Shown here piece after piece: positions 1 through 64,000 of a stretch of DNA of 64,000 nt. The notes below the pieces were generated by a model. That model was given only the letters and a program-made list of their open reading frames with translations. It had not been told where the DNA came from and did no database searches. The position numbers were made by a program, and so were the translations under genes. This stretch comes from Vitrella brassicaformis CCMP3155. Taxonomy: Eukaryota; Protista; Chromerida. The stretch's first letter is position 1. Every line of letters begins with the position of its first letter. The stretch lies in NCBI GenBank assembly GCA_001179505.1, contig CDMY01000217.1:62001-126000 (forward strand), written 5' to 3'.

Positions 1-87
1 TACTCTCACCGACCGAGAGAGCGAGCGACCGATAGCCATCCTCTCTCTCTCTCCTTTCCTTCCCTGGTCGTCGCTTGGTGCGTGCAG

Positions 88-877
88 CCTTCCAGAAGAA
101 GCTGCTCGACGCGTGCAAAGCCCAGAACATCGACCTGAAGCTCAATGTCAAAGCCGACCTGTCCACACCGGCCGTCCAAGAGCAGCTTGCCCAGAAGGGC
201 TATGCCACCGGAGACCTCCCCATCACCCTCTCTGACGGAGAGGTCATCCAGGCTGACATGGTGATTTCCTGCATCGGCGCCACACCTGGCGGACAAACCC
301 TTGAAGGCGTCACGTTGGACGGGAAGGGCGCGATCAAGGTCAACGAGCACCTGCAGGTGGAAGGCTTCGACGCGGGCAATGTGTTCGCCATCGGAGATTG
401 CACCAACACCCAGGAGCTGCGGCTGTCCGGCACTGTAGGCCACCGACTGGGAGAAGGGAAGGAAGAATGTTTTTCCTTACTCTCTCTCTGTGTCTGTGTC
501 GTTTTGTTTTTCAGGCGGCAGGGAAGTACAAGATGGGCATGATGGGGGCGACGGGCAATGCTGACGTGGTGTTTGACAACATCAAAGCCATCGAGAAGGG
601 GAAGAAGCCGTCAGCCAAGATCGTGCAGCCGCCCAAGACGGCGATGATGATCGTCCCTGTCGGCACACACGACAAAGTACGCTACGCCTGTCGTGTGTGT
701 CTGTGTCTCGCTGTCTCAATGTGTGTGTGTGTGTGTGTGTGTGTGCAGAAGATGGGCGCGGTGGTCGCTCCGGTGCCTAACATGAGGCACGGGACGCTGA
801 TGGGGTTCAAGCAGAAGGACTACTTCCTGAAGATTCAGAGAGACATCATGAACGCACCCCTCTCAGCCAAGAAATGA
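88..877 (+). CDS. 3' part of an FAD/NAD(P)H pyridine nucleotide-disulphide oxidoreductase (AIF/AMID-like); 5' exons lie upstream of the window
   Basis: Exons 88-434, 515-676 and 749-877 join in frame over GT-AG introns. Motifs ADMVISCIG and GAIKVNEHLQVEGFDAGNVFAIGDC are the second FAD-binding region of the Pyr_redox_2 family. Confidence 0.8.
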
Positions 878-1002
878 CCAACGATCAGTGAATGGACAAC
901 GGGAACAATGTAATGAACACACACATGACAGCGTGAGCATCATGTGTCTGTGCGTGTGAGTGAGAGAGACAGGCACACACAGTCTGCCTGCCTATCTGCC
1001 TG

Positions 1003-1316
1003 TCTGTCTCCTTCTTTACGCCCGCGTGGCCGTCTTGTGGTTTGTTTGGCTTGATTTCGGTGCGCCCGTGTCGATTGTTCCTGTCTGTCTGTGTGCGGTG
1101 CATTCGGACGGACAGGGGGTGAGGGTGTGGCGCGGCCATGAGGTCGATACACACACACATCTGTCTCCTTCTTTACGCCCGCGTGGCCGTCTTGTGGTTT
1201 GTTTGGCTTGATTTCGGTGCGCCCGTGTCGATTGTTCCTGTCTGTCTGTGTGCGGTGCATTCGGACGGACAGGGGGTGAGGGTGTGGCGCGGCCATGAGG
1301 TCGATACACACACACA
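1003..1316. repeat. Tandem direct duplication, 2 x ~157 bp
   Basis: TCTGTCTCCTTCTTTACGCCC...AGGTCGATACACACAC occurs at 1003 and 1160, apparently identical. Confidence 0.9.
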
Positions 1317-1344
1317 GAGAGACAGAAAGAGAGAGACGACGAGT

Positions 1345-1527
1345 GGACAATGAGCTCATGTCGAGACCCAATCACAGCCATCCACCAACATACACATTTT
1401 CCCCTCCAGACACGCTGCCCTACCTCCCCGCCACCGCCCCCTCCACCCACTGATCCCCTCGGCCGACGTCGATCTTTGGTGGGCCGGCCAGGGGAAATGC
1501 CCGGCCAGTGAGAAATGCCACACGTCA
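1345..1527 (-). pseudogene. TLDc-domain gene relic
   Basis: The minus strand reads DVWHFSLAGHF, then a frameshift before PTKIDV, and GR* where paralogues have GRE. DNA resembles 55440-55530. Confidence 0.7.
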
Positions 1528-1998
1528 GTCAGTTTGTTGTGTGCATATGTCCGTGCGTTTGTTCATTGACGTCATGCGCCTTTCGTCCGTCTGAGTGAAG
1601 GTGTCCGTCCACTGCCCGTCCAGCCAGGCTTAATCAAGTCACACAGACAACCCATGTCAGGTCAGCCAGGCAGCCAAGCGATCAAAAACAGACGGGCGGC
1701 GGAGAAGGATACGAAACAGCAGCTGTCTCTTTGGCTGGGTGCGTGTGTGCGGCGTTCGCTCCAGCTCTATCTATCTATTCGCTTGGCTCGAGACAGACGG
1801 AGTGGGTCCTCACAGTGGGAAAAATAAGATAAATTCCCTTTGTGTCTGCCTTGGTCTTGACCTTGCAGCTGTAGCCTTTCTTGCAGCGCTGCAGAGGGCC
1901 GCAGGTTTCCAAGTGGTCGCCTTTTGTCTGCAAACACACGTACGTGTGTTGGCTACGTCATCGTCATGCACGAGTCATCATCAGTGCTTTCCCCCCTT

Positions 1999-2975
1999 TC
2001 AATTCCTTGCCTTGCATTTTCCAACATCATGGCGCCGGAGCGTGTCAGGGTCGCACTCGTGGTAGCATTTCTCTCCCTTGTTGGGACACTCCGAGTCGTT
2101 CTTACACTCACCTGAGGGCAGCCACACACAAACAGTCATCAGAGACAACGACAAGAACACACACACACACACACAGAGACATGAATGGCGAGGCGGTGGG
2201 TGGTGGATGGATGGATGGAGCATACCTACCTCTCGCGATCCGCTCTCGCTTCTGCTCTCGCTTCCGCTGTCTCCTCCACTCGGCCTCTCTGCCCCGTTCG
2301 TTCCACGACGATTGCCCGGAACCCCCGCCGCCTTCCTGGGCGCAAGCAGCGAACAGACAAACCACCACACACAGTGGGTGATTGAGCGAGTCCATCGCAT
2401 TTACGCATCATCCCTCACAGAGTCTTTCAGGGCATGGTAGACGGCGGCGCCCCCGCCAGCCGGTTGGTTGGCCTTCAGAGCGGATGAGTCATGACCGTAG
2501 TACGCTGTATCCGTGGCATGCACACATAACCCGATCGTGCGCGAGTGTGTTTCCATTGGCGACACACAGGGAGAGATGCTTTTGTACTTACCTATGCCCC
2601 TGATTGCACCGAGCTGCTGCTCTGCCTTGTCGATGGCCTCCATGGCTGAGGCGGCCAGCTTGCTGCTCGACTGGAGCAGCTGCTGGATCTGGTCCAGCTG
2701 CACGGTGGACAACTCACCAGCTGCACACACACAAAAGAAAGACGTGTGTCTAAACTGAGGTGTTGCTCTGCATGTACATATGTGTGGACCTTGGCGGCCT
2801 GCCGTGCTGTCGATGAGCTTAAAGGAAGCCTCTGCAGTGATGCCAGAGATGCCATATGTACTTTGGCCCCTCCCCTGGTATTGGCCCATGCATGCCAACC
2901 GTTGATGGCCTTGACGGCGTTGCAGACGATGAGACCACAGAGGGCCACCAGAAAAGCCTCAGACATCTGATTCAT
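1999..2975 (-). CDS. Hypothetical small secreted protein (signal peptide, helical segment, Cys-rich tail); exon joins partly unresolved
   Basis: N-terminus MNQMSEAFLVALCGLIVCNAVKA; internal exon ELSTVQLDQIQQLLQSSSKLAASAMEAIDK; last exon ECKNDSECPNKGEKCYHECDPDTLRRHDVGKCKARN* follows the acceptor at 2112. Confidence 0.4.
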
Positions 2976-3529
2976 GCCTGGTTGACGGAAAGAAAAGCAG
3001 CGGTCAGCCCCAACAGATGGAGACGCCCCCAACGCCCCGGCTCGGGTGCAACCCATGCACCCCGCCGCCGACCGCGTCACACTCACAACGCTCGATCAGC
3101 TGTTGAAAGGGGCACAAATGCCGCCTGCAAAAGCTCACCTGAGATGCAGCAGGTGCATTGAGTCGATGGGACCCCACGCGAATGCGTGTCGTCGAACTGT
3201 TACGAGGGGGGAGGGGGCCCCCGAGTAATGGGAGGCGATCGGCCAGACGGAGAGCATACGAAATTTCCGGGCAAGAAATATGCACATATTTTTCGAGAGT
3301 GATTTTTGCTCGCCTTGAGGTAGAGTGAGGTTGTGTACGTATTTTAGAAGGGCTGGACAAGAGGAGACGGCAGAGATTTTCGGCGGAATTCACGTGTGGT
3401 GCACGGAAACTGGCTTTGCTCCAAGTTTATCGTTCTGTTTGCTGAGTGCATGCGGCGACCGCTGAGGAACAGGAAGGCTGCAATTACAAAGGCTTCGACG
3501 AGAAGAGCAATGCAATCCCCCCCCCCCCC

Positions 3530-3829
3530 NNNNNNNNNNNNNNNNNNNNNNNNNNNNNNNNNNNNNNNNNNNNNNNNNNNNNNNNNNNNNNNNNNNNNNN
3601 NNNNNNNNNNNNNNNNNNNNNNNNNNNNNNNNNNNNNNNNNNNNNNNNNNNNNNNNNNNNNNNNNNNNNNNNNNNNNNNNNNNNNNNNNNNNNNNNNNNN
3701 NNNNNNNNNNNNNNNNNNNNNNNNNNNNNNNNNNNNNNNNNNNNNNNNNNNNNNNNNNNNNNNNNNNNNNNNNNNNNNNNNNNNNNNNNNNNNNNNNNNN
3801 NNNNNNNNNNNNNNNNNNNNNNNNNNNNN
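3530..3829. other. Assembly gap (300 N)
   Basis: N run preceded by poly-C. Confidence 1.
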
Positions 3830-4184
3830 ACATAATGCAAGTTGACGCGCTGCCGTTCACCCACCGCGAGCTCCGCCAAAGCTCGCCGCCATCCTCTTCG
3901 ATCATCTAAGTGAGTCAGTCTCTTTGGGTCTCAGAAGCGATGGAAGGGATATATTTAATAAGCTGTGCAGACAGACAAACAGCTCGTCCGTCATATATAC
4001 ACACACATCCACAGAGCCCTCCTGCACATGGGAATGTCTGTGCAGCGCGGGATGGGGAGAAGAGAGCAATCACATGACAGGCACCTGACACACACAGACA
4101 CACATCCTCCCCCTCCCTCCGTCAGTGACCTACCGCTCTCATGCCCCGCCCACGTCGAGAAGCGGATGCACCCCAAACAGACAC

Positions 4185-5479
4185 TCACTGCCCACCCACG
4201 TGCAGCACCTCTATCTCATCCGCATGAAAACAGACCGAGCCGCCCAGCAGAGCATGGCCATCGCTATTCCTCTCCCCGACATAGCCCGCAGTCAAAAAGT
4301 CCCTGTCGGTGAGCTGTGCACAGCTGCGGATGTCGGCAGCCGGCCTGCCACTGCCACGGCCGTCACCCAACAACAGGTCCCCACTGATGTACACTTTCCC
4401 ACCCCACCCACTCCCCTCCCTCCCCGCCACTATCACATACTGCACCGCTCGGTCGACGTCTATCTTGGTGGGCTTGGGGATGTGGCCGGCCAGCGAGAAA
4501 TACCACAAGTCACACTCGTACCAGTTGATGTCGGTGGGTCCGTCGGGCAGCTCCAGACCGGCACTGATGAAGGCGCCGAAAACGTACTGGTTCTTGCGGA
4601 TGATGAAGGCCAGGCCGGTCTTGTCGCCCACACACCGCAGCAGATCGCCGTAAGTGGTGCCGTCACGCGACGCCCTGATGCACACACATATCAATGACAC
4701 ATCAGATGGCCATATGTGTGTGTGTGTGTACCTGTAGATGAGTGTGAGTGATGTGTGGCCCCCCAGCCACTTGGCGATGTGCGCCACATACGACAGGCCG
4801 ACGGAGCTGCCAATGGGCCAGCAGGGACGGCCAGCGACAAATGACACACCCCGAGGGCCGTGCGCCCAGGCGAAGGCGGCCCTACACACACATGGGGACC
4901 ACACAGCTGTGTATCATCTCTTTGTGTGTGTGGGTGCCGTGTGTCTGTGTGTGTTTACCTGCAGACGGGGCAGATGGCGCCGGGTGTCCGTATCTAATGC
5001 GCTGCACAACACACTGAAGGACAGAGAGGACACACAGATGAGTGAATGGCTCCACCGCCATCCATCGCCACACTCACACACAGAGATCGTCCTGGATGCT
5101 CACCTCTGCACACACCGAATGGCCTGAAGGGACACAGAGGGCACACCACCACACCAAATGCCTTAGCCTGTCCGTCAAATGGTGTGCTGCTCACCGTCCA
5201 CTCTCAGTACGCTGCCGCTGTTGTCCTTGCCACATCGGCTGCTGCACTTGGCCGCCACTGCTGTCGATGGCGATGCTTCGCCAAAGAGGCCGTACTTGCG
5301 ATTGTTGACACACTGCCAGTGGAACTGATGACCTGCACCACAAACACAGACAGATCAAACATGCCTTCACTGGATGGATGGATGTGGTGGCTCACTGACT
5401 GACCACATGGCATCTTGTTGGCCGCCGATGAGCTACCAGCAGCACCACCAGCGGCAGCGGCAGATGAGGAGGCCGCCAT
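4185..5479 (-). CDS. TLDc-domain protein 1, no signal peptide, with Cys/His-rich RING-like N-terminus
   Basis: Seven exons join in phase: MAASSSAAAAGG...MPCG/HQFHWQC...KCSSRC...GHSVCAE/CVVQ...LIYR/ASRDGTTYGDLLRCVGD...YVFGAF...WYFSLAG...FHADEIEVLHV*. These are the YRASRDG, FGAF and EIEV hallmarks of TLDc. Confidence 0.8.
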
Positions 5480-5768
5480 CACCGAACCAACACGCCTGCA
5501 GTGACTGATGAGCCGACAACACACAGAGAGAGAGAGATGCACACAGACAGACAAAGAAGGTCAACGCACTGAGGTGACTGAATGGGTCAGTGAGTGTGTG
5601 GCCTCCCTCTCACCTCTGCTGTCTGTCAGCTCAGCGGCCCGCCATCCCACCACAGCACTCGACAGGGCGGCGGTGTGACGGATGACTCCACTGATCCGCT
5701 AAGCGGTTCTCTCGGCCGAATGCCTCACACACTCGCAACGCGCACACACAAACGCCGCCAACAGCTCG

Positions 5769-5813
5769 TAGGGTTCAGGGTAGAAAACCCTACCCTTTAA
5801 CCCTTCAAACCCT
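5769..5813. promoter_or_regulatory. Telomere-like inverted repeat containing a telo-box (AAACCCTA), copy 1
   Basis: TAGGGTTCAGGGTAG-AAAACC-CTACCCTTTAACCC. A regulatory role is inferred only. Confidence 0.35.
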
Positions 5814-6418
5814 CTGGCTGTGCCGCCCTGCCCAATTTGGCCCTTAGCCTTTGTCGGCTCCTTGTCAGCCCTCCTCACGGTCCACTGCACGAGATCTGTC
5901 AACTGTCCTCACCCTTCCCTCCCTCTCTGCCTCTCTCTTGTGGTGTGGTCGGCCGACCCACGCACAGGCGGGGCGGCTGCTGGCGCCACACTCCGACAGA
6001 CAGACAGACAGACAGACAGACATCGGTGCGGGCGGTGTGGCAGTCAGTCAGGTGAGCGACCAGCGAGTGACACGCCGAGGTGATGCATGGCGCTGTGATG
6101 ACGGGTGGTGGTGGTCATCTGTCTGTGTGTGTGGTGGGCTGCAGATGTCGTGTGGCGGTGCGGGGCGGCGGTGCCTGGCGACAACACTGCACTCGACCAA
6201 CTGGTACGCAGAGAGATGGGCACACACACACATTGGGACACTGGCAGGACTCACACACACAGATGTCTGTCTGTCTGTCTGTCTGTGTGTCCTCAGTGTG
6301 TGTCTGTCTGAGTGGCTCTCTGATGGCTTCGACGCGCTGACGGCGATGATGTGTGCTGAAGGGAGAGAGATCGGCCGATGAGCCGACGGACGGGCTGACT
6401 GGACTGAACTGACTCTCT

Positions 6419-6718
6419 NNNNNNNNNNNNNNNNNNNNNNNNNNNNNNNNNNNNNNNNNNNNNNNNNNNNNNNNNNNNNNNNNNNNNNNNNNNNNNNNNN
6501 NNNNNNNNNNNNNNNNNNNNNNNNNNNNNNNNNNNNNNNNNNNNNNNNNNNNNNNNNNNNNNNNNNNNNNNNNNNNNNNNNNNNNNNNNNNNNNNNNNNN
6601 NNNNNNNNNNNNNNNNNNNNNNNNNNNNNNNNNNNNNNNNNNNNNNNNNNNNNNNNNNNNNNNNNNNNNNNNNNNNNNNNNNNNNNNNNNNNNNNNNNNN
6701 NNNNNNNNNNNNNNNNNN
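6419..6718. other. Assembly gap (300 N)
   Basis: N run inside repeat R. Confidence 1.
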
Positions 6719-8975
6719 GGCATCTGAATGTCGTCCGCAACCTTAGAGCGTCAGCCCGTGAAGGGTGTTGGTGCTTTAGGGTTGCCGGGCAGCGACAGAG
6801 ATGCGCACAGAGGGGCGGGCGGGGGAATGGACACACAGACGACTGCTTACCCATCACACCCACTCGTGTTGACGGATTGACGCAGTCTGCGTGGGAATGA
6901 GAGAGAGAGAGAGATATGGGACGGGCACACGAGAGTAGAGGAAGGTTAGTCTCGTTCGGTGAGCCTGCCATTCGGTCCGCTGTTTGGCTGCCTGTTGGTG
7001 TCAGTCATGGTGCACTCGGCTGTGAGTCATGTGTGTCTGTCTGTCGGTGTGACTGAGTGGGGGCGATGATGTGCGCTGAAGGGAGAAGGATCGGCCGATG
7101 CGCTGACCCCTTCCCAATTAGTACTGACTGCCTGGCCTTAGCTGACATCTCTCTGTCTCTCCCTTTGTTTCTCTCTCGTGGCCCTTTTGCGTGTGGGTGT
7201 CGGTCGTCGACTGACGGACGACAGACAGCCGGGCAACACGAGAGCTCATTATGCGGCGGTGTGCGGCGGTCTGATGATGCGCTTTGGTGTCTGCGAGCAA
7301 TGGTACACCGACAGACACACAGAGAGGGAGGGACACACAGACGGACAGAGAGGTAGGGGCGGCCGATGACGTCTGTGTGTCTGTCTGTGTGTGTGTGTCA
7401 GGTGTGGTCGGTGTGCTGATTCACTCGCTGGAACAAAGCCACACGACGGCCGAGCGGCTGCCGCTGTGAGATCGGCCGATGAGTCGACGAGCTGATGTCA
7501 GTGAACTGACTGTCTGTCTCTCTGCCGCGTGGACGGCATCGATGGACTGACGGCTGTCGTGTTTATGAGAGTGTGTTGTGTTGTGGGGCTTTGCGTGTCG
7601 GTCGGTCTGGCTGCCATTGTCATTGCTCTGTCACCTCCCACTCCTCGGCCGTCAGCTGCCATGAGTGTGTCGGCTGATGAGTGGGGGGCGGGGGAGAGAT
7701 GACAGACAGACAGACAGACAGAGAGGGAGGATTGGCTGGCTGGCTGCACAAAGGAATCGCTGTGTGGCGTGGCGGTGGCCGTCTGTCTGTGCGAGAGGTG
7801 TGTTGGACGGCTGCTCGCGAGAGTGTGTTGATCTCTCGTCGATGCATCCGTCACACACGGCCGGCTCACAGACAGACAGGCCGACACACACATACTGATA
7901 TCTCTATCTGTTCGCCTGAGAGGAAGAGAGTCTTGTGGTTCTTCCTTCCTCTCCCTCTCTGTGAGCATCTGTGTTGTCGTCCAGTAACCACAGAGCGTCA
8001 GCCCACGAAGGGTGTTGGTGCTTTGGGGTTGCCGGGCGGTGACAGAGATGCGCACACAGGGGCGGGGGAGGGAATGGACACACACACGACTGCTGACCCA
8101 TCACACCAAATGAGGCGGTGGATGGGTCCTTTTGCCAACCGTCCTGACGTCGATGTGTTTTGATATCTGCGACACAGACAGACAGACAGACAGACTGGCG
8201 GGCCGACACACACATAGCCTACCTGTTGGCCTGGCCTGTTGTGGCCAGCTGTGTTCTGTTTGACAACGAGGTGGTTTGTGTCCGTAGGGGACAGACAGAC
8301 TGACATAAATGGGGATGGATGGATGGATCTCATGTGACGCTGGCTGGGGTGGGTGGGTGCTGACGCAAAGTGAGAGAGAGACGTCGGTTTGGTTTGCCTG
8401 CGTATGTTGGTGTTGGCGCCGCCACCTCGCGCGCAGATAGTTTCTTGCCAAATGGCTACCTGTTGATGTATGTCGATATGAACGCAATGCGAAGATCTGT
8501 TTTGTGTGTGATGGCCCACCACACAGACAGACAGACAGACAGACACCGGCGTGTGGATGTTCTCTTCTGTGCCTCTCTGTCACTTTGCTGTCACTTCCCT
8601 CGTCTGCCGGTGTGTGATCTGCCTCTTCCTTACGGCCATATGTGTGTTGATGTCATGGCTCCAATGTGATAAGTGGGATACACACCGAGAGACAGACAGA
8701 CAGACAGACAGCCGAGAGAGATGGTGCTTCAAATCGGTTTTCCTGCGTCGCACCTGTGAAGTCGTCGGGTAACGTGAGAGCATCAGCCCGTGTCCGGCGT
8801 CGGTGCTTTTGGGCTGCCGGGCGGTCACACAGGTGCACACAAAGGGGAGGGGTGCATGTCGGCCGACACGGGGTCATCAGCGGCCTTGTGTGTGTCGCTG
8901 TCATGGCTCAAATGTGATCGGTGGGACACAGACAGACAGACAGACAGATAGACAGACAGGGAGGAGTGGCTGGCT

Positions 8976-9275
8976 NNNNNNNNNNNNNNNNNNNNNNNNN
9001 NNNNNNNNNNNNNNNNNNNNNNNNNNNNNNNNNNNNNNNNNNNNNNNNNNNNNNNNNNNNNNNNNNNNNNNNNNNNNNNNNNNNNNNNNNNNNNNNNNNN
9101 NNNNNNNNNNNNNNNNNNNNNNNNNNNNNNNNNNNNNNNNNNNNNNNNNNNNNNNNNNNNNNNNNNNNNNNNNNNNNNNNNNNNNNNNNNNNNNNNNNNN
9201 NNNNNNNNNNNNNNNNNNNNNNNNNNNNNNNNNNNNNNNNNNNNNNNNNNNNNNNNNNNNNNNNNNNNNNNNNNN
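8976..9275. other. Assembly gap (300 N)
   Basis: N run inside repeat R. Confidence 1.
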
Positions 9276-10329
9276 GCCGCTGTGAGATCGGCCGATGAGT
9301 CGACGAGCTGATGTCAGTGAACTGACTGTCTGTCTCTCTGCCGCGTGGACGGCATCGATGGACTGACGGCTGTCGTGTTTATGAGAGTGTGTTGTGTTGT
9401 GGGGCTTTGCGTGTCGGTCGGTCTGGCTGCCATTGTCATTGCTCTGTCACCTCCCACTCCTCGGCCGTCAGCTGCCATGAGTGTGTCGGCTGATGAGTGG
9501 GGGGCGGGGGAGAGATGACAGACAGACAGACAGACAGAGAGGGAGGATTGGCTGGCTGGCTGCACAAAGGAATCGCTGTGTGGCGTGGCGGTGGCCGTCT
9601 GTCTGTGGTGCGGCCGGTGTGACGTCTGCTTGCGAGAGTCTGTTGATCTCTCGTCGATGCATCCGTCACACACGGCCGGCTCACAGACAGACAGGCCGAC
9701 ACACACACACACATAGTTTGGCTGAGAGAGAGAGAGAGAGAGTATTGGTTTTCCCCCTCTCTGTGAGCATCTACGTTCTCGTCTGGCAACTCGAGAGCGT
9801 CAGCCCACGAAGGGTGTTGGTGCTTTAGGGTTGCGAGGCGGCGACAGAGATGCCCACAGAGGGGCGGGCGATTGAGATGGACACACACGGCTGCTTACCC
9901 ATTCCACCAAATGAGGCGGTGGATGGATGGTGTTTGGTGTTGCTGTGGTGTGAGATTCGTGTGTCGGTGTGCTGTGCGTCCTGATGTCATGCTTGTATAC
10001 CCACACAGACACAGACGTGTTGATTGATGGATCGATGTGTTTTGATGCATGCCGTTGTCGGTTTGGTTTTTCTCTCGTGTGATGTTTGTGTGTTGGTGAG
10101 CTGACTGTCGTCGATTCATTCGACGGACATTTGACGCCCCACAGACAGACAGACAGACAGCCATGTATCCTACCTGTTGGCCTGGCCTGTTGTCGCCAGC
10201 TGTGTTCTGTTTGACGAAGGTGTGTTTTGTCCGTAGGGGACAGACAGACTGACATAAATGGGGATGGATGGACCTCATGCAACGCTGGGGTGTTTCTGTG
10301 CCTCTGTTGAGTGAGAGAGACGTCGGTTT

Positions 10330-10696
10330 GGTTTGAGTGAATGAGTAAATGTGTTCGATGAGGGACGGGTGGGCAAGACATCGACAGACACACAGATGTG
10401 ATGAGCTTTGCATGGCGAGTCCATTGACGGACAAAGGGGACTGATGTGCACACCCTCTTGTGGTGCGTCCATCCAGCCAGCCAGCCAGTCAGTACAGCCC
10501 ATTATATACGCCGCACACACCCCATGCGGCGACTTGAATAAAGAAGCAACTGCATTTCTCCCCAAATCGTCTAATCCCCTCTGTTACACCACATGCACCA
10601 TGCACTAGGTGTGTTTATGTGAGGCACACAAAAGCGAATCGAACCTCCATAAAGCACTCATCTCATCGTACGCCAAATCGAAACGTTCCCCCTTCC
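10330..10696. repeat. Conserved 3' flank of secreted TLDc genes, copy 1
   Basis: GATGTGCACACCCTCTTGTGGTGC...AAAAGCGAATCGAACCTCCATAAAGCACTCATCTCA recurs at ~49280-49650 and partly at ~52700-52900. Confidence 0.85.
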
Positions 10697-11227
10697 TCAC
10701 CTGCTATTCCCCATCACGTGAAGCACCTCTATCTCATCTGCCTGGAAATACACCGACCCGCCCAGATAAGCCCTGCCAAAGCTGTCCCTCTCGCCCGTAC
10801 CGCCATCGTCATCCCTCGCCCCCGTGTAGCCCTCAGGCAGATAGCCGCTGTCGATAGACTGCCAGCAGCTGCGGATGTAAGGCCGGTAACCCAAATAAAG
10901 CCGCCCACCGATCTCCACATTCGCAGCCCCAGACAGACCCCCCTCCCTGCCCGCCACTACCACAAAGTGATCCCATTCGTCGATGTCAATCTTGGTCGGC
11001 TTGTCGAAGTGCCCGGCCAGCGAAAACCACCACAGGACACACTCGTACTTATGCCAGTCAGTCGGCTCGTCGGGCAGCTCCAGGCCGCAGTTGATGTGGA
11101 CGCTGAAGACATACTTGTCCTTTCTGATTACAAACACGAGAGGCTCTGCGTCGCCCACACTGTCCAGCAGGTCATCGTAGGTGGTGCCGTCCACAGACGT
11201 CCTACGCCAGACACACACACACACACA

Positions 11228-11276
<49 letters not shown>

Positions 11277-11551
11277 TTGCATACCGGTAGAGTGAGTTGA
11301 GTTCTGTGCCATTGTGATTGCCCATCAAGTCGACCAGCGCCTCATACTCTGCCGCAGACAGCGACGTGTTGCCAGGAGGGGACACCTGCACCCGACGCAA
11401 ATGCACCTGGACACACAGCCATTCACACCAGAGCATCGAATGAATGGATCGATGGCCTCCGTGTGTGGTGCACCTGCTGTCCCTCTGCGCCAACACACGT
11501 CAAGCTGAGAGTCATCATCAGCAGCGCAGCACACGTGGAGAGCTGTCCCAT
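10697..11551 (-). CDS. Secreted-type TLDc-domain protein 2
   Basis: Three exons: MGQLSTCAALLMMTLSLTCVGAEGQQ / VHLRRVQVSPPGNTSL...NSLYR / TSVDGTTYDDLLDSVGD...WWFSLAG...FQADEIEVLHVMGNSR*. Splice phases are consistent. Confidence 0.8.
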
Positions 11552-12214
11552 CGCGTGTAGCTAGATCTTTCCGCTCAAACTGTTCGAGAGCCCAGCCCCC
11601 TTAAGCTCTCACCGCAAATGCCACGGGGAGGCAGCGCAGCGTGAGCGCAGATATGTAGGAAGCAGCGGCTGCCCTCAGTTGCCAAGGTCCGCTGACCGAA
11701 GCTGCACAGAAGAAAGCGGTGCGTATTGTGATACCTGGCGGTGCAGACGATGAACAAGACAGCAGTGAGTGAGATCAGGGAGAAGAGATCAGAGAGACTC
11801 TCTCCCTCTCGGGGCTCATCGCTCGGGTGCTCTCGTTGCAGATCTCTCCACTCAGACTTCTTGTAAAGCTCTCCCCATTGACGCTCCCGCCGACTCGCCA
11901 TCTTTGTGTGTGGAGCGCACTGGAGAAGCGGGGCGCGAGCTTCTGGAACAAGCTTTTCCTCTCTCAGCCCTCCCTTCTCTCCAGATGGTCCTGTGGACTC
12001 TCACTGGACAATCTCGTGCACCGAAAAGGCCAAACGAATGTGTGAGCTTCGAGAAAAACGGCAATTCGATCCCACTCGATCACCGACTTCCGCAAATTAA
12101 TTTTTTGATTTCATCACATTGACCGCTCCGCAGTGAGACCGTTGACACGACGGAAGAGACAAACAGGCGAAAGAAACGCGGCAAAGGCTGGGGGTCTGCT
12201 GGGGCCTTTCATGC

Positions 12215-14520
12215 GGCCCCGCTCGTGGGGTTCAGGGTAGAAAACCCTACCCTTAACCCCTCAAGCCCTCTGGCCGCCCTGCCCCGCCCCTTGTGGCCCG
12301 TTGTCAGCCCTCCTGACGGCCCACTGCACGACATCTGTCCTCTGCCCTCCCTCCCTCCCTCCCTCCCTCGGTTCTCTGTTCTCGGGCGCTCGCACCGAAA
12401 AACACACGGGGCGACTGATGCACATGACGAGTGCGTGACACGCCGAGGTGATGCATGGCGCTGTGATGACGGGTGGTGGTGGTTGTCATCAGTCTGTGTG
12501 TGTGGTGGGCTGCAGATGTCGTGTGGCGGTGCGGGGCGGCGGTGCTTGGCGACAACACTGCACTCGACCAACTGGTACGCAGAGAGAGATGGGCACACAC
12601 ACACATTGGGACACAGGCAGGACTCACACACACAGACGTCTGTCTGTCTGTCTGTTTGAGTGTCCTCAGTATGTGACTGTCTGAGTGGCTCTCTGATGGC
12701 TTCGACGCGCTGATGGCGATGATGTGTGCTGAAGGGAGAGAGATCGGCCGATGAGCCGACGGACGGGCTGACTGAACTGAACTGAATCTCTCACTATGTC
12801 GCCTTTTGGTCGTATGTGCGTCGATCTCACTCTGTTGTGTTGTGGGGCTTTGCGTGTCGGTCGGTCCGGCTGCCATTGTCATTTCGTCCTTGTCGTCTAC
12901 TTGTCAGCCGTCAGCTGCCATGAATGTGTCGGCTGGTGAGTGGGGGGCGGGGGAGAGATGACAGACAGACAGAGAGGGAGGATTGGCTGGCTGGCTGCAC
13001 AAAGGAATCGCTGTGTGTGGTGTGGCGGTGGCCGTCTGCCTGTAGTGTGGTCATGTGCTACGCATGGTCGCGAGAGTGTGTTGCTCTCTCGTCGATGCAT
13101 CCGTCACACACGGCCGGCTCACAGACAGACAGACAGACAGACAACAGACACACAGACATCTGTTGATCTCTCTATCTGTTCTCCTGGCTTCCTAGCTGAG
13201 AAAAAGTGTCCTCCTCCCCCACCCCCTCTCTGTGAGCCTCTTGCATGTCGTCGGGCAACTCAAGAGCGTCAGCCCGTGAAGGGTGTTGGTGCTTTGGGGT
13301 TGCCGGGCGGCGACAGAGATGCCCACAGAGAGCAGAGGGCGAGGGAATGGACACACACACGACTGCTTACCCATCCCACCAAATGAGGCAGTGGTTGTTT
13401 CCTTTTGCCGACCGTCTTGGCGTCGATGTGTGCATGCCCTCACAGACGTCTTGATTGATATTTCGCAACACCTGCATGTCGTAGTCGGTTTGGTTCTTCT
13501 CTCGTGTGGTGTTTGTGTGTTGGTGAGCTGACTGTCGTCGATCCATTGGACGCACATTTGACGGCACACAGACAGACAGACAGACAGACAGACAGCCCGA
13601 CACACACACACTCAGAGAGAGAGACCGTTTTGGTTTCGCGAGCTGTGTGTCCCCCCCCCCTCTCTCTGTGGGCATCTATCTCACCGGACGGCAAGTCGAG
13701 AGCGTCAGCCCGTGAAGGGTGTTGGTGCTTTAGGGTTGCCGGGCGGTGACAGAGATGCGCACAGGGGGGCGATTGAATGAATAGACACACACACGACTGC
13801 TTACCCATCACACACACGCAATGAGCGAGAGAGAGAGCGATGTGTTTGTCTGTTTTTCTGCCTGCCTGCCAGTGTGTCGTGATGGACACACTCGCGAGTC
13901 ATGTGAGGCTTTCACTCCATTTATCGATTTGTCGATACGCACACACAATGGATGGATGGATGGATGGACAGAACGATCTGTGCCTCGCTCTCCGTGAGTG
14001 TTGATTATCACTCTCTGTGTGTGATGGTTATCGAGCGGCCGACAGACACACACATACACACACAAGGGAAAGTAACAGAGAGCTGCCTTTGGTGTGGTCA
14101 TTCATTCCATCGATGGCTGGCCGGGCGGTGACAGAGATGCCCACAGAGGGGCGGGCGAGGGAATGGACGCACACACACCCACACCCACACACACCCACAC
14201 ACACACATGGATGGACCGATGTGCGCCTCTCTATTATGTGTTGTGAATGCCACGTCTGCCCGACGCGCCGGTGAGTTTCTGGACGGCGGGGAGAGAGAGA
14301 GGGGTGTCTCTTTGGTGCTGCTGTGGTGTGAGGTTTGTGGGTGGTGTGCTGGCTGTCTGCTGTGGGATGGAGAGAGAGGGTGTGTGTTCGTGTGCTGATG
14401 TTTCTGTCACTCGCTGGACACCACACACATTGAGTGTTAGTCATCGCTCTCTGTGTGCGGTGCCCATCGAGCGGCTGACAGACACACACACTCACACACA
14501 CCTGCTTTTGGTGTCTTCAC
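12215..14520. repeat. Composite repeat array R, second block
   Basis: Same sub-blocks as 5760-10330; core copies at ~13263, ~13698 and a partial one at ~14118. Confidence 0.85.
12227..12260. promoter_or_regulatory. Telomere-like inverted repeat with telo-box, copy 2
   Basis: GGGGTTCAGGGTAG-AAAACC-CTACCCTTAACCCC; 14-bp arms with 1 mismatch. Confidence 0.35.
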
Positions 14521-15333
14521 TCCATCGATATCATGCCTTGGGTGCATAGCTGCACGCTGCTGGTGTTGTTTTCTTGCTGCATGCTGCTGCCATGATGGCT
14601 GTGCTGTGTATACCTTGTCGCTCTGTCACTCGCCGTCTGTGTGTACAGTTCGTGTCTTGCTGATGACATGACTGGCGAGCATATCGATGATGCCAGTCAG
14701 CTTGACGGACATTCATTGAGATGAAGGAAAACAGAGTCAGAGATCCAATCAATGGAATTGCGTCTAGAAACTGCCGGTCATGCATTCAGCCAGCCAGCCA
14801 GCCAGCCACAGAAGATGCATCCATCCCATTTGCAAATGATGGACGTACACATACGTATACACACACGGACAACACAGAGAGAATGTCGCTCGCAGAGAGA
14901 TGAAGTGGAAAGGCGGCGGGGCGGAAACTCACTCCATGTCACTCTTATCGGGCAGGCTGGCAGACGAGCAGGCAGCTACACACACGCCGAAAAACGGAGA
15001 CACACACACCCAGCACGGGAGAGACGACATTCAGCGAGGAAACTGTCTGTCATCCATCCATCCGCATAGAGCCAAACGTACATAAACAGACACCGAACAC
15101 AGACCTTTGTAGAGAGACATCCTAGCGACAGGGGTGGGTGAGCACAAAACCCACTCTTGTGGGTCATCTGACTCACAGCAGGCAGCTAGCTGGTCACGCA
15201 GACACGTGCATGCAGCCACGACACAATCGGTCTCGTACATAGGAGCTGCTCAGTGCGGCTGTTCTTGCTAGGCTGCCTCTCCCTCATCTCCCTGGCCATC
15301 CGCGCCACCGCTCTCCTGAACGAATCACATGCA

Positions 15334-17482
15334 TCAAGATCGAAAGTGTCGGCTCTTCTGTGCGTCCGATTTGTGTACCCGGGTTTTGAGACTGGCGATC
15401 TCCTCCCGGAGCCGCTGAATCTCGGCCTCCAAAGGATGCCGCTCCGCCGCTTCCTGCACACACAGCAGCCAGACAGACACAGAGGATGACAAGATCAGTG
15501 GAGCTGTGGCAGTCTGACTGACCTTTTTGCGTGTTGTCTCTCTTTCGATGAGATGGTCATAGAGCTGGTCGAAGGCCTCCTCATCGTGTGCGTCGACTGC
15601 TTTCTTGAGGGCGCTTTTGAAGGCCGTCTGGATGGCTGATGGGAGGAGGGGGATCAGGGGCAGGACGGCAGGTACGTCACTGATGTCAAAGTAAGACCCC
15701 AGGGCGGATGTGATGGTTTCGACACGATATTGGGACAAAGAGATGCCCTCGATGGCCGCCGCCCAATACAACATGGACGGAAGGCGATGACGCTGCACGA
15801 AAGCCATGTTGGTGACCATGTACTCAGCGACCTGACGATGAATCGACCTACACTCACCAAAACAACCACACACACAGAGAGCGAGAGCGAGAGTGAGAGT
15901 GAGAGAGACCTACTGTCTGTGTGCAGGTGCTTTTTTCCACTTGCCTGGCCATCATAGAGATTTCCTCATAGCGGCCCTCGATGACACACATCCGCAGATA
16001 GTGGAGAGCCAGTTCACGCATAGGGAACCGGCGAGCTGTCATCGTGAGCTGAATATCCTTAAGACGAATATCCCCCAGCCCATGCTGCGCCAGCGCATCG
16101 GCAGAGATAATGCGGTCATTGCCATATAGCGCCGTGTATGCTCCGACCAACTTCACGCCAAATGAGGAGACCCCAGCCGGTGCTCCCTCGCCCATTCGGA
16201 TCTTGTACATGTCCATCAGCGTCCGGCTGTCGTGCAGTTGGGCAGCGGGATGAGTGGCATCGGAGTCACCATTCGCACCAGACACCTCCAGAGAGCCATA
16301 AGGCGCGTAACACGATACAGCGGACTCCCCCTCGACTGCGGTAACGACTGGTTGGATATGAGCGTGCCATCCCGCCACTTCCGTCAGCTTCGCATCGCCA
16401 CCGCGGATGGCGTTGGCTGGCAGGTTGCTGGATGCACAGGGGCTGTAGGGAGGGGGAAGGCCCACCACGATGACAGAGAAGCCCATACATGTGATGGCTC
16501 CCCCCCGCCCGTCGGCAAAGGGCCGCACCGTCGCCGTAGAAGAGGATGAGAATTCGTCGGACTCGAAAACGGCCGCTGCGGACAAAGTAAGGCAGCGACC
16601 ACAGACACACACACGGTGTACGAGTGAATATTGTGATGGTTGCCCCTTCCTGCTTAGACTTGTTGTACCCTGCGCGGCCGATAGTGACGTCGAGCCCGTC
16701 GCATTCGTCAGGAACTGGGCGAGCTCGTGACGCGACATGTCCATTGCATCATACGACATGGCGTCTCCCAGGCTGGCCACCAGGCTCACGGCCGCCTTGA
16801 TGCTGTCATCCTGAACCTCACCCCTCTCGCGTCGCCGCCACTGCTCGCGGATGACGTCGGTCTTCTTGCGGAGGGACTGACGCAGCGCCGCGCAGATGTC
16901 GGGATGGCAGTGGATGAAGCGCGCGATGAAGGGGTACCGGGCGAAGCTGTCGAGCAGACATGTCGCCAGCTGGTGGTCGGCAAGCCATCCCTCCACCACG
17001 ACCTGACACAGGCAAACAAAATGCACCAACAGTGGATCTGTGAACGAGCTCTCTTGCCAACTCACGCACCTTGCGATGGATGCGCACAGGAGGCTCTGAT
17101 TGCTGCCCTTGGTGAAGATCTGATCGATGTCGAATTGCAGGTAGTCGAGGGCAATCAACGCATCCAGCAGATTGCCCTTGGTCAGCGAGTCCACTATGTC
17201 CAGCTCCTGCTGCAGCACCACCTCACCAATGGGCCGGCTGATCTTCTCGATGCACACCTGACGCTCCTGGCCCTCCTGAAACTCGCCGTCCATCACCTGC
17301 ACACACACACACAGACGACACACATGGTGTGCATGTCACGTGTCTGTCATCTCTGCCGTGTGTGGTGTGTCGCATCTCACCTGAGTGAAGTATTTGAATT
17401 GCCGTATGACGCTCTCCGGAACGACGAGCGGCGCATCGCCCTCCCCATCGCCAGCGAACCGCACACTCACAGACGGCTCCAT
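15334..17482 (-). CDS. BTB/POZ-domain protein with C-terminal coiled coil
   Basis: MEPSVSVRFAGDG...VIRQFKYFTQ/VMDGEFQEGQERQVCIEKISRPIGEVVL...LLDALIALDYLQFD is a BTB pattern (F..M..G.F.E...V.L...LL.A.DYL). It ends LEAEIQRLREEIASLK...RS*. Confidence 0.7.
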
Positions 17483-17932
17483 AACACCGCTCCCCGCAGC
17501 AGAATGACGGCAGCAGACACCGAGGAGGCGACGGCAGCACCCTTGACGAGAGCAGAGCACACCACGACGAAGGTGCGCCGCACCGGGAGTCACAGCTCAG
17601 CAGTCTGTCTCTTTTTCCAACAAGGCGACAGTCAGATGGCCTTTACTTCTCGACTGGCGCAGATCTGCTCTCCTCGGTGGTGGTTAAGGGTAAGATTGTC
17701 CGTGTGTCCATGCGCCGGGACAGGCTTTCATATCCGCATTCGTTACCTAGCCGGGAAACTGGTAGACCGCATTCAGCTCACTCAATGTCAATCAATCATG
17801 CAATGCAATGTGCTGTAGCGTCTGTGCTCACGAGACACACAGCAGGCGTGTCAGTGAAAACAAACGTGCCAGCCCCCAGACAGACACGTCAGCTAGCTAC
17901 ACAGATGGACCATCCATCCATCGACCCATCCA

Positions 17933-18572
17933 TCACTTCTTCTTGTTGTTGTTGCCCGCCGTGGTCCCCCTACAGGAGAGAATCGGCCTCCCTCTCCCCC
18001 GCCCCCCAACGCCCCCCTGCTGCTGCTGCTGGTTGTGCGGCCTCTGAGGCTCTGCTTTGGGTTTGTCAATGTCCGGGTGAATGCGCCACTGCCGCTCGGC
18101 GCCTCGTGTGGTGGTGGTGTTGCTGTGGCTGAGGGCGGCTGCTGCTGCTGTTGCTGCTGCCGGTGGTTGCTGTGGTGGTGGTGCGGTGGAGATGGTCTTT
18201 CTGCGGCAGAGCATCTCGAGGAAGCGGAGGGCCGTCCAGCAGCCCTGCACACACAAAAAGGCAGACGCTCGAATGATTGATGGATTGAGTGCGCCTGGTA
18301 TTCGGAGGCCCACGTGTATGTCTGTTGGGAAGTAGGTGGGGCCGTGCGGCGCCATGGACGACAGCGAATGGTGGAGGGCACTGGTTGACAGCACTGCACA
18401 CACGAAGGGCACACACACACATCCATCCATCCATGTGTGTGGTGTGTGGATGGCGTGCCTTTGTCAAAGTCGGTGGAGCCGTCAGGTCGCTTGAAGAGCG
18501 CCACGACGGTCTCGGTGGCTGCCGTGATGACGGGCCGGTTGTTCATGACGTCGGCCCACCTGACGACCACCT

Positions 18573-18617
<45 letters not shown>

Positions 18618-18982
18618 GATGGATGGATGGTATCCTGACAGGTCTGCCCTACCTGTCCACTGTTGTTCTGTGGCGTGTTGCTGCACGCCTGCAGTGCCAT
18701 CCGAATGACCTCCACTTGCATCTCGCTCTCGATCCGCACACCCAGCACCACAGTGGTCGTCGATGAATGGCCAGAATGGCCGGACACATGCGCACGAACG
18801 ACACGCAGCCGGGCTGCTGAGTTGTCGTCAGCGCTGCTGCTGGTGGTGGTGGTGCTGGTCTGGTCGGCTTGTTGTGCGCGTGCGGCGGCTTCGATCATCG
18901 ACCAGAGTGAGAGGACGTTGCCGGAGAGGAGGTGGACGTACTCGAATCGCCGGCTGCCGCTGCTGCACCGTTGACCCACCTG

Positions 18983-19015
<33 letters not shown>

Positions 19016-20172
19016 GGAGAGAGAGAGATGCACACGCCTGTATTGGTTTGTTCTGGGTGGGTATACCCGTGTTTGTGTGTCGTCTGCACTGCTGTCGTAC
19101 TGCTCTGTCCATCCCCTCTCCGCCTCAGCCATGTCAGCCACACGCACATAGCCACTGCACCACACACACACACACACTGAGGGAGAGAATAAGCGCCTGA
19201 GTGCTGTCGACCGACCTGCTGCTGAGTGCGACACGGTTGATGGGCGTCGCGCCGTCTGTCTGCGTCTTGGCCATCGGCCGGTCGGGGAACAGCAGCTGGT
19301 ACCACAGCTCGCCGCGCGAAGTCAGCGCCTGCACACACGCAATAACCGATCTGCCCATCCAGTCAGCTGTCTGTCATTTGTCTGTGTGTGTGTGTGTGTG
19401 GCCATGGTGACCGTCTTGCGTTCGATTGCAAGTGCGTAGGTCTGCTGCTGTTGCTGCTGGTTGTTGGTCGTCCTGTAGAAACCCTCGACGGCCGATGCTG
19501 CTGCTGCTGCTGATGCTGATCCGCTCTGCGCACACACACAGGGAGAGAGTGACACAACAGACGGGCACCCACAAAGAGAAATCAGCACACGAGTGTGGGT
19601 GTGGGTGTGGGTGTGGGTGTGTGTACGTGTGTCCGAGCGTCGTGTATCTGAATGGCCTCTTGCCACGGGACGCCGTGGTCCACACGCAGACAGAAGTACT
19701 GCGTGGCCATCCCTGTGTGTGTGCACACCACACACACACAAACAAAATTGTGTGTGTGTGTGTGTGTGTGTTGACCGTCCCACACCCACCAGTCGTGGGG
19801 TCGGTGTAGATGACCTCGGTGTGAGCGACTGAGGTGCGGTCTCGACGGCCGATGCTCTTCACACCTTGGTCGTGCTCGCCATTGACACGCGACAGCTGCA
19901 GACACTCAGACACCCACGCGCACACACACTGATGCGTTTAAGTGTGTCTGTCTGTGTGTGTGTGCACCTCAACACGGGCGTCGTGTATCATGGTGAAGAG
20001 GTCGAAAATGTGCTGCTGCAGAGAGGGCCGCAGCATCATCAGCCTACACACACGCAGCCACACACATGGGGGCGTGTTGTGTGTGTGGGGTGACTGACTT
20101 GTTGAGGAAGGCGTCCATGAGTTTGTCGTCTTTCTTCTCGTTGAAGATGCGCTCGATCATACCAACACCCTA

Positions 20173-20207
<35 letters not shown>

Positions 20208-23200
20208 TATCGCCCATAACACGCCTTTTCCATGGGTGGGTGTCACACGTACGTCCAGCGCGCTTCTCGCCTCCTCGATGAACGTCTCCTTCGCCTCTCT
20301 GTTGCCCCCGCCCGCCAAAAAAGGCACGCCAACATTCTCGCCATTGAGATACCTTCACACACACACACACACACATCGACATACACACATCCATCCAGCC
20401 ACCACATCAGTCAGTGCACCCACCCACACACCGATTGATGTCGACCACGGCCTGGTAGCCATGTGTCGAGTAGACGTCGTAGCTCAGGAGGTCCTCACTC
20501 TTTGCACCGACACCGCCAGCACGACTGACACAACACACCCACACCCACACCCACACAGAGATCGAGAGGGATGGATGGATGGATAATGTCACAATCATGC
20601 CCACCTATCGCCCGTAGTGATGGCGCCCATGCTCTTCACGCGCCGCGCCACCGTGCTGATGAAACGGCGCTCACCTGCACCGAACCACACACACACGGAC
20701 ACACACATAGATGCCGATGCGCACACAGGAGCTGTGCTGACCGCCGAACGGCGTGACGAGGAAGTGAATGATAGGGGGGTGCAGCTGGTTCGACCTGTGG
20801 CACCTGCCCAGCTGCTGCAAGGCCTTCTCGGCACTCCTGCACACACACACAGCCGTCCATGTGTGTGTGTGTGTGGCGGGGGGGGGGCAACGTGTTGTGT
20901 GTACCAGAATACTTCTATGGGAATCATCAGCCGCTTCTTCGGCGCACTGCTGCCGGACCTGCCCTTCTCGGCGTGCAGGGAAATACCTGCACACACCAAC
21001 ACACACACACATATACACACACAGATACACACAAATGCACGCATCTCTCTCTCTCTCTCTGTGTATGTGTGTATGTGTGTGTGTTGATGTGTGTTACCGG
21101 CCGAGGCTGCCTCAGTGATGATGGCAACTCTCTTTCTGTTGGTCTGAAAGTAGGCCTGCTCCGTTAGATTCACCCGGTCGGCAGGCACCGCCTACACACA
21201 CACACACAGAGAGAGAGAGAGAGCGCGGATGGGTGGCTGCGTGTGGGTGCCGGTGTATGTCACCTCTAAGCCAGTGTTGCGCTCGACGTATTCGAATTTC
21301 GTGCCGCGACGCTCCTGACACACATCCAGCCCACACAGATGGATGGATGCTTGAATGGATGCCTATAGATGCTTACGAGCCTCTTCTGACGTCCACTCAG
21401 CTCCGCCGCTTTTGGGGGGCCGCCCAGCTGTTTGATAGACACACGCACAAACAGAGAGAGAGAAAGAGAGAGAGGGAGAGAGAGAGATGCGACTTGGCTG
21501 ACTTACCTCGTCAATGAGGCTGTCGAGTACATTGCGTGGAAACAGCTTGTCCTGCTCGAAGCGCGCCACACGCGCCTTCAACTCGGACAGCTGCACACAC
21601 ACAAACACACACAGTGCATTCATCCACACACACACTTGATGCCTTTATGTGTGTGTGTGTGGCCGACCGATTGCTGGAGGTCCTCGATGGGCTTGCCCCT
21701 CTTGTCACACGTCGGGAAGTGGTTGTCCAGCAGGTGCTTCACCGAGAGATGCCTGCACCCACCCCCCACACACACATATACCGGGGGAGGGGGGAGGGGG
21801 AGGGGCGCTCACACACTCACATGCTCGACAGCAGCTGCTCCGTCTGCTTGTTGTCTCTGTCTTTCATCTCGTCGGCGCTGCGGGCCTCACCCGTCGACCA
21901 AAGGCTGCACACACACACACACACACATCTCCCTCCCTCCTGCCCTCTCTGTCTGTTGTGCTCACTCACCAAATGACGACACTCATATCGTTTTCTAGGG
22001 CCTCCTTCGCCATGCTCACTGCAGTCGGCACCTTGGCCGCCACACACAGCTGACCGAAAAACCGCTGCGCAGTGGCCGACACCTAATTAATGGACGGACG
22101 GATGGACGAAAGAAACCACGGGGAGGGGGNNNNNNNNNNNNNNNNNNNNNNNNNNNNNNNNNNNNNNNNNNNNNNNNNNNNNNNNNNNNNNNNNNNNNNN
22201 NNNNNNNNNNNNNNNNNNNNNNNNNNNNNNNNNNNNNNNNNNNNNNNNNNNNNNNNNNNNNNNNNNNNNNNNNNNNNNNNNNNNNNNNNNNNNNNNNNNN
22301 NNNNNNNNNNNNNNNNNNNNNNNNNNNNNNNNNNNNNNNNNNNNNNNNNNNNNNNNNNNNNNNNNNNNNNNNNNNNNNNNNNNNNNNNNNNNNNNNNNNN
22401 NNNNNNNNNNNNNNNNNNNNNNNNNNNNNCCCCCCCCCCCAACATTTGCCTCTCCTCTCTGTGTGTGTGGGTCAGCCTGGTGGCTCACTCTGCGAATTGG
22501 GTGTATCTGTCGGTGAGCTCCTGGGAGGGCTCCACTTGTGTGACGGAGAACTGCACGTCGGCGAAGCTCAGCTGGCGACACACGTATTTGCCCTGCCGCC
22601 CGCCCACACACATACACACAACTCTGTGTGTGTGTGTGTGTGTGTGTTGGCTACCTGGCTCTTGAGCTCCAGCGACACGCACTCGAGCGCCGCGACCCCG
22701 CCTTTGCTCATCTTGCCCCTGCAGCCGTCCACACACACGGTGGACAGATGGATGTGTGCACTTGTGCTGTGGGACGTACTTGAATGTCTGGAAGTCGGGG
22801 AACGCCTTGCCGGGGCCCCACAGGCCGAGCCGCTCCATGTAGGCCTGACAGACAGACAGACAGACAGACAGACAGATTGGTGCCTTTCTTGGTGCAAGTG
22901 GATGCGCACCATGTGCTGTATGTCGCTAGCTCCGGTGGCACTGCTGTATAGCACAGGGCAATGCACACACTGCACCTGCAACCTGGGTCATCCACACACA
23001 CGTAGGGGCAGATCCACACTCTCTCTCTCTGTGTGTGTGTGTGGGGGGGGGGGGGGGGGGGGGGGNNNNNNNNNNNNNNNNNNNNNNNNNNNNNNNNNNN
23101 NNNNNNNNNNNNNNNNNNNNNNNNNNNNNNNNNNNNNNNNNNNNNNNNNNNNNNNNNNNNNNNNNNNNNNNNNNNNNNNNNNNNNNNNNNNNNNNNNNNN

Positions 23201-25161
23201 NNNNNNNNNNNNNNNNNNNNNNNNNNNNNNNNNNNNNNNNNNNNNNNNNNNNNNNNNNNNNNNNNNNNNNNNNNNNNNNNNNNNNNNNNNNNNNNNNNNN
23301 NNNNNNNNNNNNNNNNNNNNNNNNNNNNNNNNNNNNNNNNNNNNNNNNNNNNNNNNNNNNNNNNNGGGGGGGGGGGGGGAGGGACATGCTCACTGGTAGA
23401 CGGCCTGGCCCGTCTGCGACTGTCCTGACGTCGGGCCATCCGCAGCCTTGAAGTTCTTGGCCTGCACACATCAAAAAGCCCCCCATGCACACGTGTGTGT
23501 GTTGTGTTGTTTGGTGTGGTTGTCTTGCCTTGTGCGCCTCGTCAAACACGATCAGGCCGCCACTGCGGACACGGCTGTTCTGTGTCTGCGCGCTCGACGA
23601 AGACGACCGGCTCTCAGCTGGGCCGCTCAGCCACCTGATCAGCTGACACACACCCACACACCCACACACCCACACATCCCAGTGTCTGTGTGTGGGTGTG
23701 TGTCCGTGTGAGTGCACCTGCTCGACGCGCGAGGCCTTGTTTGGCCCTTTGCCGCCCTGCACCAGTAGGCTGTATGACGAGAACAGCACCACAGGCTGGC
23801 CGGGCCGCCAACCCTGACGGCGAAGAGCCCACACAGCCATGCACACAGACATGGTATGCACACAGATCGGCGCGGGCAGCGTGTGTGAGGTGGGTTGGGG
23901 ATGAAGGGTTGGCGGCGTACGTGTTGTCTGAAGTGCTTTTTGGCGGTCTGCGGGTCCAGGTCGACTGAAGCATTGATCTCCTTCAGAGGCACTACCTGCA
24001 TACACACACACACACATGTTGATGCGCACGTCTTGATGCGGGTGTGTTGGCACATGTTGCTGCGTACCGCTACTTTGCCCTTGATGTCGCGAATGTCCCT
24101 TGTAGCGTCTTGTATGAGGTCGCTGCTGGTCGACAGCCACAGGTGCCGCAGGAAACCCGAGTTGCACAGGTGGATGATCGTGCCTGCTATCACGCGGCCC
24201 TTCCTGACACCGTCACACCAACCACCACAACCACACGCAGGTGTCGGAATGCTTTTTCTAGAGCATAAGTGCGTGTGTCGACTCACCCGCAGCCAGTGCC
24301 GTCAGAAAGGAAGAATCCCACACCACCACCACCACCACCACTACGAGCACCACCACTAGACAAAGACGACAGACCAACCGACCTGCAATCGACCAATCAA
24401 CCAAGCGCCAGGTACACACCCACACACCCACACACCCACACACCCACACCCACACCCACACCCACTGCATCCACGCGACGCCAGGCAGCGAAGTTACCTG
24501 GCGAAATATGCGATCGGCTCCAGCTGCGGCGACGATATGCGCCCCTCATTTACCACACTCCGGGGGATGCGCACCTCCAAATCGGCACACAGGGGGGGAG
24601 GGCTGCATACACCGGAGAGCACATTCACGATGGCCATCAGTCAGTGTGTGTGAGAGCGTACCTGACAGCGGCGAGCGTGTTTGATTCCGCCAACAGGTCG
24701 GGGTGGTCCTTTGCGATGTGGCCGACGACCCCTGACCTGCTGAACAGCCGCATCACGCCGCTGTCATCCTGATCTGATGAAGCCGCCTGGTGCTGCTGCT
24801 CGGGCTCCATAGCACCATCCTGCAAAACACAGTGCAGATGCGCCTCATTTAGACCGTACGGTGCACCCCTCCCACGTACCTCCGTTCGCCGCCCCGGATA
24901 GATCCACTCGCCCGTCCCTCCTCCCTCCCGCTCGTCAAGGGCATTCTCATCGGTCATGCATTCGTCGTTACCCTCATCGCCGTATCCCTCGTCCATCGCA
25001 TCATCGCCACCGGGGCTATCCTCCTCAGAGTCTTCGCCTTCGTCGGAGTCCTCAGATTCCGATGATGAGATCTCCGGCTGATCCTCATCGTCGTCGTCAT
25101 CTGCGATGGGCTCATCTTTGCGAGCGCGTTTGGCTGCCCGGGCTGCGTCCATTTCGTCCAT
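17933..25161 (-). CDS. SBNO: Strawberry notch-like SF2 helicase protein (AAA_34 plus Helicase_C_4); interrupted by two gaps
   Basis: Spliced motifs: SSPQLEPIAY, GFFLSDGTGCG/KGRVIAG, LWLSTSSDL..DA.RD, IVFDEAHKAKN, VLYSSATGAS, RLGLWG, YVCRQLSF, KVPTAV..AKEAL...VVIG, PRNVLDSLIDE, VAIITEAASAGISLHA, QQLGRCHRSNQ, GERRFISTVARRVKSMGAITTGDR. Confidence 0.92.
22130..22429. other. Assembly gap (300 N)
   Basis: N run flanked by G/C homopolymers, inside the SBNO gene. Confidence 1.
23066..23365. other. Assembly gap (300 N)
   Basis: N run flanked by poly-G, inside the SBNO gene. Confidence 1.
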
Positions 25162-25374
25162 TTTTTGTGCTACTTTCCGGGAGATGCGAGCTCATTGGCG
25201 ACCGGGGGAGAGGAGTGAAGGGATTGATTGCATCGTTTTCGGTGCTTGTGCTGTGACTTCTGCGTGTATGGGGCCATCTGAAGGCGATGCAATGATTGCC
25301 TTCACAGTCCAGACCGGTTTCCCCGGTCAAAACAGGTATACATCCCACATGTGCGGACCAGCAGATGTTGTATG

Positions 25375-25625
25375 CAGACTGACGATACGGACGGCATGAA
25401 ACACTTTCATCCCATATAAAATGTAGGCACCGATCGCCAGACACCTGCATCCACAACATGACGCGTCAAAAGAAGATGGTGTCCCTCACGTCACATTCAC
25501 TTTATCCCCTCCCTGACTTGTCAGCGACTCTTGCGCAGTGACGAACAAAACGCCGGCCACCGTGACGATCATAAGCTTGTCGCCTTTCCCTGTCTTGGCG
25601 TTCTCTTGCAAGTCCGTGCGAAGAA
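25375..25625. repeat. Module E, copy 1 (on the minus strand, the 3' end of a membrane-protein-like ORF plus a spacer)
   Basis: CATCCCATATAAAATGTAGGCACC...TGCATCCACAACATGACGCGTCAAAA...ACGCCGGCCACCGTGACGATCAT recurs at ~33710, ~35053 and ~37691. Confidence 0.85.
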
Positions 25626-25746
25626 AGCGGATTTAAGTAAGGGACACACAAGAGGCAAAGAACGCACGAAAGACGCTGAAAAACTATGTGTGTGTGCGTG
25701 CGTGTGTGTGTTTGTGTTTTTTAGGTGTGTGTGTGTGTGTCTGCAG

Positions 25747-26219
25747 ATCTCTCACCCCACACCTCCTTGAGAGCAGTGAAGACAGTGCAGCGCCCTCGTC
25801 CCATCCCAGCCCTCCCTTCTTCCAGCGACGCAGCCTCTCCCGCACCGCCGTCACCAAGGCAGCCCGCATGGTCACGTCCACTGAGGATGCCGAACGAGCC
25901 GCTCTCCACTCGCAGATCGACGACAGCCATCAAGGCGACATCGACACGATGCTCAATGACGTCAGACAGCACATCGATGAGGCCGGAAGTAGTCTGGGTC
26001 TCGCGAAAGTGTTGGCCTTCGACGGTAGTGGTGATTCTGCAGGTCGGCTTGAGGGTGGTCTATCTGCTGGAGCAGGGCACTGGCGACGAGTGGCGGGCCA
26101 TGGGGCATTTTCTTCGGATGGCCTTCATCTTTGGGTTTACCCCTGCCGACACGACGCGGCCCTGCAGATACCGGCCGACTCGCTGCCCACAGCGACGGCC
26201 GGCAGCCAAAGATGAATGA
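25747..26219 (+). pseudogene. Possible frameshifted remnant of a lineage-specific gene; a related remnant lies at ~32000-32250
   Basis: Protein-like stretches alternate between two frames (IDTMLNDVRQHIDEAG...LAKVLAFD, then VVYLLEQGTGDEWRAMGHFLRMAF, then LQIPADSLPTAT). GGCAGCCAAAG(A/G)TGAATGACCCCAGACAA is shared with 32010. Confidence 0.35.
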
Positions 26220-27052
26220 CCCCAGACAACGGACACAGCAGACTGAGGTCGGGCGCACACCTTTCGATTTAGAGGTGAGTGTATGTGGGTCAGCTGCGTG
26301 GTGTCCAGCTGTTGTCTCTCTCTCTGTCTCGGTGTCTGTGTGTGGCGTGTGTGGTGCCTGTGGTGCAGGTGACTGGCAGCTGTATGGTGTTTCGATGGAT
26401 GCTTCGATAAGCTGCCTGTGTGGAGCTCTGGATTACACAGGCAGGGATAGTCGCTTACGGATCTATCTGTGTACACGTACACGGCTTGTGGGGGATCTGA
26501 GGGCCTGACTGAGATGGGACGGACGGATGGATGGATGGATGGATGGGTGGAGCGAGTGGGCGGGCGAGACAGGGCCGATGTGATACGTACAGGTTTGGAG
26601 GACTTAATACAAGACGTGTCAGTCAGTCAGTCAGTCAATCAGGCAGGCAGGGAGGGAGGGAGGGAGGGAGCCGGTGGACGGATTGATGGCTGAATGAGTG
26701 AGTGAGTGATTGGATCGCCGTGTGAACGTTTGTGAGGTATGTAGAGCGCACATGAAGTGCATGGACCGATGGATATATGGTTGGTAGCCCTTGAACAAAT
26801 TGACCACACCAGTCGACCACAATCACTGATTGAGCGTCCACTCATTAAGTTGTCGGCGGCCTTGCTTCGATTGCTCGATTGGTTCCTCCTCTACGTTCAA
26901 GTTGGCTGCTGATCGTTCATCCATCTTGCTTACGTGCGTGCGTGCGTGCATGCGTGTCGGTTTCTCTACAGTGCATGCATGTAGAGATAATTTCTGAAAG
27001 CATACAAGCATTGCAGAAATCCTGGAATGTTCGACAAGAAATCCTGGAATGT

Positions 27053-30000
27053 TCAGACGCGACTGCCGTTAGCATCCTCCTCCTTCCCGCCCTGCAGGAC
27101 GGTGAGCTGATCGTCGCCCAATACTCGCCGCTCGGTCCTGCTCTCAAGGTAGCTCTTCTTCCGGCTGTCTCGTGTGTCAGATATGGATCGTTTCCGGAGA
27201 TTTATTCCCTCATCCTCTGGCTTGTTGTCTCCCGTCTCTGTCGCTTTCTGGCCTCGCTTCAAGAGGTTGTGGAAGACTTGCCATGCACCAACGCCTAGGC
27301 CGGCCACACCGACGATGCCGAGCACGATGGATAGGATTGTATCGACGCACTCGGGCCGGCTGTAGGTAAACCAACCGCATTCGTCGTCTTCCTCATCATC
27401 GCCCTCTGTCTCGACCTCGCTGCTCAGCAGAAAGTATCTGGGGTCGGAAAGCTCCTGGGGACTTCGGTGGAGAATCCGCACTTTGTGGCTCGAATCAAGG
27501 TCGATGATCACGCTGCCGCTGCTCATCCTCTCCTGCAAATCGCTCATCTTCGTGATTGCGGGGAAGCTGACAAGGTTCACCCGGTCGTGGGTGCTGCCAG
27601 TATCGAAGTCGTGAATTGTCACATCACACGGCGCATCTGAGACGACGAATGTATCAGCACCTCTGCCACCGGTGAGCTGGTCGGTGCCTCCTCTTCCGTC
27701 GAGTGTGTCTGCTCCATCCCCTCCAACCAAAGTGTTCCCTTGGCTGTTGCCCCGCAGAGTGTCATCGTGTCTCGAGCCTTCGACGTGCGCGATCACACTG
27801 CCCTCGGCCAGAGTAATGAACTTCCTATTTTCTGAGTCGTCACAGGCCAAGCGCACATCTGGCAACAAACGAGTAAACAATGTGACAAATGAAAGAGAGC
27901 ATTTGAGGTACGCACGGATGGATGTATTCACCTCCTGCTTCTGAGTAGGACATTTGGCAACCTTCCGCTGGATCGCCATCTGAGCTGCCTGACGAAATCT
28001 CGACCTGGTCAAAGGGTATGTTGGGTGGAAGAGGCGGCAGCGTCTTTCCGTCTGACGGATCTAGCGGACCTGCAGAAAGACACTGAGCGTGAGCAACAGG
28101 TAGACCGATCGATGCCATTCTGTCCGTCTGGCGGCGCACCATTCTCGCCGTCTGGCGGCCCACCATTCCCGCCGTCTGGCGGCCCATCGCCTCCACCTGA
28201 GCCTGACACGTACAAACGCAGACAAGCATCCGGCTCTTTCCTTGCCAGCCGATGGGAGAAGGAAGACCTGGTGGGAGGGCTGCGTCTTGCGTAGTGCTGG
28301 CAGGTTCGACTGTTGATGGCGGAATTGTTGTTGGCGGCATTTCTAAAACGCATGTAACACATGAAGGAGCGAAGACATGAAGAATGTACATATGTCTCTG
28401 TTTCTGTGCTCACCGTAAGTAACTGTCAAGACGTTTGAAGCCACGTTTGGGTTACCGACAAGGTCCTCAATTTTGCCTTCTGGGAGCTGCACTTGTACCC
28501 CACCCTCTGCATCTGGCGCTACACCAATGCTAAAGGTGTCGCTGGAGGCCCCCGTCTCAGTCACGCTGACCACGGAAGCGTTTGTGATGGCAAAATCACT
28601 GAGTGTCAGTGTAGAAGCCTTGATGGGCTCGTCAAAAATCGCTGTCACAATGAAAGGGTCGCTCTTCACAATGCCCTCAGAGGCCGCTGCTGCTAAGGCT
28701 GGAGTTGGCTTGATTACATCTGAAGAAACACAAGGTTTTACACCGTGCGGCCCTGTTCTGTGTCTAAATGCCCACCCACCAATCGTGACAGTCAAACGTT
28801 GGAGTCTTCGTTGAAATGGCCGGGGGCATTGTACAACTCCACTTTGCCAGCGGTGTGCCGCTGCTGGTTGGCTGTACATTGGCTGTAAACAGCTGATTGG
28901 AGAACGGTTTGCAGAGAAGTGACAGACGCCTCAGCAGTACCAGATACAACGATGTCAGCCGCCTCGAAAGAGGCGGATTTGGCGGGCTCAGAGAGCGCGA
29001 TGCCTACAGTGAAGGGCAATAAGCGAATGCGAAGGGCGTCAGTACTAAGAGTTGGGATCATTGGTCGAGCTGTGAAGTTAGATAAGCCAACGAATATGAT
29101 ACAACGCCATGTCTCGTGTCTCTTCCTTTCTTTGTGCCTTCACCTACGTGTGCAGATAGAAGGTCCTTCTCCTGCATCACCGAATGTGCTCTGGTGGTCA
29201 CACTCCCATCCCTCCTCAATCGTGCAGGATGCACTACAGCCATCGCCGCTTTCTGGTGTGGCAAGGCTGTCAGGTGTTCCGACATCATCGCATTCCTCAA
29301 GTGCCGGCGTCACCAAGCCATTTCCGCAGACGTTGGCGCAGTTCCGGTCATTTTTGCCGATGACAATGCCGTCATAGTATTGATTCGGGTTCTCAAACTT
29401 GAATAACTCGTCTGATTCGCCACCCGTTGATCTTGGTACGAGCCCGTTGCCGCTAAGAGTGAATGTCTCAGTATCGAGGCGGTCTTCATCGCGGTCCTTC
29501 GCATGTATCATCGTTGTCAGCTCGTTCTCGATAAAGCAATTATCCACAATCTCGATTTGGCGATAGTTATGTAGACGTATCGCGGACCGACGATTTGCTT
29601 CATCAGCATCATCATCGCTTAGCGCTGCATTTCGACGAAATGTTGACCTCTTGATGGTCAAGGAGTCTCCCTTCAGAGAATGGTAATCGAGGTGAATAGC
29701 ACCTGGCTTGTTTTCCTCGAAGGTGCATTCCTTAATCACAACATCACCTGTCAAGAACGAGACACGCGTTTTACGAGCAGCAAGTTGCTTTGCACTGCAT
29801 GGCGTACCATAAGCAAGTTGCAGTACACCATCGTCTTCATGCCAGCTACCATGAGGGATCATGGTATAGGAATTGCCAATAAAAGTGCTCCTCTCGATAA
29901 TTACAGTCTTCCTTCCCCACGCGTCAAAGACATGCGGCCATCCACTACAGCTGTATTCCGATTCAACATGGTTGTTGCGAAATGTTGATTGGCGGATGAT

Positions 30001-30981
30001 TGCTGATTCAGAATACGAATAACTGCCGGCACTTAGCTTCAGAATGTTTGTATAATCACATAAAAAGCCGCCCGATCTGTACTCTCGACGGTTGCCTTCA
30101 AAAGTCGTTTGCTCCATAAGTGAGTTGCATTAGGAAATATCCACCATGGCACCCGAGGCGGGCAAGGTATCATAAATGAGATTGCCGTAGACCAGGCTGT
30201 TTTTCAGAGTGACGATTCTGGTCGGAGGCGTAGCGGACGATGATGCCCCACCGCAGTAGAGCACCATCCCTTCATTCCCATGAAAAACCGACTCCCAGAA
30301 ATGAACGTCAATCGTATGTTTCTCCGAACCCCATTGCTCAATATTCACGGCGCTGAATGAGGGATATTCGCTGTTGCTGCACTCCTCAATTGACACTCGA
30401 TAGAAAGCTATACTCATCGTCTTTGCGGAAGAGGAGGAAGAAGGTTTTGTGATGTGAATTACATCCTTTGTTTCGTAATCCCTGATTAGTCCATTGTTTG
30501 TAAAGCGGACGCCTCCCACAGTGAAGTCCTCAGTTGCTTCAGCTACCAGAGATGAGCCCTTGTCTGGGGCCTTGATAAAAGGGAACGAGCCGGCATTGCT
30601 GAGGTCTTGAGGGAATAAGTAGACATTGCGCCCCTTGAAGATGAGACTGCTTTGCAGACTGATCTCGGTTACACTCGGGTCGATGCGAATGCAGCGAATG
30701 GTTGTCTCCGTCTCCGGCTGTTGGGCTTCAGCATGCCGAGCGCCTCTCTAAGAGAGCCTGTTCCCGAGTCAGCCGCACTCGTGACGGTCTTCGTCGAGGC
30801 GCACGTCGGTGCGACGAAGTCCGACGTGCCGAAGAGCGCTACAAAGCCCGCCTCATTCATCGTAGCAGCTGACATAAACAAAGGAGAGCACGCGGGCCCA
30901 ATGCGAAGACAGAATGTCATGTTTTGTCTTCCACTCACATTGCGCGAGCAGAGCCAGCAGATGGACAGCTACGGTAACCAT
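27053..30981 (-). pseudogene. Type I membrane adhesin-like gene: SP, CSLREA-like, parallel beta-helix, Myxococcus Cys-rich repeat, 2 bacterial Ig-like domains, Pro/Gly linker, RTX repeats, TM. Appears disabled
   Basis: MVTVAVHLLALLAQ/S; VTSAADSGTGSLREAL; repeated xxSTFxxN; CGNGLVTPALEECDD...GDGCSASCTIEEGWEC; PFIVTAIFDEP...DLVGNPNVASNVLTVTY; GGDGADTLDGRGGTDQLTGGRGADTF; ILSIVLGIVGVAGLGVGAW. There is an in-frame TAA at 30130-30132 and apparent frameshifts near 30735 and 28795-28900. Confidence 0.75.
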
Positions 30982-32889
30982 CTTCACGACTTTGGCACAT
31001 GAGTGAATCATTGTGCTGTCGACGTGCATATCTGGCCCCTGGTACGGCGTGGGCCCGTCTATAGACGCTGGTCTCTTAGTTGTCCAGGTTAGAACCTTCC
31101 GTGATGCACGCCGATCACATGAATGCGAGCTTAGATGTGCAAAAAGGGGATGGGCACAGAACAACAGATTAGCAGGAGCCAGCAGAGAGGCTCACAGGAA
31201 GGCCACACACCCAGCCAGAAGCAGCCACAAGGTCAAATGAGCAACGCTGATCTGTCTGTGTGTCATATGTGCAGAGGTGGGGCGTACTGTGCTGACGGGG
31301 CCAAGACGGCTGAAAGTCCGGGCACTCCCGAGACAGACGGAGAATTGAATTCCCTCGAGAGCGCTCTGGTTGACCTTCTCTGTGTGTCATTCGGGCTGTA
31401 TGTCATTGTGGTGGTTATCTGTAGACAGACGGCCGCCCAGTGAGTGTGGACGGTGGACGCATCAGCACGAGGCTCATTTGGGTGTCAGTCTGAGGATTGC
31501 TCTCGCCGAGGGCATTGTGATGCGTCGGTTGGCCTCTGCTCACGGTGCGTCAAGGTGCACAAGCGAGGCTATGATGTGATGGATGGATCGACCCACCTGT
31601 GTGCAGCTCGGCAAGGAGTGCACACATGGTTGGCCGCGGCGTCCGTCCGGTTTGGTAGGTGCAGTGTTCGGCGCTGCTTTGCCGAGCCACTATTGTAACC
31701 ATTCTGCGGTTTCTGGGTGCATAATGAAGGCCTTTGTGTGCGCACACAGACATCCGGCAAAACTTACGAACCGACTCAGTCGTCCAACGCGACTTCTTTT
31801 CTTCGAGGTACCCACTTTGCCGGATCGATGCAGGCAGGCTGGCCCGCATACACACCCGCTCTCCCTCCTTCTCCCTCTCTCTGATGTGTCGTCCTTTCGG
31901 TCAGTTTCTATCGGGATGTGTGTGTGTGTGTGCGGTTGGGCAATGAGTGCGGGTGAGCGGTGCCGACAGACACACAAGCATGTGCATTAGGTCGGCGGGG
32001 CGGCCCGGCCGGGCAGCCAAAGGTGAATGACCCCAGACAAAATAAATATTGCGATTCACAGGTGGGTGGGTGGGTGTATGCGGGCCGTCATGTGGACGTG
32101 TTCATCTCTGTGTGTGTGGGCGCGGTTGGTACCTTTGTTCAGGTGGCAGGCTGCTCCGTTGTGTGGGCGGGTGGACGGGCTGCCTGTGTGGGGTCCGCTA
32201 CTCATATGTCGAGCAGCTCAAAGCGGCTGTGCGAGTGCTGTGGTGCGCTGAGTGGATAGATGTCTGTATATGACACTCTGACTTGCGGATGTGGTTGATC
32301 GACTCATTCATGGATGGGCAGAAATGCAGTCCTTAAATTCTCTCTAGGCATATGAAGGGTCTCAATTCACTCACAGCATCGCTCGTCAGCTCCACTCACG
32401 GATGCACACACAAGGACCGGATCACTGCACGCAGTCGGCCGAGGCACATGCAACGAGCGAATCAACAACGCTTCGCGTGTGTGTTATGATGCACTGTGAG
32501 CCCCAAACGGCTGCACACACACACACACACACACACACGTGTGTGTCTTTCCCAGCCAGCAGATAAAGATATTCATATTCATGCCTGTCTGTCGGTCGGT
32601 CGGTCGGTCTGTCTGCCTGTCTGTCTGTCTGCGTGGGTGTGGTTGGCCGACCTGTCTGTGTTTTTCTTTGGTCTCTTCCATCTGCTCCACGTGGCTGCGA
32701 GACGAAGGAAGACATGGAGAGGCAGTGTGTGTGTGTGCAGGTGATCCGGTGAGTGGCTGAGTGGGTCAGTGGGAGGGCACCGCACCGGTGGTCCAGTTTC
32801 TTGATGGCCTCTTCTCTCTCTCGGATGGCCTTAATCTACACACCAAAACACAGTCAGGAATGCACTCACACACGTTTGTGTGTCCTTCG

Positions 32890-33808
32890 CGCCCCTCATC
32901 TACCACACTGCGGGGGATGCGCACCTCCAGATCGGCACACAGGGGGGGAGGGCTGCATACACCGGAGAGGAGAGCACATTCACGATGGTCGTGAGTCAGT
33001 GTGTGTGCATGTGCTGCGTGTGAGAGCGTACCTGACAGCGGCGAGCGTGTTTGATTCCGCCAACAGGTCGGGGTGGTCCTTTGCGATGTGGCCGACGGCC
33101 CCTGACCTGCTGAACAGCCGCATCACGCTGCTGTCATCCTGATCCGATGAAGCCGCCTGGTGCTGCTCGGGCTCGATAGCACCATCCTGCACAACACCAC
33201 AGTGCAGATGCGCCTCACTCAGACCGTATGCACCGCTTTCACGCTCGTGTGTGTGTGTTCCTACCGTTCGCCGCCCTGGATAGATCCACTCGCCCATCCC
33301 TCCTCCCTCCCGCTCCTCAGGGGCATTCTCATCGGTCATGCATTCGTCGATATCCTCATCGCCGTATCCCTCGTCCATCGCATCATCACCACCACCAGGG
33401 CTATCCTCCTCCTCGGCTTCATCGGAGCTCTCAGATTCTGATGATGAGATCTCCGGCTGATCCTCATCGTCGTCGTCATCTGCGATGGGCTCATCTCTGC
33501 GAGCGCGTTTGGCTGCACGGCCTGCGTCCATTTTGCGCGTGAGATGCGAGCTCATTGGCGACCAGGGAAGAGGAGTGAAGGGATTGATTGCATCGTTTTC
33601 GGTGCTGGTGCTGTGCCTTCTGCGTGTATGGGGCCATCTGAAGGCGATGCAATGATTGCATTCACAGTCCAGGCCGGTCTTCCTTGTCAAAACAGGCCAC
33701 AAGAGGTTGGTGTGCAGACTGACATGACGATACGGACGGCATGAAACACTCTCATCCCATATAAAATGTAGGCACCGATTGACAGACACCTGCATCCACA
33801 ACATGACG
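32890..33808 (-). pseudogene. Truncated 5' duplicate of the SBNO gene with upstream module E
   Basis: Close copy of 24540-25463 (MDAGRAAKRARRDEPIADDDDDEDQPEISS...SNTLAAVR; VRIPRSVVDEGR). Similarity stops before the helicase motifs. Confidence 0.85.
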
Positions 33809-34383
33809 GGCGATGAAGGCTGAGATAGACGTGGATTGATGGCTTGTGCATATCATCGGCGCAGCAGTGGGTGGAGCGAAGCTGCACAAGCCATGCAGGG
33901 CAAATCTGTCTGTCTGTCCGTTGATTGATGTTATGTCTTACGGTCTTGTGCCATGGTACTGAGGGGTACTGAGGGGGGATGGGCGCCTATTGGTACCCGC
34001 CGGCCGCGATGGTCTGCGGGATGGACACAAACAGCAAGCTCCTCCATCCCTTCCCTCCCTCCATTCCCTCCTTGTGTGTTTGGCGACCTACCTGGATGGC
34101 ACTGACATGGCGGCAGGAGGCGGTCGAAACGGGTGCAGCACCGGAAGCGGCGCCACCCTGAGACGAAGCAAGCCATTCACAGCATGTGGGTATCTGTCTG
34201 TCTGTCTGTGTTCACGTGCTGTGTCACCCGGCCGGAGGTCGGACGGGCAACACCGGCGGATGCACAGGAACGTAACGCACAACCTGCCTGCAAACACAAC
34301 ACCCACAAGCATCCATCCTTCTGTGTGCGTGTGTCTTTGTGTGTGTTCACACATCCATCCCATCACTTTATCCCTTTCCCTGC

Positions 34384-34825
34384 TTACGGCGCCACCACAG
34401 CAGCAGGAGCCTGTTGCTGGCCAGCACGCGCCACTGCAGCAGGAGCCTCTTGTTGGCTGAGACCAGCAGCGCCAGCAGCCTCCCCCTTTCCTCCCACCCC
34501 CGCCCGCGCCCCAGCCGCAGCCACAGGGGCAGCGGCAGCGGCAGCAGCCTCTCCCTCCTCTTGCCCCTGCTCCTTCTCCTTCTCCTGTTTCTTCTTGGGC
34601 AGATACTTCCACGGGTACATTTTCCGCTTGATGAACTCGGGGTCGGGAGTGCCGTCGGGACGCAGCCACTCCTCGGGGATCGTGACGATACGGTCGCTAC
34701 GGGCGTACTCCCAGTCAGGCGCCACTGACTGCCGGCGACTGCCGGGCGGAAACGGAGGGTCTCGGTGCTCGAAGTAGTTGCCGCAGGCGCTCAGCTGGCC
34801 GCCCCCATCGTACAACAGGCCTGAC
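34384..34825 (-). CDS. Hypothetical protein, terminal exon
   Basis: After the acceptor, LLYDGGGQLSACGNYFEHRDPPFPPG...WKYLPKKKQEKEKE followed by an Ala-rich tail. No family recognised. Confidence 0.45.
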
Positions 34826-35049
34826 GACGGTCAGGTCACACACAGACACGCACGAATACGTTACATGGATGGAATCCGCATCTCTCTCCTTCTTTCGTGC
34901 GAGGCGTGGATATTCACCCACACGGAGGCGCGTCGGGGTCTTGCGGCGTCCTGCATGACATGGAAAGAGGAAAAGGAGATGAGAATTGAGGACGGACCAA
35001 AGATGCTGAACGAAGGTCGACATACTGACTGTATACCATTGTATCGGTT

Positions 35050-35420
35050 CGTATGCAGACTGACTGACGATTCGGACGGCATAAAACACTCTCATCCCAT
35101 ATAAAATGTAGGCACCAATTGACAGACGCCTGCATCCGCAACATGACGCGTCAAAAGGAGACGGTATCCCTCACGTCACATTCACTTTATCCCCTCCCTC
35201 ACTTGTCAGCGACTCTTGCGCAGTTTCGAACAAAACGCCGGCCACCGTGACGATCATGAGCTTGTCGCCTTAGATGCGAATTCCCCACTATCTCCTGTGG
35301 GAAACCGAGCTGCACCATGCCGACGGCGAGCCCGTAACAGACGGTCATCACGCCGGCCACCGTCACAGTCATCATCTTGTCGCGTTTCTTGGCCTTCTCT
35401 TGCAAGTCCCTAGGGTCCAA
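35050..35420. repeat. Module E, copy 3, plus an extra partial copy at ~35350-35420
   Basis: Matches 25375-25625 with scattered substitutions. Confidence 0.85.
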
Positions 35421-36710
35421 CACATGACTCACCATGACTCACCCTCGTCGCGGCTGCGCGCACGGTCCCGCAGAAGAGCCTCCTCTGAGAGGCAGTTGAA
35501 TGGTCACTGCGCACCCATGAACATGTAGATCTGCACACAGAAAGACACGTCACATGCAGCGATGTAACGATTCCACGCAAAGCCCGAACGCGTTGGTCCC
35601 CCACCGGTATGAAGATGGTAGCGAGTACGATGGCTTGTACGATGGGGAAGCCAATGACCCAGCGGACCGCCACACCAACAAACGACGTATTCTTCATACC
35701 GCCTGCACCATTCATCCATGCGCACCGGTACCGCACACAGGAGGCCATCCTGAAGTCCATTACCATCCTCGAAGGCGATCTTCCTCTCCACCTCTGCAAG
35801 ACGTCTCTCCCTTGCTGTGAGACATACACAGAGAACGAGAGCCGCGCACATCGATTCACCCAGCCAATTGCACAAAGCATATGCATATGACGTACGTGGC
35901 CTTGGTGTGGGTACAGAAACGCTTTTGTAATCCCACAGAAGCTTTGCTCCTTCGTTGTCATAGAGTCATAGAGAAGGAGCTTCCGACGGAGGCGCCCTTC
36001 TCCTCGAGCGCCTCATGAGCGTGTCCTCCATCTGTGGGCACCAGAGGTGGTGACCCTTGGGGTCGAGGGTGGGGTGAGGGAGGCCGCCGGCGATCCAGCC
36101 GTCTCCGTGCCTCAGCCATTCGCCGATGTAGTGGGCAGAAGCGCTTCGAACTAACAAACGAGGGCAGATCACGGCTTCCACGGACGCTGGCTGGTACATA
36201 ACAATGCCATCACAAACTTAATTGAATGCGTTTGGATCCGTCATCAGCTTCCTCAAATATAAAATGTGGGCAGCGATTGACGTGCCTGTGAGACATCGAA
36301 GGAGACACGAACACAACAGATCGCTGATTTATGAGCGCTGTGCACTCGTTCCTGTACCATACACTTCGCCCGGACCAGTGGGCCACAAAAGTACTTCAAT
36401 ACACGGAGCCACCAGGGAAACGGCATACTGAGACCCACACAGAACCGGATGCATGTAGCTGCTGTGCTGTGTGCGTGTGTGTCAGGGCTGTCTTCCTCTG
36501 TCTCCCTCTGTGTGTGCGCGTGTGTGTGTGTGTGCGAGGGAGGGAGGGGGACGTACCTCTGCGGGCGCGGGATGATCTTGGCGACCTCCCATGGGACCAC
36601 CTCTCCCGCTGCGCCAGCCTAAACGAGGCACACATGACGATCTTGCGCAAGTCCTCGTCAGTGATGCCCTTCGCCGCTGTGCCTTGCGTGTCGACGAAAG
36701 GATACGCCAC
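35199..36710 (-). CDS. Hypothetical multi-exon membrane protein; model incomplete
   Basis: Hydrophobic exon FVGVAVRWVIGFPIVQAIVLATIFIPVGDQRVRALRGIVTSLHV; tail DLQEKAKKRDKMMTVTVAGVMTV; upstream exons VAYPFVDTQG... and PWWLRVLKYFCGPLV. Confidence 0.35.
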
Positions 36711-36989
36711 CTGAAGGCCCCACACACACATACACACATGAGTAATTTCCCGGAATGAGATGTGTGTCTGGCGTGACCTTGATTAGGCAGGCACTCTTGA
36801 CACAGTCCACTGGCAACCACAGACAGTGCACACCAAGGCGCATAGCCAGCAACTCGGGCAACCTGACCGATAAACCACGCACAAAGACAAGGTCTGTATT
36901 TTCGCGTCCCACTCGCCGAACACATCGACTGTATGCGACCTGCACAGAAACACGCACACACCATCCTCTGTTCCTTCTGCCATTTGTCT

Positions 36990-37690
36990 GATATCCTTCT
37001 CACGTCCGGCAATCGCTGTGAGCATCCGTGTCCCTCTGCACTCGGTGGTGGAGACATCAACCCACACTGCAAACGAATGACAGCAGAGAACAGAGATGAG
37101 AGTGAGTGCTGGGCTGGGCTGACCGGTGATGCCTAGCACATCCCAGACGGTGATCCACGCGACGAATGAGTGGCCGGCGTCGGTCAGGACGAGACGACGG
37201 TAAGTGAAGCCGGCAGTGGCGCGGTATGAGGTGGTGGTGGTGCATCCCTCCACTGGTGTGTGGGGGACTGCGTCAGCAGGTTGAGCAGCCGGTTGTTGTC
37301 GACATACCTGACACACACACACAACGTACACTCGTGTGCCGTGACAGTGTCCACACACAGAGTGATGCCCCGCCTCACCTGTTGATAGCGCTGCGGTCAG
37401 CAGCGACGTTGATCTGGTGAGTCTCTGTGAAGTGGTTGAGGACGATGCCCTTGACCCACGACGACACAGATGCGTAGTCTCAGGCCGCCAGCGACCGCCA
37501 GCCCTCGAGCGGATGACAGTAGATCCTGGTACGGACGGGCGGGTCGTGCGCTTGTCGATGCTGCTGGTAGAGGTGGTTGGGAGGGAGCGGCGGGTTGGTG
37601 TTGATCTCAAAGCCACCTTGGTCCTTGATGGCCCGCAGTGTGTTGCCGTGCTGGAATAGCTGGAAGGTCGTGTTGTCGCCGAAGTCGATG
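36990..37690 (-). pseudogene. 5'-truncated member of the lineage-specific family also present at 41175-42750
   Basis: IDFGDNTTFQLFQHGNTLRAIKDQGGFE...HDPPVRTRI and TPVEGCTTT...RRLVLTDAGHSFVAWIT match the 41-42 kb gene. The 5' half is replaced by module E at 37691. Confidence 0.7.
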
Positions 37691-37870
37691 TGCATCCACA
37701 ACATGACGCGTCAAAAAAGATGGTATCCCTCCCGTCACATTCACTTCCCCCTCTCTCACTTGTCAGCGACTCATGCGCAGTGACGAAGAAACGCCGGCCA
37801 CCGTCACAATCATCATCTTGTCGCCTTTCTTGGCCTTCTCTTTCAGGTCCTTGGGGTCTAACACCAGCAC
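37691..37870. repeat. Module E, copy 4
   Basis: Starts exactly at TGCATCCACAACATGACG. Confidence 0.85.
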
Positions 37871-38069
37871 GAAAAAGAAGTGGAACACCAGCCATGGAAC
37901 CAAGGTCAGCCACGCCAAGAAGGCGGCGCCATGTGCACGTGTCTTCGCCAGGCAGCTTCGGCGACCTGAAGCACACACCAGAGAGAGTTATGAAGATCAG
38001 CCGGAGACCTCATCATCGAAATCTGAGGACTCCGATGAAGCCGAAGAGGCAGCGTGTTGTACGTATTCC

Positions 38070-38870
38070 TCACTGCGCACCCATGAACATGTAGATCTGC
38101 ACACAGAAAGACACGTCACATGCAGCGATGTAACGATTCCACGCAAAGCCCGAACGCGTTGGTCCCCCACCGGTATGAAGATGGTAGCGAGTACGATGGC
38201 TTGTACGATGGGGAAGCCAATGACCCAGCGGACCGCCACACCAACAANNNNNNNNNNNNNNNNNNNNNNNNNNNNNNNNNNNNNNNNNNNNNNNNNNNNN
38301 NNNNNNNNNNNNNNNNNNNNNNNNNNNNNNNNNNNNNNNNNNNNNNNNNNNNNNNNNNNNNNNNNNNNNNNNNNNNNNNNNNNNNNNNNNNNNNNNNNNN
38401 NNNNNNNNNNNNNNNNNNNNNNNNNNNNNNNNNNNNNNNNNNNNNNNNNNNNNNNNNNNNNNNNNNNNNNNNNNNNNNNNNNNNNNNNNNNNNNNNNNNN
38501 NNNNNNNNNNNNNNNNNNNNNNNNNNNNNNNNNNNNNNNNNNNNNNNGGATCCGTCATCAGCTTCCTCAAATATAAAATGTGGGCAGCGATTGACGTGCC
38601 TGTGAGACATCGAAGGAGACACGAACACAACAGATCGCTGATTTATGAGCGCTGTGCACTCGTTCCTGTACCATACACTTCGCCCGGACCAGTGGGCCAC
38701 AAAAGTACTTCAATACACGGAGCCACCAGGGAAACGGCATACTGAGACCCACACAGAACCGGATGCATGTAGCTGCTGTGCTGTGTGCGTGTGTGTCAGG
38801 GCTGTCTTCCTCTGTCTCCCTCTGTGTGTGCCCGAGTGTTTGTGTGTGTGTGCGTGTGTGTGTGTGCGAG
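38070..38870. repeat. Near-identical duplicate of 35503-36540, spanning a gap
   Basis: 38070-38247 matches 35503-35680, and 38548-38830 matches 36235-36520. Confidence 0.9.
38248..38547. other. Assembly gap (300 N)
   Basis: N run inside the duplicate. Confidence 1.
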
Positions 38871-39477
38871 GGGGGGACGAGGTCGCCAAGACACACCACA
38901 AATATACTCAGCCGCCGCAATTCAGGGAGATTCCTGAGATCACCGGCAGCATTTCATGATGCGACCTGCACACACGCATAGACGACATGCGTCCTTGCAT
39001 CAATTATATTTCATCCGTGCGTGCGGTTCTCTCACGGCAGCCACGAGTGCGAACAGACAGGGGGACACCAAGCCATACTCCCGTGCAATGCATTCATCGA
39101 ACGTGGTCTGTCTACTTACCACGGGCGGATACCACCTTGCTCACCTTCTACAGCGGTAGGTGATGGAAACCTTGCTCACCCTCTACAGACACAGGCGTAC
39201 ACACCGATGGATGGATGGATGGATGGATGGACGGCCGGCTGATCCCCTTCCTCTCAGTCAGCCACTCACTCACTCACTCACTCACTCACCACACTGAGTT
39301 TGCGGCCAGGCGACCATCCCAGGGCCTTGACCACTTGCGACTGCTCCTGCACAGCACACAACAAGCGACACACACATCTCCCGCCTCCCTCACACATGCC
39401 TATGCGGATGGGTGCAGCGCACACTGACCTCTGCGGTCGGCTGCTCCTCCTCCTGGATGACCCCTAGGGCCTGCAAC

Positions 39478-40229
39478 TCAGCACCATTGACGAAAGGCCG
39501 TCATTGATATGGCAAAGCGGCGATCAAGAGCCTCCTTTCCCCCCCACATCGCTCGACCGCGCCGCTTGCCATATCGGCTGTTTGGGACAGCCGGCGCAGC
39601 ATCCGTCTCGGTCGTTTGCAGCTCGAAGCGGATATCGATGAAACGAGGGGGACGAGGCGTCGCCGTCATAGCCACAACGCTTTCGATGTTCTCGCCAGCA
39701 CGGAGCCCACTCGTGAAAACATCTCGAGTCAGCTCCCTTGAGGCATGTATTGAGTCGATATGACGCTCTGCTACAATGCCCTCGCTTTCGGGAATCTTCT
39801 CGGTCATAAGTGGGAAGTCGCGGCAGACATTTTGTCTGAGTGCCAAGCTGCTCTCGACGGCGTAGGTACGATGTGCCTCAGAGTCTCCATTCCGCCCCTA
39901 AGAATAATCTGAATGACGGGGAGAGGTATGAGCTGAACAAAAGCAATACTTCAGCGTACCGATGGCCGGCCCGCAGGAGACCGTACTTCACCACACGAAA
40001 GGCCGACGGTAAGCCATGCGAGTCCCTGATCCGGTAGATCCCGTTCGCGTCTTGCTGCAGGGACAGGCTCATCGTTCCGTGCAGCACGACGTCTGTCCCT
40101 GCAGATGGCTGAATGTCTTGAAAATGGCTTGTATTCACGCTCCTGCAGGCGATCGCCGAGCCTGTTCAGCAGGCCCTGCTCCTTCAGGACAGGCGAGACC
40201 TCCTCGTGGTAGCTCTTTGGAAAAAACAC
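39478..40229 (-). CDS. Possible hypothetical gene in a microsatellite-poor stretch
   Basis: Protein-like ORF segments (MFFPKSYHEEVSPVLKEQGLLNRL...; ...FIDIRFELQTT...). No domain recognised and no spliced model closed. Confidence 0.25.
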
Positions 40230-41174
40230 CCAAAATGCAAGGCCGAGAACGATTCAGGGCTTTCAGCGGCAGGGCTTCACGTCAATCTCGAAGCCGATGA
40301 AGTGCACCAATGCTGAAAGGGGTGTCGTCTCGACATCCTTCGCGTGAAGGGCTGATCTGGCGTCAGAATGTCGGTGAGGCTCTGCTCATCCCATGCATGC
40401 CGCGACGTGTAAGCCCAGCTTTGCACGGTCCGCCGGGATGCTGCTCAAATCATAAGAAAGCTCGTCTCTCCCAGCGCAAAAGGGACAGCGGCGGGGGCTG
40501 ATGCGTCCACCGCTTGGGGGTCGAAAACGACGAAGACAGCGAGAAAGCGCACGAGAAGAGGGCGTCTCGTTTGTGGGAGGAGCAGCAGGCCGTGGAGCCG
40601 TAGTGAAGAACAGGGAGCCAAACGTAAGCCAATGTAAGCCTCGAAAATATCGTGAATCAAGAAAAAGTATGGGGCGTCTAGTGTGGGCGTCTCGGCCGGC
40701 GAGAATCAATAATTCTCGACTTCAACCTGGCCAGTTTCGCAGATTTTTGGTGCGGGAGATGGACGGGCGCTACGGTGCCACGCCTCACGACCGCCGTTGA
40801 GCCAAGGCCTTATCGGCCGCAGCAGCATCTTTTTGCGCCGGGGTGATGGATCGGTGGGTGGCCATGTGGGTGGCTGTGTTTGTGGCGGTCGATAGAGACG
40901 CTGCTCGTGACGTCTTCAGTACTGTAGTACACGAAATGAACACCACCAACACAAAACGCAGTAATTGACGCACACAGAGACGAAGACACGCTCATCCCTC
41001 CCTCCCTCCCTCCCTCCTGATCCATCCATACATACATACGACAACTGACACATAGAGATGCCCCACACTGGATGGATGCACTGTGTACAGTCTGACAGGC
41101 ACCCGGGCAAATGCGGACAAAAAGCAATTTCGTTTGCACTGATGGTTCGCCTGCATATGCACGCACCTATCCGT

Positions 41175-42750
41175 CTATCTGTCGAACACCATGGCTGATA
41201 CGACCGGCCCCAACACCACACGCGCCAGCCGAGTCGTCACCGGGAAGCGGCGCTTGAACGCAACACCCACACCATCAGACACATCCGGCTCGGTCGTGTA
41301 CACATCAACACTCACTGCCGACAACCGACAACACCAAACACAGCAGATGGCACATGCAACTCATGCCGAGAGAGAGGTTTGTGCTGACCCGTGAAGGTGT
41401 TGTAGACGTCCTTGATAGTGATCCACGCGACGAAGGGATGGCTGCTGTCGGTCAGCACGAGACGGCGGCACGAAACCGTGCCGGCACAGCGTGACGCTGT
41501 CGTAGTGCATCCTTCAACTGGTGCGTGGGGGGACTGCCTGAGGAGGGTGTGCAGCCGATCGTTGCCCGCAAACCTGACGAATTACCGGACGCACAACAGA
41601 CGCATCACAGGAACATTTAAAGGCCCGCGTGTCATGATCGCATCCTACTAAGGACTCACCTGTCGATTACTTTGGTCGTCAAGCTGGTCTGGTGGGAGTC
41701 ACGGAAGTGGCAGATGACGATGCCCTTGGCGAACGACGACACAGACGAGTTCACGATCGAATAACGACCCCCCAGCCGCACCCAGCCTGTATCCTCTGAG
41801 TAGGTGATCCTGCTGCTGACTGGCGGGTTGTGGTCCTGTCCGTGTCGCTGGTACACGTCACCGACAAAGCCGTCGAACTCGAAGCCGTCCTGGTCTCTGA
41901 TGGCCCGCAGCCTCTCGCCGTCCTGGAACAACTGGAAGGTCACGCTGTTGCCGAAGTTGATGTGGCGGCCGACCATACATAGGTGAGACAGCATACGTGG
42001 CTCGGCCAAATACGCCTGCACACCCAAGACATGAACACAGGACCACACACACGATGAGAGCCATCCCGTTCCTCTCTTGTCTTTGCTTACCGTCTTGTGT
42101 GGGTATTGGTGCAGATCATCAGCAGTGAGGGTGACGGGAAGCTGGCAGCAACCGCACTGCCCCGCCAGCTCAATCACCTCGCAGATCTCTCCCCAGCCGC
42201 CCAACTCAATCACACACACTGCCGCCAGCAGCTCAGCCACACCCAACTGCTCATCGTCGAACGTCAGCAGCTGTATTGTTGGCCGTCCGTTGGCCGTTCG
42301 CCGCAGCCCCGCCTGTGTGCCGAGAGAGTGGCCGAGCCGCTGCCGCAGCTGAGGCGCTCCGAAGAGGTCGCTCAGCCATGTGCAAACTGCCCTCAGACGC
42401 AGGACGTCACCGACACTGAGCAGATAGAAGTTGCGCCGGCCGACGAAGATGTAAGTGAAGGGTTGCTGCTCCTGCTGCTGCTGAGAGTGCTGCATGCCTG
42501 GCAGCATCCCTTGCTCGCCAATTGGAGGGTCTGGAGGGCCGCAACGGGCTGGTCCGTTCTCCTGTACGGGCTTTGAGTCTGAGCCCCAAGAGATTCTGCA
42601 TGCTGGTGTATGCTGATGACAAAGCGAAGGGCCGAAAGCGATAGCTGATGCGTCTGGGACAGCTTCGAACCCGCCAAATCGCTCGGAAAGTCTGTGGGGG
42701 CGTGGGGGCTGACTCGGAGACGCCAATCGGCTCGCGGTTGGAGGGAGCAA
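41175..42750 (-). CDS. Member of a large Vitrella-type lineage-specific family of unknown function
   Basis: QQPFTYIFVG...LSVGDVLRLRA...ELLAAVCVIELGGWGE...CQLPVTLTADDL...HINFG..VTFQLF...PPVSSRITY...RRLVLTD...FVAWITI...VYTTEP...FKRRFPVTTRLARVVLG*. Family assignment is from recall and from the paralogue at 37 kb. Confidence 0.7.
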
Positions 42751-42923
42751 TCATGGTGGAAGGCGGCTGTGTGAAAGGAAGCGACGAGCCCAAGTCGGTG
42801 CTCCCGCCACATCCCTCTACCCTGCTCTTCCCGCCTCCCTTCAGCTGACACAGGTGCTGATCAGCACACCCACAGTGTCACCCCGCCAGCCGCACACAGG
42901 ACGGCACTGACAGATAGACCGTC

Positions 42924-45883
42924 ATGTGTGAGAACGGCTGGCTGGCCAAGTGGGTGCGGGATGACCCGCAGACGTGGAGCAACGTGCGAGTGCAGGTGGG
43001 TGAGTCAGGCAGAAGGACGGCAGAAGCGACACTCACACACACACAAACTCACACACACATGCATCGATTCATCTGGCCCATTCCCGTGTGTGTGCTGCAG
43101 GGGATGGGCGGCGAGAGAGGTCGCGGTCTGGTGTGCATCAAGCGGGTGAGCAAGGGGGCGACGGTGCTGGAGGACAGCACACCCATCGTCACACTCCAGC
43201 ACCACTACAGCAGGTACACTGACAGTATGCCACCACTGGACGGCGTAGGCATTCACACCGGTGATGCGGGTCACATATAAGTGTCGGCGTGTTGTGATGT
43301 CAGGCGCTGCTGCGTTGCTTGTGCGGTGTGTCGGCGTGTGGTCGATGACTTCGAAACCCAGACCGACCGAATCCTCAGCAAGTAGGTACCTCCACAGCAT
43401 AGGACGCCGTCCACACCACACCGCCCTGCCTCTTCTTTATCCGCAGTGTGGGTCAGCGGCTGCACGTCGACCACCCCGATGTGTGGCGTGCGGCCCACCA
43501 GGTGCCGCTGCTCATGCACAAGGGGGACATCCCCCTGACCTCACCGCCAATCCCTCCGCCGCCTGTGGCGGCCGCACACACACACTCATCCGCAATGTCA
43601 GTGTCGACCGCCTCGTCGTCGGCAGCGGCGGAGTGGACGTACTGCGAGAGGGGGTGTGGGGAGGTCTTCTGCAGCAAGAGATGCAAGAAGGTACGGACAC
43701 TGACACACACACATGGACGGAAGGCCCCCTGGCTCTCTGTGTGTGTGGACGAGTGGCTGGGATTGTGTGGTGCGTCAGATTGCGTGGGGTGTGTATGCCG
43801 ATGTGCCGCACCCCCACCGCATTCTGTGTGTCGACCTGCCGGCCGACAAACAGGACGCCTGGGAAGAGTTCAAGAGGTCTCACACATCCACACGCAATGA
43901 AGCAGCCAGCGACACACACGTGTATTCCCTCCCTCTCCCTCTCCCTCTCTCCGTGTGTGTGTGTGTGTGTGTGCAGCCACGCGTTGCGGACATACGAGTA
44001 CTTCCAGCTAGCGGCATCGGTGTACGCCGTCATCATGTTCAACGTGACCTACGGCCGGATGGCCCTCGAGGACGCCATGCAAGAGATGCTGCTCTTCGCT
44101 GGCAAATCATGGTACATCCATCCATCCATCCCCCACACACACACTGACACACACATCTCGTGTGTGTGTGTGTGTGTGTGGTAGGCCTGAATTGCTGGAC
44201 GTGCCCCTGTTGGCTGGGGGCGAGCATGTGACCGTCACGGAGGCCGATGAGTACAAGAGAAAGCGACAGGAGGCGTAAGAGAGCGACTGACCCGACAGCA
44301 GACGGAACACCCATACACACAGGCATGAGCGGACTTGTGAATGCAGGCTGGAAGAGTCGCTGCGTCTGCTCAAGGCCGCACTATACGACGTAAGCCACAC
44401 ACCACCCACACACACACGCAGTGGGAGGGGGAGAAAGAAGAAAGCAGCGAGAAGCCACTCATTTGTCTATGAGTGGTGCTCTCTGTGTGTGCGTGTCTGT
44501 CACAGCCTGGTAGTTGTTTCGGCCCGCTATTCACAGTGGATGTGTACTCCCGGGTGGTCGGCCAGCTGGACCTCACCTGCGCCGCCGTGCAGCTCACCAA
44601 TCCCCTCAGTGCGGCCGTCGACACCATCATGACCTCCCACCAACAGCAGCAGCACGAGACGGCCCTCTCCACACCCACACACAGAAACAGACACAGAGGC
44701 AGCAGCAGGAGGTCAGTGATGGGCATACCACATGGAAGGCACAAAGGCCCATCCCCCGTCTCTCTCTGTGTGTGTGTGTGTGTGTGTGTGTGGCTGGCAG
44801 TGTGTGGCCGTCATCGATGTCCTTCGCGTCGCTGCTGCTCCGCGGCACAGCTGAGAGTGAGCCCAAGACGCCCAAGACGCCCTCGTCCGCCTGGAGTGAC
44901 GGCAACTCGTCCACGTCGGCGTCATGGGAGTACCCCGAGGACACCTTCGCACGCACAGTCAAGCCGGTCGGTCAGCCATGTACCACAACAAACAAACAAA
45001 CAGATGGATGGATGGATGTGTGTGTGTGTGTCTTCAGCTGCTGGGCGTGCTGGCTCGTGTGGTGCGCGAGCGGCGGGATGAGTACAACGCCATGCAGGGC
45101 AGCCTCTTCCCGCCGGAAATGAACACCGATGGTGCGTGGGGATGGTCGAGTCTCTCTCCCTCCCTTAGGCCATATGTCTGTTGTGGGGGTGTGTCAGATG
45201 GCACTGAGGATCTCTCGTCTTTCCCGGACTTTGAGGGCGTCGCCGTCTTCAAATCGTTAGCCCACCACCCGTCCCCCCACACCACTGCCACCACACCCAC
45301 ACAGCTGCTCCCGCTCTGTCCGTCTGTCTGTCTGTCCGTCTGTCTGTCTGTCTGTCTGTCAGTGTGTCTTTTCTGAACCATTCCTGCGACCCCACAGTCG
45401 ATGTGGTCTTCGGCAGGGACACCTCGGTGCGTGTGGTGGCGAGGGGCGACATGCGCATGGGCAGCGAGTGCCTCATGAGCTACACGGGGTGCACTGAGGA
45501 CAACAGCGACCTCAGCCGGAGGCAGCACACACTGCTCTACGACTACAAGTTCCTCTGCACCTGCGCCACGTGCAGATCACAGGTGAGGTGCGGCAGCCCA
45601 CCACACGCACCACGCCAAATGCCGCCAGTGTGTGTCCATTCGTTCGTTCACGCAGGCAGCCGACATTATGTGCCGCCGTCGCGCGGCTGCAGGGGGCAAC
45701 ACCAGCGGCCCATCGTCATCGGCAGCGTCGTCACTGCCAGTGCTGCTGCCAGCGACGCCTGTGGTGCCGCCCACCGCTGCACAGGTGGAGGCGGCCCAGC
45801 GGGTCGTCGCTGAGGTGCAGCACCAACAACGCGCCAACAGCAGCAAGACCAACAAGGCAAAGAAGAAAAAACGCAAGACATAG
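42924..45883 (+). CDS. SMYD-type SET-domain lysine methyltransferase
   Basis: GRGLVCIKRVSKGATVLED (SET-N); CERGCGEVFCSKRC (MYND-like); FLNHSCDP at 45370-45393; ECLMSY; post-SET YKFLCTCATC. Confidence 0.85.
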
Positions 45884-46920
45884 ACACAAGGAGAGAGAGA
45901 GAGAGAGGGAGGGAGGGAGAGGGGTGCGTCTGTGCAGGAGGGTATCTGTAAGCGTAATGGGGCGAGGTCGGTCGCTGCTTAGTGGAGGGTAGTAGGGACG
46001 GGCCGGCAGGGAGAGAGAGAGGGAAGGGGGGAGGGAGGGAGGGAACGGGGATGTTTGGATCTAGGTCACCTTTTGCTGCTCGACTCGATCGGCTTTTGCT
46101 GTTTTGCCACCTTTCGCCTTTACCAAGGCCGCCATCCACCCCGTGCATTCTGGCTGCATGCCACGCGGCCGATTTTCCGACGAGAGAGTATGGCCGCGGT
46201 CAGTTTTCCTAACAGCCTTGCCGTTTTGTCGTATTGGTGCGTGTCGATACATAATTCGCACGTGGCATTCACGCATTTCCATGTGTGTGTGCGCGTGTGT
46301 GTGTGTGTGTGTGGTTGCCCCCTCCCTCCATCCCTCCCTCCATTGTGGATGCACGCAGAGATGGTGGCGCGATTTTCCTCTCCTCTCACGCCCCACCATC
46401 CATCCGTCCATCCGTCCCCTCCGCTTGGTTGCATGCTTACGGTTGTCTATCTAAGTGTCTGTTCTGTGGCTGACTGCTCTGCTCTGCCTCTGTCCACTTT
46501 GTCTCTCTCTCTGTTGTGGTTAGCAACTACTTGCTGTGTGCGAGTGGCGTGGCGTACACACACGCATGCCTGAATTCGTTGAGCTTTGCGCCGATCCTTC
46601 TCTCCCTCCTCTCTCTGTGTGCTCTGCAGTGATGAGCCAATGGGTTGCCCACTTATTTGTTGGTTGCATCATTTCTGTGTGTGAGAGTGTGTGCAGTGTA
46701 TGCGGGTGGACTCAGACGCACCAGCGAGATCACATGCAGTCAATATCTATCATGAATAATGCTATTCTGTCTGACTCGTCAGTCACTGGGGTTGATCAAT
46801 CAATCAAAGCCCCGCAACACGCAGTCGAGAGGCCACAGAAGCTCAGCTGCTCTGCTTGGGAATCTATCCATTTTGTTTGTCCGACACTATCAGCCAAGGA
46901 AGACTGTCTGTCTGCGCGCG

Positions 46921-49263
46921 TCATGCGTCAGTCGATTTCTTGACGCTTTCCTGAAGTGTCCTCTCCAAGTCCCTCATGGCCTCATCCAACACCTGCACAC
47001 CACACGCCGCACGAAGACACAGACAACCAACCACAATGAAATACACGCGCATTCACACACTCGTGCGTACCTCTTCGCTGACGATAGGCGCTGCCCGTCT
47101 GGGCCGGACCACTCTGAAGCTCTCAAATGACGACCCACTGGGCCTGCTGCTGCTCTCCATGCTACTGCTGCTGCTGCTGCTGCTGCTGGCATTGCTCGCA
47201 TGTTTGTCTGGCGGGGCTGTATGGTGTCGCAATGGGGCGGGGCGGTCACGAGAGAAATCTGACACACACAAGGAAGGGGCACAAAGCGCATATCATAGCA
47301 GGTAGAAATGTGCCAGCCGCGCGTTCTTTCTCTCACCAAATGTCACATAGGTGTCGTCATCTGCTGCTCCATCGTCGGCCGCTGCCGAGGTGGGCATCGT
47401 TGTCGTCGCGTGTTGGCGGCTGTGTGTGCCTAGCGCCCTCCTGCTCTTGCGGCCGCCCCCTGCTGCTGCTGCTGCTGCTGCTGGCGCATGATCAGGAGGG
47501 TGTGATACCTGGCAGACATACAGACAGACAACAGACAGACAGACAGACAGACGGAAATGCAGAGATATAGAAGTGATTGTGTGGTTCCGTGGACGGATGT
47601 GTGCCCACCTGGCCTCTTCCCATGCCCAGATTGCTCCACGACGGCCGGCCTCTGCAAGTGGTCGAGTGAACGGGAGAATGCATCGAATGCGACACATGCA
47701 TACCTCTTGTGGCGTTGTGACTGGCTGTCGGCCGCATCTGCTGCTGTGGCTGCTGCTGCTAGTGGCCTCTCGTCATGGCCACCCACACTTCCCCTCTGTC
47801 TGCCGCTCTCAGCAATCATCATCATGTGTGCAGAGGACCACTCTGTTTGACAGACACCCACACACAGAGGACAGCCAGCAGAGTGAGAGACAGAGGGAGC
47901 CATTTTCTCTCTACCTGTGTGTGGGTCGTCATCGATGAGGCCATGTTGAGCGTCAGCAGCATCGGCTGAGTCAGCGAGGAGGGGCACAGGCGTCGGCGGC
48001 GGGATGGCCGCCGTGTCGTACTGGTAATCCATCAACAGACCTATGTCCTATCCTCCACACACAAAGACACGCACAGCCGTCCGTCTCTCTGTCCGCCAAT
48101 GCACCCACTGACCGACCTCCTTAGTGAGCTGCAGCACATCGTCAGGCCGCGCCTTCATCAGAGCCGACCACATCCGACGCTCACGCTTGCGCATGAAGCT
48201 GCACACAACACAACACACCGGCCCTTGTGCGTGTGTGTGTGTCGACGTGTGCTCGTCGCGAGCCTCTGACTTGATGGCGGCAATCCAGGAAATGAAGCAG
48301 AAGTTCTGCCAGTGAGGCCGACCTGTTTGCACACAGACACACGCATAAACAAACACCCACACAGTGTGTGAGGGGGAGGAGCTTCCCACCACACGCACGC
48401 TAATTACCAGCTTCGCATCTCATCTCCTGCAGCTCAAAATACGACCGAACCAGACCCTACACACACCGACAGACACAGACAGACACAGACAGAGAGAGAG
48501 AGAGAGAGAGGGTGCAGTCATCCGTCCAGCGTCGATTGTTGTTTGTTTGTGTTGCCGACCTCGTTGATGCGTATGATGGCTGGGTGCATCTTGGCCTCCT
48601 TCATCTCCTCCAGTATCAACAACGCCTGGACAGTCAGTGCACCCAGGAATGCGACGAGCGTTCGTGACTGAATGCGCCGAGTGTGCAGACCTGTTCGCTT
48701 CTGTGTCTGTGTGAGAGAATGAATCCGTGCAGCTTCAGCGTGTAAGTCGCCTCGTCCAGCAGCATATTCTGACTCCTGCCGGCACACATGATACCAACAC
48801 ACACGCAACCACTCATATGCTGCCCTCATCGCAATAGCCTCGCCGCTCACTCACTTCATCTGCTCGAAGAGTCTTTCCCATTCGCACCAGTCCCTCTCAA
48901 CGATGGCCCGCCACAGTCGCCAATAATACGTCATCTTGCTCTCTGCCCTCACCTAATCCACGCACGCACACACACACACACACATACAGACCAGACAGGC
49001 ATACACAGATCCATGATGAGTGCAGATGGCTGCCTCTCCCGCCTACACACCTTCATGTGCTTGCCCTCTCTGTCGACCTTGACAGGAGCCTTCACAGCCT
49101 TCCTGTGATGGGCTGATGGGTAGATGGTTAGATCAGCACGTTGACTCAACATCGGCGGCAGGCGATGCCGCAACAACGCGCGACTCCTCGTCAGCTGCGG
49201 GCTGCCATGCGATAGGGCAAGGCCAGAAGCACTGCAGACCATCTTTCTCATCTCCTGATCCAT
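46921..49263 (-). CDS. PPR-like protein with a possible mitochondrial presequence
   Basis: Most exon joins checked are in phase. DEATYTLKLHGFILSHRHRSEQ/ALLILEEMKEAKMHP fits the PPR consensus, with a weaker preceding repeat (...ERLFEQMKSQN). The N-terminus is R/S/L-rich and acid-poor; the C-terminus is low complexity. Confidence 0.6.
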
Positions 49264-49279
49264 TGCGAGCTTAGCCGGG

Positions 49280-49653
49280 AGATGTGTTATGTGGTTGAGT
49301 GGATGAGTGGACGTGTTCGATGAGGGGCGGGTGGGCAAGACATCAACAGACACACAGATGTGATAAGCTTTGCATGGCGAGTCCACTGGTTGATAAACAG
49401 AGGACGGATGTGCACACCCTCTTGTGGTGCCGTCCATCCATCCATCCAGCCAGCCAGCCAGTCAGTCCATCCCATTATATACACACACCAAATGCGGCTC
49501 CCAAATCGTCTAATCCCCTCTGCTACACCACATGCACCATGCACTCGGTTTGTTTATGTGAGGCATACAAAAGCGAATCGAACCTCCATAAAGCACTCAT
49601 CTCATCTCACGCCAAATCGAAACATCCCCCCCTTCCTCACCTGCTATTCCCCA
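49280..49653. repeat. Conserved 3' flank of secreted TLDc genes, copy 2
   Basis: Matches 10330-10696. Confidence 0.85.
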
Positions 49654-50507
49654 TCACGTCACGTGAAGCACCTCTATCTCATCCGCCATGAAGTAATTCT
49701 TAAACGACCCGCCCAGCCGAGCATGGCCACCGGCATCCCTCTTCCCCGTGTAGCCCTCAGGCACATAGTCGCTGGGAATGCGCTGTGCACAGCTGCGGAT
49801 GTCGGCAGCTGGCTGGTCACTGTGCTCGTCGTCACCCAGAGCCAGCCAATCACCGATTCTCACACTCCCACGATCCCGCGCACTCCCCTCCCTCCCCTCC
49901 CTCCCCGCCACCGTCACCCACTCATCCTCTCGGTCGATGTCGATCTTGGTCGGCGTGTCGAAGTGGCCGGTCAGCGAAAACCACCACAGGTCACAGTCGT
50001 ACTCGTGCATGCCGGTCGGAGTGTCAGGCAGCATCAGACCGCAGTTAATGAAGGCGCCGAAGACATACTTGTCCTTTCTGATTACAAACACGAGAGGCTC
50101 TGCGTCGCCCACACTGTCCAGCAGGTCATCGTAAGTGGTGCCGTTCACCGACGACCTACGGCCCCCCCCCGCACACACACACACACACACACACGCGCAG
50201 ATCTCTCTCTCTCTCCCTTTGTGTGTGTGTGTGTAATTGCATACCGGTACAGGGAGGTGATATTGAGTTCTGTGCCATTGTCACTGCCCATCAAGTCGAG
50301 CAGCCCCTGATACTCTGACGCAGACAACGACGTGCCGTCAGGCGGGGACACCTGCTGCTGCACTCGACGGACCTGCACACAAGGCACAGCCACAGAGCGG
50401 ATGACTAATCTAATGAATGAAGGGCCACAGCCTACCAGATGGGCCTCCGTCCACGCCAAGCTGAGAGTCACCATCAGCAGTGCAGCACACCTGCAGTGCC
50501 GTGCCAT
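49654..50507 (-). CDS. Secreted-type TLDc-domain protein 3
   Basis: MARHCRCAALLMVTLSLAWTEAHL / VRRVQQQVSPPDGTSL...NITSLYR / SSVNGTTYDDLL...FGAFINCG...WWFSLTG...FMADEIEVLHVT*. Confidence 0.85.
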
Positions 50508-50869
50508 CGCGTCGACGAAAGAAAGTCTTTGTCGTCAGTCTAGCCACAGGCAGCCTGATGAACAAGACAGCAGTGAGCGAGACGACGGGAGTGAGCACAC
50601 CACCTGGGAGGAGAGAGAGATCTGCTTTTCGCAGCGGTTTCAGGGAGCACCCTAGGCGGCCTGACAAAATCTGCTTGTCACCTCGAGTTCAGACAACCGA
50701 TCCATCTGTGTCTTCCGACTTCCTCCGGCCAGATTTGTCGTCAGTCGTCCACTTTGGCCTCGTCGGTGAGGTCGGCGGCAGAGATGCGCACGCGGCGAGT
50801 CACTCAGGTGAGCGAGGGAGGGAGGGAGGCCTCGTGCGCCGCCATGTAAGGCGGCTGCTCGGCTCTGTG

Positions 50870-52900
50870 TGCTGTGCTACAGATGTCTGTCTGTCTGTTG
50901 GTGACTGAGTCAGTGAGTGAGTGTCCGTGACGGCAGACACTGCTGCAGATGAGGGGCGCCGAGGTGCTTGGCCGTCGAGTGCAGTCGAATGCCGCAGTGG
51001 TCCGCAGGCAGCCACACACACATGGATGGATGGATGTGCCACACAGAGGAGAGGACACACACAACGGTCTGTGTCGCATGGGTGGGTGCAGGTGTGACTC
51101 GGTGACGGTGAGGGTGCTGTCTGTCTGTTGCGGAGGCCATGCCGATGGCGCTGGTGGGCAACGTGACGACCCGCTGGCCATCACAACTGACTGACTGACT
51201 GACCGACCGGCGCTGAGTATTTTGTGTGTGTGTATGAGAGGTCGGCCGATGTGTCGACGACTGACTGACTGCCTCTCTCTCTGTCTTTGTGTCTCACGCG
51301 AGTTGGTTGTGCGTTGCTCTCAGTGTGTTGTGTTGTGTGGTCTGGTTGCCACTGTCATATGTGTCGCGGTCATGGACTGCCGTGACTGGTGGTGTATATA
51401 TATACCCATTGCATGCTTGCGAGTGATGGATGGCTTCGTTTGTGTTTGGCCCCAGCCAGCAGCTCGCCTTCCCACTCGATATCGGTCACTCCATTGTGAC
51501 CATTGGTACGCTGATCTTCGATGGCAGGGGGATGTCATTGTCGGTTGTCTTGATGTGATGCGCAGATCTTGGCGTCTGTGCCTTGGTGTGCGTCCTTTTT
51601 GGCCTCTCTGGCGACGTGAGGTTGTGATTTGGTACGCGCATGCTCCCCTGATGCGTTCACGTCGCCACAGCAGACACATGCGTTTCCTTGTGTCTCACTT
51701 GCTCGTGTGTGCAGCTGTTGATACGTGTGCTGATCTGCCATGGCGTCCCATTCACCTGGCGGACTCGCACTTGACTTTGGGTACGTGTGGGGGACACACT
51801 CACTCACTCCTCACCCATCACCTGTGTGTGGCCGTGTGCTCATGCTTGTGTGTGTGTTGGTGTGTGTGTGGTGTTCCGCGCGTGCATCTATATGCGACGC
51901 TGGGTGGACCTCTGTACGTTGATCGTCTGTCTACTTCTGTACCTCATGTCGAGCGGCATGCATTCGCACGTCACCCCTGACCTGGGGCATCCACTCGACA
52001 CCACACCGGCCACTGGCCATTATCCATAATATGTCCACTGCACCACACTTCTCAGCCGTCAGCTGCCATGAGTGTGTCGGCTGATGAGTAGGGGGCGGGG
52101 GAGAGATGACAGACAGACAGAGAGGGATGAGTGGCTGGCTGGCCGTACAAAGGAATCGCTGTGTGGGGTGGCGGTGGCCGTCTGTCTGTCAATCGGTAGT
52201 CTGAGACGTTTGCTCGCGAGAGTGTGTTGATCTCTCGTCGATGCATCCGTCACACACGACCGGCTGACAGACAGACAGGCCGACACACACACTCAAAGAG
52301 AGAAACCGTTTTGGTTTTGCCAGCTGTGTATGGTTTTCTTTGCGTGTGTGTCCTCCCCTCTCTCTGTGAGCATCTCAGAAGTCGTGCTGCAACAACAGAG
52401 CGTCAGCCCACGAAGGGTGTTGGTGCTTAAGGGTTGCCGGGCGGCGACAGAGATGCCCACAGAGGGGGGCGGGCGAGGGAATGGGCATGCTGCTGTGATG
52501 ATCCGTGGGAAGGAGAAAGAGAGAGAGAGACGTCGCTTTGGTTCGTGTGTCGTGTGCATCGTGTGTCGGTGTGGCCGGCGGTTTTTTTTCTTGAGTATTG
52601 GTTATTAAGCGGCCGACACACACACACACACACACACACGCAGAAGGAGTGGCCAGGCCGTTCGCGCTGTTCGTTGAGTGACCTCCTCACTCTCATTATA
52701 TCGGTTGATACATGGCGAGTCCATTGATGGATAAACAGAGGATGAATGTGCACACCCTCTTGTGGTGCCGCCCATCCATTCAGCCAGTCAGTCCATCCCA
52801 TTATATCCACACCACATGCGGCGACTTGAACAAAGAAGTAGCTGCATTTCTCCCCAGATCATCTAATCTTCTCTGCTACACCACATGCAATATGCACTCA
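50870..52900. repeat. Composite repeat R, third block, followed by a partial TLDc 3' flank
   Basis: 52045-52300 resembles 7660-7880; R core at ~52398; 52700-52900 resembles 10400-10600. Confidence 0.75.
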
Positions 52901-52980
52901 GCACACCGAGAGACCTCTCATCTCATCCGCATGCAAATCCTCGACCCACCCAGACAGGCACTCTCACATCGACCCTGAGC

Positions 52981-53605
52981 TCACATCATGCGAAAGGACA
53001 TGCAAAATAGAAACAACGAGAGCCACAGACAGACACACGTCCGCGTCGCTGATGATGAAATCGTTGGTGATGATATGAAAGGCGCCTGCAGCACTTCTAT
53101 CTCATCTGCATGAAACCTATACGACCCGCCCAGCAGAGCACCGACGCTCGACTCCCCCGTATAGCCCGCAGGCATAAAGCTGCTGGTAGTGTACTGCGCA
53201 CAGTTGCGGATGTCGCCATCATGTACCCACCCATCTTCCGGTACCCACCGATACAACTCGTCCAACTTCAGGTACCCACCCAACCTCCGGTACCCACCAA
53301 TCATCACACTCACACCGCCCGCACTGTGCCCCGCCACCATCACATCCACCCCCTGATACATTTCGCGGGCGTCGATCTTGGTCGGCTTGGCGAAATGCCC
53401 GGCCAGCGAAAACCATCGCACGTCACACTCATAGTCGTTGTAGTCGGTCGGGTCATCGGGCAGCTCCAGACCGCAATTGATGTGAACGCCGAAGACATAC
53501 TTGTCCTTTCTGATTACAAACACGAGAGGCTCTGCGTCGCCCACACTGTTCAGCAGGTCATCGTAAGTGGTGCCGTGCACAGACGACCTACGCCACACAC
53601 ACACA

Positions 53606-53650
<45 letters not shown>

Positions 53651-53790
53651 ATGATTGCGTACCGATACAGTGAGGTGACATTGTCAGTGCCCATCAAGTC
53701 GAGCAGCCCCTCATACTCTGACGCGGACAACGATGTGTTCTCAGGTGGGACACCAGCTGCACTCGAGGACCGCTGTAATACCCATCCACA
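52981..53790 (-). CDS. TLDc-domain copy 4, lacking its own signal exon, with a hydrophobic C-terminal tail
   Basis: ...PENTSLSASEYEGLLDLMGTDNVTSLYR / SSVHGTTY...FHADEIEVLQAPFISSPTISSSATRTCVCLWLSLFLFCMSFRMM*. Its 5' end abuts the 3' flank of the upstream copy. Confidence 0.6.
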
Positions 53791-53830
53791 AAGCACTCAT
53801 CGCATGCCAAATCGAAACATCCCCCCTTCC

Positions 53831-56031
53831 TTACCTACTATTCCCAACCACGTGAAGCACCTCTATCTCATCCGCATTGAAATCGGATTTATACGACCCC
53901 AGATGAGCATCGCCATTCCAATCGCGCTCCCCCGTATAGCCCGCAGGCACGTCGTCGCTGTCGGTGATCTGCACACAGCTGCGGATGTCGGCAGCCGACC
54001 GGTCACTGTCCTTAGCGTCACCCAACCGCAGGTACCCACCGATTCTCACATTCCCGCGCTCCCCTCCCTCCCCGTCACCCCCACCCACTGCTTGTCTTCG
54101 TCGACATCAATCTTGGTCGGCTTTGCGAAGTGGCCGGCCAGCGAGAAATGCCACAAATCACACTCATACTTGTGGAGTCTCGTGGAGTTGTCGGTCAGCT
54201 GCAGACCGCAATTAATAAAGGCGCCGAAGACATACTTGTCCTTTCTGATTACAAACACGAGAGGCTCTGCGTCGCCCACACTGTCCAGCAGGTCATCGTA
54301 AGTGGTTCCGTACACAGACGTCCTACGACACACACACATACACACAGAGAGAGAGAACGCCACACACACATGCATCACGTCATGCATCTATCTCTCTCTC
54401 TCTGTGTGTGTGTGTGTAATTGCCTACCGGTACAGTGAGGTGAGTTCCGTGCCATTGTCATTGCCCATCAAGTCGAGCAGCCCATCATATTCAAACCCGG
54501 ACAACGACGTGCCGTTAGGCGGGGACACCCATCCGCCGTCATACCCATCCACCTGCAGCACCTCCATCTTATCCGCATGGAAGAAGTCCGACCCGCCCAG
54601 AACTGCACCACCGCCGTGATACTCCCCTGTGTAGCCTTCAGGCACATCGTCGCTGTGGGTGTACTGATAGCAGCTGCGGATGTCGGCAGCCGGCCGGCCA
54701 CTGTTCTCGTCGTCACCCAAATACAGAGCCCCACCGATCTTCACATTCGCACCCCACGCACTCCCCTCCCTCCCCGCCACCCGCACATTCTGCTCCCTTC
54801 GGAGCTTGGTCGGCGTGTCGAAGTGGCCGGCCAGCGAGAAATGCCACAGGTCACAGTCGTACCAGTGCCTGCCGGTCGGGTCGTCGGGCAGCTTCAGACC
54901 GCAATTGATGAAGGCGCCGAAGACGTACTTGTCCTTTCTGATGACAAACACGAGAGGCTCTGCGTCGCCCACACTGTCCAGCAGGTCATCGTAAGTGGTG
55001 CCGTTCACCGACGACCTACGCCACACACACACACACACACACAAAACACACACCTCTCTCTCCCTCTGTGTGTGTGTCTGTATGATTGCATACCGGTACA
55101 GTGAGGTGACATTGAGTTCTGTGCCATTGTTACTGCCCATCAAGTCGAGCAGTGCCTTATACTGTGACGCAGACAACGACGTGCCCTCAGGCGGAGACAC
55201 CGGCTGCCCGCCCACGCGCAGCACCTCTATCTCATCCGCATGGAAATTCTCCGACCCGCCCAGCACAGCACTGCCAGGTTCGCTCGACACGCCCACATAG
55301 CCCTCAGGCACATGCCACTTCCTCTGACGGCAGCTGCGGATGTCGGCAGCTGGCTGGTCACTGTCCTCGTCGATACCCAGCCGCAGGGACTCACTGAGCG
55401 GCCCACCGATCTCCACATTCGCACCCCACACACGCCCCTCCCTCCCCGCCACCCACACCCACTGATCGTCTTCGTCGAACTCGATCTTGGTCGGCTGGGC
55501 GAAGTGGCCGGCCAGCGAGAAATGCCACAGATCACACCAGTACTTATGGCTGTCGGTGGGGTCGTCGGGCAGCTTCAGACCGCAATTGATGAAGGCGCCG
55601 AAGACGTACTTGTCCTTTCTGAAGACAAACACGAGAGGCTCTGCGTCGCCCACACTGTCCAGCAGGTCACCGTAAGTGGTGCCGTTCACCGACGACCTAC
55701 GCCACACACACACACACACACCTCCCTCTGTGTGTGTGTGTGTGTGTGATTGTGTGTGATTGCATACCGGTATAGTGAGTTGAGGTCTGTGCCATTGTCA
55801 CTGCCCATCAAGTCGAGCAGCCCCTGATACTCTGACGCAGACAACGACGTGCCCTCAGGCAGGGACACCTGCTGCTGAACTCGACGGACTTGCACACAAG
55901 GCACAGCCACAGAGCAAATGACTAATCCAATGAACGAATGGGCCACAGCGTACCTGTTGGGCCTCCGAGTCAGTCCACGCCAAGCTGAGAGTCACCAGCA
56001 GCAGCGCAGCACACCTGCAGTGTCGTGCCAT
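53831..56031 (-). CDS. Secreted-type tandem triple-TLDc protein; third domain frameshifted near 54055
   Basis: Signal exon MARHCRCAALLLVTLSLAWTDSEAQQ. Each domain is followed in frame by the next unit's VSPPxGTSLS..SLYR and the same phase-2 intron. Domain 3 switches frame at GREGSAG/NVRIGG. Confidence 0.8.
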
Positions 56032-56334
56032 CGCGTTGACGAAAGAAAGTTTTTCTCGTTCAGTCCAGCCACAGGCAGCCTATGTGATGAACAAGACAGC
56101 AGTGAGCGAGACGACGGGAGAGGGTGTAGGCAGAGAGAGAGATCTGCCCTTCGCAGCGGTTTCAGGGAGCACCCTAGGCGGCCTGACAAAATCTGCTTTT
56201 CACCTGCAGCTCAGACAACCGATCCATCTGGCGGTAAGCAGCTACTAGTAGTTGCGATGACGAGTCCTGGGTGACCCCGCCCTCCGAGTCTTTTGCGAGT
56301 CCGATTGGGAGATCTCCCGTTTCCTGAAGCGTTG

Positions 56335-57532
56335 ATGGCGTCTTCGGGTGTGCCTCACGGCGGTGCGTATGAGTCGGGGCCGGGCGGGAATGAGAGAGGC
56401 AGCGAGGACTTCGTTCGATACTACCAGGCACAACGCATTGTACCCGACGGTAGGGCGATGGCTGATTGATGTGGCGTGACGTCTGTGTGCATCCATCCAT
56501 CGATTCATCCATCTCTGTCTGTCTGTCTGTCTGTCCATTGATTGATCATTGATTGGTTAGATGAGTGGGAGGCCTTCTACGGTAGGCTGCTGACGGACCT
56601 CAACACAACCTTCCGAATCGTCAGTGGCACACTGCACACGGTAGGCACACAGGCCATCACATGCGGCTCTGTGTGTGAGCCAAATGCATGTGTGTGTCAG
56701 GACTTCCTCCGCTCATTTGTCGAAGATTGCCGCAGAGAGTGAGTGGATGGATGGAGGCACACAGAGAGAGTGCTGGCGGCCATATTACTCTTTCTCTCTC
56801 TCTGTGTGATGTCTGTGTGATGTGTGTGTCAGTGCGTTGGAGAGCCTGACGAGCGACCCTGAGCTGGCCAAGGAGGTCCAATTCACAACAATAGAGTGGT
56901 CAGCCAACAACCCCATAGAGTGGTCAACACACTGAAGAACAATCTTGTGTGTGCAGGTATCCCGATCACTTGGCTTACGACGTGGCAATTCCCCGGCCGG
57001 TGCTCAGAAAGAGCCCCGCGCTCAAGTAGCCAATGCCAGCCAGCCAGCCAGCCACGATGGATAGATGGATGGATGGATGGCGTGCAGGCAGTTTCACGAG
57101 TTCCTCGTCAAGCAGTCTGAGGCAGGCACCATATTTCGGCAGGTCCGTGACTACAACACGACACGACACAACACAAGGAACACACACGCATCCACGAGAG
57201 GGTGTGTGTGTCTGTGTGTGCAGGAGGCTGTGAGCATGGTGCCGCCGCTGCTGCTGGATGTGCGCAGCGGCCACACGGTGCTCGACATGTGCGCAGCGCC
57301 CGGCAGCAAGACCGCACAGCTGATTGAGGCGCTCTCCAAGCCGCCAGAGGGTTCTGCTGACAGCAACAGCAGCAATAGGGAGCCTGACGGTTGTGTGGTG
57401 GCCAACGACGGCGAGAGCAGACGGGCGCACATGCTGATACACCATCTCAGGCACCTGAGCAGCCCCAACCTCATTGTGACCACACACAGCGCACAGGTAG
57501 CTCTTCCCTAACACACACACACACACACACCT

Positions 57533-57565
<33 letters not shown>

Positions 57566-58966
57566 TTAAGAGGAATCTCGCTGCGTGCTTGTGCAGTTCT
57601 TCCCCCATCTGTTTGACGCATCCACGGGCGAGCGTCTCTTCTTCGACAGAATACTATGCGACGTACACAGAACTCCACAGCACAAGACAACACGCGATGC
57701 AGCCAATGTCGAAGAGATCATCCCTGTCCCTCTCTGTGTGTCAGGTGCCATGTACGGGCGACGGCACCCTGAGAAAGGCACCGAGCCTCTGGAACAGGTG
57801 GGTGCTGTTATGGCATAGGAGAGAGGAGGGGAGGGAGGAGAGGCCAGGCACACACACACAGAGACAGAGAGGGAGAGGGATCGGTCACTGTGTTGGCCTG
57901 TGTGTGTGTGTGTGGTTCAGGTGGCATCTGCACATGGGATTGGGTCTGCACAAGCTCCAGCTGCAGATACTCAGGAGGTCGGAAAGGAAAACCCCACACG
58001 GATACACGCGTGTGTGTGGATGTGTGGCTTTCTTTAATCAGGGGTCTGAAGCTGCTCAAGACGGGGGGCCGGTTGGTGTACAGCACCTGCAGCTTCAACC
58101 CCATCGAGAATGAGGCCGTCGTCAACGCTGTCCTGGTCGGTCAGCAAAGCAAAGCACACCATCATCACACCACGCACATGGCACGCACTAAGATTGCCGG
58201 TTGGTTCGTTAGGATGAGGCGGGTGAGGCATTGGAGGTGGTCGACTGCTCTGACGAGCTTACGGAGCTCGCCAGACGGCCTGGACTGACCACATGTGCGT
58301 ACCTCTGTCTGTCTGTGAGAGCAGACACACATGACAACAACCGCCACCGTCACCGGCAATGCCTGTTTTGTGTGTGTGTGTGTGACGTGCAGGGCAAGTG
58401 CTCTGGAAAGACACCTGGTAGGTGCCACCCCACCACATCCATCCATCCATCCCTGTGTGTGCATGTGTGTGTGTGTGCAGGTACTCCACCTTTGACGAAA
58501 CCCAAGGCCGCGTCCGCAGGAAGGTCAAGCCATCGATGTTCCCCCCACCTCCACCGCAGGAGCCACACGCCAGCCACCGCCACACCCAGCTGCGGCGGTG
58601 CCTGCGGTTCTTCCCCCACCTCTCCAACACGGGCGGCTTCTTCGTGTGCCTCCTGGAGAAGCGCGCAGCCATGCCCTGGGACAGCTTCCCCGACCAGGCT
58701 GCGACATCGTCGACCACAGAAGATGCAGTGGGAGAGGGACAGGGAGAGGGAGAGGGAGGAGAGGGCGTGACGATTGACACCGAGGAAAATGAGAATGAGA
58801 ATGACGACGGTGGGGCGGTCGAGGGAGACGAGGAGAGAGAGGGGGAGAGAGAGGGGGAGGCGTCCACGAGCGAGGCGCAGCCAGCAGCTAAGGACTCGTG
58901 GCGCTCACAGGAGGACTTCATGTCACTCAAACAGCTGGTCCAACAGGTAGGTCTCAGCAGCCAACA

Positions 58967-58999
<33 letters not shown>

Positions 59000-59877
59000 C
59001 CGGGGCGCCATCCATCCATCCATATCTGTCTTCGTATGCACGCAGCTGTCATCTGCCGACGGTCGCCCATGTGGCCTGTGGGACCGCATCGGCATGCCCT
59101 TCGGCCTCCCAGCCGACGGCGACCTCCTCGACGCCCTGTTTGTGCGGACGCCCCCGTCCGACGCCCCCAAAAAGGTGAGCAAACACCCCTCCCCTCTCCC
59201 TCTCGCAATGGCAGACAAATGCCTGTGCGCGTGTGTTGTGTGTTCTCAGGTGTGGTACGCTTCCTCTCGGGTCGGTCAGCTGCTGCAGCGCATCGGCAAG
59301 TCTCCCTACAAGATCATCAGCGTGGGCTGCCCGGCATTCGAGCGCGTCTCTACCGGCGGCCCCTACCGCATGCTGCAACACGCTGCCAGGTGGCTGCTGC
59401 CGCGTATCCAGCACCCCTCTATCGCAGCAGCGGCAGCCGAGGACGATGTAGCCAAAGGCACACAGCAGGTGGTTCGGGTGGGTCGAGAGGAGCTGGGGCT
59501 GCTGCTGGCGAAGGGTGAGGCCGGCAAGATGCCGCGTGTGTCGATGAAGGACGAGAGCTTGCCGGAGGGGCTGCGGGGGCGGCTCGAGAGCCTCACGAGG
59601 GAGGCGCCCTTCCTGGCGGTGGCGAGAGGGCCGGACGATGGTGGTGGCGAGGCGGCGGCCATGAGCATTGTGGTACCACTCGTGCAGTCATGCATCTCCA
59701 GGCACACAAACAGCGGAGCATCGCTCTCTGTCTGTCTGTGTGTCTGTCTGTGTGTGTCAGCTGCCGGGGTGGTGCGGCCGTCAGAATGTGGAGCTCATGC
59801 TGGACGACAACACGCGATATGCGCTGCACGCGCTCATACACAAACATACCAGCAAGACACAGAGTCAGGTTGAGTGA
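56335..59877 (+). CDS. NSUN2: tRNA (cytosine-5)-methyltransferase, NSUN2/Trm4/NCL1 family
   Basis: [19 protein letters not shown]...TFRI; [14 protein letters not shown]...[15 protein letters not shown]; VVAND; [18 protein letters not shown]; [20 protein letters not shown]; [19 protein letters not shown]. Confidence 0.95.
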
Positions 59878-60236
59878 CGGTCATTTGTGATGAGACGTTG
59901 CCTGGGTGGGTTAAGGGTGCTGCACGTGTGTGATGAGACATTGCCTTCGCGAACCGGGAGGAGAGATCGACATTGATGGCATCCCTCCCATCCCATCATC
60001 CCACGGTCAACCATTGCGCACACGGGTCTTCACTCCCACACACACACATGCGACACACGAAGACTGCACACACGCACACATCAAGCCCACAAGTGCACTG
60101 CGTCGACACATCAGCCATTTATGTGTGGCGGTGGTCAAAAGCCCAAAACCGACAGACATGCAGACAGGAGCGCTACAGCCGATGATTCGCACACACTAAG
60201 GTTGAATGCCCTACTATCAGCTCCCCCCACCCATAG

Positions 60237-61829
60237 TCAGCTCAGTGTGGTCGTCACCTTCCGGCTGCTGCGAGTGGTGCGGCTCTCCTCGACTGCTGGT
60301 GATGGTGGTGGCGGCGTCTGTGTGATGCCGCAAAGGCGCTCGAGGGCCTCGCTGAAGCCGTCTTGGTCGTTGCTGCTGACCAGGTGCTGTGCCACCGACC
60401 GGACAGACGCATGAGCATTGGCAGTGGCGACAGAGTGACCCGCCAACCTGAAAGCAATCCATCCATCCATCCATCCAACCATCCAGCAGCTGCTCTTCTG
60501 TCTCTGTGTGTGTCGTGAGCAATGGACGGCTCACGTGAGCATTTCCTTGTCGTTCTCGGCGTCGCCGAGGGCCAGCATGTGACGCAGGTCCATCTGTGCG
60601 GCAATTAACAACGGAGGCACTCATGACCGACCGACGCTTACGTACATGCAGCCAACAACACCAACTCACTCACTGACCGACCTGCATGTGCTCCATCAGC
60701 CGCCTCACACCGTCGCCCTTAGACGCACCTGCGCACACAAACACAACACATACACATGAACGCAGCCGTGGTCGGCCCCCATGCACCCACCTCACTCACT
60801 CACCCAGTGGCAGGATTTCCAGCATGGTGGGGAGTGCCTGTGTGATGGTGGCCTTGCCGGCCAGCCGACCCTCCACCCACCCCCGCAGCGCATCGATCCG
60901 CTCCGCCTCGTCGAGAATGATGAACTTGTTCACGAGCAGCTCGCCTTGCCCATTCCTCACACCCCTGGTCCCTGAGCTCTCACGACTGGTGTCACGACCT
61001 CTCAGCGCATCGGTGAGTGGCCCGATTGGGTGCGGCCGGGGCTCCTTGTAAGTGGCGAGCCGGTCGGTGTGGTGTGTCCGTTGCTCGCAGAGGATGGCGT
61101 CGCCGCTGTATGCCACAAACGAGGCCTCCAGGGAACGGCACATCTCGACGACCGACTCAGACGTCGCGGCGTCCATCGTCCGGGTAAAGACGAGATCGTT
61201 CGGCCCGTCAGGGCCGTACACCAACAGCCCCTGCACACACAAACAACACACGCCTTTGGATGACTTTGGGAATCCCTGTTTCGGCTCACTCACGGACTTA
61301 CGTTGAGATACACGCCAGGCGACCCCTCTCGCCTCAGTTCTTCACCGAGGACTTGACCCATGGCGTTGAAGGCCCCCGGCCGGCTCCTGCCTGTGGCCGG
61401 GAAGATGGCATATCCTCTCCGCATGGCCTCCCGATAAGCCCACACATTGGCTGGGGAGCACCCATGGCTGCTGTTCAGAAAAGTGCCATCGAAATCTGAC
61501 AAACAGGACACCCAATATCATAAATCCGTATGCCTGTGCTCCCGCACTCTGCGCCGTGCGAACAAACACGCACCTGTGGCTATGGCCCTGATCACCGAGG
61601 TGCCGCTGCTGTGGTCATTGAGAGAAGTGTTGTGGCGCCGCACGAGGGACGACAGGCGGCTGGCGGGGCGGCGGAGAGAGGCAGATGGAGGGCAGTCATG
61701 CCGGTGGGGGAAGGCTCGGATGGAGGATGGGATGAGTAGGGAGAGCAGTATCACCAGGAGGTGACGGGCGGCGAAGACAATGGAAGATGGCAGTGAGGCA
61801 GCTTCTGTGGCAGCTTTGTCCTGCTTCAT
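60237..61829 (-). CDS. Cof-type (HAD IIB) phosphatase with a bipartite plastid-targeting-like leader
   Basis: IRAIAT/DFDGTFL (motif I split by a phase-1 intron); ATGRS; PGVYLNGLLVY; MLEILPLG/ASKGDG; LALGDAENDKEML; VATANA; NDQDG. Confidence 0.92.
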
Positions 61830-62102
61830 TCTGTTGTGGAGATCTCTTCCCTCCGCAGGCTGAGCTCGCAGAAGCGATCGCTCTCCCCCCCTCCCTCCCT
61901 CCCTCCCTCCCTCCCTCCTTCCCTCCCTCTTTTTTCCCCCTCCCAAGGCCTCCACGCTACAAGTAAAAGCAAAAATCGGAAGAGATCCAGTCATCCCGAG
62001 TCATCTTTCATCTACGACAATCTCGTGGTGCCATCGTTTGCAGTGTACGCAGGACGTTGTTTCGGTGTCCATCAGCTTCTGTGAGGCGGTTGACGCGCAC
62101 AA

Positions 62103-62645
62103 ATGAACAAGGTGACGCGAGGCTGCACTTGAATTCACTCAGCCAAGGTCGCCGTGGCACGTGTGTTGTGTGATTGCAGGTTCCCAAAGGTTCGCTGCCT
62201 CCGCTGCCTAACGTCATTTATGTGACGGGCCTGCTCGAGCAGACGCACGAGCTGACCGAGAAGCTGCGCAGCTTCTTGACGCGCGGTGTGCGGGACGCCA
62301 AGCAGGCCCTGGAGACCAGGGACTACGACAAAGTGCAGACGTTGCTGGATGAGCTCAAAGACGGTCAGCCACCCACCCAGACAAACAAACACCACGCTCA
62401 CCTTGATGTGCTGCTATGTGCTGTGCTGTGTGTGTTGCGTGTGTGCGGTTGTAGGGATGCCAGAGAAGTGGCACCGATTGGTCCGGCAGGTAGAGATGGT
62501 GTCGCACGAGCTGGCCGAGCAGCGCAGCGGGAAGGGCTACCCCTCCGAGATGCCGCCCAAGGTGGAGGTGCCCATACCGGTCGGCGGGCGCAAGAAGATG
62601 CTCGGGTGGAAAGTGGGTCTGCCCAACCCAAAACCTGTTGAATGA
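62103..62645 (+). CDS. Hypothetical protein of ~126 aa, 3 exons
   Basis: MNK/VPKGSLPPLPNVIYVTGLLEQ...DELKD/GMPEKWHRLVRQVE...PNPKPVE*. Phases are consistent. Confidence 0.6.
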
Positions 62646-62985
62646 GCTGACCTGAGCCGGGTCAGTTGCTGCTGTGATGTGAGCGGTCTGTCACAGTGAT
62701 CTTGCGGATCTCTGCGTCAATGCACCTCAATGGGTCTGGGCATGAGATTTATCTTTCCGGGATTCATGTCAAGATTGACATTTCCCTCCCTTCCGCCAGC
62801 AAGTCGGTCATCAGGTGAATGACTGACTGACTGACTGAATGAATGGACGCCAATAGAATGGATGGACGTCTGCACTACTGACATTTCCTTGCGGCCCTCG
62901 CCTTCACACGTTACACACAAAGTCCTCTTCGTGCCTCTTGCGCCTAGGACATTGCGTGAAACCGCTCGTGAATCCAAATTGGCTG

Positions 62986-64000
62986 ATGAAGCGTGCTGCA
63001 GCCGCTGCGCCATCCAGCAGACGTGGCAAGGCGCCGCGCCGTGATAGTAGCCGGCCGGAGGTGTCATCAGCAGCTGCTGCTCGTGGTCCCTTCGACGCGG
63101 CTGAGTATCGTCCCGGCGGCAGCTTCGGCACATCGCAGCTTCGGTTTGGCACGTCAGGATACCACTTCGGTACGCTCTGCATGCATCGGCGCGGACACAC
63201 AAACAGACAACAAGGATGGACAGCGCACCCGGTCCGGCAGATCTACGGGCTTGATCATTGTGCTGCATGCGCTGGTGTGTGCAGAGCACTGGTGTGGGAC
63301 GTACTACCCCGACAATCTCAAGAAGAAGCCCAAAGAGCAGTTCAAATGGTGAGGCATTCTCTCTCTCTCGCTGGTGTGCGCCTGCACTGACCTGCCTCTC
63401 TTTGTGTATGCAAACAGGTATGCGGCCGAGTTCGATTGTGTGGAGATCAACGCCACCTTCTACACGATCCCTGAAGCCTCGCAGTGGCGCAACTGGAAGG
63501 TGTGGACGGGCTCACGGGCAGACACCGTGGCTGTGCTGGTGTGTGTCACCTGTCTGTCTGTCTGTCCGTCCGTCTGTCTGTCTGTCGTGCAGGCCTCTGC
63601 ACCCCGGGAGTCGTTCATGTACATCATCAAGGCCAACAAGGTCTGTCAATCGACTCACACAGAGACCGAGCCGACCTGACGCATACGTATGAGTGTGTGT
63701 GTTCTGCAGTACTTCACCCACCAGAAGAAGTTGATAGCCGACGAGGCCTTCACGGAGAGGTGGGAGACCTTCTACAGCCGCTGCCAGCTGCTGGGCGACC
63801 ACCTGGGGCCCATCCTGTTCCAACTGCCGCCCGCATTCAAGTGCAACGCCCAGCGACTTGCCGACCTGGCCACCGTTCTGCCCAAAGACGGTAGGCACGC
63901 GAGCTGCAGACACTTGACACACCCACACACACAATGACCTATGTCTGTGTGTGTGTTTGGTGTTTTGTGTGCAGGTCGTTTCGTGTTTGAGTTTCGCCAT
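62986..64000 (+). CDS. DUF72 (YecE/UPF0759-like) protein; 3' end beyond the window
   Basis: RFGTSGY; YYP; FDCVEINATFY.IP; YIIKANKYFTH; LGDHLGPILFQLPP.F; FVFEFRH. Confidence 0.9.

What the first reader, a model, noticed from the sequence alone, without database searches (positions are those of the whole stretch)
10697..11551. Secreted TLDc-domain proteins: a cytosolic V-ATPase-regulator fold apparently re-routed to the secretory pathway
Characterised TLDc proteins (OXR1, NCOA7, TBC1D24, MEAK7, yeast Oxr1 and Rtc5) are cytosolic and bind the V-ATPase V1 sector. Here three genes (ATG at 11551, 50507 and 56031) begin with a separate exon encoding a classic signal peptide (core CAALLxxTLSL) spliced in phase to a bare TLDc domain. 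These copies carry several Nx(S/T) sequons (NTS, NGT, NIT, NVT) and an extra Cys in FINCG that could pair with YxCD. The signal-less TLDc1 has FISAG and lacks those sequons. This contrast suggests a lumenal or extracellular TLDc family with a new function such as wall, cyst or ligand binding. I know of no description of this but cannot search.
Basis: partly seen in the sequence, partly recalled or inferred. Interest (0 to 1): 0.8.

Follow-up and report, generated by a model that had tools for sequence, protein, structure and literature searches.

The report
Secretory TLDc gene family in Vitrella
Three genes in this piece of the alga Vitrella brassicaformis join a secretion-signal exon to TLDc domains, a fold otherwise known only from cytosolic partners of the V-ATPase proton pump, so this branch of the family very probably works in the secretory pathway or on the cell surface, though nobody has yet shown where the proteins go.

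Summary
The window is Vitrella brassicaformis CCMP3155. Genes starting at 11551, 50507 and 56031 (minus strand) each have a phase-0 first exon. It encodes a hydrophobic leader (CAALLxxTLSL) joined to TLDc exons. For gene A, spliced contigs in two RNA-like runs show the leader exon joined to exon 2 at 11474|11406. An in-frame TAG lies four codons before the ATG. The spliced products pass Pfam's TLD threshold, and the AlphaFold model matches only TLDc structures.

Four indirect lines favour secretory routing:
- Leader-bearing domains carry four times more N-x-S/T sequons than leaderless paralogues.
- The FINCG Cys occurs only together with the YxC Cys; in leader-bearing copies that lack it, the YxC Cys is usually lost.
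- Some paralogues end in GPI/TM-like tails.
- Two paralogues carry an extracellular LNR module.

No localisation or SignalP result exists, and the function is unknown.

Corrections: gene C is a tandem array of TLDc domains with a frameshift, not a bare domain. The signal-less copy is a Cys/His-rich (RING-like)–TLDc protein.

The subfamily has 222 representatives, and every named one is from Vitrella. The scan found this family before on other DNA of this genome (s1-205488, s1-252817). No paper I could search describes it.

The parts
11474..11551 (-). Gene A exon 1: start codon and signal-peptide-like leader (26 codons, phase 0)
   Evidence: Spliced to exon 2 in contigs of runs X1 and X4. In-frame TAG at 11563-11561.
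11407..11473 (-). Gene A intron 1 (67 nt, GT..AG)
   Evidence: Joint 11401/11403 -> 11469/11471 with cut +5/+3 in X1 and X4. Unspliced contigs in the DNA-like runs X3 and X5. Splice sites checked.
11285..11406 (-). Gene A exon 2: linker and N-terminal helix of the TLDc domain, with sequons NTS and NGT
   Evidence: Pfam TLD covers P0001 residues 33-215.
11202..11284 (-). Gene A intron 2, a (CA)n(GA)n(TG)n microsatellite intron
   Evidence: The equivalent junction is spliced in transcript contig L002 for unit C4.
10697..11201 (-). Gene A exon 3: body of the TLDc domain and stop codon
   Evidence: AF2 model pLDDT 83. Foldseek hits are TLDc structures only.
11552..11900 (-). Probable 5' UTR of gene A. 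Holds a 108-codon upstream ORF (11901-11575) and a 21-nt motif at 11769-11749.
   Evidence: RNA-like runs X1 and X4 cover up to about 11840-11915 and nothing beyond. The nearest annotated upstream gene ends 3.7 kb away..
49654..50507 (-). Gene B: exons 50507-50436 (leader), 50372-50245 (linker) and 50155-49654 (TLDc body and stop)
   Evidence: P0007 is an exact substring. Pfam TLD 30.1 bits.
55954..56031 (-). Gene C exon 1: leader. It has no internal Met, so this ATG is the only possible start in the exon.
   Evidence: The annotated P0022 starts here.
53831..55874 (-). Gene C tandem TLDc units 1-3. Exons are 55874-55768, 55696-55094, 55015-54428 and 54322-53831. There is a frameshift near 54056-54049, and the stop TAA 53833-53831 lies inside a GTAAGG donor.
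52981..53789 (-). Unit C4: linker exon (VPPENTS starts at 53751; exon ends at 53663) and body 53587-52981. It ends in a hydrophobic GPI/TM-like tail and has no leader exon of its own.
   Evidence: Transcript contig L002 is 99.6% identical over 53588-52776.
4185..5333 (-). Gene D, the signal-less paralogue (P0038, 280 aa): Cys/His-rich RING-like N-terminus plus a TLDc domain with FISAG and no sequon
1366..1497 (-). Short TLDc-like fragment, probably a gene remnant
   Evidence: tblastn, frames shown.

Best explanation
Genes A, B and C belong to a Vitrella-specific, heavily expanded and very divergent TLDc subfamily. In one branch a short phase-0 exon encoding a cleavable ER signal peptide stands where the RING-like, BTB-like or coiled-coil N-termini of cytosolic paralogues stand.

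What is shown: the gene structure, the splicing of the leader exon in gene A, the TLDc fold, and the family-wide contrasts in sequons, cysteines, C-terminal tails and the LNR fusion.

What is inferred:
- The leader takes the nascent chain through Sec61 into the ER and is cut near the conserved ...AEA/AEG|QQ site.
- The coil sequons before the first strand are N-glycosylated.
- The Cys after strand 86-92 (FINCG) bonds with the Cys of YxCD.
- The product is secreted, or held at the surface in those copies that have a hydrophobic C-terminal tail.

The C-terminal two thirds of the domain diverge faster than the introns and UTRs. The most likely role is therefore a variable extracellular binding or wall/surface protein, not a V-ATPase regulator.
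For: - **Organism and models:** P0001 and P0007 are exact substrings of my spliced models.
- **Splicing:** contigs of X1 and X4 skip 11473-11407, and their depth in the intron is 2-10 against 72-1238 beside it. X3 and X5 hold the unspliced form and also cover intergenic DNA.
- **Start codon:** there is an in-frame TAG 4 codons upstream and no other ATG between 11818 and 11552. Gene C has no internal Met in its leader.
- **Leader anatomy:** an uncharged core of 14-19 residues with mean Kyte-Doolittle 2.1-2.5 over 10 aa, Arg residues before it in B and C, and small residues at -3/-1. The RING-type N-termini score 0.8-1.2.
- **TLDc identity:** Pfam TLD gives 31.8, 30.1 and 126.2 bits against a cut-off of 24.5. 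The AF2 model has pLDDT 83 and pTM 0.81. The top 16 Foldseek hits are all TLDc structures.
- **Sequons:** 2.29 per leader-type domain against 0.58 per leaderless domain (Mann-Whitney p = 2e-9), concentrated at coil positions 27-28 and 45-47.
- **Cysteines:** C94 is present in 10 of 24 leader-type domains and 2 of 79 leaderless ones, always together with C110. Where C94 is absent, leader-type domains lack C110 in 11 of 14 cases, against 16 of 77 leaderless ones.
- **C-terminal tails:** hydrophobic tails occur only in leader-type relatives.
- **LNR fusions:** P0076 is SP-LNR-TLDc (leader-like N-terminus); P0167 is LNR-TLDc, its N-terminus not examined (LNR).
- **Transcript support in paralogues:** transcriptome ORFs of paralogues start with the leader. 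P0005 is an MMETSP sequence; P0071 is recorded as 'type:complete'.
Against: - No SignalP or DeepLoc run, no localisation and no proteomics are available.
- The genome annotation starts A and B at Met12, which would truncate the hydrophobic core.
- RNA-like coverage runs about 300-360 nt upstream of the ATG. It may include a 108-codon upstream ORF that could reduce translation of the main ORF.
- Logan contigs cannot show strand or transcript ends.
- The invariant third Cys (IRSC) leaves an odd number of cysteines.
- mEAK-7, a cytosolic protein, also has a Cys in the FINCG column.
- The sequon and Cys statistics are not corrected for relatedness, and the tree is too weak to do that.
- dN/dS near 1 and the frameshift in gene C also fit partial decay.
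Confidence: 0.68

Rival explanations
1. The leader is the first half of a bipartite plastid-targeting signal, or a signal for another internal compartment of the endomembrane system. The TLDc domain would then work inside the complex plastid or an internal lumen rather than outside the cell.
For: Vitrella has a complex plastid whose proteins enter through the ER (established knowledge; Woo et al. 2015 use SignalP plus TargetP for this). One paralogue group has Phe just after the predicted cleavage site...HA|FVRP...DA|FMSP (P0036, P0071, P0084). That recalls the red-lineage plastid motif (recalled from memory).
Against: In A, B and C the residue after the likely cut is Q, E or W, not F. Only about 10-15 residues lie between the cut and the VSPPxxTSLS segment. 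That segment is part of the domain, because the cytosolic RING paralogue P0011 shares it, so there is no room for a transit peptide. GPI/TM-like tails and LNR fusions point to the surface. There is no KDEL/HDEL ending.
Confidence: 0.08
2. The hydrophobic N-terminus is not used. Translation starts at the annotated internal Met (A, B) or is suppressed by the upstream ORF, and the proteins are cytosolic TLDc proteins like their RING- and BTB-type paralogues.
For: The public annotation starts P0001 and P0007 at Met12. There is a long 5' UTR with an upstream ATG at 11901.
Against: - Gene C and many paralogues have no internal Met in the leader, and they are annotated, or found in transcriptome ORFs, from the first ATG.
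- The leader exon is 98.7% identical between gene A and contig L004. It is kept as a separate phase-0 exon in all copies.
- The sequon, cysteine, tail and LNR contrasts would have no explanation.
Confidence: 0.1
3. The cluster is mostly decaying recent duplicates without a maintained function. The leader is inherited baggage, and the fast change of the body is neutral drift.
For: dN/dS is 0.6-1.4 in the last two thirds of the domain. There is a frameshift in unit C3, unit C4 has no leader, and there is a fragment at 1366-1497.
Against: - A, B, C1, C2 and C4 keep open frames of 165-200 codons, and the invariant core residues are kept.
- dN/dS is 0.3-0.6 in the first third in most pairs (0.76 for C1-C2).
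- Transcripts exist.
- Synonymous divergence in the body (0.34) far exceeds that of the flanks (about 0.06). This calls for exchange between copies rather than simple decay.
Confidence: 0.12

Closest known systems
Canonical TLDc proteins (OXR1, NCOA7, TBC1D24/Skywalker, TLDC2, mEAK-7; yeast Oxr1p and Rtc5p)
   Same: Same fold: the top 16 Foldseek hits are 6r82, 7obp, 7uzg_T, 7u8o_U, 4acj, 7fde_P, 9nn1_R and related entries, all at probability 0.96-1.00. The Pfam TLD match is above threshold. The core motifs around NCOA7 G815/S817 (Y.T..GT[TS]) and G845 (FG) are kept.
   Different: The canonical proteins are cytosolic and bind the V1 sector of the V-ATPase (PMC8608904; structures listed). The Vitrella proteins have only 11-17% identity to them. 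They add a signal-peptide exon, conserved sequons, an extra Cys, in some copies a GPI/TM-like tail or an LNR module, and tandem TLDc arrays. No V-ATPase link is known for them.
Cytosolic paralogues of the same Vitrella subfamily (RING-like-TLDc such as P0011, P0019 and gene D/P0038; BTB-like and coiled-coil TLDc)
   Same: 50-60% identity in the TLDc body, the same linker segment (VSPPEGTSL in P0011) and the same invariant IRSC Cys.
   Different: No leader. 0.58 sequons per domain against 2.29. The FINCG Cys is present in 2 of 79 domains against 10 of 24. No C-terminal hydrophobic tails.
Secreted gene families with a conserved signal region and a hypervariable mature part (for example conotoxins; comparison from general knowledge)
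   Same: The leader exon, introns and UTRs are 93-99% identical while the mature domain is 77-85% identical between gene A and contig L004.
   Different: Here synonymous sites diverge as well (dS 0.34). Exchange of body exons between paralogues is therefore at least as likely as positive selection. The domain is a 200-residue globular fold, not a small peptide.

Membership tests
TLDc domain (Pfam PF07534) | Profile match above Pfam's gathering score | tested here: met
   P0001 31.8 bits, P0007 30.1 bits and P0022 126.2 bits (4 stretches), against a cut-off of 24.5. The body exons alone score 19.9-27.0 bits.
TLDc domain (Pfam PF07534) | TLDc fold (beta-sandwich with flanking helices) | tested here: met
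   AF2 model pLDDT 83.2, pTM 0.81. The top 16 Foldseek PDB hits are all TLDc structures, with TM-score by target of 0.5-0.69 for single-domain entries.
TLDc domain (Pfam PF07534) | Conserved core residues equivalent to NCOA7 G815/S817 and G845 | tested here: met
   G61 is invariant and G89 nearly invariant in alignment A1. HMMER alignments to mEAK-7 and NCOA7 place them on the HG[TS] and FG motifs. The residues are defined in PMC8608904. Gene A itself has Ser at the G89 position.
V-ATPase-interacting TLDc proteins | Physical binding to the V1 sector of the V-ATPase | not testable with these tools
   This needs pull-down or cryo-EM. A lumenal or extracellular location would exclude contact with the cytosolic V1.
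Classical cleavable ER signal peptide | N-terminal n-region, 7-15+ residue hydrophobic h-region, and c-region with small residues at -3/-1 | tested here: met
   Heuristic scoring. The cores are 14-19 uncharged residues with KD 2.1-2.5. Candidate cut sites are VGA|EG and AEG|QQ (A), AWT|EA (B), and SEA|QQ (C).
Classical cleavable ER signal peptide | Prediction by a trained method (SignalP, DeepLoc) and experimental cleavage or translocation | not testable with these tools
   No such predictor is available here, and there are no localisation data in the literature searched.
Classical cleavable ER signal peptide | The leader is in the mature mRNA and starts at the first in-frame AUG | tested here: inconclusive
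   Met for splicing and for the in-frame stop upstream. Contigs cannot give the 5' end, and an upstream ORF may lie in the UTR. B and C were not tested with reads.
GPI-anchored or tail-anchored surface protein | C-terminal hydrophobic stretch after a short polar spacer | tested here: not met
   Genes A and B end in ...HVMGNSR and ...EVLHVT with no tail. Only unit C4 and the paralogues P0021, P0039, P0052 and P0013 have such a tail.
Bipartite plastid-targeting leader | A transit peptide of some tens of residues after the signal peptide, often starting with Phe | tested here: not met
   About 10-15 residues lie before the conserved domain segment that the cytosolic P0011 shares. The +1 residue is Q, E or W in A, B and C.

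The most novel reading that the evidence does not exclude
Vitrella has turned the TLDc fold into a variable extracellular recognition scaffold. This would be a lineage-specific family of secreted, glycosylated and partly lipid- or membrane-anchored TLDc proteins. Their exposed C-terminal face would be diversified by exchange of body exons between tandem copies, helped by near-identical flanks and microsatellite introns. The family would serve surface recognition: wall or cyst assembly, or interaction with coral-associated microbes or hosts.
Probability: 0.2. Interest if true: 0.75.

Novelty: new variant of a known kind. Interest (0 to 1): 0.52.

Why it matters
All functional and structural work on the TLDc domain treats it as a cytosolic module that binds and regulates the V-ATPase. 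A branch that is built for the secretory pathway would show that the fold has a second life outside the cytosol. Its features are a signal exon, conserved glycosylation sites, a cysteine pair, GPI/TM-like tails and fusion to an extracellular LNR module. Such a branch would give a natural set of V-ATPase-independent TLDc proteins for comparison. It would also add a large, fast-changing surface or secreted protein family to a free-living relative of apicomplexan parasites, where the origin of extracellular protein repertoires is an open question.

The limits are plain. The evidence is all computational, the family is confined to one little-studied alga, and the same family was already flagged elsewhere in this genome by this scan.

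Tried and rejected
- **Transcript contigs with the leader.** Two exact DNA-pattern scans of metagenome contigs found nothing. One used the spliced exon1-exon2 junction of gene A, the other a degenerate pattern for the leader core of A, B and C. The 5' ends of transcripts therefore stay unknown.
- **Cys-Cys distance.** The AF2 job returns no coordinates. Only covariation and secondary-structure positions could be used for the proposed disulfide.
- **Single origin of the leader.** A FastTree of 133 domain segments is poorly supported: 19 of 130 branches are starred and the leader state needs 7 changes. I make no claim about one or several origins.
- **Literature.** Searches for TLDc with signal peptide, secreted, extracellular or Vitrella gave nothing relevant. 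So did the main text and 16 supplements of Woo et al. 2015.
- **Loss of the V1-binding surface.** Not assessable. The residues known to matter are mostly structural and are conserved in both types.
- **Reading gene C as the annotated 742-aa protein.** Rejected. That model skips a frameshift with tiny artificial introns and ends out of frame.
- **Reads on genes B and C.** Not possible, because the single read-laying run was used on gene A.

Full report
**What is there**

The window comes from Vitrella brassicaformis CCMP3155, contig CDMY01000217.1. The body exon of the gene in question matches the annotated protein P0001 at 100% identity, and all named relatives are from Vitrella. All TLDc copies lie on the minus strand.

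Gene A has three exons:
- Exon 1, 11551-11474: 26 codons, phase 0.
- Exon 2, 11406-11285.
- Exon 3, 11201-10697, including the stop.
- The introns are 11473-11407 (GT..AG, 67 nt) and 11284-11202, a (CA)n(GA)n(TG)n stretch.

Gene B has the same plan: 50507-50436, 50372-50245, 50155-49654. The spliced products are 234 and 233 aa. The annotated proteins P0001 and P0007 are exact substrings of them that begin at Met12. The public models therefore use the same splicing but a later start codon.

Gene C starts at 56031. Its leader has no internal Met, and its annotated product P0022 starts at that ATG.

**Is the leader exon real?**

I laid the contigs of four public runs on 10300-12100.
- Runs X1 and X4 carry a joint that removes exactly 11473-11407. 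They have almost no depth inside that intron (2.5 and 9.7, against 72-1238 beside it), and none beyond about 11885-11946.
- Runs X3 and X5 carry an unspliced contig across the intron and also cover the intergenic DNA.

X1 and X4 thus behave as RNA and X3 and X5 as DNA. The leader exon is joined to exon 2 at 11474|11406 in the RNA-like runs.

X4 also has a mismatch-free contig across the start codon (11510-11610). An in-frame TAG lies four codons upstream of the ATG, and there is no other ATG between 11818 and 11552.

Two caveats apply. Contigs cannot give strand or ends. RNA-like coverage also continues about 300-360 nt upstream, where a 108-codon upstream ORF (11901-11575) may lie in the UTR. 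The nearest annotated upstream gene ends 3.7 kb away.

Transcript contig L002 shows the linker-to-body splice of unit C4.

**Is it a TLDc domain?**

The body exons alone score 20-27 bits against Pfam TLD. The spliced products pass the 24.5-bit threshold: P0001 31.8, P0007 30.1, P0022 126.2 in four stretches.

An AlphaFold2 model of P0001, built with 23 family sequences, has pLDDT 83 and pTM 0.81. Its best 16 Foldseek matches in the PDB are all TLDc structures: Skywalker/TBC1D24, NCOA7, mEAK-7 on the V-ATPase, zebrafish OXR2, and yeast Oxr1p and Rtc5p. Sequence identity is 11-17%.

The motifs around NCOA7 G815/S817 and G845 are kept. Mutating those residues abolishes V-ATPase binding (PMC8608904).

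**Does the leader look like a signal peptide?**

The three leaders have:
- an uncharged core of 14-19 residues, with mean Kyte-Doolittle hydropathy of 2.1-2.5 over 10 residues;
- two Arg residues before the core in B and C;
- small residues at -3/-1 in a conserved ...AEA/AEG|QQ region.

The N-termini of the RING-type paralogues score 0.8-1.2. The core is too short for a membrane anchor. This is a heuristic; SignalP was not available.

**Family-wide contrasts**

A profile search of 1.8 billion representative proteins found only 222 relatives at E <= 0.001. I looked up 30 of them, including the ten weakest listed. Every one that carries a name is from Vitrella brassicaformis. None is from Chromera. 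This is a lineage-specific, very divergent TLDc subfamily.

Its members carry many N-terminal arrangements: a leader (about 30 of some 170 sequences retrieved), RING, BTB-like, coiled-coil, membrane anchor plus coiled coil, LNR, and tandem TLDc.

I compared near-complete domain segments, 24 from leader-type and 79 from leaderless proteins.

- **Sequons.** Leader-type domains carry 2.29 N-x-S/T sequons against 0.58 (1.01 against 0.27 per 100 residues; Mann-Whitney p = 2e-9). The sequons cluster at positions 27-28 and 45-47, which are coil in the model. Gene D and the RING-type P0011 and P0015 have none.
- **Cysteines.** The Cys of FINCG (C94 in P0001) occurs in 10 of 24 leader-type domains and 2 of 79 leaderless ones, always together with the Cys of YxC (C110). 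Leader-type domains without C94 have lost C110 in 11 of 14 cases. Leaderless domains keep C110 in 63 of 79. This is the pattern expected if an unpaired thiol is either paired or removed in an oxidising compartment.
- **C-terminal tails.** Hydrophobic tails of the GPI/TM kind occur only in leader-type relatives: P0021, P0039, P0052, P0013 and unit C4.
- **LNR fusion.** P0076 has a leader-like N-terminus, then an LNR (Notch) module, then TLDc. P0167 also has LNR and TLDc. LNR is an extracellular, disulfide-rich module (general knowledge).

These counts are not corrected for relatedness, and a tree of the domains is too weak to do that.

Three points weaken the disulfide argument:
- The invariant IRSC Cys leaves an odd number of cysteines.
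- Cytosolic mEAK-7 also has a Cys in the FINCG column.

Gene C is not a bare domain. After the leader come unit 1, unit 2 and unit 3, in which each body runs directly into the next linker. There is a frameshift near 54056-54049 in unit 3. The stop TAA (53833-53831) lies inside a GTAAGG donor. Transcript contigs L002 and L003 splice from 53835 into the next linker exon, but out of frame. The annotated 742-aa protein steps over the frameshift with artificial introns and ends out of frame.

Unit C4 (53751-52981) has no leader of its own and ends in a hydrophobic tail.

The signal-less copy D is P0038 (5333-4185). It has a Cys/His-rich, RING-like N-terminus and a TLDc domain.

**How it most likely works**

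Shown: the gene structures, the splice, the fold and the contrasts above.

Inferred:
- co-translational entry into the ER;
- cleavage near ...AEA/AEG|QQ;
- N-glycosylation of the coil sequons;
- a C94-C110 disulfide;
- secretion, or surface attachment in the copies with a tail.

A plastid route is unlikely. Only about 10-15 residues separate the likely cut from a segment (VSPPxxTSLS) that the cytosolic paralogue P0011 shares, and the +1 residue is not Phe in A, B or C. A cytosolic reading from Met12 does not explain gene C or any of the contrasts.

**Mode of evolution**

Gene A and an environmental contig (L004, ENA ERZ893784) are 93-99% identical in the upstream region, UTR, leader exon, both introns, linker exon and 3' flank. 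They are only 85%, 77% and 79% identical in the three thirds of the body exon.

Synonymous divergence in the body is 0.34, against about 0.06 in the flanks. dN/dS is 0.3-0.8 (mostly 0.3-0.6) in the first third and 0.6-1.4 in the rest, among A, B, C1, C2 and L004. This points to exchange of body exons between copies, together with relaxed or diversifying selection on the C-terminal two thirds.

**Novelty**

Searches of 8 million open papers and preprints found no description of a secreted or extracellular TLDc protein. The Vitrella genome paper and its supplements do not mention the family. The proteins exist in databases only as 'TLDc domain-containing protein'.

The scan itself had already flagged and followed up the same family on other DNA of this genome (s1-205488, s1-252817) and on this window (s1-201878). 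My results agree with those.

I rate it a new variant of a known kind. It is of moderate interest, limited by the lack of any experimental localisation.

Noticed in passing
window 10350-11900 compared with L004:450-2100: Mosaic divergence between gene A and an environmental contig. Flanks, introns and the leader exon are 93-99% identical, but the TLDc body exon is 77-85% identical. dS in the body is 0.34 against about 0.06 in the flanks. dN/dS is about 1 in the last two thirds. This suggests exchange of body exons between paralogues, with or without diversifying selection.
   Followed up: partly
window 53831-54069: Gene C unit 3 has a frameshift near 54056-54049. Its stop TAA lies inside a GTAAGG donor. 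Transcript contigs L002 and L003 splice from 53835 into the next linker exon, out of frame. The annotated 742-aa P0022 is a patched model.
   Followed up: partly
window 52981-53080: Unit C4 ends in a Ser-rich spacer and a hydrophobic tail (...CVCLWLSLFLFCMSFRMM), like a GPI signal or a tail anchor. Similar tails occur in P0021, P0039, P0052 and P0013, and in no RING/BTB-type paralogue.
   Followed up: partly
window 11575-11901 (minus strand): A 108-codon upstream ORF lies ahead of gene A's start, probably inside the 5' UTR. It stays open, including across an in-frame indel, in contig L004.
   Followed up: partly
window 11749-11769, 50557-50577, 56086-56106: An identical 21-nt motif (CTCACTGCTGTCTTGTTCATC on the minus strand) lies upstream of all three leader-bearing genes. 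It is about 200 nt from the ATG in A and about 50-75 nt in B and C. It may be a shared promoter or UTR element.
   Followed up: no
window 11202-11284, 50156-50244, 55697-55767 and the equivalent introns of gene C: The intron between the linker and body exons is in every unit a (CA)n(GA)n(TG)n microsatellite block. The scan also noted this (s1-212249). Such blocks could favour recombination between copies.
   Followed up: no
P0076 and P0167 (other Vitrella contigs): Two paralogues combine an LNR (Notch) module with a TLDc domain, an architecture I have not seen described. P0076 also has a leader-like N-terminus.
   Followed up: partly
window 1366-1497: A short TLDc-like fragment (FSLAGHF...PTKIDV...) without a surrounding open frame; probably a gene remnant.
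   Followed up: no
family as a whole: The Vitrella TLDc subfamily has 222 representatives at 50% identity in 1.8 billion proteins. All 30 members looked up that carry a name are from Vitrella. This is a very large lineage-specific expansion with many N-terminal partners: RING, BTB-like, coiled coil, TM anchor.
   Followed up: partly
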